NCBI GenBank assembly: GCA_963715335.1
Contig: CAVQRZ010000043.1
Span: forward strand, 1-64,000
DNA length: 64,000 nucleotides
Direction: 5' to 3'
Source of the DNA: an uncultured delta proteobacterium
Lineage (GTDB): Bacteria; Desulfobacterota; Desulfuromonadia; Desulfuromonadales; BM103
Under the pieces are notes generated by a model. The model was not told where the DNA came from and made no database searches. It was given only the letters and a program-made list of their open reading frames with translations. The position numbers were made by a program, and so were the translations under genes. Positions 1 to 64,000 of the stretch are shown here, in pieces. Position 1 is the stretch's first letter, and every line of letters starts with the position of its first letter.

Positions 1-1
1 A

Positions 2-436
2 CTCAAGTTACGAGACAGTCGTGGCTTTACCCTGATTGAGATCATGGTCGTGGTGGTCATCCTAGGCATCCTGGCAGCGATCGTTGTACCACGCCTTCTG
101 AGCCGTCCTGATGAAGCCAAGGTGACTAAGGCCAAAGTCGATATGAAAAGCATTGAAGAGGCCCTCGGCTTATTCAAGCTCGACAGTGGTTTTTACCCCA
201 CGACCGATCAGGGGCTTAAAGCGCTGGTCGAAAAACCGACAACTGGCAGGATACCGACCAAATATTCGGTTGACGGCTACCTGAAAAAAACCCCGGTCGA
301 CCCATGGGGAAGTAACTACGTTTACCTGTCTCCTGGGTTGCACAACTATAACTTCGACCTGATCAGCTATGGTGCCGATGGCCAACCCGGCGGAGAGGGC
401 TTCGATGCTGACATCAACAGTTGGGAACTCGATTAG
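2..436 (+). CDS. gspG: Type II secretion major pseudopilin GspG (5' end outside window)
   Basis: Frame is open from base 2: LKLRDSRG|FTLIEIMVVVVILGILAAIVVP prepilin motif; DPWG and YGADGQPGGEG..ADI GspG signatures. Confidence 0.96.
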   Translation, partial: LKLRDSRGFTLIEIMVVVVILGILAAIVVPRLLSRPDEAKVTKAKVDMKSIEEALGLFKLDSGFYPTTDQGLKALVEKPTTGRIPTKYSVDGYLKKTPVDPWGSNYVYLSPGLHNYNFDLISYGADGQPGGEGFDADINSWELD

Positions 437-472
437 CGACGGACCGCCCGGTGCGGCCAGACAGGAGCTCCT

Positions 473-1021
473 TTGCACGAAGCGACCGTCATGATCTGTG
501 AACCGCTTATACCAAAGACCTTCCGAAACAGAGGGGGGGCCGGCTTCACTCTTGTAGAAATCGTGGTGGTGATGATGCTGGTCAGCCTGTTCATGGTTTT
601 CAGCGTCCCCTTGTTCAGTAACATCGGTACCAGCAGCCTCGGCACTTCGGCAAGACGTCTGAGCGGCACGATAAAGTACCTGTTCAACGAATCCGCCCTG
701 TCCGGGCTTGAATACCGTTTGATTTACGACCTGGACCGGGGAAGCTACCGTGCCCAGGTTCTGGAAGCGAACGGCGAATTGGTGGCTGCGCCTGACCAGG
801 GAAGGGAAGCCTCCTTAAAGGGTGATGTCCTTTTCAAGGACCTGCAGCTGCCCGGGCGCGGCAAGTTTACCGCTGGACAGGTGACAACCCGCATTCACCC
901 GAGTGGCTGGGTTGAAGAGGCGATCATCCACCTTGATGACGGGGCTGGCAAAATGCTGACCCTGCGGGTCATGCCATTAACGGGCACCACCGAGATCTTT
1001 GATGGCTACCGGGAGTTTTAA
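473..1021 (+). CDS. gspH: Type II secretion minor pseudopilin GspH
   Basis: G|FTLVE prepilin motif; position between gspG and gspI; start could be TTG 473 or ATG 491. Confidence 0.85.
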   Translation: MHEATVMICEPLIPKTFRNRGGAGFTLVEIVVVMMLVSLFMVFSVPLFSNIGTSSLGTSARRLSGTIKYLFNESALSGLEYRLIYDLDRGSYRAQVLEANGELVAAPDQGREASLKGDVLFKDLQLPGRGKFTAGQVTTRIHPSGWVEEAIIHLDDGAGKMLTLRVMPLTGTTEIFDGYREF

Positions 1022-1048
1022 GCCCATGCCGATGTGGCCGAATGCGCG

Positions 1049-1438
1049 ATGAAACAGGTACTCTGCACGACAAAATCACAACGCAGCGGTTTCACGCTGC
1101 TGGAAATCATGATCGCACTGGCCATCGTCAGTATCGCCATGATTTCCCTTCTGGCGCTGGCCAATCGCTCGATCGGGGTTCATGACCGTCTGCAGCGGAT
1201 CACCTCGGCAACTTTGCTGGCACAACAGAAGATGGCCGAAACGGAATTGAACGCCCGCAAAGGGGCCACGGAGGGAGCTGATGTGCAGGGTGTGTTCAAC
1301 GCCCCCTACTCAGCTTACCGTTGGCAGATCGCCTATGCAGATACGCCTCTGCCATCGGTGCGGATGGTGACTGTCACTGTCCTCTGGGGAGACGAAGAGC
1401 GCAATGAACTGGTCGACCTCACATCATTCATTTTCTAG
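1049..1438 (+). CDS. gspI: Type II secretion minor pseudopilin GspI
   Basis: G|FTLLEIMIALAI; short length; YRWQI and VTVTV motifs; operon order. Confidence 0.9.
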   Translation: MKQVLCTTKSQRSGFTLLEIMIALAIVSIAMISLLALANRSIGVHDRLQRITSATLLAQQKMAETELNARKGATEGADVQGVFNAPYSAYRWQIAYADTPLPSVRMVTVTVLWGDEERNELVDLTSFIF

Positions 1439-2051
1439 CGCCGAAAGAGGCTTCACTCTCGTCGAGGTGCTGGTTGCGATCAGCCTCCTGGCCATTTTGC
1501 TGACCTCTGTTTACGGTATTTTCTCCTCGGTCAGTTTGGCCCGGGAGCGGCTTGATGCCAACAGCGCAGAATATCACCGGGCACGGGTCCTTTTCGACCG
1601 CCTGGGACGCGAACTGCGCGGGGCCTATTTCCGGGCCAGTGATCAGAACCTGGTTTTTACCAGCCGTACGGTTGACGACGGCCAGGTTGAATTGGAGCTG
1701 ACCACATCAGCGGTGTCTCCTTTGAGCCAGACGGGGTCGGGCATCGCCAGGGTACACTACCTGCTCGTCGATGACCCGGAGGATGCGACCGAGGGACTGG
1801 TCCTGATGCGCAGTGAGAATCCTGTCCACGAATCGACTGATGAGGGTGCTGTCGGTATGATGCGCATGGTGCCGGGCATCAAAGCTATGACCCTGCGCTT
1901 TTATGCCAACGGCGAATGGCAGACAGCGTGGGACGGGCGAACTTCCGGTCTGCCGGAAATGGTTGAAATTGAGTTGCAGCTGAGCACGGGTGGAGAGGAG
2001 CCGATCTACTTCATCTCGGCTTTTGAAGTGCCCGAAGTGACGGTCCGATGA
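1404..2051 (+). CDS. gspJ: Type II secretion minor pseudopilin GspJ
   Basis: G|FTLVEVLVAISLL; C-terminal W..W..LP..V.I.L motif; overlaps gspI. Confidence 0.9.
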   Translation: MNWSTSHHSFSSAERGFTLVEVLVAISLLAILLTSVYGIFSSVSLARERLDANSAEYHRARVLFDRLGRELRGAYFRASDQNLVFTSRTVDDGQVELELTTSAVSPLSQTGSGIARVHYLLVDDPEDATEGLVLMRSENPVHESTDEGAVGMMRMVPGIKAMTLRFYANGEWQTAWDGRTSGLPEMVEIELQLSTGGEEPIYFISAFEVPEVTVR

Positions 2052-3013
2052 ACAGTCGACGAGGAAACCGGGGGATGGCTCTCCTGCTGGTGCTGGTCAT
2101 TGTCGCGCTGTTGACTTCATTGTTGACGGAGCTGTCCTTCTCCACCATGGTCGACATGCACCTGACCGAGACTTTCCGTGACAGCACAAGGGCTTACTAC
2201 CTGGCCAAAGGGGGGGTCAACGCCGGTCGCATGATTCTCCAGGCGGACAACAATAATTACGACTCGCTGGATGAAACCTGGAGTAATGGTGTGATCAACT
2301 ACCCGGTCGGAGAGGGGAGCGTCACCATCCTTATAGAGGACCTGGACGGCAAGCTGGATATCAACGGCATGGTTGTCGGAAATAACCCGCAGGCCATCGT
2401 GACTGACCGCTTTTACCGTTTGCTGGTTGCCATAGGCCTCGACAAACTGGCAGATCCGGCAGAGCTGACAGCTGCGTTGATCGATTGGATGGACACGGGC
2501 GATGATCCCTACACGGAGATTCACACCGATGATCAGAGTTTGCCTGTCTCGGGTGCAGAAGACATCTATTACCAGAGCCTGTCGCAACCCTACCGGTGTA
2601 AGAATGGTCCGCTCGAGACACTGCAAGAGCTCTCCCTGGTCAAGGGTTTTACACCTGAAATCGTCAAACGGGTCAGCCCGCACCTGGCTGTCAACGGCAC
2701 ATTGGCAGTCAATGTCAATACCGCCAGCGCCGAAGTGCTGATGTCACTTGACTTGCAGATCAGCCGCGATACTGCCGAAGCCATCATCGACTATCGCCAG
2801 ACTGAACCGATTAAAAGTGTCGCCCAACTAGAGACAACCCTCGCGCCAGAGGACTACGTTGTTTTAAAGACCCTTAGCAATATCGGCCAGTTAGGTACGA
2901 AGAGCCATACTTACCGGGTTGAATCTTACGCGATGGTCAACGACGGCAGCCGCCGGCTGATGGCGGAGATTGACAAGAGAAACAATAAGCTGCTTTTTTT
3001 CAAGGTAAATTAA
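2048..3013 (+). CDS. gspK: Type II secretion minor pseudopilin GspK
   Basis: G|MALLLVL start; IEDLDGKLDIN, LIDWMD, VNVNTA motifs. Confidence 0.93.
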   Translation: MNSRRGNRGMALLLVLVIVALLTSLLTELSFSTMVDMHLTETFRDSTRAYYLAKGGVNAGRMILQADNNNYDSLDETWSNGVINYPVGEGSVTILIEDLDGKLDINGMVVGNNPQAIVTDRFYRLLVAIGLDKLADPAELTAALIDWMDTGDDPYTEIHTDDQSLPVSGAEDIYYQSLSQPYRCKNGPLETLQELSLVKGFTPEIVKRVSPHLAVNGTLAVNVNTASAEVLMSLDLQISRDTAEAIIDYRQTEPIKSVAQLETTLAPEDYVVLKTLSNIGQLGTKSHTYRVESYAMVNDGSRRLMAEIDKRNNKLLFFKVN

Positions 3014-3017
3014 TGTT

Positions 3018-4412
3018 ATGAGCAAGCGATTAATCGGCATCGAAATTGGCAATAGTGTTCTGCGCGTTGCCATTCTCAACCAGGACAAGGGGCAGATCTC
3101 TGTCGGCTCCCTGCAGGAAAGAAACTACGCGGATGCTGTTGAGCTAACCGCCCACTTGCAGGAAATCCTGGCTGGTGAATTCAGGATCGGTGACCAGCTG
3201 GTGACCCGACTGCCGGCCCGGACAGCCTATGTCCGGCGGCTCGAATTCCCTTTCCAGGATGAGAAGAAAATCGCTGCGGCGATTCCCTTCTCACTCTCCA
3301 CTCAGCTGCCGGTTGCGATCGATCAATGCGCTACGGCGATCCAGATGGGCCAGTCGACCGACCAGGGGACAGCAGTACTGGCGGCTGCTGTTCCCACTGA
3401 AAAGCTCCTGTCTCTGCTGGGCACTTTCGAAGCTGCGGACGTGCCGCTGCACCTGGTCGACCTGTCGCCGTTTTGCTATGTGGCAGGGCTTGGCGAACAG
3501 ATCAGTGATAGCCTCTTGGTCTGTGCGACAGATCAAGAGACTACCGTTGCCTTGGTGCAAAATGGCCGTCTGGAAGATTACCGCGTTCTGCCGGCCATTG
3601 CGGACCCCCCCCAGGCGGCTCAACTTCAGCAATTTCTCAGGGACATCAGAGTTGTTAAGCAGACGGCCGGCGCAGAGGAGCTTGGCATCAGCCTGATGGG
3701 TGAGAGGGGCACCTCCGGATTGGCAGAAGCTCTACAGGCCTCTGAACTTAAGGTGGAAATTCTCTCTCTTGATCTCGACGGACAGCTGATAGATAGCACT
3801 TTTTTACCGGCCGTGGCGCTAGCGCTCCGGGCAAAAGCCGCCAGGGCCGAGCGGTCTTTCAATTTTCGTCGCGGCCAGTATGCCTTGAAGGGAGAATGGG
3901 CCAACCTGAAGCGCAAGCTGGTCCTGTTGGCTGCGCTGCTCGGTGTGACGGTGCTTATCTTGATCGGTTCTATGGCTTTCAAGTACAGCGACCATGCTGG
4001 CCGTGCTGCTCAGTTGCAGGCGGAGATGGTTGACGTATACCGGTCGTTGTTTCCCGAAGCCACGACCATCGTTGATGTGCCATTGCAGCTCAGGAGTGCG
4101 ATCCGTGATCTACAAGAGAAAGGCAGCCTGATCACCGGAGGGCAGGCTTCGGCGCTTGCCGTCCTCAAGGAAATTTCTCGCCTGCCCAAGCTGGCCACAG
4201 TTGAACTCCAGGAATTTGCCATGAGCAACGAAGAGGTTAAGCTGACTGGACGAACGGCATCCTTCGAAGCGGTCAACCAGATGGCCGGGGCGCTTGGCAA
4301 ATCACCCTTATTTAGCAAGGTCCAGGTCAGCGATGCCAAAATGAGTCTTGACGGCAGCCGGATTGACTTCCGTCTGTTGCTCTCGCTTGTCAGTCCGGGG
4401 GCCGAACAATGA
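3018..4412 (+). CDS. gspL: Type II secretion assembly platform protein GspL (PilM/PilN-like)
   Basis: Actin-like cytoplasmic N-terminus (IGIEIG), FNFRRG then one TM helix, PilN-like C-terminus. Confidence 0.88.
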   Translation: MSKRLIGIEIGNSVLRVAILNQDKGQISVGSLQERNYADAVELTAHLQEILAGEFRIGDQLVTRLPARTAYVRRLEFPFQDEKKIAAAIPFSLSTQLPVAIDQCATAIQMGQSTDQGTAVLAAAVPTEKLLSLLGTFEAADVPLHLVDLSPFCYVAGLGEQISDSLLVCATDQETTVALVQNGRLEDYRVLPAIADPPQAAQLQQFLRDIRVVKQTAGAEELGISLMGERGTSGLAEALQASELKVEILSLDLDGQLIDSTFLPAVALALRAKAARAERSFNFRRGQYALKGEWANLKRKLVLLAALLGVTVLILIGSMAFKYSDHAGRAAQLQAEMVDVYRSLFPEATTIVDVPLQLRSAIRDLQEKGSLITGGQASALAVLKEISRLPKLATVELQEFAMSNEEVKLTGRTASFEAVNQMAGALGKSPLFSKVQVSDAKMSLDGSRIDFRLLLSLVSPGAEQ

Positions 4413-4936
4413 TCAGTCAACTGAACCCGAGGGAACGGATTTTTGTGATCGTCGGAGGCTTAATCCTCACCCTGACTCTGCTTTACTATGCAATAGTGGC
4501 ACCTTACCGTAGTGCGCTGGAGCGATTCGACCGCCAAATTGCGACACGCAGCGGGCAGTTGCAGGAGGTTAAATCCCTGCAAAAAAGATACCTGGAGCTT
4601 CAGCAGCAGATGGCCCAGGTGGAAAGTCTCCTGGGAAACGGACAAAATTTCTCCGCGCTCACTTTTATTGAAAACCTGGTCGGACAAACCGCCGGACGTG
4701 AGAACCTTTTGTCCATGCGTCCCCAGTCCCCTGAACTCCGCAACGAATTCACCGTCGATTCTGTGGAGATCAAACTTGAGAAGCTGACGATCAAACAGGT
4801 CCTCGAATTGCTCTCGGGCATTGAAGCTGCGCCCACCCCCATGCAGGTCAAGAACCTTTACCTCAAGCAACGCTTCGATGATCGATCTCTGCTTGATGCT
4901 ACCATGACCATTATGGCCCTGCGAAGGACGACATGA
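4409..4936 (+). CDS. gspM: Type II secretion protein GspM
   Basis: LNPRER followed by a TM helix and coiled coil; follows gspL. Confidence 0.88.
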   Translation: MISQLNPRERIFVIVGGLILTLTLLYYAIVAPYRSALERFDRQIATRSGQLQEVKSLQKRYLELQQQMAQVESLLGNGQNFSALTFIENLVGQTAGRENLLSMRPQSPELRNEFTVDSVEIKLEKLTIKQVLELLSGIEAAPTPMQVKNLYLKQRFDDRSLLDATMTIMALRRTT

Positions 4937-5826
4937 GATCTTCTGCCTGGTCACAAAAAACCAAAGGGCGCGCCGCCGCCTGGCAAAGACCGAGTCTCTT
5001 CGTGTTGGCCGGGGCTGGACTGCTTCTACTGGGCATGCTGACAGGATTCTATCTGTTCTTCCCGGCGGAAGCATTGAGACAACGGGTCATCCAGGAAGTC
5101 GAGACAAGGACCGGTGCTGAAATCCAGATCGGACAGATGGCGCTTTATCCGCTGCTGACTTTGGATGCCAGTCAAATCAGTTTTGGCGTAACCGGCTTGC
5201 CCCAACCTATGCAGATCAAGCAGTTAAGCCTTGCGCCACAATGGTCGACATTGTTGTCCAGTGATCCGGGAGTGCAGTTGCAGGCACAGTTCATGAGCGG
5301 GTTGGTTAACGCAGAGGTACTGAGAACTGGAATGATCAACGCCATGGCGACGGGCCTGCGCTTCGACCTGCCACTGCAGAAGCCAATGGCGATGAATATA
5401 ACTGGAAATCTGGGCAAGACAACCGTCAATGCAGCCACCCATCTTGATCCTGAAACGAAAACGCAGCTCTCCCTGCAGCTGAGTGATGTCAGCATCAGTA
5501 ACCTTGCTTTTTTTAAAGAGGACAGTCCGGGCATCGCACTCGGTGAAATAGTCCTGCAGGTCAATGGCCAGGGCCGGGCTATGAAAATTAATACGCTGAC
5601 GGCAAAAGGTGGTGATTTTAACATTAGTGGTGAAGGGTCTTTGTTCATTGGTCGTACGTCTGCAACCAGCCGCATCAACCTTTCTTTACACATCAAAGCA
5701 GCAGATTCGGCGCATCCAACTCTGGTCTCCCTGCTTGAACTCTCTGCCCCCCCTGACGCAAATGGCGATCACCACCTGCGTGTCACCGGAACGCTCACGA
5801 CTCCGACTATCGATCCCGTTAAATGA
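4933..5826 (+). CDS. gspN: Type II secretion protein GspN
   Basis: N-terminal TM + FYLFFP; C-terminal GTL..P motif; last gene of operon. Confidence 0.85.
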   Translation: MRSSAWSQKTKGRAAAWQRPSLFVLAGAGLLLLGMLTGFYLFFPAEALRQRVIQEVETRTGAEIQIGQMALYPLLTLDASQISFGVTGLPQPMQIKQLSLAPQWSTLLSSDPGVQLQAQFMSGLVNAEVLRTGMINAMATGLRFDLPLQKPMAMNITGNLGKTTVNAATHLDPETKTQLSLQLSDVSISNLAFFKEDSPGIALGEIVLQVNGQGRAMKINTLTAKGGDFNISGEGSLFIGRTSATSRINLSLHIKAADSAHPTLVSLLELSAPPDANGDHHLRVTGTLTTPTIDPVK

Positions 5827-6025
5827 ATTTTTTTGACCCCGATTCATAAAACAAACGAAGATTCCATTAATCATTACAACGTGTATCGTCATTTCCTTGG
5901 CATCAGCCAACCATCTCAATTTATATAAGGACTACAGTTACCAAGGAGACCTGTCGTGAGAAATGAGGGCTGTCCATCCCGGAGCAGTGGCCTAATCCTC
6001 CTACCCGGTGACCTTTATATCACAT

Positions 6026-6060
6026 AAAAAAGCCCCACAGCCAGGAGGGGACTGTGGGGC
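6026..6060 (-). terminator. Intrinsic terminator with C-rich loop
   Basis: 10-bp GC-rich stem followed by T6 on the minus strand. Confidence 0.85.
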
Positions 6061-6105
6061 ACGGGTTTGGTTAGGAGGTAAAACATGAAGAGTATTACTC
6101 TGTTG
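6026..6105 (-). ncRNA. Putative ~80-nt small RNA with anti-SD segments
   Basis: Upstream TTGACA-N16-TAAGAT promoter; ends in GCCCCACAGT-cccctcctg-GCTGTGGGGC-TTTTTT; contains UUCAUGUUUUACCUCCU. Confidence 0.6.
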
Positions 6106-6111
6106 GAATTA

Positions 6112-6139
6112 ATCTTACCTTTTTAGTCAGGTATGTCAA
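6112..6139 (-). promoter_or_regulatory. Sigma70-type promoter
   Basis: TTGACA-16 nt-TAAGAT with AT-rich upstream element. Confidence 0.7.
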
Positions 6140-6163
6140 GAAAAAAGTTAATACCGTTTTTTT

Positions 6164-6877
6164 TCAGGGATTTTTTTGTCCCGATTGACGCATGAAAATG
6201 ACCAAAGCACCCTCCCCGCCATATCGGCGTGGTGCCACGCCCCACTCGACAACCTGATCATTTTTCTCACTGAGCACCCTCTCCGCCGCAGTGCGCAGGA
6301 CGGGACCATCTTCAGAGTGCAAGCCCTTGCCGGTAATCACCAGGACCGTACACAACCCCCGGGAGATCGCGTTCTGCAGAAAGAACAGCATCTTGGCCGT
6401 TGCCTCGTCAGCGGTCAGGCCATGCAGGTCGAGTTCGGCTTCCGGCAAAAGCTGACCTCGCTCCACCTGTTTCATGCGTCGCGGCACGGCACGTTGTTGC
6501 GGAAGATCTTCGCACCATTCGTCCTTGAATACTTGTTCCATGGAACCGATGGCCTCCAGGAAAGTGCCCAAGTCACTCTCATCCCGATCAGTTCCGACAG
6601 CAGGCTTTGTGCCGAGGTTGACGCCCTCAGGGGAGGCAACATCGCCTTGCCCGTCTTTCTTGAGCGGCTGGACCCCAAGCAAGGCCATTTCTTCGCTAAA
6701 GGAGGTCTGCGCTGGATCGCTCACGGATTGCCTGGACTCAGGAAGTTTTTGGTTGGATTTGTGAGAGGCGACAGTGCTCTCCGCTTCAAAAGCGGCCAAC
6801 CCCTTCATGCTCTTAAAGGGGTTGTTGGAGAAGTCTTTCGGTACAGATTTGTTTTGTCTGGTTTTCTTTTTCGCCAT
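6164..6877 (-). CDS. Smr/MutS2-domain endonuclease
   Basis: LDLHG, VITGKGLHS, YGGEGALVI Smr motifs. Confidence 0.92.
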   Translation of the reverse strand: MAKKKTRQNKSVPKDFSNNPFKSMKGLAAFEAESTVASHKSNQKLPESRQSVSDPAQTSFSEEMALLGVQPLKKDGQGDVASPEGVNLGTKPAVGTDRDESDLGTFLEAIGSMEQVFKDEWCEDLPQQRAVPRRMKQVERGQLLPEAELDLHGLTADEATAKMLFFLQNAISRGLCTVLVITGKGLHSEDGPVLRTAAERVLSEKNDQVVEWGVAPRRYGGEGALVIFMRQSGQKNP

Positions 6878-6879
6878 GA

Positions 6880-7608
6880 TTACCTTCTGACGATTTTGCG
6901 CCTTCCCTGAATGGCCTTGGTGTGCTTGCGGATCAGTGCACCCTGCTTCTCCAACTGGAATTGGTACCAGACGTCGCCGTAGTCCTGCATCTTCATTTTC
7001 TTGCCTTCTTTGAGGGCCTGCAGGTTGGCTGACATCACTTCGTTGCTACCGACCTTTTTCAGACCTTTCTCCATGATGGCGAGGGCTTTATTGCGGTCAC
7101 CGATCTTCTCCAGGCAGAAGGCGTAGAGGCTCCAGAGCAAAGGCTCCTTGCGGGTCACGGCAACGGCTTTGTCAAACGTGGCAATCATCTTCTTCGGCTG
7201 ATTGCGCTTCATGTAGATAATGGCCAGCATCGCCATAGCCACCCAATGCCGCACGAAGCCGAGTTTGAGATAATCATAAGCCTTGCTGAAGTCACGACGC
7301 AGGTAGTAAACCATGCCGATCTGGGCGTTCATCTGCTTCTTGATGTAGAACTGCCAGTGCTCGTACTTTTTCTGCACGGCTTCCAGCTTGTGGATCGCCG
7401 CATCCGGACGGTTGGCGGCGATGTCTTTCTGTACAGTTTCCATGGCATCATTGATCCTTGCCATGATTTTTTTCAACATGATGACGTAACTAATCGAAAA
7501 AACCATGACACCGGCGATGGCGGGGACAACCGGGTGCAGGCCGGTCGTAAAGTGCAGGGCGGCACCGAACAGGGCGCCGACGGCAAGAGCTATCAATGTG
7601 GACAACAT
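6880..7608 (-). CDS. Hypothetical membrane protein with TPR-like helical repeats
   Basis: Two N-terminal hydrophobic helices then TPR-like amphipathic helices; coupled to the Smr gene. Confidence 0.75.
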   Translation of the reverse strand: MLSTLIALAVGALFGAALHFTTGLHPVVPAIAGVMVFSISYVIMLKKIMARINDAMETVQKDIAANRPDAAIHKLEAVQKKYEHWQFYIKKQMNAQIGMVYYLRRDFSKAYDYLKLGFVRHWVAMAMLAIIYMKRNQPKKMIATFDKAVAVTRKEPLLWSLYAFCLEKIGDRNKALAIMEKGLKKVGSNEVMSANLQALKEGKKMKMQDYGDVWYQFQLEKQGALIRKHTKAIQGRRKIVRR

Positions 7609-7804
7609 GTGACCAGGTCCTTTCAGATGCAAATGATTTGAAGCGGCGTATTCTATCAGCCTGATGCAGTGTTGTCAAAGCAAACAAACGGCTCGCAAGG
7701 TCTGGTCTACAGGTCTATCGGGGGCATGACATGCGGTCGACGCCGGGGCCGATATGCTTGGCCGGACTGGCCGTGAGGAGGTCTTTAAACAGGTAGGTTC
7801 AGCT

Positions 7805-9521
7805 TCAACCGCGGCTCTTGCTGCTGACGTTCAACGTCAGGCTTTCGCCCGGTTGCAGCAGATGATTCTCGGCCAGGTTGTTCCATTTACGGATCTGAGC
7901 GGTCGCAGCCGTAAATTCCCGGCCGATTGCCCGGAGAGCCTCGCCGGGGCGGACCCTCTAGACCTTTTCCTGCAACGCTCCGGCCTCTCTGACGACGGCA
8001 ACTTTCTGGGAGGGTGCCGCTTTTGCGGAGACGATCAGGCGTTGGCCGGGCCGGATAACATTGCTCCAGCCGAGACGGTTCCAGACCCGCAGCTGTTTTT
8101 CTGTGACGTTGAATTTACGGGAGATTTTCCAGAGCGAGTCGCCAGAACGCACAGTGTAGTAGGTTGCGCGGGAGCGCTTGTAATCATCCTTGAGTTCGGC
8201 AATTGCAGTCGAACCGTTGGCATCGGGGTTGAGGGGTATGATCAGGTTGGTGCCGATCTGGAGGGTCCGTGCATTTCGAATGCTGTTGAGGTTCTTGATG
8301 TCCTGAACACGCACACCATAGCGTTTGGACAGGGCCAGAAGCGTGTCACCCGATCTGATCTTGTGCCGCACGTAGTTGGCACGTTGGCGTTCCGGCAATT
8401 CTGTATAACTGGCCAGGAAGGCGTCCTGGCTGCCGATCGGCAACCTGACCTGGTAATCCTTGGCCCCGGGAGGCGTGCTCCAGCGCTTCAGCTCCGGATT
8501 GAGCTTCTTGATCTCCTGGTATTCGACACCGGTCAGTCGTGCAATGACCTCAAGATCCGTACTGCTCGGCAGGGCGACGGTGTCATACAACAGCGGCTCA
8601 CGATATTCAAGTTCGGTAAAACCATATTTTTCCGGTTGTTTCGCAATCAAGAGCGCAGCGAGCAGCTTCGGCAGGTAGTTCTTGGTCTCGGTTTTCAGGT
8701 ACGAGCCACGGCACAACTCCCAGAAATCCCTGGTCTTGTAACGTTTGATCGCTGTGCGGAGTTTGCCGGGGCCGGCATTGTACGAGGCCACAGCTAAATA
8801 CCAGTCACCGTCAAAATCGTTGTAGAGGTCCGACAGGAAACGGGCTGCCGCGCGGGTGGCCTTTTCCGGGTCGCGACGCTCATCATACCACCAGTCATTT
8901 TTCAGGCCATAACGACGGCCGGTACTCTCTATGAACTGCCAGGGGCCGACGGCATGCGCCCAGCTGTAAGCCTTGTCATTGAAACCGGATTCGACCATCG
9001 CCAGGTACGCGAGGTCCCTCGGCAGGCCGGCCTCGGCGAAAATATCCTGCATCATCGGCAGGTAATGACCGGAACGTTGCAGCCAGAGGGCAAAGGTATT
9101 TTTTGCCTGCCCGCTAAAATAATCGATAAAATAGCGAACTTTATCGTTTTCCACCACGGGGAAATCGAAGACCGGCTCCTCGTGGGCGAGGATTTCTCCG
9201 GGATCCTCCGGCGGCACCTGGTCATCACCCTGCAACACCCGGTTGTCGGCCAGAGTTTCCTCATCAAGAGGATCGGCACCGTCAACGAGGACGGGCTCGA
9301 CGGACTCGACGGCACTGTCGAGGAAGGGATCTGACAAGACAATCCCCGGGATCGCTCTCTTCATCAGGCAATGCAGGAACATCGGCAGCTTCGAAATCGT
9401 CTTGCTCAAATACGACGGCAGCAAATGGCTCGGAAGATAATGAGGATGGTGGAGTGCCGGCAAAACAGCCCGTCAGAAGCGTTCCCGACAGGAGACAGAT
9501 CATGAGTTGGTAAAACCGCAT
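7805..9521 (-). CDS. mltD: Membrane-bound lytic murein transglycosylase D (SLT + 3 LysM); as sequenced it has a frameshift at ~9344-9347 and an in-frame TAG at 7958-7960
   Basis: Lipobox LLTGC after GGAGG RBS in the 9282..9575 frame; ESG/GPWQF/YNAG SLT motifs and two LysM in 7958..9463; third LysM continues in frame past TAG to TGA at 7805. Confidence 0.88.
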
Positions 9522-9571
9522 CAAAAAACCTCCAAAAAGGGGCTCAGCGTACACGAAATCAGTTGCAGATG

Positions 9572-11209
9572 TCAAATCCGCAGCATTTGCTCACCCCAGC
9601 ACCGTTCTTCCATTTCGCACAACAGGTCAGAGAAGGATTCACGATTGCGGGCACTGACGGCGATCGCGTCAAAACGGCGACAGTAGGGTTCAACTTCTTC
9701 ACCGGGGACCAGGTCGATCTTGTTGAAAACCAGCAGCCTGGGAATTTCATGCAACTCCAGATCTCGCAGGATACGGTCTACAGAGCGAATCTGCTCTTCG
9801 AAACGCGGGTTGGCGAGATCGACCACGTGCAGCAGCAGGTGAGCATCGGCCAGCTCTTCCAGGGTTGCCTTGAAAGCCCCGAGCAGACTTTTCGGCAGGG
9901 CCCTGATAAAACCGACCGTATCGGTGATAATCACCTCGCGCTCATGCGGGAAGCGCAGACGACGGGTCGAAGTGTCCAGGGTTGCAAAAAGCAGATCTTC
10001 TGTAAAGACCTCACTCTGGGTCAGGGCGTTGAGCAGGGTTGATTTGCCCGCATTGGTATAACCGACAATCGACACGATCGGCACACCGGTCTTGATCCTC
10101 TTCTGCCGCCTCTGCAACCTCCCCTTGCCAAGGGACTTAAGCTGTTTTTCCAGGCGGGTGATGCGGTCACGGATCCGCCGCCGGTCTGTTTCCAGCTTGG
10201 TCTCACCGGGACCGCGGCCGCCAATCCCGCCCATCAGCCGCGACATGGCGGTACCTCTTCCGGTCAGTCGCGGCAGGATGTACTTGAGCTGGGCCAGTTC
10301 GACCTGGACCTTGCCGTCCAGGGTGTGGGCACGACGAGCGAAGATATCGAGAATCAACTGGCTGCGATCGATAACTTTCAGCTCAGTCATGGCGGCAATG
10401 GTCCGCGCCTGCACTGGAGTCAGGTCCTGATCGAAAACCAGCAGGGTCGCGCCCTTGTGCAAAGCACTGATGACGACCTCCTGGAGCTTGCCCTCCCCCA
10501 TCAGGGAGCGCGGGTGCAGCTTGCGCGACCGCTGCATAATGCGATCAAGGACAACCACGTCCGCGGTACGTGCCAGCTCCGCCAGCTCGTCCATGGCATC
10601 CTCGGCTTCTCTGATCGGCGCCTGGGTCACGGACAAAAGAATTGCTTTTTCCCGGGGGTCGCCAAGATCGACGGTCGCCGAGCGTGACTGTTCAAGCTCC
10701 GCATCCAGGGCGCGGATAAAAGCAGCGAAATCGATCTCCCAAGTGTGAATCGAGGCGATTGTCTGCAGCAAGTGAATCCGCCCATCCGGAGCGGGAGGGA
10801 TCAGGTGGGCCATGGACACCGGGCCGGGCAGACCATCCTCGCCGACCGCAATGCTGATCATCATATCCAGGCGTAACAGCGCGAGGTCGTTGAGATCGTC
10901 CTGGGACAGGGGCTCGCCCTTGAGGTGGGTGTGGATACAGCGCAGACCGCGCAGGCCGCTGCGACCGAGGCCGTAGCCGGACAGGTCGGGAATAACGATT
11001 TCGCGGTCATCGCCAAGGATGACGTTTTTCACTTCGCCACTGCGGTCGATGATCAGGCCGATCTGGCGGCGCAGCTCTCCTGATAATTCCGTCAGGTAGC
11101 GGGCCAGTTCCGGAGAGATCACCTCGCTGGCCACCAGGTGCCTCCGGTAAATTCTCTCAAGAGCCCTGACCTGGCTGGGTTTGAGTCCTGTGGTATTGCC
11201 GTGAATCAT
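9572..11209 (-). CDS. hflX: Ribosome-splitting GTPase HflX (long N-terminal form)
   Basis: GPGETKLETDRR, GYTNAGKS, LFATLD, DTVGF, NKID. Confidence 0.97.
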   Translation of the reverse strand: MIHGNTTGLKPSQVRALERIYRRHLVASEVISPELARYLTELSGELRRQIGLIIDRSGEVKNVILGDDREIVIPDLSGYGLGRSGLRGLRCIHTHLKGEPLSQDDLNDLALLRLDMMISIAVGEDGLPGPVSMAHLIPPAPDGRIHLLQTIASIHTWEIDFAAFIRALDAELEQSRSATVDLGDPREKAILLSVTQAPIREAEDAMDELAELARTADVVVLDRIMQRSRKLHPRSLMGEGKLQEVVISALHKGATLLVFDQDLTPVQARTIAAMTELKVIDRSQLILDIFARRAHTLDGKVQVELAQLKYILPRLTGRGTAMSRLMGGIGGRGPGETKLETDRRRIRDRITRLEKQLKSLGKGRLQRRQKRIKTGVPIVSIVGYTNAGKSTLLNALTQSEVFTEDLLFATLDTSTRRLRFPHEREVIITDTVGFIRALPKSLLGAFKATLEELADAHLLLHVVDLANPRFEEQIRSVDRILRDLELHEIPRLLVFNKIDLVPGEEVEPYCRRFDAIAVSARNRESFSDLLCEMEERCWGEQMLRI

Positions 11210-11298
11210 TATCACCTCTGTGTCATCAAGGGAGGGTGGGAGACGGAGAGTGGGCGGAACACTGACTGCCTCTCTCCGGCCTTCTCTATCCTACGAGA

Positions 11299-11320
11299 AA
11301 AGGCCCCTCCCGGGGCCTTC
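11299..11320 (-). terminator. Probable intrinsic terminator after fabI
   Basis: AAGGCCCC-loop-GGGGCCTTTT on the minus strand. Confidence 0.6.
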
Positions 11321-11343
11321 TTGAAAGTTATGTTTGACGATAA

Positions 11344-12111
11344 CTATCCCGCCGAGATATTGAAGCCGCTATCGACATAATGGACTTCCCCGGTCACACC
11401 GGAGGCAAGGTCTGACAGCAGGTAAAGACTGGCCTTGCCAACTTCCTCCTGGGTGACGGTGCGGCCCAGTGGACTACGCTCTTCCATGACATGCAGCTTG
11501 TCATTGAAATTGCCAATCCCGGAGGCAGCCAGAGTCTTGATCGGGCCTGCGGAGACGGCGTTGACGCGGATATTTCGCTTGCCAAGTTCCGCGGCCAGGT
11601 AACGCACTGAAGATTCCAGTGCCGCCTTGGCAACGCCCATAACATTATAGCCGGGGACCGCCATCACGGCCCCGAGGTAGGACATCGAAACGATGCTGCC
11701 GCCTTTCGGCATCAGGGGTATCGCGAACCGGGTCATGGCCACCAGGGAGTAGGCGCTGACGTCCATTGCCAGGGCAAAGCCTTCACGGCTGGTCTGGCTG
11801 AAGGGGTTCTTCAGATCCTCACGCCTGGCAAAAGCCACTGCATGAACGACAAAATCAATCGTCCCCCACTGTCGTTCCAGCTCTTTAAAGACCCCGGCGA
11901 TATCATCATCGGAAGCGACATCGCACGGCACGATGATCTTCGACTCAAGACTTTCTGCAAGGGGACGCACCCGCTTCTCCAGCGCTTCGTTGAGATAGGT
12001 GAACGCCAGTTCGGCACCGGCGCTATGGAGTTGCTGGGCAACCCCCCAGGCGATACTCTTCTCGTTGGCAACGCCAAAAATGACGCCCCGCTTGCCATCC
12101 ATCAAACCCAT
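11344..12111 (-). CDS. fabI: Enoyl-ACP reductase (NADH)
   Basis: GVANEKSIAWG, YNVMGVAKAALE, SAGPIKTLA. Confidence 0.97.
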   Translation of the reverse strand: MGLMDGKRGVIFGVANEKSIAWGVAQQLHSAGAELAFTYLNEALEKRVRPLAESLESKIIVPCDVASDDDIAGVFKELERQWGTIDFVVHAVAFARREDLKNPFSQTSREGFALAMDVSAYSLVAMTRFAIPLMPKGGSIVSMSYLGAVMAVPGYNVMGVAKAALESSVRYLAAELGKRNIRVNAVSAGPIKTLAASGIGNFNDKLHVMEERSPLGRTVTQEEVGKASLYLLSDLASGVTGEVHYVDSGFNISAG

Positions 12112-12196
12112 TTAAACATCCTCCTGAAGATTGAGTAATCGGGAGCTGTCTTATCAGATAGATCAGCTTAAGGCAAGGATTTGCCGCAATCTTTTG

Positions 12197-12976
12197 CTAA
12201 TTGCCTGCCTTTGTATCATTTTCACCGATTATGGTCAGGATGGCCTCGGCTTTCCTGTATCCCGGCAGAACCCGCCCGTCGGGCATGACCAGGGTCGGCG
12301 TTGAATGAATGCCGAGTTCTCCGACGAGTGCGATCGTCTGATCGACGACCGGGCTGTTGCAGTTTGGCGCGGGCAACGGTTTGCCGGCAAAACTCAACTC
12401 GAGGTACTCCATCGAGTTGTTGCAGACGATGCTTTTCGAGATATCGTAGGCGTTCGGATGCATCTTCAACGGGAAAAGTTTGATCAGAAAAGCCACCTCG
12501 GGGTCGCGCCGAATGACCTCCTTGAGCTCTTCATGGAGTTTTTTACAATAGGGGCACTCCGGGTCGGTGAAAACAATAACCCTGGTCTTCGCCGATGGCT
12601 TGCCGAGCAGCAGGGCATCGGTCAGCGGGATTTTGCTGACATCAATGCTGTTCATACGCACACTGCGCTGCAGGGTCAGGTTCTCTTTATCATTCAGGCG
12701 AATGACGTTGCCGGATACCAGGTACTGCTTCGAGAAATCGATGTAGACAGGCAGTTTTTTCTGATTCTTTTCCACCTCCGCCACCCACATGCCCGGCAGC
12801 TCGGCAAATTCCACGCTGTTGACTTTATCAACCATGCCGTCGAGCAGTTGTTCGGTTTCCGCCATGGTGATGCTGTGGCATTCAGCGCAGGTCCCTGCAC
12901 CGCAACCATCCGGGGACATGGCGAAGGCACCGTGCACGACCAGCATCATGCTGATGGAAACAATAAAGATCCGCAT
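12197..12976 (-). CDS. dsbC: DsbC/DsbG-family disulfide isomerase with N-terminal CxxCH
   Basis: Signal peptide; FTDPECPYC active site; STPT cis-Pro loop; CAECH near the N-terminus. Confidence 0.88.
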   Translation of the reverse strand: MRIFIVSISMMLVVHGAFAMSPDGCGAGTCAECHSITMAETEQLLDGMVDKVNSVEFAELPGMWVAEVEKNQKKLPVYIDFSKQYLVSGNVIRLNDKENLTLQRSVRMNSIDVSKIPLTDALLLGKPSAKTRVIVFTDPECPYCKKLHEELKEVIRRDPEVAFLIKLFPLKMHPNAYDISKSIVCNNSMEYLELSFAGKPLPAPNCNSPVVDQTIALVGELGIHSTPTLVMPDGRVLPGYRKAEAILTIIGENDTKAGN

Positions 12977-13150
12977 AAATCCGTCTTTCTCCGGCATTTT
13001 GACCGGCGGGGAGGTGATGCATCGAGTGCTATTCTAGCGAATAACAAGCTTATACAACAAGATTGACAGTTAAAAAACCTGAAAAAATTGACTTCCGATG
13101 CAATCTTTCGTAATAACTCGCCTCATGAACTTCTTTACAGGCACGGCAAC

Positions 13151-13711
13151 ATGGATGCCATAACCCTGCTCGGACTGGCGCTGGCGCTGGCCATGGACGC
13201 TTTTGCCGTCGCTCTCGGCACGGGCACTGTGCTGGCACGCCTGACCGGACGGCACATCTTCCGCCTCGGCTTTCATTTCGGCCTTTTCCAGGCCCTGATG
13301 CCGGTGATCGGCTGGCTGGCCGGCCAGACTGTCGTCCAGTTTATCTCGGCCTGGGACCACTGGATCGCGTTTACCCTGCTGGCATTGATCGGCGCTCGGA
13401 TGATTCACGAAGCTTTAAACGACGATGAGAAACCTGATGATCGCGACCCGACCCGGGGGGCAAGCCTGGTGATGCTTTCCATTGCAACCAGCATCGATGC
13501 CCTGGCTGTCGGGTTCTCCCTGAGCGTGATCGGGGTCTCGATCTGGTTTCCGGCGTTCATCATCGGCCTGGTGGCCGGTGTATTGACCGTTGTCGGCATG
13601 CTGGTAGGCCGCCGCATTGGCGACCGCTGGGGTTCGCGGGTGGAAATTCTGGGCGGGCTCGTCCTGATTGCAATCGGCGCCAGAATCCTTTGCGAGCACC
13701 TGCTGGTTTGA
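13151..13711 (+). CDS. mntP: Manganese efflux pump MntP
   Basis: AMDAFAV, FGLFQALMP, ATSIDALAVG motifs. Confidence 0.95.
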   Translation: MDAITLLGLALALAMDAFAVALGTGTVLARLTGRHIFRLGFHFGLFQALMPVIGWLAGQTVVQFISAWDHWIAFTLLALIGARMIHEALNDDEKPDDRDPTRGASLVMLSIATSIDALAVGFSLSVIGVSIWFPAFIIGLVAGVLTVVGMLVGRRIGDRWGSRVEILGGLVLIAIGARILCEHLLV

Positions 13712-13850
13712 AGTAGGTTCGAGCTATAGTCCTCCCCATTCTTGTTATAATTCTTATTTACGGTAATATCGATAGTAAAGCTTGCCGTCTTTAATCCTAC
13801 TGGCAGGATTCGTTTATTCAATACCACAAAATACTTAGATCGGGGGGTTG

Positions 13851-14939
13851 ATGAAACTGCATCTCGAGCCCTTGTCGGCCGAACGTCTCGAACAAGCGAA
13901 ATGGGCTTATACCACGCGCCGGATCAATCGTGACCGCCCAATCCAGTTGCTCAGCGGGCCGATTATTCCTGAGGCCGGCGATCTGGTGCTGGCCAGCGTT
14001 GAGGAATTAGGGCAACACAAGCGCCTGGAGCTGGTCAGCAGTCGCCGTGCAACGCTGTTCGAAGGCGACGAGATTATCGTCGCCTATGGCAACCGGTATG
14101 CTCCGGACCAGTTTGAAGGAATTGTCCCCGATCACCTCGGGGCCTGCCGGCTGGTCGCCGCCGGAGGAGTGGCTGCCCGCCTGTTGAATCGACACGACAA
14201 GATCAAGACAGCGACCCGGATCAAGCCTCTGGGGTTGCTTGCCGACGCAGACGGCCACCGCATCAATCTCAGTTCCTCACGTCTGCCCAGAGCGGATCAG
14301 CTCGTGCCGGCTCCCCTGGTCCTGGTAGTGGCCGGCACTTCCATGAACTCGGGCAAGACAACCGCCTGCGCCAACCTGGTCAAAGGCTTTGTTCGACAAA
14401 AGATCAAGGTCGCCGCCGCCAAGTTCACCGGCACCGGCGCCGGGGCCGATTATCGTTCGCTGGTCGATGCCGGGGCCACCCCGGTCTTTGATTTCATCGA
14501 TGCCGGCTATGTTTCCACCTACCGGGTCCATCGCGATGTGCTGCACGACATCGTCATGACCCTTGGTGCGGCAATGGCGGCATCAGGGCCTGACGTAATT
14601 ATTGTCGAAGTGGCCGACGGTTTGCTGCAGCGAGAGACAGCCCGTCTTTTTGCAACGCCGTCATTCACCGACTGGATCGACGGTGTCATTTTTGCTGCCA
14701 ACGATGCCCTGGGGGCCCAGGCCGGCATCTCGTGGCTGACAGCCCGCCAGCTTCCGGTGTTCGCGATCACCGGTGTCTTGACCTCGTCCGCTCTGGCCTG
14801 CCGGGAAGCAGAGGATATCTGCGGCTTGCCGGTCTACCATACCAATGCCCTGGCCCGCCCGAGCGTTTCAAGCTACGTCTACAAATGCCTTGAATTCAGG
14901 CGTCGCAACCGGATGGCCTCCGCAGGTAAGAGTGCCTGA
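13851..14939 (+). CDS. DUF1611-like P-loop NTPase-fold protein
   Basis: GTSMNSGKTT Walker A, KFTGTG, DVIIVEVADG; N-terminal YGNRYAPDQFEG. Confidence 0.75.
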   Translation: MKLHLEPLSAERLEQAKWAYTTRRINRDRPIQLLSGPIIPEAGDLVLASVEELGQHKRLELVSSRRATLFEGDEIIVAYGNRYAPDQFEGIVPDHLGACRLVAAGGVAARLLNRHDKIKTATRIKPLGLLADADGHRINLSSSRLPRADQLVPAPLVLVVAGTSMNSGKTTACANLVKGFVRQKIKVAAAKFTGTGAGADYRSLVDAGATPVFDFIDAGYVSTYRVHRDVLHDIVMTLGAAMAASGPDVIIVEVADGLLQRETARLFATPSFTDWIDGVIFAANDALGAQAGISWLTARQLPVFAITGVLTSSALACREAEDICGLPVYHTNALARPSVSSYVYKCLEFRRRNRMASAGKSA

Positions 14940-16651
14940 TGAGCGAGCTCCCCGTCATCTTTTTCCAGGCGAGACGCTGGCTGTTCCTGCGGCTGGTCGG
15001 CAACGGCACGCTCCAGGCAACAAGCATCATTGTATCGATGTTGCTGGTCAGGCACGCCTTCGATGTGCTCCTGAACCCGGAATTCGATGACCCCGAAGTT
15101 CACATGTTCAAGTTAACCCAGGTCTGGGAAATTGCCCTTTTCGCCCTTTGTCTGCTGGGCAGCACCGGATTTGCCGCCTGGCTGCGCTATATCGAGAGAA
15201 TCGATGCGGAACGTTTGGGACAGGCGTACATTCACGAGGTCCGGATTGCCGTCTTCGATCGCATGAGCAGGTTCGCTCCCCGGGCTCTGAGCGGTCGCAC
15301 GACCGGTTCTTCGATGCTGCGCTTTATCGGCGACCTGTCGGCAATTCGCAGCTGGATCAGTCTCGGCCTGGCCAGGATCGTCGTCTCCCTGATTGTTACG
15401 GTCATTTCGATCGGCGTTCTGGCGTTCTTCGATCTTTACCTGGCCGTCTGCGCCATTTTCATCCTGTCGCTCGGCCTGGGATGGAATCTCAGAATGGGGC
15501 CGAACATTCATCGGGTCATAACCGAGGCACGCCGCCGGCGCGGACAGCTGGCCGGGAATATCAACGAGAAGATTCGTTCATACATCGTTATTCAGGCGTT
15601 CAATCAGCGCTCTCGCGAACGCAAACGCTTCAAGAAGCACAGTAAACGGTTGAGTGAATCGATGATCGATCGAGCTGCGGCTTCCGCGATCATGAGGATT
15701 ATCAACGAAGGCGCCACAGCCCTGTCCATGGCGGCAATCCTGTCAATCGGTGCCCTGGAAGTCTTTCGCGGACAGACGACTGCCGGCAACGTGGTCGCCG
15801 CAATGGCCGTTGTCGGTTTTCTCTCCAACGCCTTCCGCGACCTTGGTCGTGTTCACGAATACCTGCAGGCTTACCGCGTTTCGAAAAAGAAAATTATCGA
15901 ATTCATGGACACGACACCCTTGCGTGGCCGTTCCTCGAAGCTTCCGCGACTACAGGTCAGCAAGGGTGAGATAGAGTTGCAGGAGATCAGGTTACGCGGT
16001 GTGCTCAGAAGCATCAACGGCACCATTCCGGGCGGCTCCCGGCTGGCTATAATCGGCGACAACGGTGCAGGAAAGTCAACCTTGCTGCAGGTTGTTGCCA
16101 GGCTGGTTGACCCTGACCGCGGCAAGGTTCTCATCGATGGCCAGGACATCAGGCGCTGCAACCTGGCCTCGGTCCGCGAGGCGATCGGCATCGTCAGTCC
16201 GGACCTGCCTTTATTCAAAGGATCGATCAGCTACAACCTGCAATACCGCAAACCCGACGCCTCTGACGAAGAACTTTCAAGAGTGCATCAACTATGCAAA
16301 ATCGATGATCTGCTGGAACAGTTGCCAGGCGGTAAAGATTTCCGCATCAAGGAGGGGGGCACCAACCTGTCGCTGGGTCAGCGTCACAAACTGGCCCTGG
16401 CACGGGCCATCCTCGGACAGCCAGCCATCCTGATCGTTGACGAGATCGATGCAAACCTTGACCAACAGGCGATCATGGTCCTTGAAGACGTTCTGACCAA
16501 CTTCAACGGGACAGTCCTCATGGTCAGCCGTTTTGAGGATCGACTGGCCATGGCAGATTATTACTGGCACCTGAAAGACGGCGGACTGGACGCTGTGACC
16601 AGGACTCCCCCGGCGACGGCCAGGATGTCATCAGAGCCAAATAACCCGTAA
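14939..16651 (+). CDS. ABC exporter, fused permease and ATPase
   Basis: Multi-TM N-terminus; GDNGAGKS, LSLGQ, ILIVDE; switch His appears absent (VSRF). Confidence 0.92.
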   Translation: MSELPVIFFQARRWLFLRLVGNGTLQATSIIVSMLLVRHAFDVLLNPEFDDPEVHMFKLTQVWEIALFALCLLGSTGFAAWLRYIERIDAERLGQAYIHEVRIAVFDRMSRFAPRALSGRTTGSSMLRFIGDLSAIRSWISLGLARIVVSLIVTVISIGVLAFFDLYLAVCAIFILSLGLGWNLRMGPNIHRVITEARRRRGQLAGNINEKIRSYIVIQAFNQRSRERKRFKKHSKRLSESMIDRAAASAIMRIINEGATALSMAAILSIGALEVFRGQTTAGNVVAAMAVVGFLSNAFRDLGRVHEYLQAYRVSKKKIIEFMDTTPLRGRSSKLPRLQVSKGEIELQEIRLRGVLRSINGTIPGGSRLAIIGDNGAGKSTLLQVVARLVDPDRGKVLIDGQDIRRCNLASVREAIGIVSPDLPLFKGSISYNLQYRKPDASDEELSRVHQLCKIDDLLEQLPGGKDFRIKEGGTNLSLGQRHKLALARAILGQPAILIVDEIDANLDQQAIMVLEDVLTNFNGTVLMVSRFEDRLAMADYYWHLKDGGLDAVTRTPPATARMSSEPNNP

Positions 16652-16663
16652 AGGCTAATTTTT

Positions 16664-17470
16664 ATGACTACCAAACTTAACCGCGGGACAATCCATCACC
16701 GCACCATCGACGGCATGTCGCAACTGGAGTATTTTCTTTATATCCCCGAGACATACCAGGATGACGGCAAAATCCTCTACACGATCCATGGCATCTCCAG
16801 AAATGCGGAAGAGCATATCCGGGGCTTCGTCGCCCAGGCGGAACGACACGGAGCCGTTCTTGTTGCGCCGCTTTTCCGCAAAGAAAATTTTCCCCGCTAT
16901 CAGCAGCTCGGCACCAATGTTCAGCAGGAACGCGCCGATATGGCCTTCGACCATATTCTTCAGGATGCGCACCACGGGCTGGGGGTTTCACCGGCACCGA
17001 TGAGGATGTTCGGCTTTTCCGGAGGAGGTCAGTTCCTGCATCGATATGCGATGTTCTATCCGAAGCGTGTTGCCAGAATGGTGCTTGCGGCTCCAGGCTG
17101 GTACACCTTCCCGGACCCTGAACGGAAATATCCGTACGGGTTAAAATCAACCAGTGATTGGCCGCAGCTGCAGTTCTCCCTGGAAAATTTTCTACGGATA
17201 CCGACCCTGGTTCTGGTTGGTGAAGAAGATGACCTTCGTGACAAGGATCTGAACAAGGATCGTGAAATCGATTCTTTCCAGGGTTTAAACCGTATTGAAC
17301 GCGCTGAACGCTGGGTCAGCTCGAATCGCAACCTGGCACGTTCATATGATATTCCTGCCGATTTTCGTCTGGAAACGATTCCCAACGCGAGCCATGCCTA
17401 CGAGAGTTATATGGGACATCCCCCCCTTGACGAGCAGGTCTTCAAATTCCTTTTTGAAAACCTGGCATAA
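16664..17470 (+). CDS. Alpha/beta hydrolase (esterase-like)
   Basis: IHG oxyanion motif, GFSGGG nucleophile elbow, GEED and ASH candidate triad residues; no signal peptide. Confidence 0.85.
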   Translation: MTTKLNRGTIHHRTIDGMSQLEYFLYIPETYQDDGKILYTIHGISRNAEEHIRGFVAQAERHGAVLVAPLFRKENFPRYQQLGTNVQQERADMAFDHILQDAHHGLGVSPAPMRMFGFSGGGQFLHRYAMFYPKRVARMVLAAPGWYTFPDPERKYPYGLKSTSDWPQLQFSLENFLRIPTLVLVGEEDDLRDKDLNKDREIDSFQGLNRIERAERWVSSNRNLARSYDIPADFRLETIPNASHAYESYMGHPPLDEQVFKFLFENLA

Positions 17471-17521
17471 AAAAAGGCCCAACCAGGATACCGGATGGGC
17501 CCGGGCACAAAGCTCAGGACA

Positions 17522-18297
17522 TTAGAACGTCTTGCCGTCCTTGAAGTTTCGATATGATACGGTGTGCTGATGCTGCTCCTGATTTTTTTACGATGTACTT
17601 CTTGTACTCTTTGCCTTCCCGGACGATGATCCGGCACTTTTCTTCGAGCCCTTCCATCTTCAGGCAAATCCGGTCATCCTTGCTGACACGCCAGGTCCCG
17701 TAGCGCGGGGACCCATCTCTGACCTGTTCAAGCGTACCGTCCAGGGCGTAGTAAGTCAGGCTGACACGCCCTTGACTTGCGGTCACTGATTCAACCGTCT
17801 TCCCGGCAAAAAGCTCAACAAGCTCTTTCTCCCTGAGCGTACCCGATGGGCAGAAGCGGTTCCGTCGACAGTTTCTGCAGTTGGTTGCCCTGGAGAAACT
17901 CGCTATAGGACTGTTCATACTCGTGATTGCCGTCCCTTTTCGCGGCATACTGGTGATATTGATCGCCGTCCTTGATAATCACCCGGCAGTCACGGTGCTC
18001 GCCTACCAGGTCGATACATAGGCGACCATCTTCACGCACGTACCACTCGCCAGTTTTCTGCCAGTTGCCTCGGATCTCTGTCACCTTGCCGTCTTCGGCA
18101 AAATAATAGAGCTCCACCCTCTCCTTGCCGGCAATTTTTGCAGCAGCAGTTCGGCCTGTGAATTGCTGCTTGAGCTGCTCGGCATTCAAGGCCCCGTCCG
18201 GCAGGACGATCGGTGGCTCTCCGGCCATTGCAAACAGGTCTGCAGAAAGGCACAGAATCAGAACAGAAAGAATTGAAGCGACCCTTAAAGATCTCAT
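17522..18297 (-). CDS. Exported protein with two tandem DUF995-like beta domains; two apparent +1 frameshifts (~17842 and ~17575)
   Basis: Signal peptide; repeat F.G.T..YY..DG..G.W.V..D.R.C......CR.I...G..Y..Y seen in both ORFs 17815..18357 and 17514..17948. Confidence 0.75.
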
Positions 18298-18404
18298 GAT
18301 TAATCCCTTCATAGTTTTTGATGATAGGTTTTGCTGATAACGTGGAAATTCTACCATGATTCCGGGGAGAAATCACGCCAGGAAAGAGATTTGGCCTCAG
18401 CGGC

Positions 18405-19280
18405 TCACATCCAGGCGGTAATCAGCCGGCAAGGAATTGTAGCTCTGATCTCCTCAACACAACGGTACGGGATTTTCAGGTTGCCGCGCCCGGCGCCCAT
18501 GACGATCCCGTTCCTGATCGGCTGATGGAAATCGGAGCCGCCGGTCACGATCAGCCCCAGCGTGCGCGCAAGGGTAATGTAACGATCAATGTCGTCGTTG
18601 CCCGCTCCTGAGTAATAAGCCTCGAGGCCATCCAGTCCCCTGGCTATGAACTGGTGGAGAAGATCGACCAGCGTGTCATCATCGACGCCGATCAACGGCG
18701 GGTGGGCGAGGACGGTACAGCCCCCGGCGTCGTGGATCAGGCGGATCGCATCATCAATCGGGAAAAACCGTTTCTGTTCATTGCACGGGACCAGGTAGCG
18801 TTCAAAGGCGGCGTCCATACTCTGGACATGGCCGGCGGCAAGCAGGGCATGACCGATATGCGGGCGGCCGATCGTGCCCTCTGCCCGGCTTTTGATGTCG
18901 GCGGGATCAAGGGGCTGACGCCCTTCTTTTTTCAGTTGCCGGTTGATGTTTTCGACAATTCGCAGGCTGCGTCCGGCACGAAAGTCACGGAATCCGGTCA
19001 GGGCGGCTTTTAACGCCTGGTTTTCATGATCGAATCCATAGCCCAGCAGGTGCAGGTCCTGGTAATCCTGCCAGACGACCGACAGTTCGACGGCAGAGAT
19101 AACCTCGACGCCTAGTCGCCGACCCGCAGCAACAGCTTCCGGAATGCCGTCGACATTATCGTGGTCCGCCAGGGCAATTGCCCGCAAGCCGATTCTGGCC
19201 GCCTCGGCAACCAGTTCAGTTGGCGTCATGACGCCGTCGGAGAAGATGCTGTGTAGGTGAAGGTCAACGAGATCGGGCAT
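18405..19280 (-). CDS. PHP-domain phosphoesterase (TrpH/YciV-like)
   Basis: DLHLHS..SDG, ADHD, LAHP, TGGSDFH. Confidence 0.93.
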   Translation of the reverse strand: MPDLVDLHLHSIFSDGVMTPTELVAEAARIGLRAIALADHDNVDGIPEAVAAGRRLGVEVISAVELSVVWQDYQDLHLLGYGFDHENQALKAALTGFRDFRAGRSLRIVENINRQLKKEGRQPLDPADIKSRAEGTIGRPHIGHALLAAGHVQSMDAAFERYLVPCNEQKRFFPIDDAIRLIHDAGGCTVLAHPPLIGVDDDTLVDLLHQFIARGLDGLEAYYSGAGNDDIDRYITLARTLGLIVTGGSDFHQPIRNGIVMGAGRGNLKIPYRCVEEIRATIPCRLITAWM

Positions 19281-19331
19281 TCGGGTACCGGTCGAAATGC
19301 AGTAGATTAATTTTGACATGATAGCATAAAA

Positions 19332-19364
19332 ACGAGGGACGAGGGACGAGGGACGAGGGACGAG
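19332..19364. repeat. Heptanucleotide tandem repeat (ACGAGGG)x4.7
   Basis: Read directly from the sequence, in a divergent intergenic region. Confidence 0.95.
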
Positions 19365-19516
19365 AAAGGCTATCCTATCAAAGTGTGGTGTCACGCAATG
19401 TTCCACCGGCATGATTTTGATTTCCGCGTTCCCCGTACCTCTTTCCGTTCTTTTATAATTGACATCCCCAACGGGTCATGCTTCCATTCACAACATCACG
19501 CAATGCACCACGGGAC

Positions 19517-20482
19517 ATGATGAGCGCACTTCTCGAAGTCAAAAACCTGCGGACCTATTTCTTTACCGGTGAGGGCCTGGTCAAGGCGATCGCCGGGATC
19601 GACTTTAAAATCGACCGCGGCGAGACACTCGCCCTGGTTGGCGAGTCAGGGTGCGGAAAATCGATGACCGCGCTGTCCCTCCTGCGCCTGGTCCCCGAAC
19701 CCGGACGCATCGTTGAGGGAGATGTCAGGTTTGACAACCTGGATATTTTGCACATGCCCGAAACCGAGATTCGTCGAGTCCGAGGCAATCGCATCGGCAT
19801 GATCTTCCAGGAACCTATGACCTCGCTCAACCCGGTCTTCCGCATCGGCGACCAGATCATAGAAAGCCTGCAACTGCATCGCGGCTACGGCAAGGACAAG
19901 TCGGTGAAGATTGCTGCCGAGCTGCTGCATAGCGTCGGTATTCCTGCGGCAGGGCAAAGACTGAAAGACTACCCGCACCAACTCTCCGGCGGCATGCGCC
20001 AGCGAGTCATGATTGCTATGGCGCTGGCCTGCAATCCGCAACTGCTGATTGCCGATGAACCAACCACCGCTCTCGACGTTACGATCCAGGCGCAGATCAT
20101 GGACCTGCTCGGCAAGATCAAGGCAGAGCGCAATATGGCGACCCTGTTGATTACCCACGATCTCGGTGTGGTTGCTGAAAATGCCGATCGGGTGGCCATC
20201 ATGTACGCCGGGCTGATTCTCGAGACCGCCCCGGTCAAGGAAATCTACGCCAACCCGATCCATCCCTATACCCGTGGGCTCCTTGCCTGCATTCCGCGGG
20301 TCGGTGAACGCCGCAAGCGCCTGGTCCCGATCGAGGGGAGCGTGCCAAAGCCGGGGTCCGGTAACGAGGGATGCTCTTTCCTCGAACGTTGCGACGAATC
20401 TTTCGCCCCGTGCCGGGGAGAAGTCCCATCACTCAAAGAGGTGCAGCCCGGACACTGGGTGCGCTGCTGGCAGGTGCAATGA
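19517..20482 (+). CDS. oppD: Oligopeptide/dipeptide ABC transporter ATPase OppD/DppD
   Basis: [32 protein letters not shown]. Confidence 0.92.
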
Positions 20483-21483
20483 TGCCGATCCTGCTCAGCG
20501 TAGAAAACCTGCACAAGGCTTTTAGAGTCAGTGCGAATCGACCGGGCGCACCGAAGTTGCGGCTGAAAGCCGTGGACGGGATATCTTTCGAGATTGAGGC
20601 CGGCGAAACTCTCGGCCTGGTCGGCGAATCTGGTTGCGGTAAATCGACCGCCGGCAAACTGCTGTTGCGCCTGATTGAGCCTGACGAAGGCATCATACGC
20701 TTTGCCGGCAAATCTGTGACCGGCATGCCGAAACGTCAGTTGACCGCACTCCGCCGCGACATGCAGATGATTTTCCAGGACCCCTTTTCTTCACTCAACC
20801 CGCGTATGCGGGTCGGCGAGATCATCGGCGAACCGCTGATTGTGCATGACATGGTCAAGGGGCGGGACACCCGCGCCCAGGTCCTCGCCCTGATGGAGAA
20901 GGTCGGACTTTCTGCTGAACATTACGATCGTTATCCTCACGAATTCTCCGGCGGCCAGCGTCAGCGCATCGGAATTGCCCGCACCCTGGCGGTGCAACCG
21001 CGTCTGGTCGTCGCCGACGAGCCGGTTTCGGCGCTAGACCTCTCGATCCAGGCCCAGATCGTCAACCTTCTCAAGGACCTGCAAAAGGAATTCGGCCTGA
21101 CCTACCTTTTCATCTCACACGATCTCGGCGTCATCGAGCATGTCTGCGACCGGGTCGCGGTCATGTACCTGGGGAGAATCGTTGAAATCGCCACTGTGGA
21201 AGACCTCTATGGTCGCCCCCGTCACCCCTATACCGAGGCCCTGCTGAACGCGGTGCCGTTTCCGGACCCGAACAGGCATCGTCAGAAGCAGGTCTTAAGT
21301 GGCGAGATCCCCTCTCCGATTGATCCGCCGACAGGTTGTCACTTCCACCCGCGCTGCCCTTATGCAAAAGATATCTGTCGGCAGGAATATCCTGCGTTCT
21401 CCGAACAGGTTCCCGGGCACACGGCAGCCTGCCATTTCAGTGCAGAGGTAGGCCGTTTTCGCACAAACGTCAACCAGACTTGA
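20479..21483 (+). CDS. oppF: Oligopeptide/dipeptide ABC transporter ATPase OppF/DppF
   Basis: YPHEFSGGQRQR, DEPVSALD, GCHFHPRCP. Confidence 0.92.
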   Translation: MMPILLSVENLHKAFRVSANRPGAPKLRLKAVDGISFEIEAGETLGLVGESGCGKSTAGKLLLRLIEPDEGIIRFAGKSVTGMPKRQLTALRRDMQMIFQDPFSSLNPRMRVGEIIGEPLIVHDMVKGRDTRAQVLALMEKVGLSAEHYDRYPHEFSGGQRQRIGIARTLAVQPRLVVADEPVSALDLSIQAQIVNLLKDLQKEFGLTYLFISHDLGVIEHVCDRVAVMYLGRIVEIATVEDLYGRPRHPYTEALLNAVPFPDPNRHRQKQVLSGEIPSPIDPPTGCHFHPRCPYAKDICRQEYPAFSEQVPGHTAACHFSAEVGRFRTNVNQT

Positions 21484-21527
21484 AGCGATAGAGATTAAAG
21501 AAAGCCCTAAAGGAATGGAGAGATTGC

Positions 21528-22013
21528 ATGCCGAGTTTTGATGTTGTGTTCAAGGTAGACCTGCAGGAAGTGGACAATGCCATTAACCTGGCCCGTAAAG
21601 AGGTCAACCAGCGCTTCGATTTCAAAGGGACTCACAATGAAATAGACCTTGCGGATGATGGTATCGTCATCCTCGCTGCCGATGACTACAAGCTGACAGC
21701 GGTCGTCGACATCCTGCGCGGCAAGCTGGCGCGCCGCAACGTTTCCCCCAGCTGTCTTGATTTCGGCAAGAAGGAGCCCGCCTCGCACGGTGCAGTCCGC
21801 CAGCGCATCAATATCCTCCAGGGGATCGACAAGGAAAAAGGCAAGCAGATCACCAAAACGATCAAGGAGAGCAAGCTCAAGGTCCAGGCCCAGATCATGG
21901 AGGACCAGTTACGGGTCAGCGGCAAGAAAATCGACGATCTGCAGGAAGTTATCCAGCTCCTCAAGGGGAAGGATTTCGGCATCGAACTGCAGTTCATCAA
22001 CATGCGCAGCTAG
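21528..22013 (+). CDS. yajQ: YajQ-family nucleotide/c-di-GMP-binding protein
   Basis: [24 protein letters not shown]. Confidence 0.96.
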
Positions 22014-22103
22014 AGACAGAATGCTCCCGGCAAGATCAGTCACCAGCATGGGCATGGGCATGGGCGAGGCCAAGACCGATTATTCAGTCGTGGGAATTTA
22101 GCC

Positions 22104-22388
22104 GTGAAGATCTTGCGTGGCCTGATTGCTACTGTTCTGTTGTTGCTGCTGACTGCTTGCCCGAACCGGGGGCCGGAGTCAGACGCAGTGGCAGAACCCT
22201 GCACGGAGACCTGGTACCGAACTGTAGAGGCAACCGTCTCCTCCGGCGATGGCATGGGTCACGGGCCGGACGTTGGCTCCGAGGAATGGCAGTCCGTTAT
22301 TGAGTTTAAACTCGGGGTGCGCGGCAACCCCGACGTCCCGGATCGAAATAGCCAGGAATGGTGCCGATTTATCAATGACTTGTTATAG
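22104..22388 (+). CDS. Small hypothetical lipoprotein
   Basis: Lipobox LTAC; GDGMGHGPD.GS.EW...IEFKL motif. Confidence 0.75.
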   Translation: MKILRGLIATVLLLLLTACPNRGPESDAVAEPCTETWYRTVEATVSSGDGMGHGPDVGSEEWQSVIEFKLGVRGNPDVPDRNSQEWCRFINDLL

Positions 22389-22453
22389 CAGCGATCAGCA
22401 AAGCAGTCGGGAAGGCCTCTTCCGATCATCAGGACGCGTCGAGACAACCGCCT

Positions 22454-23470
22454 TCACTTCGAACAAAAGGCTTTGAACGCAGCAATCACAGCCGGGATAT
22501 CCGCCGCATCAAAATCGTGATGTGTCACCAGCCGCAGCTGGCCATACCCCCCGGCCAGGATCCCCCTCTCCTTGAGATAGTCGAGAAGACGTGCCTGCCT
22601 TTCCGGGTTCATGGTAACGAAGACCATATTGGTCTGCACAGCATCCATGTCAACATCAAGACCGTCGACCCCCGATAAACCCGCAGCCAGCTCCCCGGCA
22701 TTGCGATGATCTTCAGCGAGACGCTCGACGTTGTTTTCCAGGGCGTGGATACCCGCAGCAGCGAGAACCCCGGCCTGTCGCATCCCGCCCCCGGCCATCT
22801 TGCGCCAGCGACGCGCACGCGCGATCAATTCGTCTGAACCGACCAGGACAGAACCAACTGGCGCGCCGAGTCCTTTGGACAAGCAGATCGATACCGAATC
22901 GTAATATTGTGCGATTTGCGCCAGAGGAACCTGCTGACTGACCGCCGCATTGAACACCCGCGCGCCATCGAGATGCAGCTTCAGGCCACGCTCTCTGGCA
23001 AACCTGGAGGCCTCAGCCTGATAATCAAGGGGCAACACCCTGCCGCCCCGGGTGTTTTCGAGACAGAGCAGGCGGGTCACGGCAAAATGGTCATCGATTG
23101 GCTTGATCGCTGTGGCGACCTTCGCCAGATCGAGAGATCCGTTCACCTCGAAATCGATCGGTTGCGGTTGCACTCCGCCGAAAACCGCGGCACCACCTGC
23201 TTCGTAACGATAGCAATGGGCCTGCTGCCCGGCAATATACTCTTCACCGCGCTGACAGTGTGACAGGATCGCCAGGAGATTCCCCTGGGTGCCACTCGGT
23301 ACAAACAAGGCGGCTTCCTTACCCGCCATACCCGCAACCAGCTCCTGCAGACGGTTGACTGTCGGATCCTCACCATAGACATCATCTCCAAGTTCGGCGG
23401 CGAACATGGCCCGGCGCATGGTTTCAGTGGGTCTGGTGACTGTGTCACTGCGCAGATCGATGATTTTCAT
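22454..23470 (-). CDS. ltaE: Low-specificity L-threonine aldolase
   Basis: [24 protein letters not shown] (PLP Lys). Confidence 0.96.
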
Positions 23471-23583
23471 ATTGATCACTTCTCCTGAATGGACCGGCTG
23501 ACTGGTCATACCATAACATTTGAGATTCTCCAACGCTATCAAGCTGTACGGTTTACAGCCTTGCAGCCAGCCTTCCTGATGTA

Positions 23584-23613
23584 TTGACACAATCGTGCCA
23601 GAAATGGCACAAT
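23584..23613 (+). promoter_or_regulatory. Sigma70-like promoter overlapped by a palindromic operator (CGTGCCAGAAATGGCACA, 23594-23611)
   Basis: TTGACA at 23584, TGnCACAAT -10; operator matches the boxes at 25972 and 26038. Confidence 0.65.
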
Positions 23614-23650
23614 CTTGCGTCACATCTACTCAAGACGACCCTGGAGAGCT

Positions 23651-25921
23651 ATGGGCCCGATCATTACCGTCAAGGAAAACTGTCGTAAATGCTACGCCTG
23701 CATCCGCAACTGTCCGGTCAAGGCGATCCGGGTCCACCGCAATTATGCCGAAGTCATCAGCGACCGATGCATCGGTTGCGGCAACTGCGTCAAGAGCTGC
23801 TCGCAGAAAGCCAAGGTGATCGCCGACCATGTCGGCGAGTGCCGGAACCTTCTCGCTGGTGAGCAGCCGCCGATTGCAATACTCGGCTGTTCGCATCCGG
23901 CCTTTTTCAACGACATCCGTTCAGGCCAGCTGGTAACCGGCCTGCGTCGTCTAGGTTTTGCAGAAGTCCACGAAGGCGCCGCCGGCGTTGACCTGTTGCG
24001 CAAAAGCTACCTGAAGAGCGTTGAACGGAACAAGCCTTATCCTCTGATAACGACCCACTGCCCGACAATCGTCGACCTGATCGAACGACACTATCCGCAA
24101 CTGCTGAAGAACCTGATCGAGCTGGTTTCGCCGATGGTGGCGATTGGCCGTTTCATCAAAAGCCGCACCAGCAAGGACACGCCGGTCGTCTATATCAGCT
24201 CCTGCATCGCCGGCAAGTTCGAGATTACCGCAGAGCAGACCGAAGGGGCGATTGACTGTGTCATTTCCTACCAGGAGCTCAGCCAGATGTTCAAGTACCG
24301 CAACCTTGACCTCAAGCGCCTCGGCGAAACGGCTTTTGACGGCATGGAACCCAAGCGTGGCAGACTCTTCGCAATTTCCGGGGGACCATTCAAATCCTTC
24401 GGCATCGCCAGCGAAATTACCAACAAGGACTACGTCGAGACCGAGGGAGAAGAGAACGCTCTGGAAGTCATTAAGGATCTCGCTGCCGGCCGAATTTCAC
24501 CAAAGGTGGCGGATATTCGCTTCTGCAACGGCGGCTGCATCGGCGGTCCGGGCAAAAACAACCGCCTGACCACATTTTCCAAACGCAACCTGATCATTGA
24601 CCAGCACCTTAACCAGAACCTTTATTATCGCACCAAGTCTACATACATCGCAGACATACCCTTGCCGGACTTCACCAGGACCTTCGCCAACAAGCATGAG
24701 CGGCCCAAAACTCCCAGCAGCGAACGATTGCGCCAGATCCTGCAGGCGACCGACAAGTATGAAACCAAGGACGAGCTGAATTGCGGTGCCTGCGGATATA
24801 CCACTTGTCGTGAACACGCTGTCGCTGTCTACCGGGAATTGGCCGAGGGAGACATGTGCCTCCCTTACTCTTTGAAGCGCCTGGAAGAAGACCACATCAA
24901 GCTTACCCAGAAATATGAACTTGCCCAGCATGCCCTGAAACAGGAATTCGGTGAAACCGCTATAATCGGCCACGACCCCCGTACCCGGGAGGTCATCAAA
25001 CTGATTCATCAGGTTGGTCCGACACCGACCACGGTCCTGATCCGTGGCGAGAGCGGAACCGGCAAGGAACTCACGGCCCGGGCCATCCATGCCCAAAGTC
25101 AGAGAGCCGACAAGCCCCTGGTTTCAATAAACTGCACGACCCTGACTGACAGTATTCTGGAAAGTGAACTGTTCGGTCACAAGAAAGGTTCTTTCACTGG
25201 CGCGGTCAATGACAAACGCGGCCTCTTCGAAGCAGCTGACGGCGGAACGATTTTCCTCGATGAAGTTGGCGATATCACCTCCAAACTTCAGGTGGAACTC
25301 CTGCGCGTCCTCGACAGCGGTGAAATCCGCCCGGTCGGCGGAAATGCGTCGACCAAGGTTGACGTCCGCCTGATTGCAGCAACCAACCGCAACCTCGAGC
25401 AGGGCGTCGCTGAAGGTTGGTTTCGCGAGGATCTCTTTTACCGTCTGAACGTCTTTACCATTACCATGCCGCCACTGAGGAATCGACTCGAGTCACTCGA
25501 TGGGCTACTCCAGGCATTCATTGCCAAAGCGAGCACCCGGGTCAACAAGACCCTGTTTGGCATTGAAGACCGGGCGATTCAGGCCATGCGCCAATATCAC
25601 TGGCCTGGCAACATCCGTGAACTGCAGAACATCATCGAACGTGCTGCTGTCCTGACCCGCGATGAGATCATCCGGCTGGAAAACCTGCCGGTTATTTTTG
25701 GCGAACTGGTTCTGCAGGCCCCGGGCGACAAGAGCAACGGCACCCTGCGGACACAGCGCCAAAAGCATCTGAACCAGGTTGAAAAAAACCTCATGACCCG
25801 CTACCTGCGCGAAGCTGAAGGCAATATTTCGGCGGCAGCGCGACTGGCTGGAATTCCCCGTCGCACCTTTTACCGCATGCTTAATCGCAATGGTCTCAAT
25901 GGAACCGATTTCAAGGCCTGA
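23651..25921 (+). CDS. Sigma54-dependent activator with 2x[4Fe-4S], [FeFe]-hydrogenase-like and FeS sensory domains
   Basis: CRKCYACIRNCP, CIGCGNCVKSC; TTHCP, SSCIAGKFE, RFCNGGCIGG; CGACGYTTC; GESGTGKE, ESELFGH, GSFTGA, WPGNIREL; Fis-type HTH. Confidence 0.93.
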   Translation: MGPIITVKENCRKCYACIRNCPVKAIRVHRNYAEVISDRCIGCGNCVKSCSQKAKVIADHVGECRNLLAGEQPPIAILGCSHPAFFNDIRSGQLVTGLRRLGFAEVHEGAAGVDLLRKSYLKSVERNKPYPLITTHCPTIVDLIERHYPQLLKNLIELVSPMVAIGRFIKSRTSKDTPVVYISSCIAGKFEITAEQTEGAIDCVISYQELSQMFKYRNLDLKRLGETAFDGMEPKRGRLFAISGGPFKSFGIASEITNKDYVETEGEENALEVIKDLAAGRISPKVADIRFCNGGCIGGPGKNNRLTTFSKRNLIIDQHLNQNLYYRTKSTYIADIPLPDFTRTFANKHERPKTPSSERLRQILQATDKYETKDELNCGACGYTTCREHAVAVYRELAEGDMCLPYSLKRLEEDHIKLTQKYELAQHALKQEFGETAIIGHDPRTREVIKLIHQVGPTPTTVLIRGESGTGKELTARAIHAQSQRADKPLVSINCTTLTDSILESELFGHKKGSFTGAVNDKRGLFEAADGGTIFLDEVGDITSKLQVELLRVLDSGEIRPVGGNASTKVDVRLIAATNRNLEQGVAEGWFREDLFYRLNVFTITMPPLRNRLESLDGLLQAFIAKASTRVNKTLFGIEDRAIQAMRQYHWPGNIRELQNIIERAAVLTRDEIIRLENLPVIFGELVLQAPGDKSNGTLRTQRQKHLNQVEKNLMTRYLREAEGNISAAARLAGIPRRTFYRMLNRNGLNGTDFKA

Positions 25922-25971
25922 CACAAAAGTGAGACAGCTCTAAGACAAAAATTGTCATATATTAACCATGT

Positions 25972-26055
25972 TGTGCCATTTATGGCGCAGCTATATCGCC
26001 CATCAATACAGCGTTTTCCCCGCACGACTCAATATGATGCGCCATAAATGGCACA
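25972..26055. promoter_or_regulatory. Pair of enhancer (UAS) boxes forming a perfect 18-bp inverted repeat
   Basis: TGTGCCATTTATGGCGCA (25972-25989) and its exact reverse complement TGCGCCATAAATGGCACA (26038-26055). Confidence 0.8.
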
Positions 26056-26142
26056 CTTCAGGCCAAGTGGTCGCAACAGCCCCAACCACCTAAAACCGCG
26101 CCAAATCAGCTTTTCACGAGAAAGACAGCGAAACCGTAGCTC

Positions 26143-26158
26143 TGGCACGATAATTGCT
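26143..26158 (+). promoter_or_regulatory. Sigma54 -24/-12 promoter
   Basis: TGGCACGATAATTGCT, GG-N10-GC consensus. Confidence 0.88.
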
Positions 26159-26168
26159 CAGAAACTTG

Positions 26169-26263
26169 AGTAACTGTCTAGGGACAATAGTTTCCATTCT
26201 AAGGATTCCTGCTCCCTTTTTTGCGCCGCCACGGAACCTCTCTCCTCCGGGCGGCGTTTTTTT
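26169..26263 (+). ncRNA. Putative sigma54-dependent small RNA (~95 nt)
   Basis: Lies between the sigma54 promoter and a strong terminator; no AUG; 5' hairpin, pyrimidine-rich linker, terminator loop ACCTCTCTCC. Confidence 0.7.
26223..26263 (+). terminator. Intrinsic terminator
   Basis: GCGCCGCC-a-CGGA...TCCG-GGCGGCG followed by T7. Confidence 0.88.
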
Positions 26264-26374
26264 ATCTGCCATTTTAGCCATCAGCGCGCATGGATTGATT
26301 TTTAGTTCGCCAAAAAGACTGTCGTCCGCTATCATATTAAAAACTGTCAACCACCTCTTTTTCCAAACAACTTC

Positions 26375-28720
26375 ATGCCAAGTACGCAGAGTCCAAAAAT
26401 AGGCATAACAACCCTTGAAGACATCAGTGCGCTGATTCTCCAGTCACATGATCTCGACGAGACTCTACGCAATATCGTGACACTCGTTGCGCGGCGCATG
26501 CGCACGGACGTCTGCTCGATTTATTTGCTGGACACAGACAACGTGACCCTGCGTCTGCAGGCATCCAAAGGCCTGTCTCGCAAAGCAGTGGGCAAAGTCA
26601 CGCTACGCATCGGTGAAGGTCTCACCGGCATGGCGGCCCAAAAACGGCACGCCATCGCCATCGAAGAGCCGCAAGAACATCCAAGCTACCGATATTTCAA
26701 AGAAACCGGTGAAGAGCGCTTCCACTCGTTCCTGGGAATCCCACTTTTCGACCGTAACAATCCGCTTGGCGTGATCGTTCTGCAAACCAAGGAACCACGC
26801 CAATTCAACAAGGAAGAGATCAGCGCCCTGGCGACGATTGCCTTCCAGGTCTCGTCGATTGTTGTCAATGCACGCCTGCTCGACTCGATTCGGCAACATC
26901 AGGAAGAGAACCTGCGCGCCAGCGAAGCTCTGGTCAAGGCCCAGCAGTCGATGTCGGACTCTGATCGCTTGGCAGATGACTCGACAGGAAACATTCTCTC
27001 GGGCAGGATAGCCTACCCCGGGGTCGTCATAGGCCCGGCGGCCATCCTCGAAGAAAGGTTCGGTTTTGCCGACATCCTGGACGAAGAGGGAGTAGATATC
27101 CAGGCCGAGTTGCAAAGTCTCGAAAGCGCTCTGGAGAAGACCTGTATTCAAACTATTTTCCTCGAGAAACGCGTCGCGGAGCGTCTGAGCGAAAGCGATG
27201 CGGCAATCTTCCACACCCATCTGATGATTCTTGAGGATCGCAGTTTCATCGCAAAGCTGCAGGATAAAATCAAAGACGGGCACAGTGCTGCATACGCCCT
27301 GGAAAAAACCGTCGCCAATTACCTCGAAGCCTTTGCGAAGATGGACGACCCCTATCTTCGGGAACGTGCAGCCGACATGGAAGACATCGGCCGACGTATC
27401 TTGGCCAACCTGATCGGCGATGGCTCGGAGCATACCCTGCACCTGAAACATCCCAGTGTGCTGGTCGCCAGGAAGATCCTTCCTTCTGACATGGCCTCGC
27501 TCGATAATGATCAGATCCTCGGCATCATTACCGAAGACTGTGAAACCAACTCACATGCCGTGATCATGGCGAAAGCGATGGGCATCCCGGCAATCGTCGG
27601 TGCCCGCGGGGCGGTGAGACAAATTGCGCCGGAAGACGACCTGATCGTGGATGCCAACTCGGGGCGTATTTACATTAAACCGATGGAGGCGATCAGAGAA
27701 GAATTCCAGAGGCTCCTTGCGGATCAAACGCGCGAACTGTGCCGTCTTGAGCAGTACCGCGATCAGCCTGCTGAGACCTCTGATGGCGAAAGGGTCACTT
27801 TACGCGCCAACATCGGCCTGATCAGTGACATCGTTATTGCAAAACGTTTTGGCGCCGAAGGCGTAGGCCTCTATCGAACCGAATTCCCCTACATGGCCCG
27901 GGGCGATTTTCCAGACCGGAACGATCAGTACGAACTGTACAGCAAAGTCGTCAGGGAATTCGAGGGCCAGCCTGTGACAATTCGGACCCTCGATATTGGT
28001 GGCGACAAGGGGCTCCCCTACTTTAGTCCACCGAAGGAAGATAACCCGTTTATGGGCTGGCGTTCCGTGCGCGTCTCTCTGGACAACCGGGACATTTTCC
28101 GTACCCAAATAGAGTCAATTCTCATGGCCGGTTGCCACGGCCCGGTCAAGCTGCTCTTCCCCATGATCTCGAGCCTGGAAGAAACCCGAGCCTGTCTTGA
28201 AGTCGTTGAGGAAGCCCGGGCCAATCTCAAAAAGGACGGGTTGGACTGCCCAGGCAAAATCCCCGTCGGCGTCATGATTGAAGTGCCTGCCGCAGTAAGA
28301 CTGGTCCCGCAACTTGCCAACGAAGTTGACTTTTTCGCCCTGGGCACCAACGACCTGATCCAATACCTGCTCGCCGCCGACCGCAACAACCCTCTGGTCA
28401 GCAAATACTACGATCCACTGCATCCTGCCGTCCTCCATGTCATCCATGAAGTCACCAGCACCGCATTGTCGAGGGGCAAGGGCGTAAGTCTTTGTGGAGA
28501 AATGGCAACCGACCCCATGACCCTGTTGCTTTTGCTCGGCATGGGCCTGAGAGAATTCTCCATGCCAGCGCCCTTCATCCCGCGGATCAAGGCTTTTCTG
28601 AAAAGCGTCTCCCTGGAAATGGCTTGCCAACGCTACGCGGAAATCAGCACCATGGACAGCAGCACGCAGATTCGTCAGCATCTGGCCGAGGTGTTGAAGG
28701 ATGTTAATCTAGGGGACTAG
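26375..28720 (+). CDS. ptsP: PEP-protein phosphotransferase EI-Ntr (GAF + enzyme I)
   Basis: N-terminal GAF; NSHAVI phospho-His; GVGLYRTEF, RTLDIGGDK, GTNDLIQY, CGEMA. Confidence 0.96.
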   Translation: MPSTQSPKIGITTLEDISALILQSHDLDETLRNIVTLVARRMRTDVCSIYLLDTDNVTLRLQASKGLSRKAVGKVTLRIGEGLTGMAAQKRHAIAIEEPQEHPSYRYFKETGEERFHSFLGIPLFDRNNPLGVIVLQTKEPRQFNKEEISALATIAFQVSSIVVNARLLDSIRQHQEENLRASEALVKAQQSMSDSDRLADDSTGNILSGRIAYPGVVIGPAAILEERFGFADILDEEGVDIQAELQSLESALEKTCIQTIFLEKRVAERLSESDAAIFHTHLMILEDRSFIAKLQDKIKDGHSAAYALEKTVANYLEAFAKMDDPYLRERAADMEDIGRRILANLIGDGSEHTLHLKHPSVLVARKILPSDMASLDNDQILGIITEDCETNSHAVIMAKAMGIPAIVGARGAVRQIAPEDDLIVDANSGRIYIKPMEAIREEFQRLLADQTRELCRLEQYRDQPAETSDGERVTLRANIGLISDIVIAKRFGAEGVGLYRTEFPYMARGDFPDRNDQYELYSKVVREFEGQPVTIRTLDIGGDKGLPYFSPPKEDNPFMGWRSVRVSLDNRDIFRTQIESILMAGCHGPVKLLFPMISSLEETRACLEVVEEARANLKKDGLDCPGKIPVGVMIEVPAAVRLVPQLANEVDFFALGTNDLIQYLLAADRNNPLVSKYYDPLHPAVLHVIHEVTSTALSRGKGVSLCGEMATDPMTLLLLLGMGLREFSMPAPFIPRIKAFLKSVSLEMACQRYAEISTMDSSTQIRQHLAEVLKDVNLGD

Positions 28721-29049
28721 GCAGAGCTTTTCCAGAACAGCAGAGTTCCGACGATCCACCCCGAAATGACAACGCACACACCACGTAACAAATAATTACG
28801 TGAATATCATCTGTTCGCTGCATGTTTTTCTCTTCTAGACTTCGGTATTTTGTGGCGCTTTCGGGTGGGCTGGTAGACCAGGAAGGTACAAAGGATATTG
28901 CCTGATCTTCAGAAAACGTCGAACACTATAAATCCTACGGACATGTAAGCCTCCCCCTGTGTCAGGATAGTTGTCTATGATGACTGTTCATCGTGACTTA
29001 TAGGAAAGACTTCCTCTACCTGCATTTGCTTTCAAGTAAATGCGCTGCT

Positions 29050-29934
29050 TTATGCCATGCCGACCATGACCACGCCTACGAAAATCAGACCGACGCCTAC
29101 CAAGCGTGGTTTGGAAACCTGACGCTCAATCCAAAATATCGAAATTAACACTGTAATTAAGATGCTGACTTGCCGAAAGGAGACAACGTAGGCGACTGGG
29201 TCACTGGTCAGAGCCAAAAGAATCAAGCTGTAGGAGATCAGAAAGATCAATCCGGCGAACAGGGCACGATACCGGTGGACAACTGGGTATTGTTGCTGCA
29301 AACGTAGAGTACAAACTTCCATGACTAACAGCGCCACTAGGTTTTGCAGGTACACGTAGTTGATACGGTAATAGATCGCTAGATCAATCGGCGCGGTCGG
29401 CATGTTCACAGCGGCATACTTGTCGATTACAGAAAAGAGACTGGTTGCAACCGCGGCAAGCAGAGCCCAGCAACAGCTTCGATTCAGATAATTGGCGGGA
29501 GTAAAGCCATTCGGACCTATGCTAAAACTGCCCATGGGTAGAACGAAACAGCCGACTACGACCAATACGATTCCTGCCATGCCAACAGCCGAAGGTGTCA
29601 CACCCCAAAGGAAAAGAACCCAAGTTACGACCAGGATCGGGAATGAGCGCGCTATCGGGTAGGCAACTGAAACCTGGCCATACTGGTAAGCCTTGCTGAG
29701 GCAGAAGAAAAACAGCCCTACGGCAAGACCTGAGGCGATTATACAGGCTAAATAGGTTGGCGAATAATCGACCAAGAAGAAGAATATCACGAATAAGGGT
29801 GCGTAGCAGAGGGCCGAAAATCGGAGTGCCTGGCGCATAAAAGCGATCGGACCGCCACTCGACTTGGCGAGAAGATTCCAGAGGCTATGACATACGGCCG
29901 AAAGCAAAACAAACAGGATCGCGGGTAAGCTCAA
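29050..29934 (-). CDS. EamA/DMT-family transporter
   Basis: About 10 TM helices; HSLWNLLAK, VAYPIARS, SFRQVS. Confidence 0.88.
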   Translation of the reverse strand: MSLPAILFVLLSAVCHSLWNLLAKSSGGPIAFMRQALRFSALCYAPLFVIFFFLVDYSPTYLACIIASGLAVGLFFFCLSKAYQYGQVSVAYPIARSFPILVVTWVLFLWGVTPSAVGMAGIVLVVVGCFVLPMGSFSIGPNGFTPANYLNRSCCWALLAAVATSLFSVIDKYAAVNMPTAPIDLAIYYRINYVYLQNLVALLVMEVCTLRLQQQYPVVHRYRALFAGLIFLISYSLILLALTSDPVAYVVSFRQVSILITVLISIFWIERQVSKPRLVGVGLIFVGVVMVGMA

Positions 29935-30122
29935 GGGAGTAAGACTCCTTGGTAAGTGCTACATGAGGCCTCTTCAGAATATCATGAGGCAGGATCATCC
30001 TCAGCAAGATATTCACTCTCGCTTTTCGTTAACATATCAAACATCAAAATTTCCCAAGGACTTCTTTCGTTTGGTTAAGAGGCCATAAATTGGCTGATTC
30101 ATCAGAAGTCCTGCAATGTAAG

Positions 30123-30151
30123 AATGGCCCGTCCTTCATGGATGGGCCATT
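30123..30151. terminator. Hairpin/terminator downstream of the TPR gene
   Basis: AATGGCCCGTCC-ttcat-GGATGGGCCATT. Confidence 0.6.
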
Positions 30152-30229
30152 TTCGCATCTTATTGATGGTGACCTATAGGAGCCCTCAAAATACTTACAT
30201 TTAAGGCTCCTCTCATAGCTGGCCTGTTT

Positions 30230-31117
30230 TTAGAATTGAAAATTCAGAGTCATGGTCAGGTCTTTACGCAACTGATTTGTGAGCGACAGGTTCCACTTAC
30301 GTGCGGCCTTTGTTGCCCCGTAGACGTTACCGAGATAGAAAGGCAAGCCGATGCCGCCGACGATTCCAGCCAAGGCGTAGTTTTCATCGTCAATTGCGGC
30401 AACCGTTCCAGCAATGAACAGACCGTTGACCAAGAAAGCCATAAGACCGTCTTTGTAATGCTCCGCATACATCTGCCCGCTACCAGGGAGGACAGTAGAC
30501 AATGCGCCGGCCAGGGCCGGGGATTTCTTTGACCGCGCTTCGTAAGTATCGAGAAGGCTGAATGAATCCTGGATTTCGGTTGACCGCTCATCTTCAGGAT
30601 AATTAACTTGGAAATTTATCAATTCGGACCGAGTTTTGGGGATGTCATCCTGTGCCGTAGCGTTCAGAATCAGACCAACATGAGCATTGACTGCGGCAGG
30701 GTGTTTTACGTCAAATAGACGGGCTCGTTCGTATGCCAGGGCCGCGGCGTCAGGCATGCCGAGCTTTTCATAACTCAACCCCTCGTAAAAAGCTGCGCTG
30801 CTGAAATAGTTGGACGCGTAGGTCTGTCGTACCTTGGCAAAGCTCTTCACTGCCGATGCGTAATCTTTACCCTTATAATAGGCCATACCAATCTCGTAGA
30901 GGGCCTCGGGCAGGCGCTGTGAATCCGGGAATAGAATGACCAATTTTTTGTATTCCGTGATCGCTCTGTAGTAGTCCCCCTCGGCCATAAAGGCGTTCCC
31001 CAAAACCATCTGGAGATCATCGGTGAGTTCAATGCCCTGTGCTGCGCTTGAGACAGGCCCTTGACAGAACAAAAGCAAAATCAAAAGGATTACAGAAAGG
31101 GAGTTCCGTTTACTCAT
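30230..31117 (-). CDS. Exported TPR (BamD/YfiO-like) protein with C-terminal hydrophobic KSP..A..LS...PG.GQ.Y domain
   Basis: Signal peptide; TPR repeats (GDYYRAITEYK..FPDS..ALYEIG); KKSPALAGALSTVLPGSGQMY. Confidence 0.82.
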   Translation of the reverse strand: MSKRNSLSVILLILLLFCQGPVSSAAQGIELTDDLQMVLGNAFMAEGDYYRAITEYKKLVILFPDSQRLPEALYEIGMAYYKGKDYASAVKSFAKVRQTYASNYFSSAAFYEGLSYEKLGMPDAAALAYERARLFDVKHPAAVNAHVGLILNATAQDDIPKTRSELINFQVNYPEDERSTEIQDSFSLLDTYEARSKKSPALAGALSTVLPGSGQMYAEHYKDGLMAFLVNGLFIAGTVAAIDDENYALAGIVGGIGLPFYLGNVYGATKAARKWNLSLTNQLRKDLTMTLNFQF

Positions 31118-31565
31118 AGCTGGCTCGGTTGGTTTTTTCGACCGGGTCGTGCAAAGACCCGTTCGGCAGCCGCGGATAATCCATGCCTGGCTCAGTCCAA
31201 TAACTGCAGCGCATCAGACGATCAGCTGTCATGACGACCCCTGTGAAGGGGCCGTGTTCATGGACTGCGTCGTAGCCAAACTGGGAACACGTTGGTGAGA
31301 AGCTGCAACGTTGGCCATCGACCGGCGAAAGCCATTTCTGGAAGAATCGCACACTGCCTAATAAAGCGGAACTTAGGATTGAAGATGGTGTGTCAGGACG
31401 AGGGGGTTGAGATATCGAGACCTGAATACCCTGTGGGGATTTCATGTCACGGGTTTCCAAGTCTTGCGCCGTACAGGTTGTGCCATGCAAAAACCAGAGG
31501 ACAAGAAACCCCGCACAAAAACTGGCGGGGCTTCGCATGAATAAAGATAGAGTCAAACCATGCAT
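31110..31565 (-). CDS. YidD-like (membrane insertion efficiency / haemolytic domain) protein
   Basis: FQKWLSP..G.RCSFSPTCSQFGYDAV..HG...ADRLMRC; N-terminal extension; start uncertain. Confidence 0.82.
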   Translation of the reverse strand: MHGLTLSLFMRSPASFCAGFLVLWFLHGTTCTAQDLETRDMKSPQGIQVSISQPPRPDTPSSILSSALLGSVRFFQKWLSPVDGQRCSFSPTCSQFGYDAVHEHGPFTGVVMTADRLMRCSYWTEPGMDYPRLPNGSLHDPVEKTNRASYE

Positions 31566-31595
31566 GGCATAAGGTAGGAAAAGTATTAAATACGG

Positions 31596-31817
31596 CTAGT
31601 CAGCCTTAAGAATCTTCTCTTTCGCCTTTTCAAATTCCTCGTCTGTGATAGCGCCTTGATCGTGGGCAGCCTTAAGATCCTGCAGTTGCTGCCCGGCAGT
31701 AGCACCACCACCTTCAGGAGGAGCAACAACAACGGTCTCCTTGCCGCCGCCACAGCAGCCGGCCAAAACAATCGCGATGACAAGAATGACCAGACCACTA
31801 ACAAGAGAGCGTTTCAT
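31596..31817 (-). CDS. Small lipoprotein with SHOCT domain
   Basis: Lipobox LAGC; QLQDLKAAHDQGAITDEEFEKAKEKIL; GGAGG RBS. Confidence 0.88.
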   Translation of the reverse strand: MKRSLVSGLVILVIAIVLAGCCGGGKETVVVAPPEGGGATAGQQLQDLKAAHDQGAITDEEFEKAKEKILKAD

Positions 31818-31962
31818 TTGTAGCCTCCTAAGGCAGATAAAATATTATGGGGAACCGCTGAGATGGAACAGACCACGACTTCCATAATAATGTGCAGTTC
31901 AATTTATGACAAGGGTTTTGGCTACCGTCCTTGGTTAGATATATTCAAAATTGTAATTTTGA

Positions 31963-32039
31963 TGGCGCGCCCGGTAGGAGTCGAACCCACAACCCCCAGA
32001 TCCGAAGTCTGGTGCTCTATCCAATTGAGCTACGGGCGC
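31963..32039 (-). tRNA. tRNA-Arg(UCG)
   Basis: GCGCCCGTAGCTCAATTGGATAGAGCA-CCAGA-CT TCG GA-TCTGG-GGGTT-GTGGG TTCGACT CCTAC-CGGGCGC-G-CCA cloverleaf, 77 nt. Confidence 0.97.
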
Positions 32040-32232
32040 AAATGGAATTTCGATATTCTAACAGATGATGTTGTTATCCTACAAAGCACTCTCAGAAATA
32101 ATAAGGCCACCATTGAAAATCAGGTAGCCATCATTTTTTCGTCTTATAAGGTCTCTATCAATAACACACCCTTTTCTGTCTCAGCAGTGGTCATTTATGC
32201 GACGGCACTGACATCTCCGCCTGTTGCCGGGA

Positions 32233-33231
32233 TCAGTTCGTCGTCATTAGCTTTATCTCCTCCAAGGTTTGGACAAAAGTGCCCTGAAAAGGGCCACCAA
32301 GATCCACTGCACGCTGCGCAGCAGCCAGGGCTTCCTGCCATTTGCCCTGCTCCGCCAGGACATGGGCCAAGTTGTTAAACGGCATACCGTTTTCCGGTTG
32401 GACCAGGGTTGCCTGGTAGAAAGCTTCAGCGGCGGAATCAAGATCATGAAGATTGTACAGGCTGTTGCCAAGGCCTATCCAGGCGACAAAACTTTCATTC
32501 CAGCGGGTCAAGGCGGTGGCATAACCGATTGCAGAAGCCTGCCACTGCCCGACCTTTTCCAACCCGGCAACGGCAGCAAGCCACTCGTCTTCCCCGGCAA
32601 CTTCCGGCAACCGGTCCGGAGGCAGGACCAGAAGGCCCCAGTATCCGCCACGTCGCCAAATATTCTTGAACGTCCATGAACTTACAACCTCGTTGGCAAT
32701 CGGCCCTGAATGAAGGAGGACTTCTTCCTTGCCTTGGTCGTAACCAACGGCCACGGCATAATGCCATCGTGGGTACCAGGAGAAACCAAGATTGACCAGT
32801 ACAACAACTGGATGCCCGGCAGAAATTTCAGCTGTGAGGGACTCGATGCCTGTTATGGGGTATGCAACTCGACCGTGCCTGCGGGCCGATCCGATCAGCG
32901 AGCTCTGCAGGCTGCCCTTGAGGCCGGGAGTATAAACCTCTGTAGATAAATCAGATGGGTGCAAGGCTATCCCGCTCCAGCTCAGAACCATAGCAAGCGC
33001 TGCCGGACCGCACTGCAATTCTTCCTGGGCAAAAAACGGTACATCGACAATCATGGCCTGAGACGGCCTTTCGGCAACCTGAGACAAGTAGCCGGGCCCC
33101 GATAAGCTGCATCCAGTCAGCATTGCACCCATCGCTAAACATGACAGGCCGGCAATCACCCGACTGCCGGCCTGACCCAATGCTGTATCTATTTTTCGTC
33201 TAACGTTGAGGATTAACAAACGAGAAGACAT
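32233..33231 (-). CDS. PA2778-family C39-like cysteine peptidase with TPR tail, probable lipoprotein
   Basis: VPFFAQEELQCGPAALAM, WHYAVAVGYD, LHSG; TPRs; LTGC lipobox; start uncertain. Confidence 0.88.
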   Translation of the reverse strand: MSSRLLILNVRRKIDTALGQAGSRVIAGLSCLAMGAMLTGCSLSGPGYLSQVAERPSQAMIVDVPFFAQEELQCGPAALAMVLSWSGIALHPSDLSTEVYTPGLKGSLQSSLIGSARRHGRVAYPITGIESLTAEISAGHPVVVLVNLGFSWYPRWHYAVAVGYDQGKEEVLLHSGPIANEVVSSWTFKNIWRRGGYWGLLVLPPDRLPEVAGEDEWLAAVAGLEKVGQWQASAIGYATALTRWNESFVAWIGLGNSLYNLHDLDSAAEAFYQATLVQPENGMPFNNLAHVLAEQGKWQEALAAAQRAVDLGGPFQGTFVQTLEEIKLMTTN

Positions 33232-33607
33232 TGGTAAAACCAAGGATATCGGTAATCAATAAAATTACAAAGACAATCAGCGCGGCACCAACTACCGCAC
33301 CGACCGCACTGCCGCCGGCAGGCAATTGATCCATTGCGGAGGCAACCTGGGTTAGTTCTTCACTCGAAAGGCTATCGACTCTTTTTTGTGCTTCGACAGG
33401 GTCAACACCGTACTGAGTCATGATCTGCTTGATATCTTCACGATCCAAAAAGCTGGCAACCTGGGCCCGCTGCGCTGTATCCTGCTGACTAGCGATTACA
33501 GCATCAGTCCCGACCATCTTTGCTTGGGCTGTGGGGACGTTGAAATTGAGCAGAAGAAAAGAAAAAACCAAAAAGAAACTTACTGGCCTCATGATTTGCT
33601 TTAGCAT
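33200..33607 (-). CDS. PA2779-family exported protein
   Basis: Signal peptide (AQA), RVDSLSSEEL..LPAGG, hydrophobic tail LLITDILG. Confidence 0.88.
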   Translation of the reverse strand: MLKQIMRPVSFFLVFSFLLLNFNVPTAQAKMVGTDAVIASQQDTAQRAQVASFLDREDIKQIMTQYGVDPVEAQKRVDSLSSEELTQVASAMDQLPAGGSAVGAVVGAALIVFVILLITDILGFTNVFSFVNPQR

Positions 33608-33760
33608 GCATAACCTCCCGGTAAATTTGGTATAAAAAAGTATATCGTACTCAGTAGTTAATAATCCTAAATGCTAAAGGGCTGTTTGGCAACGCCAAAT
33701 GTCAGAAATCGTTGAGACTGTTAGGGAAAACCTGGAACAATGAATGGCCTTGCTTATACG

Positions 33761-33870
33761 CCTCATGAGAGGGTCGCAAGACAGAGGAGCACTTAAGATT
33801 TTTCTATGCTGTCTATGGTCGCCGACATGCCTCTATCAATAAAAAGCCTGTCCTCGTCTCAGAAGTCGTG
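33761..33870. repeat. Imperfect ~110-bp direct repeat, copy 1
   Basis: Shares ATGAGAGGGTC, TTTTCT..GCTGTCTAT.GTC, CCTCTATCAAT, TCGTCTCAGAAGTCGTG with 34871-34990. Confidence 0.9.
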
Positions 33871-33874
33871 CTAC

Positions 33875-34540
33875 TCAGGAAACCAGCAAAGAGGGCGAAC
33901 CTGCTGAGCTCTCGGTGATAAAACTCCATATGCTCGTACGTGTTTTTTCATCCAAATTGATAAATTTTACGCCGACACGATAATGTTCTTCGGTTGACTC
34001 CCCCGTCATTCTCCTGACCCAGACAACCTTTGCGAGAACAGTTATTGGTTCGTGAAATTTAGGCAATGTCATTTGCAGGGTAGCTATTGTCTTAGCTCTC
34101 AGCAGGTTATCAAACATCTCACATTCAAGAGAGGCGCCTTCTGTGCTTATATCAATTAATTTCACCGTGCTTTTATGATTGTCAGAAACCATTTGCACAG
34201 ATAAGTCACGAGTCATTTTTAGCCGGAAATGGCTTCTTGCCCCCTCCAATAACTCCCTAAGAGTCAGGCAGAATTGGTCGAAACTTTGATTCGTCACGTT
34301 TGATACGGTTTTATCGTTCGCCAGCATCGTTCGCTCGGTTTCAACCTCTTTTAACAGGCTCTCGTAGCGAGAGATCCGCTTATGAAGGTCTTCGCGATGG
34401 ATGGTAAACCCTCTGGTCGCTACAAACACATCTCCAACTGTCACGATCTCCTGGCATTGACTACACCTAGCAGATCTCAACTCGTTGAGAGAAGGCGACT
34501 CAATAACTCCGTTGCACTTCGGGCAACTTGTCTGCAGCAT
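33875..34540 (-). CDS. Zinc-ribbon + coiled coil + PilZ-domain protein
   Basis: CPKC..CSQC; RSHFR and DISTEG PilZ motifs; VVWVR..YRVGVKF. Confidence 0.85.
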   Translation of the reverse strand: MLQTSCPKCNGVIESPSLNELRSARCSQCQEIVTVGDVFVATRGFTIHREDLHKRISRYESLLKEVETERTMLANDKTVSNVTNQSFDQFCLTLRELLEGARSHFRLKMTRDLSVQMVSDNHKSTVKLIDISTEGASLECEMFDNLLRAKTIATLQMTLPKFHEPITVLAKVVWVRRMTGESTEEHYRVGVKFINLDEKTRTSIWSFITESSAGSPSLLVS

Positions 34541-34592
34541 AGCTATTGTCCATTCTGTATCGCCCCTGGTCTTCAGGACACTTTCGGGGCAT

Positions 34593-34628
34593 AAAAAAAC
34601 GCTGGTCAGCTTACAGCCGACAGCAGCG
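34593..34628 (-). terminator. Intrinsic terminator in the leader of the PilZ gene
   Basis: CGCTG-ct-GTCGGC-tgtaa-GCTGAC-CAGCG-T7. Confidence 0.7.
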
Positions 34629-34820
34629 GTTCGGATATCTCTTAAAATGCCCTGAAACCCTTTTGATCATTTCCATCCCCCATGGAACAAATCAAATAAT
34701 CAAGCACCAATCTACAGGAGTAGGAAAAACGGGTAAAGGGTTTTTCTTATTTGTACTTCTGCCTTGCCCGGATGGAAGAGTCTTGGCTCATATCTGTCGT
34801 TCTTACCGATCCTGACAAAT

Positions 34821-34900
34821 AAAAAAGCCCCACTCCACGGAGGGGGATGGGAGCAGGGCAAATTCCTCTGTCCTATGAGAGGGTCATAAGCCAGAGTGAT
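34821..34900 (-). ncRNA. Putative ~80-nt two-hairpin small RNA with C-rich loops
   Basis: TAGACA promoter at 34930-34935; hairpin 1 loop CCCTC; terminator loop TCCCCCTCC then GTGGGGC-T6. Confidence 0.6.
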
Positions 34901-34990
34901 ATGTAAACATATAACAGCTTTTTCTGCGCTGTCTATTGTCTCCTGCATACCTCTATCAATGAGACGCCCGTTATCGTCTCAGAAGTCGTG
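34871..34990. repeat. Imperfect direct repeat, copy 2 (10 bp longer)
   Basis: Manual alignment with 33761-33870. Confidence 0.9.
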
Positions 34991-35041
34991 ACATTTGGGA
35001 AAAGGCCCAAAGATTCGTTTGGCATTATCAAAAGATAAAAA

Positions 35042-35070
35042 TGTAAACCTTTTGATGGCTGCTTCGTCCA
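35042..35070 (+). promoter_or_regulatory. ECF sigma-type promoter
   Basis: TGTAAACC-N15-CGTC matches the AAC/CGT ECF pattern, ~55 bp upstream of the ATG. Confidence 0.55.
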
Positions 35071-35123
35071 ACCCCGCAAAACAATAACCTGACTTATTGA
35101 ACCAATCATTCAAGGAGAATCAA

Positions 35124-35471
35124 ATGAAACGTCGAACACTCACCACCATCGGAATTATGGCAGCGATCTTGATGACCGTCTCAGGGGCCGAAACAGCCTT
35201 CGCAAAAGGCGGTGGCGGAAGAGGGTCAGGCAGCGGGAAAGGCTCTGGCGTTAATGCTGGTGCTGGTATGTCGCAAAAGGGAAACGCATCTCAACACCAA
35301 TACAAGCAACAAAACCAATATCAATATCAACACCAATACAAACAACAAAATCAGCATCAGTATCTTCAAGGCCAGGGCGCTTCCGGCGCACAGCCCGGGA
35401 ATGCGGCGATTCAGGGTGACCAGGTCCAGTCGAGGACCCGAACCAGACTCAGAGACCCGTCCACTCATTAA
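35124..35471 (+). CDS. Exported low-complexity Gly/Gln-rich protein
   Basis: AAGGAG RBS; signal peptide ending AFA; 36-bp tandem repeat 35292-35363; C-terminal RTRTRLRD. Confidence 0.8.
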   Translation: MKRRTLTTIGIMAAILMTVSGAETAFAKGGGGRGSGSGKGSGVNAGAGMSQKGNASQHQYKQQNQYQYQHQYKQQNQHQYLQGQGASGAQPGNAAIQGDQVQSRTRTRLRDPSTH

Positions 35472-35667
35472 AACGGATCGACAGAATCCTCCATGATCGA
35501 CCTCTTGGTGTGTCGTGACCCTCAGAACAAAATTATGGCCATCCATTCCCGGGTGGCCTTGCTTTTGCCGTTTTAAAAGCCATTACCAATAATACGCTTG
35601 TTTTTATCTCGGCAGTCGTAACGACTGAGAGACCTGAACAGAGAACGGATGACCAAAGATGACGACC

Positions 35668-36291
35668 TTACTGGGCCGTAAAAACTGGCAAAAGCAGGCT
35701 ACCGGCGATTAACCACATAACACCACCGATTGCGACATCGAGGATTTTCCATGCGACAGGTTTACGAAAAAGGGGCGCCAGAATTCGGGAACCATAGCCG
35801 AGGCCGTAAAACCAGCCCATTGAGGCACAGACCGCACCGATGGCAAAAGCCGCTCTTTCCCTTTCAGGAAGCTGCCCAGCAATGCTGCCAAGGAGGATAA
35901 CGGTGTCGAGATAGACATGCGGGTTGAGCAGGGTCAGGGCGAAGGTGGTCGCTACTGCCCAGGCCAAGCCCTGTGCAGCGCTCTGCGAATCATCCGCGAC
36001 CAGAGTCTCTGACTTGAACGCTGCAAGGAAAGATCGCGCGCCATAAAAGAACAGGAAGATTGCGCCACCCCAGCGAGCAATCAGCATAAGCTTCCGGGAC
36101 GACGCGACCAGGGTGCCGAATCCAGCAACCCCCAGTAGAATCAGCAACGCATCGCACAGAAAGCAGATCGTGCAGATGGTAAAGACATGTTCCTTCTTCA
36201 ATCCCTGGCGAAGAACGAATGCATTCTGACTGCCGATTGCAATAATTAAGCTGGCGCCAAGAGAGAAGCCCTGTATGAGTGGAGTTATCAT
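35668..36291 (-). CDS. argO: LysE/ArgO amino-acid exporter
   Basis: IIAIGSQNAFVLRQG, LTLLNPHVYLDT. Confidence 0.92.
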   Translation of the reverse strand: MITPLIQGFSLGASLIIAIGSQNAFVLRQGLKKEHVFTICTICFLCDALLILLGVAGFGTLVASSRKLMLIARWGGAIFLFFYGARSFLAAFKSETLVADDSQSAAQGLAWAVATTFALTLLNPHVYLDTVILLGSIAGQLPERERAAFAIGAVCASMGWFYGLGYGSRILAPLFRKPVAWKILDVAIGGVMWLIAGSLLLPVFTAQ

Positions 36292-36307
36292 TTCGACTGC
36301 CTACGCT

Positions 36308-37198
36308 TTATCTCTTCTTCAATAACAGGACACCGAGAAAGATCAGCAACGTCGCCGCATAATCCTCAATGCCGATCGGTTCTCCGACCAATACAGCCCC
36401 GATCAGAAGGGCGATCACAGGTGGGATAAAGGTTACAGATGACGCTGAGACCGCGCCGAGTCTTTCGACAATATAATAGTAGATTATATATGCCAGACCT
36501 GTTCCTAAAAGGCCAAGACCTACAATCAGGCCAAGCGCGGTGTGTGCGCTGGCGAACACTTTGCCAATGCCGTTGTAATCAGTGAACAGCGCCAGGACCA
36601 GAAGTCCAAGCCCCAGCTGGTAGGTTGCGAGGGCCGTTGCTGGAATTTTCAATGGAATGATAAATTTTTTCGCATAGACGAATGAGGCGCCGACGCTGAG
36701 AGAACCTGCAACCATGTAGGCCACACCCTCCAGGCTGGTATCGTTGAGATCTGCACCCGACGGCTGCCCTATGATGACCACGCCAACAAAACCGATCAAG
36801 ATCCCGGCAACTTTCAGCCGGGTGGCTTTTTCCTCTTCAAGGAAGAGCACGGCAAGCACGAAAGAGAAGAGCGGGATAGCGCCGCTGACAGCGCCCGCCA
36901 CTCCAGAGAAGAGCAGAGAGGTGCCTTTAGCATAGCCATAGTAGTAAATCGCCGTAGCCAGCAGGCCCATGACGAAAAAATGGCCGACATGTCTGAGGTG
37001 TTGCCTGCGCAACGCTCCTTTCAGATGAGCATAGACAACGACCGGAAGGAATCCGAACAAAACCCTGACAAAGACGATTTGCAACGGGTTGATAAGGTTT
37101 GCCGCCATTTTCATGTAAATGAAGTTGCTGCCCCAAATCACTCCCAGTGCAACGAAGGCAATGATCGGGAGATATTGCGATTTGTCCTTGGCTCTCAT
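36308..37198 (-). CDS. EamA/DMT-family transporter
   Basis: IWGSNF, GTGLAY, two EamA repeats. Confidence 0.92.
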   Translation of the reverse strand: MRAKDKSQYLPIIAFVALGVIWGSNFIYMKMAANLINPLQIVFVRVLFGFLPVVVYAHLKGALRRQHLRHVGHFFVMGLLATAIYYYGYAKGTSLLFSGVAGAVSGAIPLFSFVLAVLFLEEEKATRLKVAGILIGFVGVVIIGQPSGADLNDTSLEGVAYMVAGSLSVGASFVYAKKFIIPLKIPATALATYQLGLGLLVLALFTDYNGIGKVFASAHTALGLIVGLGLLGTGLAYIIYYYIVERLGAVSASSVTFIPPVIALLIGAVLVGEPIGIEDYAATLLIFLGVLLLKKR

Positions 37199-37578
37199 GG
37201 TGATCTTTCACTTGAAATGCGGCGCTTTGAGGTACGGTCTGGCAGTCGTCCGGCGATTCCCATTCTGTAATTCTTCACAACTCGGGAAGGATTTCGCGTC
37301 CATCGCCTTCATGAGAGGCCCTGGCGCGAGGCTTAATGGCGAGCCTCGCAGATGGGACGTTTTTAGCTATCTTTTCCCGACCAGTGGAAAGCTACAGTCG
37401 AATCTGGGTGAAAAGGTCCGTGAAATCATTCGGGGAGGGCTCTTGCCGTTTCAGGCCATGTTGCTCACTATTGGACATCCCTGAGCAGGGAGATGATCGC
37501 TGCAATATCCCATTGTATGCTGTGGAGCTCGGCAAGCATGGAAACGGCCCCTTGCCCCGGACACCGGCTCAGCCACAG

Positions 37579-40236
37579 CTATTTCAAAGCCTGGATCTTC
37601 CTCAGGCTTTCCTGCAACAGCGACAACTTCTCCTTGGCATCTTTGAGCTTGCCACGATCCTTCTCAAGGACTTGTGGCGGGGCGTTAGCAACGAATTTCT
37701 CATTTGACAACTTCCTGGTAAAGAGATCGACGTCTATCTGGACTTTGGCGATCTCCTTCTGCAGGCGCTTTTCCTCTTCGGCAACATCCACGAGACCGGC
37801 CAGCGGCAAAGAGATTTCCACATCACCGGCAACCTGGGTAGCAGATTGCTCCGGCGGAGTGAGGTTCTGACCAATGGTCAGCTCGCCGACCTTGCCAAGC
37901 ACGCGGATGGCAGCGCTGCCCTCTTCGAGAATCTCCCTTGAGCGGTCGCTTTTACAGTTGAGCAAAGCCGTCACCTGTCTGCCGGGGGGGACATCCATCT
38001 CACCACGGATGTTCCGGATTGCCCGGATGACCTCCATGACCAACTCCATCCGTTCAGCGCCGGCGGTATCTGTCGGCAACCCGGCTCCGTTCGGAAATTC
38101 CGCCTGCATGATCGTCACGCAGGGGCGCTCACCAGGCAGAACCTGCCAGATTTCTTCGGTAATAAAAGGGATGAACGGGTGCAACAGGCGCAGCAGTTGC
38201 TCGAGCACGCTGAACAGAACGCTCTGCACCCTGAGCCTGGCCCGAGGATCATCTCCATAGAGATCATCCTTGGCCATTTCGATGTACCAGTCACAGAAAT
38301 TGTGCCAGGTAAAGGCATAGAGCGTGCTGGCTGCTTCGTTGAATTTGTAACCGTCGAGAGCCTGGCCGGTCTGACGGATGGTTTCTTCCAGGCGAGTCAG
38401 AATCCAGCGATCAGCATCGGACAGGTCAAGTTCGTTCAGGTCGATTCCGGACGGATCGAAATCTTCGAGATTCATCAGGGCGAAACGGCTGGCATTCCAG
38501 AGCTTGTTACAGAAATTCCGGTAACCGGCGATTCTCTCAGTGGAAAGTTTGATGTCACGGCCCATGGCTGCGAACGAGGTTAGCGTGAAGCGGAAGGCAT
38601 CCGCGCCGTACTCATCGATAACATGCAGCGGGTCGATCACGTTGCCTTTGCTCTTGCTCATCTTCTGACCCTGGGCATCGCGCACCAGGGCGTGGATATA
38701 GACGTCCCTGAAGGGCACGTCCTGCATAAACCTGATCCCCATCATCAGCATGCGCGCCACCCAGAAGAACAGGATGTCGAAGCCGGTGACCAGGCAGGAT
38801 GTCGGGTAAAACTTCGTTAGCGTGTCGGTCCGGTCAGGCCAACCCATGGTCGAGAAAGGCCAGAGAGCCGAGGAGAACCAGGTGTCGAGGACATCGGTGT
38901 CCTGACGGATGTCTGCGCTGCCGCAGTAAGCACAAACCGTGGCATCCGTACGGCAGACCGTCAATTCGGCGCAATCCTCGCAGTACCAAACCGGAATCCG
39001 GTGCCCCCACCAAATCTGGCGGCTGATACACCAGTCCTGGAGGTTGAACATCCACTCGAAATAGGTCTTTTCCCACTGCTGAGGGACAATCCGGGTATCA
39101 CCCTGCTGCACAGCCTTGATCGCCTCCTCAGCAAGGGGGCCGACCTTGACGTACCATTGCAGGGAGAGATAAGGCTCGATCACGGTCCTGCAACGGTAAC
39201 ATTCGCCGACAGCGTTTTCGTAGTTGTCGATTTTCTCCAGCAGGCCCTGATTCTCCAGGTCGGCAACGACGTTGGCGCGGGCCTCGTAGCGCTCCTGGCC
39301 CTGGTAAGGTCCGCCATTTTCGTTAACAATGCCTGACTCGTCGAAGATATTGATCTCCTCCAGGTTGTGTCGTTTTCCCAGTTCAAAGTCGTTGAAATCA
39401 TGGGCCGGGGTAATTTTCACCGCCCCGCTGCCGAAATCCTTGTCCACGTATTCATCGGCGACAATCGGAATTTCACGATTGACCAACGGCAAAAGCACCT
39501 TCCTGCCGACCAGGTCCCGGTAACGTTCATCCTCAGGGTGAACAGCAACAGCCGCATCACCGAGCATTGTTTCCGGGCGCGTGGTTGCCACAACCATAAA
39601 CCTATCGCTACCGATCACCGGGTAACGCAGGTGCCACAAGTGGCCTTGCTTGTCCTCATGTTCAACTTCCAGGTCCGACAAGGCGGTATGACAGCGCGGG
39701 CACCAGTTGATCAGGCGATTGGCGCGATAGATCAGGCCATCTTCGTAGAGACGGACAAAAACCTCCCTGACTGCCGTGGAGAGCCCTTCGTCCATGGTAA
39801 AACGTTCACGTTCCCAGTCACAGGAAGCACCGAGCCGTTTGAGCTGTTCGATGATCTTGCCGCCGGACTCTTCACGCCATTGCCAGACCCTTTCAATAAA
39901 GGGCCCGCGACCGATAGCATGCCGGTCTGTGCCCTCAGCGCCCAGCTGCTTTTCAACCACGTTCTGGGTCGCAATGCCGGCATGGTCGGTACCCGGCATC
40001 CAGAGGACTTCGCAGCCACACATGCGTTTCCAGCGACAGAGGATGTCCTGCAGGGTATTGTTGAGGGCATGCCCCATGTGCAGCACACCGGTAACATTAG
40101 GGGGCGGGATTACGATCGAGTAATGCGGCTTCTTAGAGTTTTCGTCGGCGCGGAAATAACCGCTGGCCTCCCATTCCTGATACCACCTGCGCTCGACATC
40201 ATGCGGCTCATAACCCTTGCTCAACTTCTTTTCCAT
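37579..40236 (-). CDS. valS: Valine-tRNA ligase
   Basis: PPPNVTG.LHMGHA, DWCISRQIWWGH, KMSKS. Confidence 0.98.
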   Translation of the reverse strand: MEKKLSKGYEPHDVERRWYQEWEASGYFRADENSKKPHYSIVIPPPNVTGVLHMGHALNNTLQDILCRWKRMCGCEVLWMPGTDHAGIATQNVVEKQLGAEGTDRHAIGRGPFIERVWQWREESGGKIIEQLKRLGASCDWERERFTMDEGLSTAVREVFVRLYEDGLIYRANRLINWCPRCHTALSDLEVEHEDKQGHLWHLRYPVIGSDRFMVVATTRPETMLGDAAVAVHPEDERYRDLVGRKVLLPLVNREIPIVADEYVDKDFGSGAVKITPAHDFNDFELGKRHNLEEINIFDESGIVNENGGPYQGQERYEARANVVADLENQGLLEKIDNYENAVGECYRCRTVIEPYLSLQWYVKVGPLAEEAIKAVQQGDTRIVPQQWEKTYFEWMFNLQDWCISRQIWWGHRIPVWYCEDCAELTVCRTDATVCAYCGSADIRQDTDVLDTWFSSALWPFSTMGWPDRTDTLTKFYPTSCLVTGFDILFFWVARMLMMGIRFMQDVPFRDVYIHALVRDAQGQKMSKSKGNVIDPLHVIDEYGADAFRFTLTSFAAMGRDIKLSTERIAGYRNFCNKLWNASRFALMNLEDFDPSGIDLNELDLSDADRWILTRLEETIRQTGQALDGYKFNEAASTLYAFTWHNFCDWYIEMAKDDLYGDDPRARLRVQSVLFSVLEQLLRLLHPFIPFITEEIWQVLPGERPCVTIMQAEFPNGAGLPTDTAGAERMELVMEVIRAIRNIRGEMDVPPGRQVTALLNCKSDRSREILEEGSAAIRVLGKVGELTIGQNLTPPEQSATQVAGDVEISLPLAGLVDVAEEEKRLQKEIAKVQIDVDLFTRKLSNEKFVANAPPQVLEKDRGKLKDAKEKLSLLQESLRKIQALK

Positions 40237-40282
40237 CGGTGTGGCATCCTTCCAATGTGACGTTGCGTGAATGTTACCCGAC

Positions 40283-40316
40283 AAAAGGAAATGGGGATTT
40301 TAGCAATCCCCATTTC
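40283..40316 (-). terminator. Intrinsic terminator after the romR-like gene
   Basis: GAAATGGGGATT-gctaa-AATCCCCATTTC-CTTTT. Confidence 0.7.
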
Positions 40317-40345
40317 ACTCGTCAATTATTGAGTCTGGCCTGTTG

Positions 40346-41494
40346 TCAGGCGGCAGCATCCTTGATCTTGCGAATCTCTTCTCGAATCAGGGTTTCCGCC
40401 AGGTCGGGGACCACCTCCCAGGCAACCCGCTCGAGGATCGATCCAGCCAGTTTTTCAACAACTTTGGTGACGACCTTTTCGATAACCTGTTCGATCTCGC
40501 TCTCGCTCAGGGCCGCAGCTGCAGCAGGGGCCGATGCGGTGACCGGCGCCTCGACAAAAGGCGCCTCCTCTGCAGCGAAGACGTCATTTTCAACGGCAGG
40601 CATCTGTTTTGTCGGGTCGACAAAACTCTCTTGTTCGGGGGAGGCATCACGGGACCAGGCCGCAAGCGTCTGCTCCTCAGGGACAGGTTCGAGATCTTCT
40701 GCACCGAGGATATCATCCTCACCGAGCGGCATGATCTCTTCTTCGGTCATGTCGAAGTCAGCCAGGTCGACCCCTTCGTCCGATGATGCAGTCTCACCTG
40801 TGGCGGCCTGGGCGTCTTCAGCAAAGCTGAAATCTTCCGCGAGCTCTGAACCAGGCTCTTCGACAACGGCATCAGATTCTTCAACTACAGGCGTGACGAC
40901 TTCAGCTTCTGCAGCAACATCGCTCCAGTCATTTGCCGCGGCAACTGGCTCAGGAGCAAAAACCTGGGTCTCATCATCAAAAGAGATATCGCCAAACACG
41001 TCATCAGGCTCTGCAGCAATATCACCAGCCGTAGTGAGAGGCTGGTCAAAATCAGCCAGGGGGGGCTTGTCCTCAACCACCGGGCCCGCCGCGGCGGCCG
41101 GCTGCGGCACAGGAGCTGCAGAAGGGGCAGGTTTCAGCAATCCTGCAACCTTGTCGATCAGGTTCTGTGATTCAAAGGGCTTCTCGATCCAGGCGTCCGC
41201 CTGGCAACTCCTGGCCTTCTCTTCATCAAAGGGCTCAAACGAGCCAGCCAAAAGCAGTACCGGGGTATTTTTTAGAGCAGGGTCCTGTTTGATGGCAGTG
41301 GTCAACTCATAACCATTCTTGCCCGGCATATAAACGTCCGCCATGACCAGATCAGGTTTGAGCTCCCGGGCCTTGGCCAGAGCAGCATCACCGTTATCGG
41401 TAATGGTCAGATCATAATCCTCATGTGCAAAGGTGATCTGAATGACTTTCTGAATCGTAATACTGTCGTCGGCCAACAGCAGTTTCTTGCTCAT
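40346..41494 (-). CDS. romR: RomR-like response regulator (receiver + acidic linker + conserved C-terminal helix)
   Basis: LLLADDSITIQKVI, LLLAGSFEPFD, KPFESQ.L.DKV; C-terminal ERVAWEVVPDLAETLIREEI; adjacent to valS. Confidence 0.85.
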   Translation of the reverse strand: MSKKLLLADDSITIQKVIQITFAHEDYDLTITDNGDAALAKARELKPDLVMADVYMPGKNGYELTTAIKQDPALKNTPVLLLAGSFEPFDEEKARSCQADAWIEKPFESQNLIDKVAGLLKPAPSAAPVPQPAAAAGPVVEDKPPLADFDQPLTTAGDIAAEPDDVFGDISFDDETQVFAPEPVAAANDWSDVAAEAEVVTPVVEESDAVVEEPGSELAEDFSFAEDAQAATGETASSDEGVDLADFDMTEEEIMPLGEDDILGAEDLEPVPEEQTLAAWSRDASPEQESFVDPTKQMPAVENDVFAAEEAPFVEAPVTASAPAAAAALSESEIEQVIEKVVTKVVEKLAGSILERVAWEVVPDLAETLIREEIRKIKDAAA

Positions 41495-41707
41495 GCCAAT
41501 CTCCTTATTCCTTCAGCCCGCATTGCGCAAACTTCTGATGCAGCATCTGGCAAATAGCCGTAAAGGCGCTAAAAAACTATCATATTGCTTTCTCAAGTGT
41601 CAAGCTTACATGATGGGACAGGGCATAAAGTCGCAAGGTTGCAAAGCTGCAAAGCGGGAAGGGTTATTCCTACCCGGTCTCATGACCCTGAAGCCATGCA
41701 GTTACGG

Positions 41708-42748
41708 TCAAATCGCCTTCCACGGCTGTGGGAAAAAAAGCTTCTGGTAGAGGTTCATGGCATAGCGGTCCGTCATACCTGCCAGGAAGTCCGCCACGAC
41801 GACCTCGGTTCCCTCTCCATGGGCCAGGTCGCCGCCGTAAAGTGACAACTTTTCAGGATCGGCGACGAAATATGCAAACAACTCCCTGAGCACCCGACCG
41901 GCCTTGCGGAATTCATCTTCAATGGCCCGCGCCCGATAGACATTGGCATGCAGCCAGTCCCGGAGTTCAGCCACCTGCTCAGCGATGGGAACAGAGAGCT
42001 GGATCGATTCACAGCCTGAGGCAAGGGTCGTTTCGATCAGGTCTGTGACCATGGTGTTCAGCCGCTGGGAGTTCTTGATCCCGAGGGCCGCCCGCAAATG
42101 CTGCGGCACATCATCAGAACTGATCAGTCCACCGCGGATCGCATCATCGAGGTCGTGATTGACATAGGCGATGACGTCAGAGAGGCGAACCAGCTGGCCC
42201 TCAAGGGTTACCGGGAGATCAGCCGGGTTCCGCCCCAACAGGGCTCCCCTGCCCTTGGAATGATGCAGTATCCCATCCAGGACCTCCCAGGAAAGGTTCA
42301 AGCCGGCGCCATTTTTCTCCAGTCGCTCAACGACCCTCAAGCTCTGGTTCACGTGGTGGAAGCCCCCCGGCAGGAGTTCAGCCAGGGCTCGTTCTCCGGC
42401 ATGGCCAAAGGGCGTGTGCCCCAGATCATGACCCAGGGCAATCGCCTCGGTAAGATCTTCATTCAGGCGTAACGCTCTGGCCATGGTTCTGGCGACCTGG
42501 CTTACCTCAAGGGTATGGGTCAAACGGGTGCGATAATGGTCACCCTCGGGGGAAAGAAAAACCTGGGTCTTGTATTTGAGCCTGCGAAAAGCCTTGCTGT
42601 GCAGAATTCTGTCCCGGTCAACCTGAAAAATCGTCCTGACCGGACAGGGTTCCTCGGCACTCCGCCGCCCTCTCGATGCACGACTATGACAGGCACGATC
42701 GCAGAGCATGTTTTTTTCAGCGGATTCAATGACCTCTCTTATAATCAT
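41708..42748 (-). CDS. dgt: dGTP triphosphohydrolase-like HD protein
   Basis: DRDRILHSKAFRRLKYKTQVF, RTRLTHTLEV, HDLGHTPFGH, AGMTD. Confidence 0.95.
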   Translation of the reverse strand: MIIREVIESAEKNMLCDRACHSRASRGRRSAEEPCPVRTIFQVDRDRILHSKAFRRLKYKTQVFLSPEGDHYRTRLTHTLEVSQVARTMARALRLNEDLTEAIALGHDLGHTPFGHAGERALAELLPGGFHHVNQSLRVVERLEKNGAGLNLSWEVLDGILHHSKGRGALLGRNPADLPVTLEGQLVRLSDVIAYVNHDLDDAIRGGLISSDDVPQHLRAALGIKNSQRLNTMVTDLIETTLASGCESIQLSVPIAEQVAELRDWLHANVYRARAIEDEFRKAGRVLRELFAYFVADPEKLSLYGGDLAHGEGTEVVVADFLAGMTDRYAMNLYQKLFFPQPWKAI

Positions 42749-42968
42749 TTATCATCTCCGATGAGAACTGTTATAAACACAGCAGAGCCTTTACAATGAA
42801 CAGTGAAACTACAATTATCATCTTGACAACACGTCTTGAAAACGGAACAGTTGATGTCACGATTAATATCATGTTCAGGCTTGATTATACATAAAATCGT
42901 TGTATTACTATAGTTGGCTTTCTCAAACAGCCCCGGAACATCACATTCACTAACAACTGGAGGAGAAC

Positions 42969-43403
42969 ATGGCAACAATTCTTGAAATGGCCGCAGATAT
43001 CGTCGCAGCACACGCATCAACAACAAACATGACCAAAGAGGAGCTCGTTGCTGAGCTGAATGATGTCTATAATGCTCTTAACAACCTCGAAAAAGGGGCC
43101 ATCAGTAATGACCAGGTTGAAGAAGAGCAGGGCCCCGCTGTCTCGCGTAAAAAAGCTTTCGGCAGAGACAAAATATACTGCATGATTTGTGGCAAAGGGT
43201 TCAAAACCCTGTCGCGCCATCTGAAAACATCCCACGAGATGTCCGCATCGGAGTACCGCAAGCAGTTCGATATCCCCCGCGCACAGTCGCTTGCAGCCAA
43301 AAACTATTCTGACCAACGCCGCCAGATGGCGATCGACCGCGGTCTCGGCGAGAAACTCGCCAAGGCCCGGGCGGCCCGCACTAAAAGCAAAACCAAAAAA
43401 TAG
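42969..43403 (+). CDS. MucR/Ros-family zinc-finger regulator
   Basis: AADIVAAH, PAVS, CMICGKGFKTLSRHLKTSH, EYR..F. Confidence 0.93.
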   Translation: MATILEMAADIVAAHASTTNMTKEELVAELNDVYNALNNLEKGAISNDQVEEEQGPAVSRKKAFGRDKIYCMICGKGFKTLSRHLKTSHEMSASEYRKQFDIPRAQSLAAKNYSDQRRQMAIDRGLGEKLAKARAARTKSKTKK

Positions 43404-43765
43404 CCCGCCCAAGAGTGTATCAGACAAAGGCCTGGAGAGCTGCCGGATTGTTCCGTTTGGCTCTCTGGGCCCGCCGCACACCCGTTCGACGGTGCCAGAC
43501 TGTCCGACAGCAAGCAGCGCAGTTCGAAGCAAGGCTCCTTCAACGGACGGCCGTGGCCAGTATGGCATCAGCGACCTCCAGCGCTTGGGCAGGTGAAGCC
43601 GTCAGCGACATGCCAACGGCAAATCATAACGACTGGTTGCGCAGGATAAAATTTTCCCCTTTGCTGAAACCGTCGAATACGTTAAATTGCAGGACATTTG
43701 CATTTGCAAGTAGGGATAAAATATTTCTGTCCGTTCACTAAGGTCTCGTCGTATAAGAACAGCCT

Positions 43766-44503
43766 ATGAAAAGTATCCTAGTCGCAGACAATCGTGCCGA
43801 ACTGCTCGCAACCCTAGAACCGATTTTAAAACATTGGGGCTACCGGGTCCTGTCGACACGCAGTGCTGATCAGGTTGCTACCTTCCTGCAAGAAAGCAAA
43901 CCCTGCATGCTGGTCCTCGGCGAAGGCGTACTGGCCAATCCGGACCTCGCCTTCGGCAAAAATATCATGGCAAGCATTGAGAATGGTGAGCTGCCCTGCG
44001 TTGCGCTCAGGCAGGACGGTGCTGAAAAAGTCGCCGTGACTCCGGACGAGACCATAGATGTCCCGCTCGAACTTTTCGGATTGTTCTCATTCATCCAGCG
44101 CAAGGTAGAAAAGCACCCGCGCCAGAACCTCCGGATCAAGGTGAGGCTGCCCGGCATGTACAGCATTGAAGAGGAGGACTTCATCCTCGCTGACGTATTG
44201 AGCCTCAGTATGCACGGGCTGTTTTTTAAAACCGCCACCAGGCTCAAGAAATGCGACCGGTTGACCGTTGTTTTCCCCCTGTTTGGGCAATGCGCGGAGA
44301 TTGAAGTCAAGTCAACCGTTCTGTACACGATCGAACCCGAGGCAAACAATAACTATTTCCAGGGTTTTGGCGTCGGCTTCGACGACATCCCCAAACAGGA
44401 CAGCGAGCAATTGCAGAAATTCATCAAGGAACGTTTCCTCAAAGAGGTGTCCTACCGCCAGGACGGGGTTGGTGAATTTGTCCAGGAGCGCCTCAAGAAT
44501 TGA
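43766..44503 (+). CDS. Receiver-like + PilZ-domain protein
   Basis: Degenerate REC N-terminus; RQNLR and SLSMHG PilZ motifs; GFGVGF. Confidence 0.85.
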   Translation: MKSILVADNRAELLATLEPILKHWGYRVLSTRSADQVATFLQESKPCMLVLGEGVLANPDLAFGKNIMASIENGELPCVALRQDGAEKVAVTPDETIDVPLELFGLFSFIQRKVEKHPRQNLRIKVRLPGMYSIEEEDFILADVLSLSMHGLFFKTATRLKKCDRLTVVFPLFGQCAEIEVKSTVLYTIEPEANNNYFQGFGVGFDDIPKQDSEQLQKFIKERFLKEVSYRQDGVGEFVQERLKN

Positions 44504-44512
44504 CGATACGCG

Positions 44513-45691
44513 TCAAACGAGCAATCCCGCGAAGCTCTCTCCGGCCACCACTCTGGGCACCTGGAATAAATCAGCCAACGTCGCAGCAATGTCAGCGAAT
44601 GACTGACGGTCTCCCAGGGCACGCCCTCTCTCCATAGTTTTTGACCAAAGCAATGCAGGAACATATTCGCGCGTGTGGTCGCTGCCTGGCGTGGTCGGGT
44701 CGCAGCCATGATCGGCACAGATCACCAGCAGGTCTTCAGATCGCATTGCGTTAAAAAGTTCCGGCAACCAGGCATCAAACTCCTCCAGTGCGCGACCGAA
44801 GCCGATAGCGTCTCTGCGGTGACCGTAAACCATGTCGAAATCGATCAGGTTTGCCATCAACAGCCCCCCGTCCATGACCGCAAGTGCGGCAACGATCTTC
44901 TTCATGCCATCATCATTGTCAATTGTTGTGACACTCCTAGCAATGCCACGTCCTGCAAACAGGTCGTCGATCTTACCCACGGCCGAGACCGTATAACCTG
45001 CTGAAGTCAGACATTCAAGGAGAGTCGTTTGCGGAGGTGGGGCGGGGAAATCCTTGCGTCGCGGAGTACGTCGGAAGCCGCTTTGGACATCCCCGATGAA
45101 AGGTCGGGCAATGACCCGGGCGATATCATATTCATCGGTCAGAACCTTGGCTGCCTGACATAAGTCATACAGCTTCTCCGGCGGCAGGACTGCCTCGTGT
45201 GCGGCTATCTGGAAGACGGAGTCGACGCTCGTGTAGAGAATCGGTCGGCCGGTCCTGATATGCTCCGCTCCGTACTCCCTGAGGATCGAGATGCCTCCAG
45301 CCGAGACATTCCCCAGCGGCCGTGCGCCGGAAATTTCGGTAAATCGTCTGATCAGCTCGGGAGGAAATCCTTGCGGGTAGGTCGCAAAGGGCTTGTCAAC
45401 CACGACACCGGCCAACTCCCAGTGGCCGATAATGCTGTCCTTGCCTGAGGATCTCTCGGCAAGGCGACCATAAACTCCGGCAGGAGCACTCACGGCTGGC
45501 ACTCCCGCGATCTCGGCGAGACAACCAAGGCCCAACTCCTGCATATGGGGTAAATTCAGCCCGCCGCAGGCCGATGCGACGTGCGGCAGGGTAGCGGCAT
45601 CCTCATCGCCATAATCCGGTGCATCCGGAAGGGCTTCCAGGCCGACACCGTCCAGAACGATCCAGATCACACGCCCACTTTTTCGCGTCAT
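44513..45691 (-). CDS. deoB: Phosphopentomutase
   Basis: IVLDGVG, GKDS..GHWE, YTS.DSVFQIAAHE, ADHGCDPT, HTRE. Confidence 0.96.
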   Translation of the reverse strand: MTRKSGRVIWIVLDGVGLEALPDAPDYGDEDAATLPHVASACGGLNLPHMQELGLGCLAEIAGVPAVSAPAGVYGRLAERSSGKDSIIGHWELAGVVVDKPFATYPQGFPPELIRRFTEISGARPLGNVSAGGISILREYGAEHIRTGRPILYTSVDSVFQIAAHEAVLPPEKLYDLCQAAKVLTDEYDIARVIARPFIGDVQSGFRRTPRRKDFPAPPPQTTLLECLTSAGYTVSAVGKIDDLFAGRGIARSVTTIDNDDGMKKIVAALAVMDGGLLMANLIDFDMVYGHRRDAIGFGRALEEFDAWLPELFNAMRSEDLLVICADHGCDPTTPGSDHTREYVPALLWSKTMERGRALGDRQSFADIAATLADLFQVPRVVAGESFAGLLV

Positions 45692-46356
45692 AGCAGACCC
45701 GCGTTGTGACGCCACTGTCGTACGATCTTTACCCCGGCACTGGTACCTATGCGACTCGCTCCTGCTGCCAGCATCAGCTCGCAAGCCGGCCAGTCACGGA
45801 TACCGCCCGCCGCTTTGACCCCGATTCTGCCGGCAACCACTTGATCAAGCAGACGAACATCTTCCAGGGTCGCACCCGTAGCGGCGAACCCGGTTGAGGT
45901 CTTGACGTAACCGGCGCCGCCTGCAACAACAATTTCAGCCAGTTTGCGTTTGACGGAAGCATCAAAAAGGCAGCACTCGATAATCACTTTAACCAGGCAA
46001 CCCTGGGTAACGGCAACGATCTTGCTGATCTCGTCGCGCACTGTCGTAAAATCCGCGCTGCGCGCGGCGCCAAGCTGGATAACCATATCAATTTCCCCGG
46101 CACCGGCGGCGATCGCCTGATCTGCTTCGAACACCTTCGCTGCCGTGGTTTGATAGCCCAGCGGAAAACCGATTACGGTGCAGACCGCAACTTCGGACCC
46201 GTAGAGAAGTTGACTGGCTTGTGATACGAAAACTGGCGGCACACAGACCGATGCGAACCCGTATTCAACCGCTTCCTCGCAGAGTTCGGCAATTTCAGCT
46301 TTGCTGGTGTCCGGTTTTAGCAAGGTATGATCGATAAGTTTTGCCGGAGAATCCAT
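45688..46356 (-). CDS. deoC: Deoxyribose-phosphate aldolase
   Basis: IDHTLLKP, EIDMV, VKTSTGF, VKAAGGIR. Confidence 0.97.
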   Translation of the reverse strand: MDSPAKLIDHTLLKPDTSKAEIAELCEEAVEYGFASVCVPPVFVSQASQLLYGSEVAVCTVIGFPLGYQTTAAKVFEADQAIAAGAGEIDMVIQLGAARSADFTTVRDEISKIVAVTQGCLVKVIIECCLFDASVKRKLAEIVVAGGAGYVKTSTGFAATGATLEDVRLLDQVVAGRIGVKAAGGIRDWPACELMLAAGASRIGTSAGVKIVRQWRHNAGLL

Positions 46357-46399
46357 AACCCGAATATCCGTTCAGCTTGCTCCGGTCCAATCCGGTTTA

Positions 46400-47599
46400 T
46401 CAGGTGCGGTAAGCTGCGTTGATCTTCACATACTCATAGGAAAGGTCAGAGGTGTAGTAATAGTCACTGCCATCACCCACGCCCAAATTGACCGTCACGG
46501 TAAACTCCGGCTTTTTCAACACCTCACTGGCTATTGCTTCCTGCTCCGGGCCAAGACCGAGCCCATTTTCAACCATTGCAACATCATCAAACCTGATGCT
46601 GATCCGATCAGGGTCAACCTCGACTCCCGCATAGCCGACTGCGGCAATGATCCGCCCCCAGTTAGCATCTTCGCCGAAGAAGGCTGTCTTGACCAGTTGC
46701 GATGTGGCAACGCTGCGGGCGGCAACCAGGGCGTCGGCATCACTACCCGCGCCTTCGATCTGGATCCGCACCAGCTTGGTGGCGCCCTCGCCATCGCGGG
46801 CAATCATTTTTGCCAGATCCAGCATGACTTCGCCAAGAACCCGCTCAAACTGCTCCAGTTCACTGGAGCCTTGTACGATCACGTCATTGCCCGCGGCACC
46901 GCTCGCCAGCAGCAGGGCCATATCATTGGTTGAGGTATCACGATCTACCGTAATGCGGTTGAATGAGGCATTGACCGATTTCTTCAGAGAACCTTCCAGA
47001 AGCCCGTCGGCCAGTTCGGCATCGGTCAGGATGAATGCCAGCATGGTCGCCATATCAGGATGAATCATACCGGCGCCTTTGGCCAAGCCAAGGATCCTGA
47101 TTTCAGCACCTTCGAGATGCATGGTCCGACCACTCATTTTGGGAAATGCGTCGGTTGTCATCATCGCTCTGGCAGCACCTTCAAACTGGTCGTTGCCCAG
47201 CATTCTGCACAGGGTTGCAACATGCCCGTCAAAACAGTGCATTGGCAAAGGCACGCCGATGACCCCCGTTGAAGCAACAGCAACGAATTCCGGAGCGATA
47301 TCCAGGGCCCCGGCGACCAGGTCACCGCAATATTTCGCATCCTGCAGTCCCTTTTCGCCGGTACATGCATTGGCGTTGCCGCTGTTGACGAGGATCGCCT
47401 GACAGAGGCCGTGACTTACCCTGGATTCGGTCAGTTTGACCGGCGCAGCGACGACCTTGTTGGTGGTAAAGACCCCGGCGCACTCAACCGGCTGATCGGC
47501 ACAGATCAATGCCATATCCAGCTTTCCGGACTTCTTGATCCCAGAACTGCAGGCTGCAGCCCGGAACCCCTTGGGAACAGCTAAGGTGGGTTCAGTCAT
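46400..47599 (-). CDS. argJ: Ornithine acetyltransferase
   Basis: NSGNANACTG, KGAGMIHPDMATML, DGEGATK. Confidence 0.97.
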   Translation of the reverse strand: MTEPTLAVPKGFRAAACSSGIKKSGKLDMALICADQPVECAGVFTTNKVVAAPVKLTESRVSHGLCQAILVNSGNANACTGEKGLQDAKYCGDLVAGALDIAPEFVAVASTGVIGVPLPMHCFDGHVATLCRMLGNDQFEGAARAMMTTDAFPKMSGRTMHLEGAEIRILGLAKGAGMIHPDMATMLAFILTDAELADGLLEGSLKKSVNASFNRITVDRDTSTNDMALLLASGAAGNDVIVQGSSELEQFERVLGEVMLDLAKMIARDGEGATKLVRIQIEGAGSDADALVAARSVATSQLVKTAFFGEDANWGRIIAAVGYAGVEVDPDRISIRFDDVAMVENGLGLGPEQEAIASEVLKKPEFTVTVNLGVGDGSDYYYTSDLSYEYVKINAAYRT

Positions 47600-48830
47600 G
47601 ATTTAACTCCATTTCTGTTGCTCTGGTTGGCAGGAAGAGAGCGATGGCTGTCCCCTCCCCGCCGGCACTCGGTTCCAGATAGATTTCCCCCTGCATCTGG
47701 CGCATGATCGCCCGGCACGTCGCCAGGCCGATCCCTACCCCACTCGGCTTGTCTGCATCCAGGTCACCCAGCTGTGAATAACCCTGGAAGATATCCTCAG
47801 CATGCTCTTGTGGTACAGATTGCCCCTGGTTGAATATCTGCAGATAAACCATCGGGTTGCCACGCCGCGTCATGTTCTCGGCATTAATCGACAGCAGGCC
47901 GCCTGTCCGGTTAAACTTGACCGCGTTGTCGACCAGCGCATCAAGCAGAACCTCCAGCTTGTCCTGGTCCCCTCTGACCGACATCAGGTCCCCTTGCAGT
48001 TGAACCATGAGATCCAGCTGCTTCGCATCTATTTCATCTTCATATTTCTGCAACGCCTGTGCAAGGGAGTCTTTGAGCGAGAGCTCCTGCCATTGCCAGT
48101 CTTCATTACCGGAGTCGAGGGAAAAAAGGCGAAGCATCCCGGTCAGCAGCCGCTCCAGGTCTTTGCCCTTGTCGTAGATCCTGGCAATATATTCCTGCAG
48201 CCGGGCAGGATCCACCTGGTCATAAAAGTTGTGCAAAAGATCAGCAAAACCGAGTACCGAAGTAAGCGGGGTTTTCAATTCATGAGACAGGTTGCAGACA
48301 AAACGGGTCCGATCTTCATGAAGTTTGACGAGCGCTGCATGAGCGGACTCGGCTTCCCTGTTCTTCTCCTGAAGACGGCCCACGAGCTTCATGTTTTCAA
48401 TAGCCAGTGCAGTCTGTGGAGCAATCGTCTCCAGCTCACCCCGCTGCAGTCGCGCAGAGATCCGACTCCGGGCGTCCAACAGTGCTGCTTTGTCAAGCGG
48501 CCGGATCAGGACGTCAGTCACGCCACTGCGGAACGCCGTGAGGGACAGGGGCAGAGAAGGTTCAGGCAGGACTGCGACCAGAGGCAGATCAGGATAAGCC
48601 CGTCTGAGAGACTGCATGGTCCGGAAGCCCGGGGAATCGATGGCCGTCACGTCACTGACGACCATCTGGATTTTTTCCCGCGGCACCTGGTCGACCACCC
48701 CCGGTGCCTGGTCATGAACTCTGACCGAAATCTCTGCATCTGGCCAGACCTCACGGACCGCCGTCAGACTGCCTGGCTGTGCCTCCAGAAGCAGTAATTT
48801 CAAGCCGTGTGCACCGGGGCCTGGGGCCAT
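47592..48830 (-). CDS. Hybrid sensor histidine kinase (degenerate REC + HisKA + HATPase)
   Basis: SHELKTPL H-box, DNAVKF N-box, GVGIGL G2 box. Confidence 0.9.
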   Translation of the reverse strand: MAPGPGAHGLKLLLLEAQPGSLTAVREVWPDAEISVRVHDQAPGVVDQVPREKIQMVVSDVTAIDSPGFRTMQSLRRAYPDLPLVAVLPEPSLPLSLTAFRSGVTDVLIRPLDKAALLDARSRISARLQRGELETIAPQTALAIENMKLVGRLQEKNREAESAHAALVKLHEDRTRFVCNLSHELKTPLTSVLGFADLLHNFYDQVDPARLQEYIARIYDKGKDLERLLTGMLRLFSLDSGNEDWQWQELSLKDSLAQALQKYEDEIDAKQLDLMVQLQGDLMSVRGDQDKLEVLLDALVDNAVKFNRTGGLLSINAENMTRRGNPMVYLQIFNQGQSVPQEHAEDIFQGYSQLGDLDADKPSGVGIGLATCRAIMRQMQGEIYLEPSAGGEGTAIALFLPTRATEMELNHD

Positions 48831-48858
48831 GCAGTCACTCCGTTTGTCTGATGCGGTC

Positions 48859-51549
48859 TTACTGTCCGCAACATTTTTTATATTTTTTGCCGCTTCCGCA
48901 GGGGCAGGGGTCATTCCGGCCGACCTTGTCCTCTTCACGTTTTGCAGGACTTTGCCCGGCGGTCTGCGGACCACTTTGTCGGGTCAGGGCAAGTCGTTGG
49001 CGACGCTGCTCAGCTTCCATCTCCGCCACTTCTTCTTCCCGCGCCAGCTGTACCAGGAAAAGTTTCTGTGAAACTTCCTGTCGGATCCGTCCCATCATCG
49101 TCATGAACAGGTCGTAGGCTTCGCGTTTATACTCTTCCTTCGGGTTACGCTGCGCATAGGCGCGCATGCCGATCCCCTCTTTGAGGTGGTCGATGGAAAG
49201 CAGGTGGTCTTTCCACTGGGTGTCGATAGTCTGCAACAACAGAACCTTCATCAGATGTTCCAGGACCGGTGTCGTGAAAGATTCCTCCCGTTCAGCCAGG
49301 CGTTTTGTCACCTGATCCTTGAGGCTGGCTTCCAGCTCTTCCGGCTTGAGATTTTTCTCCTGCGTCGGCAGCTCCGGCAAGAAGTTGAACTGGTTGGCAA
49401 AATCAATCGCCATGGCATCCCAGCTCCATTCGCTAACGGGAGTCTTTACCGGACAGAAGGTTGCCACCATGTCTTCAACAATTTCATCCAGTATCGTCTC
49501 GATGGTTTCGCGAATATTCTCACCGGCGAGGACTTCCTTGCGTTGCGTATAGATAACCTCGCGTTGACGATTCATGACATCATCATAATCGATCAGATGC
49601 TTGCGAATTTCGAAGTTGTGAGCCTCGACTTTTTTCTGGGCACCTTCTATGGCCTTGGAAATCATGCCATGCTCTATCGCTTCACCTTCCGGAACCTTGA
49701 GCTTGTCCATGATAAATGAAACCCGGTGGGAGCCGAATATCCGCAGCAGATCGTCCTCAAGGCTCATGTAGAAACGACTTTCACCCGGATCGCCCTGGCG
49801 GCCTGACCGGCCTCGCAGCTGATTGTCAATCCGCCTTGATTCATGTCGCTCGGTGCCCAGGATGTACAGGCCTCCGGCACCGAGGACTTCCTGTTTTTCG
49901 GCAACGCAGGTTGCCATGTACTTCGCAAGGGCCTGGGCAAAAGCATCTTCCGGATTATCGGCAGCGGCGGCTTCACGCTTGGCAAGCATTTCCGGGTTGC
50001 CCCCGAGCACAATATCGGTGCCGCGGCCGGCCATATTGGTCGCGATCGTAACCGAGCCCTTGCGCCCTGCCTGGGCAACGATCTCAGCTTCGCGTTCGTG
50101 GTGTTTGGCATTCAAGACATGATGCGGCACCCCACGTTTTTTCAGCAACTCTGAGAGCCGTTCTGAGTTCTCGATGGTAATCGTTCCGACCAGAACCGGT
50201 TGCCCGATTTCATGGCGCTCGTGAATGTCTTCAATTACTGCACGGAACTTTTCCTTCTCCGTCTTGTAGATGACATCAGCCTGGTCGATGCGAATCATCG
50301 GCTGGTTGGTCGGTATGACGACAACTTCGAGCTTGTAAATCTGGCCGAATTCGGCGGCCTCGGTATCGGCCGTACCGGTCATCCCGGCAAGTTTTTCGTA
50401 CATGCGGAAATAATTCTGGAAGGTGATCGTCGCCAGGGTCTGGTTCTCGCGTTCGATTTTCAACCCTTCCTTGGCCTCGATCGCCTGGTGCTGGCCATCC
50501 CCCCAGCGCCGGCCCGGCATGAGGCGACCGGTAAATTCGTCGACAATCAGAACTTCGCCGTCCTTGACGACGTAATCAACATCACGCTTGAAGATCGCAT
50601 GAGCCCTGAGAGCCTGGTTGACGTGGTGCAGGATAGCCATGTTGCCCGGCTCGTAAAGATTTTCAATTCCCAGTAGCTTTTCGACCTTCAAGACCCCTTC
50701 TTCGGTCAGAGTCGCCGACTTGGACTTTTCGTCCACGGTATAATCCCCGGTATAGGAACGAAAGGTCCGACCGATCTGGCCCTCGCGATCTTCGACCATC
50801 TCACCTTTTTGCAGGCGCGGGATAATTTTTTCGGCAGCGAAGTAGAGCTCGCTGGTTGCATCGGTCGGCCCGGAAATAATCAACGGTGTCCGTGCTTCGT
50901 CGATCAGGATGGAGTCAACTTCGTCGACAATGGCATAGTAGAGATCGCGTTGAACATAGTCCTCAAGGGCGAACTTCATGTTGTCCCGAAGATAATCGAA
51001 GCCGAATTCGTTGTTGGTGCCATAGGTGATATCGGCTTTGTAGGCGGCCTTGCGCTGCGCATCGGTCCGACCATGAATAATGCAATCAACTTCCAGGCCC
51101 AGAAAGTTATAGACTTTGCCCATCCATTCGGCGTCACGTTTGGCCAGGTAGTCGTTAACTGTAATGACATGCACCCCTTTGCCGGCCAGGGCATTGAGGT
51201 ACACCGGCAGCGTCGACATGAGGGTCTTGCCTTCACCGGTTTTCATCTCGGCGATTTTGCCCGCATGGAGAACCATACCTCCAATCATCTGGACATCAAA
51301 GTGGCGCATCCCCAGGGTTCGCACCGCTGCTTCGCGGACCACGGCGAAGGCTTCGGGAAGCAGATCGTCAAGCGTTTCACCGTCTGCCAGACGGCCGCGG
51401 AATTCAAGCGTTTTCCCGGTCAGGGCGGCATCAGTCAAGGCCTTGATTTCCGGTTCCAGGGCATTGATCTGCGCAACGGTCTGTTGCAGTCGTTTCAAAT
51501 CGCGATCATTCTTGCTGCCAACGATTTTTTTCAGCACACTTCCTATCAT
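48859..51549 (-). CDS. secA: Preprotein translocase ATPase SecA
   Basis: [45 protein letters not shown]. Confidence 0.99.
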
Positions 51550-51795
51550 CTGGCACTCCGTAACCGGTAAGTTACCGGTGATATTATCAGTAAAACAAGA
51601 GCTGGGGCATTCCAGTCAGAATTGCGAATTTTAACACAGCAGAGATTGGGCTCACAAGGTTAAACAGGTCTGCCCGTTCAGGACTAATCAGCAGGCGTTT
51701 TTCTGCCCGGCACCTTCATGAAACAGCAATCCCCGGGAGTGAGCCCAGGGATTGCGGTGTGATTTAACAGCTGTATGGGAAATTAAACTGGCGGG

Positions 51796-52251
51796 TTAAT
51801 TCCAGTTCCCCTTGTTGTAGCTGAAGATATGCCGGTTGGGAATAATTTTGACGACCGCAAACTGGCTGTCGTCGAATGCTCCCGGAGTTCTCGCCGAGGA
51901 CTCCAGAACCTGCTCCTTGTATGAAATGATTCCGACGAACGGGATTGAAGCCGACTTCGAACGCATCACCTTGACCTTCAGGGACGAATCGTCAATCTGG
52001 TGGTAACGTGCCAGGTAAGTGCCGTCCGCCTGTTTTGTTACAAGCATGCGGCAACGGGCGAGTTTATGGTTGCGGTTTAACTGCTGGACCTTGGAATGGG
52101 CAAAGTTCTCAAAGTCGTCATACTTCTCTGCAAGCTTCTGATCCGAAGCCGCGCCTTTCTCGGTACTTGCCAACGCAACATCCATGGAGGTCGCAGGCAG
52201 ACAGAATAAGCAGAGCGTAGCCACCAGTGTGATCTTTCGTGTGATGTTCAT
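51796..52251 (-). CDS. Hypothetical exported protein
   Basis: GGAGG RBS; signal peptide; coding-like composition. Confidence 0.75.
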   Translation of the reverse strand: MNITRKITLVATLCLFCLPATSMDVALASTEKGAASDQKLAEKYDDFENFAHSKVQQLNRNHKLARCRMLVTKQADGTYLARYHQIDDSSLKVKVMRSKSASIPFVGIISYKEQVLESSARTPGAFDDSQFAVVKIIPNRHIFSYNKGNWN

Positions 52252-52292
52252 CTCGCACCTCCCGCTGGGTCATTAGTCTCTGCCTGTTACAT

Positions 52293-52308
52293 AGCAATGA
52301 CCGTACCA
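52293..52308 (-). promoter_or_regulatory. Sigma54 -24/-12 promoter
   Basis: TGGTACGGTCATTGCT (GG-N10-GC), ~40 bp upstream of the start codon. Confidence 0.75.
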
Positions 52309-52470
52309 GAAAGGGCTACCGACAAGTAAACCATTGAATTTACTGAAGCAAGTACATTATTCCCTCTTTTCACGACAACCGGAACCAGGCCAACGAATGA
52401 CATTCTTTGTCAGACGACACGGCGAAAAGGATATAAATGTCACCGTTTTTTGTCACGCAAGCCACCCTCT

Positions 52471-52507
52471 AAAAAACCGGCCAGGCGCATAACAGGCGCC
52501 TGGCCGG
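52471..52507 (-). terminator. Intrinsic terminator after the OmpA gene
   Basis: CCGGCCAGGCGC-loop-GCGCCTGGCCGG followed by T6. Confidence 0.85.
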
Positions 52508-52532
52508 GTGTTGCACTCAATACATGGTCTTG

Positions 52533-53610
52533 TTACTTGGACATCATCTCGACCCTTCGGTTGAGCTTCCTGCCCTCTTTGGTTGCGTTGTCATACTTGG
52601 CTTGGGATTCACCATAACCCTTGGCCTGCAGCCTGGATTCTGCGACTCCGTTGCCGACCAGCCATTTTTTGACCGAGGCGGCACGACGTTCGGAGAGGCC
52701 CTGGTTGTAAACCTCGGGACCGGTCGAATCGGTATGACCGGAAAGGACGAAGTCGGTATTGGGCTCTTCATCCAAGATCATCTTGACCTGCTCAAGCACC
52801 GGAATCATCTCGTCGGTGATTGCCGCCTTGTCAAAGCCGAACAGCAGGTTGAAGGTGACCACTTCCTTGGCAACCGGAGCCGGTGCCGGTGCCGGAGCCG
52901 GTGCCGGAGCCGGAGCAGGGACCGGTTTCGGAGCCGGTGCGGGCATCCGTTCTTCGTAAAGGACATCCTTGGCGAACTGTGCCATGGCAGCATCGGAGGC
53001 CAGGGACTTGCCATCCGCGGCAACACTGCAGCTCGAAAGCCCGCGGATTGCCGAGATGGTCTGCTCGCCCTCCGGGGTGTCGGCATAACTGACTACGTGG
53101 ATGCAGAGATTGGCACCGTTTTTAGCGTAAAGCTCTTTGGCCTGGGCGACCGCATCCGAACCGGTATTCGACACTCCGTCAGTAAAGACGATCAGGGCCG
53201 TTTTCCCGGACAGGCCGTCGATCAGGGGAGCAACTTCTCTCAGCCCATCTCCCATCGGCGTCATATAGTTGAAAGGTGGTGAAACACCTGCCGCTGCGGG
53301 CGCGAGGGTCCCCTTTCTTAAAGGTCGCCGGCTGCGTCACCGTCTTGTAGGGGGCAAACACGGCAACGGAGCTGTTGTAGCCGAGCTCCGGGGTCACCTG
53401 CTCCAGGCGCTTGACCGCATCGACAGACTGCTCGAACTTCTGATTTCCGGGCGTTGCTTTCGCCCACGCCATTGAACCCGACTGGTCGATGAAAATGACA
53501 AAGTTATCCACTTTCTTGACCATTTCCGCTGACACGTCAACCGGTGCAACTACACCGCTGACCACCAGAAAGGCCAAAACGACCATTAAATACCTGCAAA
53601 CCTGTTTCAT
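52533..53610 (-). CDS. vWA-domain + Pro/Ala linker + OmpA C-terminal domain protein; apparent +1 frameshift at 53310-53313
   Basis: Signal peptide, IDQSGSM MIDAS, FTDG; (PA)n linker; GHTDS.G..YN..LS..RA, NRRVE. Confidence 0.88.
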
Positions 53611-53831
53611 CACACTACTCCTTTTTTGTAAGTCAAGATTTCGGGAAAACCCACATTGGGTATTTTACAGCTTTTGATGACATGATATCGGAAGGTTTTC
53701 ATTAGTCAATTAGCTAAATACATTATTTTTTCAGTTACTGTTAAATTTTTGCCAGGACTCTGTCTGCAGAAACTTTTTCTATCTTTTTGTGACATTTCTG
53801 TTGATGCCATGGTTGCTCATCAAAAAGACAT

Positions 53832-53856
53832 AAAAAAGCCCGGTTATACCGGGCTT
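53832..53856 (-). terminator. Intrinsic terminator after the M23 gene
   Basis: AAGCCCGGT-loop-ACCGGGCTT followed by T run. Confidence 0.75.
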
Positions 53857-53881
53857 CAATTTAAGACTATAAATGCGCTGG

Positions 53882-54754
53882 TTATAAATATTTATGAGGA
53901 TTGACCGGGACGCCGTTGAGCCGGATCTCGTAATGGACGTGGGAGCCGGTAGACCGGCCGGTGTTGCCAACGGCGGCAATACGCTCACCGCGTCTGACCC
54001 TCTGACCGACATTTACATAGTACCGGGAGTTGTGCCCGTAGATGGTGCGGTAACCGTATCCATGGTCAACGATGACGACCTTGCCGTAGCCGGGTTCCGT
54101 CTTGACACTGCTGACAATTCCGTCTGCCGTGGCAACCACCGAAGTTCCGGTCCGCGCTGCAATATCAAGGCCTTCATGCATCTTGCGTCTGCCGTTAAAC
54201 GGATCACGCCGCATACCGAAACTGGAAGTCAACCAGCCCTTGACAGGCCAGCCGACAGGCTTGGCTGCCAGTAACGAGCGTTGATCGTTAAGAATTCCCT
54301 GGATTTCTTCCTGGCTTTCGCGACGCAGATCAATCTGGCGACGAACTTCGTCAATCCGTTGCTGGATATCACTGAATTCGCGGTTGACATCTTCCTGAGT
54401 GGCAGGACCACCGACGCCGACCATGCTGTCACTTTTCGGTGCCGACAATTTGGCCATGACACGCACTTTGGCATCATTCTGTGCCAGCACGACAATCTCC
54501 TGGCGCAATTCTTCCAGTTTGACCACCAGCCTGTGCAGCTCTTCGCGCTGCGAGAGGTTTTCAACCTGCAAACGTGCAAACTCGTTGCGATCGAGGTTGG
54601 TCATAAGATAATCGGCAGTCAAGCCTGCAAGCCCCAGAACCAGGGCCGCGGCGGCCGCGGCGAAACCTTTAAGTACGGACAGGCGCACAGCAAAACGGCG
54701 CACCTGGTGCGAACCTTCCGGTATAACAAGTATGGTAAACCGTTTATCAGACAA
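53882..54754 (-). CDS. M23-family metallopeptidase
   Basis: HEGLD, YGHN, GRSTGSHVHYE; N-terminal TM and coiled coil; TTG start after GGAGG. Confidence 0.93.
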   Translation of the reverse strand: MSDKRFTILVIPEGSHQVRRFAVRLSVLKGFAAAAAALVLGLAGLTADYLMTNLDRNEFARLQVENLSQREELHRLVVKLEELRQEIVVLAQNDAKVRVMAKLSAPKSDSMVGVGGPATQEDVNREFSDIQQRIDEVRRQIDLRRESQEEIQGILNDQRSLLAAKPVGWPVKGWLTSSFGMRRDPFNGRRKMHEGLDIAARTGTSVVATADGIVSSVKTEPGYGKVVIVDHGYGYRTIYGHNSRYYVNVGQRVRRGERIAAVGNTGRSTGSHVHYEIRLNGVPVNPHKYL

Positions 54755-54879
54755 TACCCCAAACCTCCAAAGAAACCCTACATTGACCCAATTCTGCCGC
54801 TAATTAATAAAGGATTGGTGAGCTCACTGTCAAGATTAAAGAGCAAATCCCCAGGGAATACACCAACTTTGCTTGTCAA

Positions 54880-55338
54880 TCATCCCGTCTGAAGAGAAAT
54901 GCTCAGGGCAATTTCATCACACTCGGGAAATTTTGCACACTTGATACAGTCACCCCAGATTTTCTGAGGGAGCTCCGATTTCTCAATTACCGTAAAACCG
55001 AGCTTTTCGAAGAACGTCTGCTGATAAGTTAATGCAAAAACCCTGCCTATTCCCAAAATCCGAGCCTCGGCAAGACAAGCTTCTACCAGGTGTTTGCCGA
55101 TTCCACGCCCGGAAAAATTTTCATCGACCACCAGGGAGCGGACCTCGGCGAGGTCTTCCCAACAGATGTTCAGCGCCGCCGCCCCGACCACCCGCTCTTC
55201 ATCGACGAATACATAAAAATCCCGGATCGCCTCAAAGATCTCCATCAGTGAGCGGGAAAGGACCAGGCCATCCTTGGCATACTTGAGCAACAGTCGATGG
55301 ATCTGGCGTGCGTCCTGCAAAATAGCCTTGCGAATCAT
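54880..55338 (-). CDS. argA: GNAT N-acetyltransferase, short ArgA-type
   Basis: WEDLAEVRSL, VFALTY, LPQKIW.DC..C.KFPECDE. Confidence 0.8.
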   Translation of the reverse strand: MIRKAILQDARQIHRLLLKYAKDGLVLSRSLMEIFEAIRDFYVFVDEERVVGAAALNICWEDLAEVRSLVVDENFSGRGIGKHLVEACLAEARILGIGRVFALTYQQTFFEKLGFTVIEKSELPQKIWGDCIKCAKFPECDEIALSISLQTG

Positions 55339-55366
55339 GGTTCCTCCAATGCAGTCGATGGGCTCA

Positions 55367-57034
55367 TCAGCCTTCTGCCGACAAGGCGAGCAATTCCTTT
55401 GCGTGCAGGATGGTCTGTTCTGTCACCTGAGCCCCGCCGAGCATACGGGCCATCTCCCTGGCCCTTTCATCACCGCAGAGCAATTCCATCACCGCCATGG
55501 TCCTGCCATCCCTTTCCTGCTTGGTGACGCGATGGTGGTGGTTGGCAAAGGCAGCAACCTGCGGCAGATGGGTCACGCAGAGAACCTGTGCGGAAGAGCT
55601 TACCGAACGAAGCTTTCGGCCGACAGCAGTAGCGGCAGCGCCGCCAATCCCTGCATCCACCTCGTCGAAGATAATGGTCGGCACCAGACCGGCGTCCGGA
55701 GCGATTCGCTTGAGAGCGAGCATCAAGCGCGACAATTCGCCGCCGGACGCGACTTTGGCCAGAGGCATGAGCGGCTCTCCCGGATTGAGGCTAACCATGA
55801 ACTCAAGGCGTTCAAGACCATCCGGGCCAGCTTGCTCCAAAGCCGTGAAGGCAACTTCAAATGAAGCCCCGGACATGGCCAGGTCGTCAAGCTCCGCTAT
55901 CAGCGCCGTGGCCAGCGTCGACGCAGCCTTGCTCCGCTGATCGGAAAGAGTCTGCCCCAGCGAACCGGTCTCGCGCCGCAAGGCGGCCAGTTCCCCAATC
56001 AGGCAGATCTTGGTTTCACCGGCATTCTCAAGCTGGCTGATCTCCTGATCGTAGCTTGCCTTGAGTTCCAGAATCTCAGCGATTGTTGGTGCATACTTGC
56101 GTTTCAGCCGATGCAGCAGACTGAGCCGCTCTTCGACCGCATCAATGCGGTCAGCGTCGAATGAAACGTTGGCCAGGTAAGAGCGCAACTGTACGGCAAT
56201 GTCTTCAAGCTCAAAGAGGTTACGCTGCACGGTCTCTGAAATGGTGGCCAGGTTTTTGTCAATCTCCGCAACAGACTGCAATTCCTCCGACAGGGCGCCC
56301 AATACTTCACAGACCGAGCCGTCGCCGTCGTAAAGGGCGTCATAGCCGCCCCGGGTAGCAGCCTCCAGTCGTTCGGCGTTCTGTAACAGCAGGCGTTCCG
56401 CGAGGAGCTCCTGCTCCTCTGCAACGGACAACGCCGCAGCGGCAATTTCCCTGGACTGATGCCGCAGCAAATCGAGCTGCTGCTCACGATCCCGTTCGGC
56501 GTCCTCAAGCTTCTCCAGCTGCCGCGCCACGCTCTGCATCCGCTGGTATGACTCGCGATAAGTTTTCACCTGGCCATCGAGCGACCCGAACCGGTCGAGA
56601 ATTGCCAGATGGACATTCCGCCGTAGCAGATGCTGGTGTTCATGTTGGCCGCAGACCGTCACCAGTTGCTCGGCCAGAGGCTGCAACTGTGCCAGAGTGG
56701 CGAGATTGCCGTTGATGTAGGCCCTGCTGCGACCACCACCCTGCACAATCCGCCGCAACACGAGCTCGTCGCCGACGGCAAAACCGGCCCCGACGAAGGC
56801 CTGGCGGACGTCATCCAACTCGGACAGATCAAACAGGGCCTGGACAGTCGCCTCATCGGCACCGGCCCGGACCAGGTCGGGATGGGCCCGGTCTCCCAGC
56901 AGTAAGCCAACCGCACCGAGAATAATCGATTTGCCCGCACCGGTCTCGCCGGTTAAGACATTGAAACCCTCGTCAAACTGGACTTCGAGGTGATCGATAA
57001 TGGCAAAATTGGTGATGGTCAGGTTGAGGAGCAT
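55367..57034 (-). CDS. recN: DNA repair protein RecN
   Basis: LTGETGAGKS, ASGGELSR, FDEVDAGIGG, VTHLPQVAA. Confidence 0.98.
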   Translation of the reverse strand: MLLNLTITNFAIIDHLEVQFDEGFNVLTGETGAGKSIILGAVGLLLGDRAHPDLVRAGADEATVQALFDLSELDDVRQAFVGAGFAVGDELVLRRIVQGGGRSRAYINGNLATLAQLQPLAEQLVTVCGQHEHQHLLRRNVHLAILDRFGSLDGQVKTYRESYQRMQSVARQLEKLEDAERDREQQLDLLRHQSREIAAAALSVAEEQELLAERLLLQNAERLEAATRGGYDALYDGDGSVCEVLGALSEELQSVAEIDKNLATISETVQRNLFELEDIAVQLRSYLANVSFDADRIDAVEERLSLLHRLKRKYAPTIAEILELKASYDQEISQLENAGETKICLIGELAALRRETGSLGQTLSDQRSKAASTLATALIAELDDLAMSGASFEVAFTALEQAGPDGLERLEFMVSLNPGEPLMPLAKVASGGELSRLMLALKRIAPDAGLVPTIIFDEVDAGIGGAAATAVGRKLRSVSSSAQVLCVTHLPQVAAFANHHHRVTKQERDGRTMAVMELLCGDERAREMARMLGGAQVTEQTILHAKELLALSAEG

Positions 57035-57189
57035 AGAACCATAGAGGCGCGAAGGGCGAAGCGCGAAAAATTGAAAAATTAGTCAAACAGTAAAATACTG
57101 CCTATTACAACTATTTTGATGTTTTTGGCAAACGATATCTCTTAGGGGCATCAAAAGGCCTTTTCACACCTCGCGCCTCCCACTTCGGC

Positions 57190-58044
57190 TTATCTTTCCC
57201 CCCACCGCAGCTTGGTCCGCAGCACCTGAAAGTAATCCTTGCTCGGGCTCTTGATCAGCAGCGTGCAATGGTTCGACTTACGCAGTTCCACGACATCGCC
57301 GCACTGCAGGTGCATGCCTTCCTGACCGTCGGCAGTGAAGACCACGTCCTGGTCCTGGGACTTGATGCCGATGCGAATCGTCGCTTCATCTGAGACGACA
57401 ATCGGGCGGTTCGTCAAAGTATGCGGACAGATTGGCGAAATCACATGGCAGTGGTTGCCGGGATAGATGATCGGCCCCCCCGCGGACAGGTTGTAACCGG
57501 TCGAACCTGTCGGCGTCGAAACGATCAGGCCGTCGGCCTTGAAGGTGGTCAGATAATCATCATCAACCCAGGTTTCCATGTCGATGATACGGGCCAGGGC
57601 GCCCTTATTGATAACCACGTCGTTTAACACGCGATAACGTGCCACCTCATTGCCCTGACGCCGGATCACGGCGAGCAGGCGCATCCGTTCGGAAACGAAG
57701 TAATCTCCGTTGACTACCTGCTCCAGGACAGGGAAAAGTTCCGGCTGGGTGATTTCCGTGAGGAAACCGAGACTGCCCAGGTTGACTCCCAGAATTGGTG
57801 TCCGCAGATCACCAATCAGGCGGGCAACGGACAGCAATGTGCCGTCACCGCCCAGGACCATAACCATGTCGACCAGCGGCGGGATCTCCTGGCCTGGATA
57901 GCCTGTAACGCCGACCATGGCATCTGCCAGAGGTTCATCAACAAAGACCTCTATTCTCCGCTCAGCCAGCCAGGCGATGACTTCTTCTGCGAGGCGGACC
58001 GCGTCCTTGTGATGTCGTTTGGCGAAAATACCGATTCTCTTCAT
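57190..58044 (-). CDS. nadK: NAD kinase
   Basis: GGDGT, LNDVV, TPTGSTGYNLSAGG. Confidence 0.97.
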   Translation of the reverse strand: MKRIGIFAKRHHKDAVRLAEEVIAWLAERRIEVFVDEPLADAMVGVTGYPGQEIPPLVDMVMVLGGDGTLLSVARLIGDLRTPILGVNLGSLGFLTEITQPELFPVLEQVVNGDYFVSERMRLLAVIRRQGNEVARYRVLNDVVINKGALARIIDMETWVDDDYLTTFKADGLIVSTPTGSTGYNLSAGGPIIYPGNHCHVISPICPHTLTNRPIVVSDEATIRIGIKSQDQDVVFTADGQEGMHLQCGDVVELRKSNHCTLLIKSPSKDYFQVLRTKLRWGER

Positions 58045-58228
58045 ATGAGCCCTTCCTCAAAACCCGAGCGACTTTACCACAACGAATCGTCAAAGTCCAT
58101 GCCAATCAGGCACTTACAGCATCATTCGCTTGTGGGAAAAACAGTGGTATGTTAGCCTGTTGACAAGCCTCCTAAGGGGCTGGCAAAGAGGATCGAAATC
58201 TGACGCACCACGCGCAACGGTTCTGAAC

Positions 58229-59554
58229 ATGGATCTTTTTTCTTCATCGACATCCGCAAAGGCTGCGTCCCCTCTCGCCGAACGAGTGCGCCCGCAACAA
58301 CTCGACGACATGGTTGGCCAGCAGCATCTGCTCGGACCGGACAACATCCTGCGCCGCCTGATCGAGACCGACCATCTCTCGTCGGCAATCTTCTGGGGCC
58401 CGCCCGGCACGGGAAAAACCACCCTCGCCCGCGTGATCGCCAACACGACCAAGTGTGAATTTGCGGCCTTCAGCGCAGTCCTCCAGGGCGTCAAGGAGGT
58501 GCGTGAGATTACCGCAAAAGCAAAGCAGGAACGCGACTACTACGGTCGCAGAACCCTGCTCTTTATCGATGAGATCCATCGCTTCAACAAGGCCCAGCAG
58601 GATGCGCTTCTGCCCTGGGTCGAGAACGGCGACATTATCCTGATCGGCGCCACGACGGAGAACCCCTCTTTCGAAGTCAATTCCGCCCTGCTCTCCCGCT
58701 CCAGGGTTTTTGTCCTGGAACCGCTGGCACCTGCAGAGATCAGACGACTCCTGGAGCGAGCCCTGGAGAATGACCTGGAGCTGATGCGCCGCAAACTGGC
58801 CGCAGAGGATACCGCGCTCGACCTGCTGGCAGAACAGGCCCACGGCGATGCCCGTATCGCCCTCAACACCCTTGAAGTCGCCGCCAACCTGTGCAAGGGA
58901 GCCCTGATCACCCCGGACCACATCCTGGAGGCGCTGCAACGGGCCCCCCTGGTCTACGACAAGGGCGCCGAAGAGCATTACAATGTTGTTTCGGCATTCA
59001 TCAAAAGTATGCGTGGCTCGGACCCGGATGCCGCAATCTACTGGCTGGCCCGGATGATCGAAGCTGGCGAAGACCCCTTATTCATCGTCCGACGCATGGT
59101 GCTTTTTGCTGCGGAAGACATCGGTAACGCCGACCCGCGAGCCCTGCAGATCGCCGTGTCCGCACAGCAGGCCGTGCACTTCGTCGGCATGCCCGAGGGG
59201 CGCCTTCCCCTGGCCCAGGCCGTCACCTACCTGGCCACGGCACCGAAGAGCAACGCCGCCTATGTCGCCATAGTTGAAGCACAGCAAGAGGTTCGCGCAA
59301 GCGGCGCCCTGCCCGTACCGCTGCATATTCGCAACGCACCGACCGGGTTGATGAAAGAATTGGGTTACGGCAAGGGATATCAATACGCGCACGACCACGC
59401 CGGCGCCGTCGTCACCCAGTCCCACCTGCCTGAGCAGATCGACGGTGTGACATATTATCGCCCCAAAGAGAGTGGCTACGAAAAGACGATCAAAGAGAGA
59501 CAGGAATGGCTGAAAGCTCAAAAACCGGGAAAGGGAAAAAGTAACAAGTTATAA
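58229..59554 (+). CDS. rarA: Replication-associated recombination protein A
   Basis: [41 protein letters not shown]. Confidence 0.97.
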
Positions 59555-59585
59555 GGGATCGGAGCTTCAACCTGCAACCTCTCCA

Positions 59586-59627
59586 TTCTGAATTCTGGAT
59601 ACTGGATTCTGGATTCTGGATACTGGA
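59586..59627. repeat. Heptanucleotide tandem repeat T(T/A)CTG(G/A)A, about 6 units
   Basis: ttctgaa ttctgga tactgga ttctgga ttctgga tactgga. Confidence 0.9.
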
Positions 59628-59648
59628 CACCTTGAATTTGACACGAAC

Positions 59649-61640
59649 ATGCATGATCTAACTGCTCTACAGGATGTTCTGATATTACTCTGCCTCGCGC
59701 TTGCTAACGCATGGTTGTTCAGCCTGCTGCGCCAGTCACCGATCGTCGGCTACCTGACTACGGGGCTGCTGGTCGGGCCTTACGGACTGCTCCTGATCGA
59801 AGGCGTCCATGAAGTTGAGAAGGTTGCCGAGATCGGCGTCGTGCTGCTGCTCTTCACTATCGGCCTCGAATTCTCCTACAAACGCATCATCCGCCTGAAA
59901 AACCTGCTCGTGTCAGCCGGGACGACCCAGGTCGTTGTAACCTGCATTGCAGTGACCGTTGGCAGCTACCTGCTCGGCGAGCCTCCCGTGGCAGCGGTGG
60001 TGCTCGGCATGGCAATGGCGCTCTCGTCAACAGCGATCGTTCTGAAACTTCTGCTCGAACGCGGCGAAATCGATTCTGCTCATGGTCGCATCGCCCTCAG
60101 CATCCTGCTCTTCCAGGATATCTGTGTCATCCTCTTCATCGTCGCCTTGCCACTGTTGGGCTCCCAAGCCGGCGGCTTCTCGCTGTGGGCAATCGGCAAG
60201 TCGGCTCTGATTCTCGGTGGCCTTTACCTCTTCGTCAGGCACCTGTTGAGACCGCTGCTGCGCGGGATTCTCAAGACCCGTGCACCGGAACTTTTCCGAC
60301 TGACCATATTGGCCCTGGTCCTGGGCACGGCATGGATTACCGCCCAGGCCGGACTTTCCCTGGCCCTTGGGGCGTTTCTCGCCGGCCTGGCCCTGGCTGA
60401 ATCTGACTCATCTCACCAGGTGATGGCCGACATCATTCCGTTTCGTGATGTTTTTTTGGCGGTGTTCTTCATCTCGGTCGGCATGCTGGTGGACATCCGC
60501 CTGTGGATCAGCAACTGGTGGGCGGTTCTGCTCGGCATTATCCTGTTGAGCCTGGCTAAAACGATTGCCGGCACCCTTGCCGGAGTCGCTTCCAGGTACC
60601 CCCTGCGAACGGCCCTGGTCGCCGGACTGATGACCTTTCAGGTCGGCGAGTTTTCATTCATTCTGATGGCCCAGGCCCACACCCTCGGCCTGGTTCCGAT
60701 CCAGACCTATCAACTGGCCCTGTCGATCATTGCCCTGTCCATGATGTTGACGCCGTTGATGTTCCGCCTGGCCCAGCCATTGTCGCTACGCCTGGCCGGA
60801 TTGTTCGGCTGGCGCGACTCGGGTCCGGTCAGCGGTGATCACGAGCGCACCGCCAATCTGGAAGGCCATGTCATCATTGCCGGCTATGGCCTCTCCGGCA
60901 GAAACGTTGCCCGTTCCCTGCGCGAAATGCGTCTACCCTATATCCACATCGAAATGAACGGCGAAGTGGTCCGCAAGGCGCGCAAATCCGGCGAAATCAT
61001 CATTCATGGCGATGCCACAGCACCGGCTGTTCTCGAAGGCGCCGGGATCCACAGGGCACGCGCCATGGTGCTGGCCATCAACGACCCTAGCGCTCTCGCC
61101 CGTGCCGTGCCAACGGCGAGGGAATTGAACCCGGGGATTTACATCCTGGCACGCACTCATTATGTGACCAATATCAAGCCGCTGCTGAAAGCCGGCGCCA
61201 ACGATATCATCACAGATGAATTCGGTGCAGGCATTGAAATGGCCGCATTCCTGTTGAAAGAGTTCCATGTCCCGGAGGGCCGGGTCCTGAAAATTCTTTC
61301 TGCATTGCGCGACGAACATCGCCGCCGCTACCAGAGCCTCGACAGTCAGACCTCCAACCTGACCGGCTACCTCTCCGTGCTCGAAGGGGGTGAAATCGAA
61401 ATCCAGGCCATCCCCGACAGCTCCCCCCACATCGGCAAAACCCTCGCCGAACTCAATTTCCGGGCAATCACCGGCACAACCGTCATGGGAGTCATCCGCA
61501 ACGAACGGGTGATCTACAGCCCGGCTGCCGAGTTGCGTCTGGAGACTGGGGACACCTTGATGCTCCTCGGTGAAGAAGAAAAATTCAACAAAGCCAAGGC
61601 ATTCCTGCACGGACAATCGATGCAGGAGCCGAGCGGCTAA
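59649..61640 (+). CDS. CPA2 cation/proton antiporter with TrkA-N and TrkA-C domains (KefB/KefC-like)
   Basis: LLFTIGLE, SSTAIV, LLFQD, GEFSF; IAGYG Rossmann domain. Confidence 0.93.
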   Translation: MHDLTALQDVLILLCLALANAWLFSLLRQSPIVGYLTTGLLVGPYGLLLIEGVHEVEKVAEIGVVLLLFTIGLEFSYKRIIRLKNLLVSAGTTQVVVTCIAVTVGSYLLGEPPVAAVVLGMAMALSSTAIVLKLLLERGEIDSAHGRIALSILLFQDICVILFIVALPLLGSQAGGFSLWAIGKSALILGGLYLFVRHLLRPLLRGILKTRAPELFRLTILALVLGTAWITAQAGLSLALGAFLAGLALAESDSSHQVMADIIPFRDVFLAVFFISVGMLVDIRLWISNWWAVLLGIILLSLAKTIAGTLAGVASRYPLRTALVAGLMTFQVGEFSFILMAQAHTLGLVPIQTYQLALSIIALSMMLTPLMFRLAQPLSLRLAGLFGWRDSGPVSGDHERTANLEGHVIIAGYGLSGRNVARSLREMRLPYIHIEMNGEVVRKARKSGEIIIHGDATAPAVLEGAGIHRARAMVLAINDPSALARAVPTARELNPGIYILARTHYVTNIKPLLKAGANDIITDEFGAGIEMAAFLLKEFHVPEGRVLKILSALRDEHRRRYQSLDSQTSNLTGYLSVLEGGEIEIQAIPDSSPHIGKTLAELNFRAITGTTVMGVIRNERVIYSPAAELRLETGDTLMLLGEEEKFNKAKAFLHGQSMQEPSG

Positions 61641-61667
61641 TTATTGCGCTCAATAAGAACAAAAGAT

Positions 61668-61707
61668 TATATTTATATATAATTAATATTAATTAAATAT
61701 AAATATA
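61668..61707. repeat. 40-bp A/T-only near-perfect palindrome
   Basis: 19 of 20 positions pair around the centre AATTAATATTAATT. Confidence 0.92.
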
Positions 61708-61922
61708 TAACATAAAAAGACGACTCTACCCCTTTGAGCTTCTAAGTCCCTCACTAATAAACGTGTTCTGACCGCAAAAAAGCTCCATTTCTCCCCGGTA
61801 TTGTTATTTGTGACAATTGTCCAGCTTATGCAAATCTGTATAATCGTTCGCAAGGTATCGATGCCAGCAGACCGATTACGTGAACTTTATGTTCGGATTT
61901 TTTTTGAGCGCATGGAGAGTGC

Positions 61923-62552
61923 ATGACTGAAAGAAAGATCAGCGACCTGAAGGTTTTAGTCATAGAGTCAACCGAAGCGGTCCGGCAACTCATGGCGACA
62001 ATTCTGGAGGGGGAATACAGGGAGCTACTCTTTGCAGAGGACGCAGATGCAGGCTACAGGATGGCCCTGGCCGAACGGCCTGATGTCATCATAACCGACG
62101 ACTTGCTGCCCCGGTCGGGAGAGCGTAACGTTTGCGAAAGGATTCGGGGCAACCCGGAGTTAAGCGCCACTCCCGTAATCGTCATGACCGCCTGGGGGTC
62201 ATCTGTCAGCGCGCTGGCATACTTCGAAACCGGCTGTGACCAGTTGCTCAGAAAACCGTTCCGCTGCGAAGACATTCACTACGCGATCAGGAAAGCTGTC
62301 AAAAAACGGCAATCGGGGAAAACCATGATCCAGGTGTTGTTCAAGTCGGGAGATATCGACATGATCGAGGTACAGAGTCTCGACAGACTGGTCAGTGAAC
62401 AGGAACTCCTCTGCTTCAGACGTCGGGACGGTGTTGCCGTCGTTGGCCGAGACGCCGTCAGAGCGAACCGTGCCGATGAATATTGCGGAATTGAACGACG
62501 CACTTGCGCCATAAAACCGGCAGAGCCTGGTCATTTCCGGGCAGGCGGATGA
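61923..62552 (+). CDS. Response regulator receiver fused to a GSU3473-like domain
   Basis: REC (PDVIITD, KPF); C-terminal MIQV.FKSG..D....LD.L......FRR.DG...GRD..R...Y.G.ERR. Confidence 0.8.
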   Translation: MTERKISDLKVLVIESTEAVRQLMATILEGEYRELLFAEDADAGYRMALAERPDVIITDDLLPRSGERNVCERIRGNPELSATPVIVMTAWGSSVSALAYFETGCDQLLRKPFRCEDIHYAIRKAVKKRQSGKTMIQVLFKSGDIDMIEVQSLDRLVSEQELLCFRRRDGVAVVGRDAVRANRADEYCGIERRTCAIKPAEPGHFRAGG

Positions 62553-62639
62553 GCCTGTAACGCAACGCTTTATGTCGCTTCAGCATGGAGCGCATGACGC
62601 AGCAACGCTTGCACATGTTATGTTATGCAGCACTTGGAC

Positions 62640-62670
62640 GCCCGCAGTCTTGCAACTGCGGGCTATTTTT
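62640..62670 (+). terminator. Intrinsic terminator
   Basis: GCCCGCAGT-cttgca-ACTGCGGGC-TATTTTT. Confidence 0.8.
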
Positions 62671-62748
62671 ATCCGGGGCAGAAAGAACGATCACCGCAAG
62701 CTTGCCAATTCAGGGAGCGATCAGGCAGCCAAAAACTTAGGCCGCGCC

Positions 62749-63333
62749 CTAGAAGGATCCTTCCCGGGCAACCTCTGCACGGGCCTTGCGATCACTCGGT
62801 TTTTCTGCGGCGGCAACCTCCACTGGCAGGATGCCGGGCGCGGCGCGATAACCGACCGCGATAGCCGCCATGATGTCATACTCGTCGACAGGCGCATTGA
62901 GGACTTCATAAGCTTTTTCCCGGCTGAAACCGGCCATGGCATGCGCATGCAGGCCAAGCTTGCGGGCCTGCAGGGCCAGCGACATCCATGCCGCGCCGGC
63001 GTCGAAGGGTGCGTGCCGGTTTTCTTGGTCGTTATGGCCGAAATTCCGCCGGCAGAGAAGGTAGATAATCAGGGGCGCGTTTTTGACCCAGGCCTGGTTC
63101 TTTTCAACCAGTGCCGGCATGAATTTTTGCCGGTCCGCTGCGCTGGCGGCGTAGATAAACAGCCACGGCTGGGCGTTGAAGCATGAAGGTGCCCAGCGTG
63201 CCGCCTCGAACAGGCTGTCGATCTGGACCTGGGTCAAGGGGATCGGCTCGAACGCCCGCGGCGACCAGCGGTCGATGAACATGCTGTCGATATCTGCGGT
63301 GGGATTGCGTGGATTAGTCCGATCAAAAGACAT
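62749..63333 (-). CDS. Nitroreductase-family protein
   Basis: RWSPRAF, ARWAPSCFNAQPW, FDAGAA, HAMAGF. Confidence 0.94.
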   Translation of the reverse strand: MSFDRTNPRNPTADIDSMFIDRWSPRAFEPIPLTQVQIDSLFEAARWAPSCFNAQPWLFIYAASAADRQKFMPALVEKNQAWVKNAPLIIYLLCRRNFGHNDQENRHAPFDAGAAWMSLALQARKLGLHAHAMAGFSREKAYEVLNAPVDEYDIMAAIAVGYRAAPGILPVEVAAAEKPSDRKARAEVAREGSF

Positions 63334-63344
63334 GAGTATTCCTT

Positions 63345-64000
63345 TCAGCCATCAAGGCCAACACCGGCTATCTCGTGCCGGCAGTCTTTGCAGCGATGGT
63401 CAATTAATGCCGTTTCAATGAGCCGCAGACGCTCCCTTCTGATGACCGTCTGACCGCACCCGGGGCAAAGCGTATTGCCCGCTGCAGGGTCACTGACGTT
63501 GCCCAGGTAGACATAGTGCAATCCGGACTGGCGGCCAATATCCCTGGCCTTGTACATGATCGCCAGCGGAGTTGCCGGACGGTCCTGCATCTTGTATGTC
63601 GGGTAAAAAGCCGAGAGATGCCAGGGCACGTCTGCGCCAAGCTCCTGGTAAATAAACTCGGCAATCCGGGTCAATTCCTGCGGGCTGTCATTATGTCCCG
63701 GGATGATGAGAGTCGTGACCTCGAGCCAGATACCGAGCCTGCGGTAATCCTTGAGGCATTCAAGCACGCCATCGAGCGATGCACCGGTTACTTCCCGGTA
63801 AGCACGGTCGGAAAAACCTTTCAGGTCGACATTGGCCGCGTCGAGATAAGGGGCAATCTCTTCGAGGGCTTCGGTTGTCGTATAACCGTTGGTGACGAAT
63901 ACGTTCTTGACCCCGGCGGCCCTTGCCGCCACGGCCGTATCGTAAGCATATTCGAAGAAGATGGTCGGCTCGGTGTAGGTGTAGGCGATGCTTGCCGATT
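63345..64000 (-). CDS. amrS: AmmeMemoRadiSAM-system radical SAM enzyme (5' end outside window)
   Basis: Frame is open to the window edge: SIAYTYTEPTIFFEYA; VTNGY, ANVDLK, EVTTLIIPG.ND, YVYLGN, CPGCG..IRR. Confidence 0.9.
   Translation of the reverse strand, partial: SASIAYTYTEPTIFFEYAYDTAVAARAAGVKNVFVTNGYTTTEALEEIAPYLDAANVDLKGFSDRAYREVTGASLDGVLECLKDYRRLGIWLEVTTLIIPGHNDSPQELTRIAEFIYQELGADVPWHLSAFYPTYKMQDRPATPLAIMYKARDIGRQSGLHYVYLGNVSDPAAGNTLCPGCGQTVIRRERLRLIETALIDHRCKDCRHEIAGVGLDG

What the first reader, a model, noticed from the sequence alone, without database searches (positions are those of the whole stretch)
25972..26263. Candidate new circuit: hydrogenase-like sigma54 activator driving an adjacent anti-SD small RNA
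Seen: directly after the activator gene are two identical 18-bp boxes in inverted orientation, about 90-170 bp upstream of a perfect TGGCAC-N5-TTGCT promoter. About 95 nt with no AUG follow, ending in a strong terminator with loop ACCUCUCUCC and preceded by UUCCUGCUCCC. From memory of Geobacter, an Fe-hydrogenase-domain activator lies upstream of the sigma54-dependent repressor gene hgtR. Inference: here the output is an RNA rather than a repressor protein, giving H2/redox-responsive translational silencing (architecture like LuxO-Qrr). An alternative is an attenuated leader for ptsP, which starts 112 bp further on.
Basis: partly seen in the sequence, partly recalled or inferred. Interest (0 to 1): 0.88.

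Follow-up and report, generated by a model that had tools for sequence, protein, structure and literature searches.

The report
Small RNA replacing a TCA-cycle repressor
In one order of iron- and sulfur-reducing bacteria, a conserved, uncatalogued small RNA sits where related Geobacter-type bacteria keep the gene for a repressor protein, and its loop matches the ribosome-binding sites of the same citric-acid-cycle genes, suggesting one switch wired once with a protein and once with an RNA.

Summary
Observation confirmed. The boxes, sigma54 promoter and 95-nt terminated RNA are real and conserved. A covariance model finds the RNA in 55 of 76 same-order genomes and in 1 of 75 other-order genomes, a spurious hit. 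No Rfam family matches. All 14 other-order loci read carry the same activator, box and sigma54 promoter, followed by an HgtR-like ORF instead; no HgtR-level match occurs in the 76 same-order genomes. New here: the invariant loop UCUCUCC is complementary to GGAGAGAG at the ribosome-binding sites of gltA, acnB, icd, ato, fum and mdh in this genome, all HgtR-regulon genes in Geobacter. GGAGAGA lies at gltA in 28/30 RNA-bearing versus 0/20 HgtR-order genomes, and at fum in 19/27 versus 0/20. Against: lineages that lost the RNA keep most sites, the icd site is class-wide, and there are no expression data. Two corrections: UUCCUGCUCCC is a paired stem arm, not a free seed; direct H2 sensing is doubtful (H-cluster residues changed, HydF in 2 of 61 genomes). 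A ptsP leader is rejected. Best reading: an Fe-S/redox-sensing sigma54 activator drives an sRNA that represses TCA-enzyme translation (~0.65).

The parts
23651..25921 (+). Sigma54 enhancer-binding protein: 2x[4Fe-4S] ferredoxin, Fe-hydrogenase-like domain, FeS domain, AAA+ and Fis-type HTH. 756 aa from ATG 23651; an upstream TTG at 23615 is in frame.
   Evidence: Pfam. Orthologs at 47-89% identity over the sensor region across the class. Motifs TTHCP / SSCIAGKFE / RFCxGGC conserved in 18 of 21 aligned proteins in these or near forms, more diverged in the three f5 proteins.
25972..25989 (.). Distal activator box (palindrome TGTGCCA-N4-TGGCGCA), about -171 from the -24 GG
   Evidence: A box scoring >=12/14 in 75 of 81 scored RNA loci and two boxes >=11/14 in 69 of 81; the same box in 11 of 12 scored HgtR loci; decayed (8-9/14) in two activator-less genomes. 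Binding is inferred.
26038..26055 (.). Proximal activator box, about -105
26104..26116 (+). Weak IHF-like site (1 mismatch to the recalled consensus)
   Evidence: a site with <=1 mismatch in only 23 of 81 loci; tentative
26143..26158 (+). Sigma54 -24/-12 promoter TGGCAC-N5-TTGCT
   Evidence: found before the RNA in 48 of 50 loci by one pattern, in L048 by a looser one
26169..26263 (+). Predicted 95-nt small RNA: short 5' leader, interrupted hairpin SL1, U-rich linker, terminator hairpin SL2, U tail
   Evidence: The start is predicted from sigma54 spacing, not measured.
26180..26217 (+).
   Evidence: Helices 1-3: 9 of 11 pairs show changes on both sides in the model-fitted alignment, 5 of 11 in the plain MAFFT alignment
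26236..26245 (+). Terminator loop ACCUCUCUCC with invariant core UCUCUCC; proposed seed for GGAGAGA(G) ribosome-binding sites
   Evidence: Core in 82 of 82 loci (78 by pattern, 4 read by eye); unpaired in the ensemble; target sites
26307..26335 (+). Separate sigma70-type promoter of ptsP (TCGCCA-17-TATCAT)
   Evidence: pattern found in 39 of 81 loci; still present where the RNA is lost
26375..28720 (+). ptsP (GAF + enzyme I); usual neighbour but not part of the RNA unit
   Evidence: replaced by other genes behind the RNA in L031-L034, L048, L140-L144 and L146-L148

Best explanation
The locus is a sensor-sRNA module. (1) The upstream Fe-S enhancer-binding protein binds the paired palindromes and activates the sigma54 promoter [inferred from conservation and co-loss]. 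(2) A ~95-nt, intrinsically terminated, probably Hfq-assisted RNA is made [conservation and structure shown; expression not shown]. (3) Its terminator loop UCUCUCC pairs over 8-11 nt with the (G)GAGGAGAGAG / AAGGAGAGAG ribosome-binding sites of gltA, acnB, icd, ato, fum and mdh and blocks their translation, turning down acetate oxidation through the TCA cycle [complementarity shown; pairing and sign inferred]. (4) This does the job that the repressor HgtR does transcriptionally in Geobacter, from the same activator and box. The signal is most likely the redox or occupancy state of plain [4Fe-4S] clusters, which H2 growth would change indirectly, rather than H2 bound at an H-cluster [inferred].
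For: RNA in 55 of 76 own-order genomes, one copy each apart from a 36-bit second hit in G148. All 50 non-f5 own-order relatives with the activator have the RNA; 4 have the RNA only; 13 have neither. In 19 of 19 loci fetched by activator position (G052-type orthologs, 62-71% identity) the RNA follows. Covariation: 89% of cells paired and 10 pairs changed on both sides versus 44-53% paired in slid controls. Other order: 14 of 14 loci read have activator-box-sigma54-HgtR-like ORF; HgtR-level hits in 67 of 75 versus 0 of 76. Targets: 19 of 3340 called genes carry GGAGAGAG at the start, 5 of them TCA/acetate genes; gltA, missed by my gene caller, was checked afterwards and has it too; no 8-mer and one 7-mer in the ribosomal-protein cluster. 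GGAGAGA in RNA-bearing versus HgtR-order genomes: gltA 28/30 vs 0/20, fum 19/27 vs 0/20, mdh 25/27 vs 3/24, acnB 12/21 vs 0/17, ato 6/11 vs 0/13. Family f5, which lacks the RNA: gltA 0/4, ato 0/6, acnB 1/5. The genome-wide rate of GGAGAGAG-N0-9-ATG is the same in both groups (median 5.85 vs 6.05 per Mb). The HgtR regulon listed in PMC2817479 includes gltA, acnB, icd-mdh, ato and fumA. Hfq is present and CsrA was not found.
Against: No expression evidence: the one RNA run served had no cover over the RNA and barely held the organism. Own-order genomes that lost activator and RNA (none found in 5 rechecked; ptsP upstream region read in 3) mostly keep the sites: gltA 6/7, acnB 6/7, icd 10/11, mdh 8/9, fum 1/3. 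The icd 7-mer is class-wide (22/29 in the HgtR order). Nine of 21 RNA-bearing genomes lack the acnB site and 8 of 27 lack the fum site. frdC, korA, korB, atpA and atpD, in HgtR-regulated operons in Geobacter, have no site here. The order-level contrast is essentially one evolutionary event plus f5, so the counts are not independent. With accessibility included the TCA genes rank 3, 6, 9, 24 and 34 of 3334, among unrelated genes, and icd is not in the top 40. An 8-nt anti-SD seed is short. Four genomes keep the RNA without a detected activator, two of them with one box.
Confidence: 0.65

Rival explanations
1. The RNA is real and driven by the activator but acts on other targets or by titrating an RNA-binding protein; the GGAGAGAG sites in TCA genes are kept by another factor or are an inherited feature of the order.
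For: Sites persist after loss of the RNA; the icd site is class-wide; this genome has 13 other terminators with pyrimidine-rich CUCC loops, so anti-SD loops are common here; SL1 is conserved and not explained by the seed model.
Against: The invariant loop matches exactly the motif enriched in six TCA genes, and those genes are the HgtR regulon. The motif is not generally enriched in the order. CsrA was not found and the RNA has no repeated GGA loops.
Confidence: 0.22
2. Same circuit, but the activator holds a true H-cluster and senses H2 directly, as proposed for the Geobacter ortholog.
For: Fe_hyd_lg_C domain; the four cluster cysteines are kept; hgtR transcripts rise on H2 in G. sulfurreducens and the authors suggest H2 sensing (PMC2817479).
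Against: Against solved [FeFe]-hydrogenases TSCCP becomes TTHCP, MPCxxKKxE becomes SSCIAGKFE (first Lys lost) and xMACxxGC becomes RFCxGGC; the roles of these residues in binding the di-iron site are recalled, not tested. HydF passes cut-off in 2 of 61 genomes, neither with the RNA; HydG is below cut-off in this genome.
Confidence: 0.08
3. The element is an attenuated 5' leader of ptsP.
For: ptsP follows the RNA in most loci, and activator-ptsP synteny persists in f5 without the RNA.
Against: The RNA stays with the activator when ptsP is replaced (L031-L034, L048, L140-L144, L146-L148). ptsP has its own sigma70-type promoter downstream of the terminator, kept where the RNA is lost. No antiterminator appears in the minimum-energy folds of 48 homologs.
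Confidence: 0.03
4. The region encodes a small peptide (82-codon ORF 26154-26402 on +, or 78-codon ORF 26114-26350 on -).
For: Both ORFs are listed mechanically.
Against: No Pfam hit for the + ORF; RNA lengths vary from 87 to 128 nt with non-triplet indels; the longest open stretch per frame varies among six close relatives; substitutions preserve base pairs.
Confidence: 0.02

Closest known systems
Geobacter Fe-hydrogenase-like EBP - hgtR (GSU3364) module (Ueki and Lovley, PMC2817479)
   Same: Orthologous activator (47-57% identity over the sensor region), same palindromic box, sigma54 promoter, monocistronic terminated output; overlapping target genes (gltA, acnB, icd-mdh, ato, fum).
   Different: The output here is a non-coding RNA, predicted to act at ribosome-binding sites; HgtR is a 62-aa DNA-binding repressor that also covers frdC, atpG, nuoA and sfrB. 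The ORFs are called HgtR-like from position, length (59-63 aa) and promoter; the paper's sequence figure was not seen.
PxrK/PxrR - Pxr sRNA of Myxococcus xanthus (PMC10217877, passages)
   Same: A sigma54 activator gene lies upstream of the sRNA promoter and is required for its synthesis; deltaproteobacterial.
   Different: PxrR is a phosphorylated response regulator; Pxr has three stem-loops, is processed and controls development. No Rfam match between the two.
LuxO - Qrr (PMC10162802, passages)
   Same: An enhancer-binding protein with upstream sites drives a sigma54 sRNA that represses post-transcriptionally.
   Different: LuxO is a REC-domain protein in a phosphorelay and qrr1 lies in the opposite orientation to luxO; here a one-component Fe-S sensor lies in tandem.
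atoC RNA motif RF01733 (Weinberg et al. 2010, PMC2864571; table and supplement rows)
   Same: Deltaproteobacterial; hairpin, linker and terminator with a pyrimidine-rich loop.
   Different: Loop CCCUCCU, short first hairpin, sigma70-like 5' end, annotated cis-regulatory. Our RNA is not among the RF01733 hits at E <= 10 in its own genome.
RyhB/PrrF; CbrB-CrcZ; GlrR-GlmY (recalled; only search listings for CrcZ and GlmY were seen)
   Same: RyhB represses TCA-enzyme mRNAs by pairing; CrcZ and GlmY are sigma54 sRNAs next to their activators.
   Different: RyhB is Fur-repressed and sigma70-driven; CrcZ and GlmY are protein decoys. No Rfam match to any of them.

Membership tests
Any Rfam 15 family | Score at or above the family's gathering threshold | tested here: not met
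   Best on the RNA: suhB/mmgR 18.8 bits vs 41; homolog loci L038 and L048 gave no hit on the RNA at E <= 1
atoC RNA motif (RF01733) | Covariance-model match and CCCUCCU terminator loop | tested here: not met
   Four sub-threshold hits in G000, none at this locus; the loop core here is UCUCUCC
EBP/sigma54-driven sRNA circuit (LuxO-Qrr, PxrR-Pxr type) | Adjacent EBP with AAA+ and HTH, upstream palindromic sites, -24/-12 promoter | tested here: met
EBP/sigma54-driven sRNA circuit (LuxO-Qrr, PxrR-Pxr type) | Transcript exists and depends on the EBP and RpoN | tested here: inconclusive
   Only one weakly matching RNA run, contigs only, no cover; dependence cannot be tested with these tools
Hfq-type base-pairing sRNA | Intrinsic terminator with U tail, U-rich linker, conserved unpaired seed, hfq gene present | tested here: met
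Hfq-type base-pairing sRNA | Hfq binding and demonstrated target pairing | not testable with these tools
   Only complementarity and co-distribution
CsrB/RsmZ-type decoy RNA | Several GGA motifs in loops and a csrA gene | tested here: not met
   csrA not found in G000; both GGA-containing stretches are in stems
HgtR module | hgtR ORF after the sigma54 promoter | tested here: not met
   No match in G000; no HgtR-level hit in 76 own-order genomes, weak hits (E 1e-4 to 4e-15) in 42 of 75
[FeFe]-hydrogenase / H-cluster sensor | Four H-cluster cysteines | tested here: met
[FeFe]-hydrogenase / H-cluster sensor | Canonical di-iron pocket motifs and maturases HydEFG in the genome | tested here: not met
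   Motif changes; HydF in 2 of 61; HydG below cut-off; HydE not searched
Attenuator / leader of ptsP | Co-occurs with the downstream gene, which has no promoter of its own | tested here: not met

The most novel reading that the evidence does not exclude
A whole regulon changed effector class under a fixed sensor. In one order the Fe-hydrogenase-derived, H-cluster-less Fe-S activator represses the TCA cycle through an sRNA whose targets share a GGAGAGAG ribosome-binding-site signature; in the sister order the same activator and box repress the same genes through the DNA-binding protein HgtR. The class-wide icd site may be a relic of whichever state came first.
Probability: 0.6. Interest if true: 0.9.

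Novelty: new variant of a known kind. Interest (0 to 1): 0.82.

Why it matters
It names a candidate master switch for acetate oxidation in metal-, sulfur- and electrode-reducing Desulfuromonadales-type bacteria, where HgtR was not found, and gives a target list and seed that can be tested with one compensatory mutation. It offers a natural protein-versus-RNA comparison with sensor, enhancer and targets held constant. It also makes an open proposal from 2009 testable: whether this hydrogenase-like activator senses H2, which looks unlikely to be direct given the changed pocket and missing maturase. I found no description of the RNA in eight searches of the held library; that library lacks most subscription papers.

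Tried and rejected
RNA-seq: one run served (X1, word share 0.09); contigs only, none over 25792-26527, and only one 248-nt near-identical piece, in ptsP, so it is uninformative. RNAalifold on the MAFFT alignment recovered only the terminator, because SL1 is misregistered between families; single-sequence folds and the model-fitted alignment recover SL1, and the latter leans towards the given structure. Extra model hits in G000 (27.7 and 17 bits) and G062 (32 bits) are bare terminators or coding sequence. A looser model search in 5 HgtR-order genomes gave at best 25.9 bits and no promoter-linked homolog. Raw duplex energy over -30..+15 was noisy (icd and fum ranked about 220). Fisher p-values were computed but are not relied on, since kin are not independent. 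The IHF consensus was found in only 23 of 81 loci. The protein locus search returned 23 close metagenome-derived or unclassified relatives and one weak hit, and no named Geobacter. Earlier-finding look-ups returned nothing. PMC3543383 and PMC11934962 passages held nothing on this RNA. No structure prediction was run, and distribution outside the class was not searched.

Full report
VERDICT. This is a conserved, uncatalogued sigma54-type small RNA that sits where hgtR sits in the sister order. The comparative data also point to targets: the TCA-cycle genes that HgtR represses in Geobacter. Expression, pairing and the signal are not shown.

1. THE OBSERVATION. The boxes at 25972-25989 and 26038-26055 are 18/18 reverse-complementary. 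The promoter TGGCAC-GATAA-TTGCT is at 26143-26158, which places +1 at 26169 by standard sigma54 spacing (recalled). The 95 nt to 26263 contain no AUG and fold into two hairpins with z = -3.72. Rfam 15 gives nothing near threshold. The upstream gene is a ferredoxin / Fe-hydrogenase-like / FeS / AAA+ / HTH protein and the downstream gene is ptsP. Titles of the closest named records are Desulfuromonadales, Geobacteraceae or deltaproteobacterial assemblies. I take the window's order to be Desulfuromonadales and the other families of the class (f26-f29) to be the Geobacter group; both names are inferred, since the handles carry none.

2. CONSERVATION AND STRUCTURE. The intergenic DNA matches 40 of 61 related genomes, with the promoter and RNA as the conserved core. 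One pattern found promoter plus RNA in 48 of 50 loci; L048 has a longer copy and L050 has none. Nineteen of these loci (L031-L049) were fetched by activator position from the protein search and all 19 carry the RNA; the twentieth, L050, has a 42%-identical activator and no RNA. On the plain alignment of 48 sequences 89% of cells pair, 10 of 23 pairs change on both sides, 0 of 500 shuffles reach this, and slid controls pair 44-53%. On the model-fitted alignment of 61 matches the figures are 91% and 15 of 22; that alignment leans towards the structure and includes one non-homologous hit (L126). UUCCUGCUCCC is the 3' arm of the first hairpin. The exposed invariant element is the terminator-loop core UCUCUCC, present in 82 of 82 loci (78 by pattern, four read); part of that set was found with queries containing the motif.

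3. DISTRIBUTION. In a class-wide sample of 151 genomes the model hits 55 of 76 own-order genomes and 1 of 75 others; that one is a bare terminator. Outside family f5, all 50 relatives with the activator have the RNA, 4 have the RNA alone and 13 have neither. Family f5 has no RNA (0 of 8); in the three f5 loci read, a diverged activator runs straight into ptsP. In 14 of 14 other-order loci read, the activator is followed by a sigma54-type promoter, a 59-63-codon ORF and a terminator, with the same box in 11 of 12 scored. This matches the description of hgtR in PMC2817479 (62 aa, RpoN promoter, monocistronic, upstream activator with an Fe-only hydrogenase domain; passages and sections 20-21 read, figures not seen). 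A profile of these ORFs hits 67 of 75 other-order genomes at E <= 1e-26 and none of 76 own-order genomes at that level; 42 of 75 own-order relatives have weak hits (E 1e-4 to 4e-15) that I did not follow up, and G000 has none.

4. THE ACTIVATOR LINK. A box of >=12/14 occurs in 75 of 81 scored RNA loci and two of >=11/14 in 69, commonly near -105 and -171. The boxes have decayed in two activator-less genomes (L088, L124) but one remains in two others (L125, L151), so another activator may serve there. The box pattern matches nowhere else in G000, so the RNA looks like the activator's only strong output.

5. NOT A ptsP LEADER. The RNA stays with the activator where ptsP is replaced by a dedA-like or yebC-like gene (names recalled from the translations; L031-L034, L048, L140-L144, L146-L148). 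ptsP has its own sigma70-type promoter at 26307-26335, seen in 39 of 81 loci and retained where the RNA is gone.

6. TARGETS. The seed was defined from the RNA before targets were examined. With a rough gene caller, 19 of 3340 genes carry GGAGAGAG at the start; five are acnB, icd, mdh, fum and ato (identities of acnB, icd, fum and ato agree with family hits at the same coordinates or genomes; mdh was recognised from its sequence). gltA was missed by the caller, located afterwards and has AAGGAGAGAGAG. In the ribosomal-protein cluster no gene has the 8-mer and only rplJ has the 7-mer. PMC2817479 lists gltA, acnB, icd(-mdh), oorD, ato, frdC, atpG, nuoA, sfrB, fumA and others as HgtR-site genes. 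Counts of GGAGAGA within 22 nt of the start, RNA-bearing versus HgtR-order genomes: gltA 28/30 vs 0/20; fum 19/27 vs 0/20; mdh 25/27 vs 3/24 and icd 27/30 vs 22/29 (8-mer at icd 9/30 vs 0/29); acnB 12/21 vs 0/17 and ato 6/11 vs 0/13. In f5: gltA 0/4, ato 0/6, acnB 1/5; monomeric icd and class I fumarase were not found in f5 (0 of 8 each). These are subsets: for each gene the 30 best-scoring loci plus 0-40 picked for family spread before the sites were seen (icd 71 loci, acnB 50, ato 30, gltA 61, fum 50, out of 135-150 genomes with a hit). Dropped rows: one icd locus at a contig edge; 11 loci with no mdh next to icd; nine bacterial-type citrate synthases. For multi-copy ato only the best copy was read and may not be the ortholog. 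As a control, GGAGAGAG-N0-9-ATG is equally frequent genome-wide in both groups (median 5.85 vs 6.05 per Mb), so the contrast is gene-specific.

7. WHAT SPEAKS AGAINST THE TARGET MODEL. Own-order genomes that lost the module mostly keep the sites (gltA 6/7, acnB 6/7, icd 10/11, mdh 8/9, fum 1/3). This may be slow decay of a still-functional ribosome-binding site after recent loss, but it equally fits a different factor. The icd 7-mer spans the class. Several RNA-bearing families lack the acnB, ato or fum site. frdC, korA, korB, atpA and atpD have none in G000; nuoA, korD and sfrB starts were not identified, and nuoL has an 11-nt match. The order-level contrast is about one event plus f5. Energy ranking puts mdh, fum, acnB, ato and gltA at 3, 6, 9, 24 and 34 of 3334, with icd outside the top 40. 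The only RNA run available was uninformative.

8. THE SIGNAL. The sensor keeps the four cluster cysteines, but the pocket motifs differ from solved [FeFe]-hydrogenases (TTHCP for TSCCP; SSCIAGKFE for MPCxxKKxE; RFC for MAC), and these changes are shared by both orders. HydF passes cut-off in only 2 of 61 genomes, neither with the RNA, and HydG is below cut-off in G000. A di-iron H-cluster is therefore unlikely; redox or Fe-S status is the more probable input (inference). The H2 induction of hgtR reported in Geobacter can then be indirect.

9. RELATION TO KNOWN SYSTEMS. It works like PxrR-Pxr and LuxO-Qrr in wiring (passages) and like RyhB in predicted targets (recalled), but is a member of no Rfam family. 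The atoC motif RF01733 shares the general layout; I saw its table row and alignment rows in the supplements of PMC2864571 but no descriptive text, and our RNA does not score against it. Eight literature searches found no description; subscription papers, bioRxiv supplements and unsearched sRNA lists could hold one.

10. SCORES. Conserved non-coding RNA about 0.95; driven by the adjacent activator about 0.9; full model with TCA translational repression about 0.65; direct H2 sensing about 0.1. Novelty: new variant of a known kind. Interest 0.82.

Noticed in passing
window 6026-6139, minus strand: A second sRNA-like unit: TTGACA-16-TAAGAT promoter, about 80 nt containing CAUGUUUUACCUCCUAA (complement of a generic SD plus AUG), and a terminator with loop CCCCUCCU. 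A near copy lies on contig C5 near 71900 (L130).
   Followed up: partly
window 34821-34860, minus strand, and 11 further places in G000: A family of terminators with pyrimidine-rich CUCC loops, several with similar GCCCCACAG stems and some behind sigma70-type promoters; three or four score weakly against the atoC motif RF01733 (17-25 bits vs 50). One lies upstream of a glnA-like gene (L128). Possibly a multicopy anti-SD sRNA class.
   Followed up: partly
L126:1013-1241 (G148), minus strand: Tandem pair of look-alike RNAs (GGGA...UCCC hairpin, U linker, CCCUCCU-loop terminator), each behind a sigma70-type promoter, between an engB-like and a prfC-like gene; atoC motif scores 28-29 bits.
   Followed up: partly
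window 25944-25956 and 25989-26020: A palindrome GACAA-AAA-TTGTC just after the activator stop, and the motifs CAGC-AT-TCGCC and GCGTTTTCCC between the boxes, are conserved across the family; possibly a third activator site or a second regulator.
   Followed up: no
L108-L121, beside the activator box: A GTATAC hexamer sits next to the box upstream of many HgtR-like genes; possible autoregulatory operator.
   Followed up: no
G000 contig C22, 83262-85485: icd is split into two overlapping frames near 83947: an assembly error or a real frameshift. G000 has 6.87% contamination and several duplicated genes.
   Followed up: no
L050, L122, L123 (family f5): Diverged activator (41-44% identity) directly followed by ptsP with no promoter or RNA. 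These genomes have extra hydrogenase-like paralogs and G040 has HydF, so the orphan activator's output is unknown.
   Followed up: partly
L088, L124, L125, L151: RNA and sigma54 promoter kept after apparent loss of the activator, directly behind a dipeptide ABC ATPase gene in the three loci read far enough.
   Followed up: partly
G000 C6:134920, C21:26032, C14:133278, C9:117363: Other starts with GGAGAGAG: narK-like transporter, gcvT-like, ornithine-cyclodeaminase-like and msrA-like genes (names recalled from the translations); conservation not checked.
   Followed up: no
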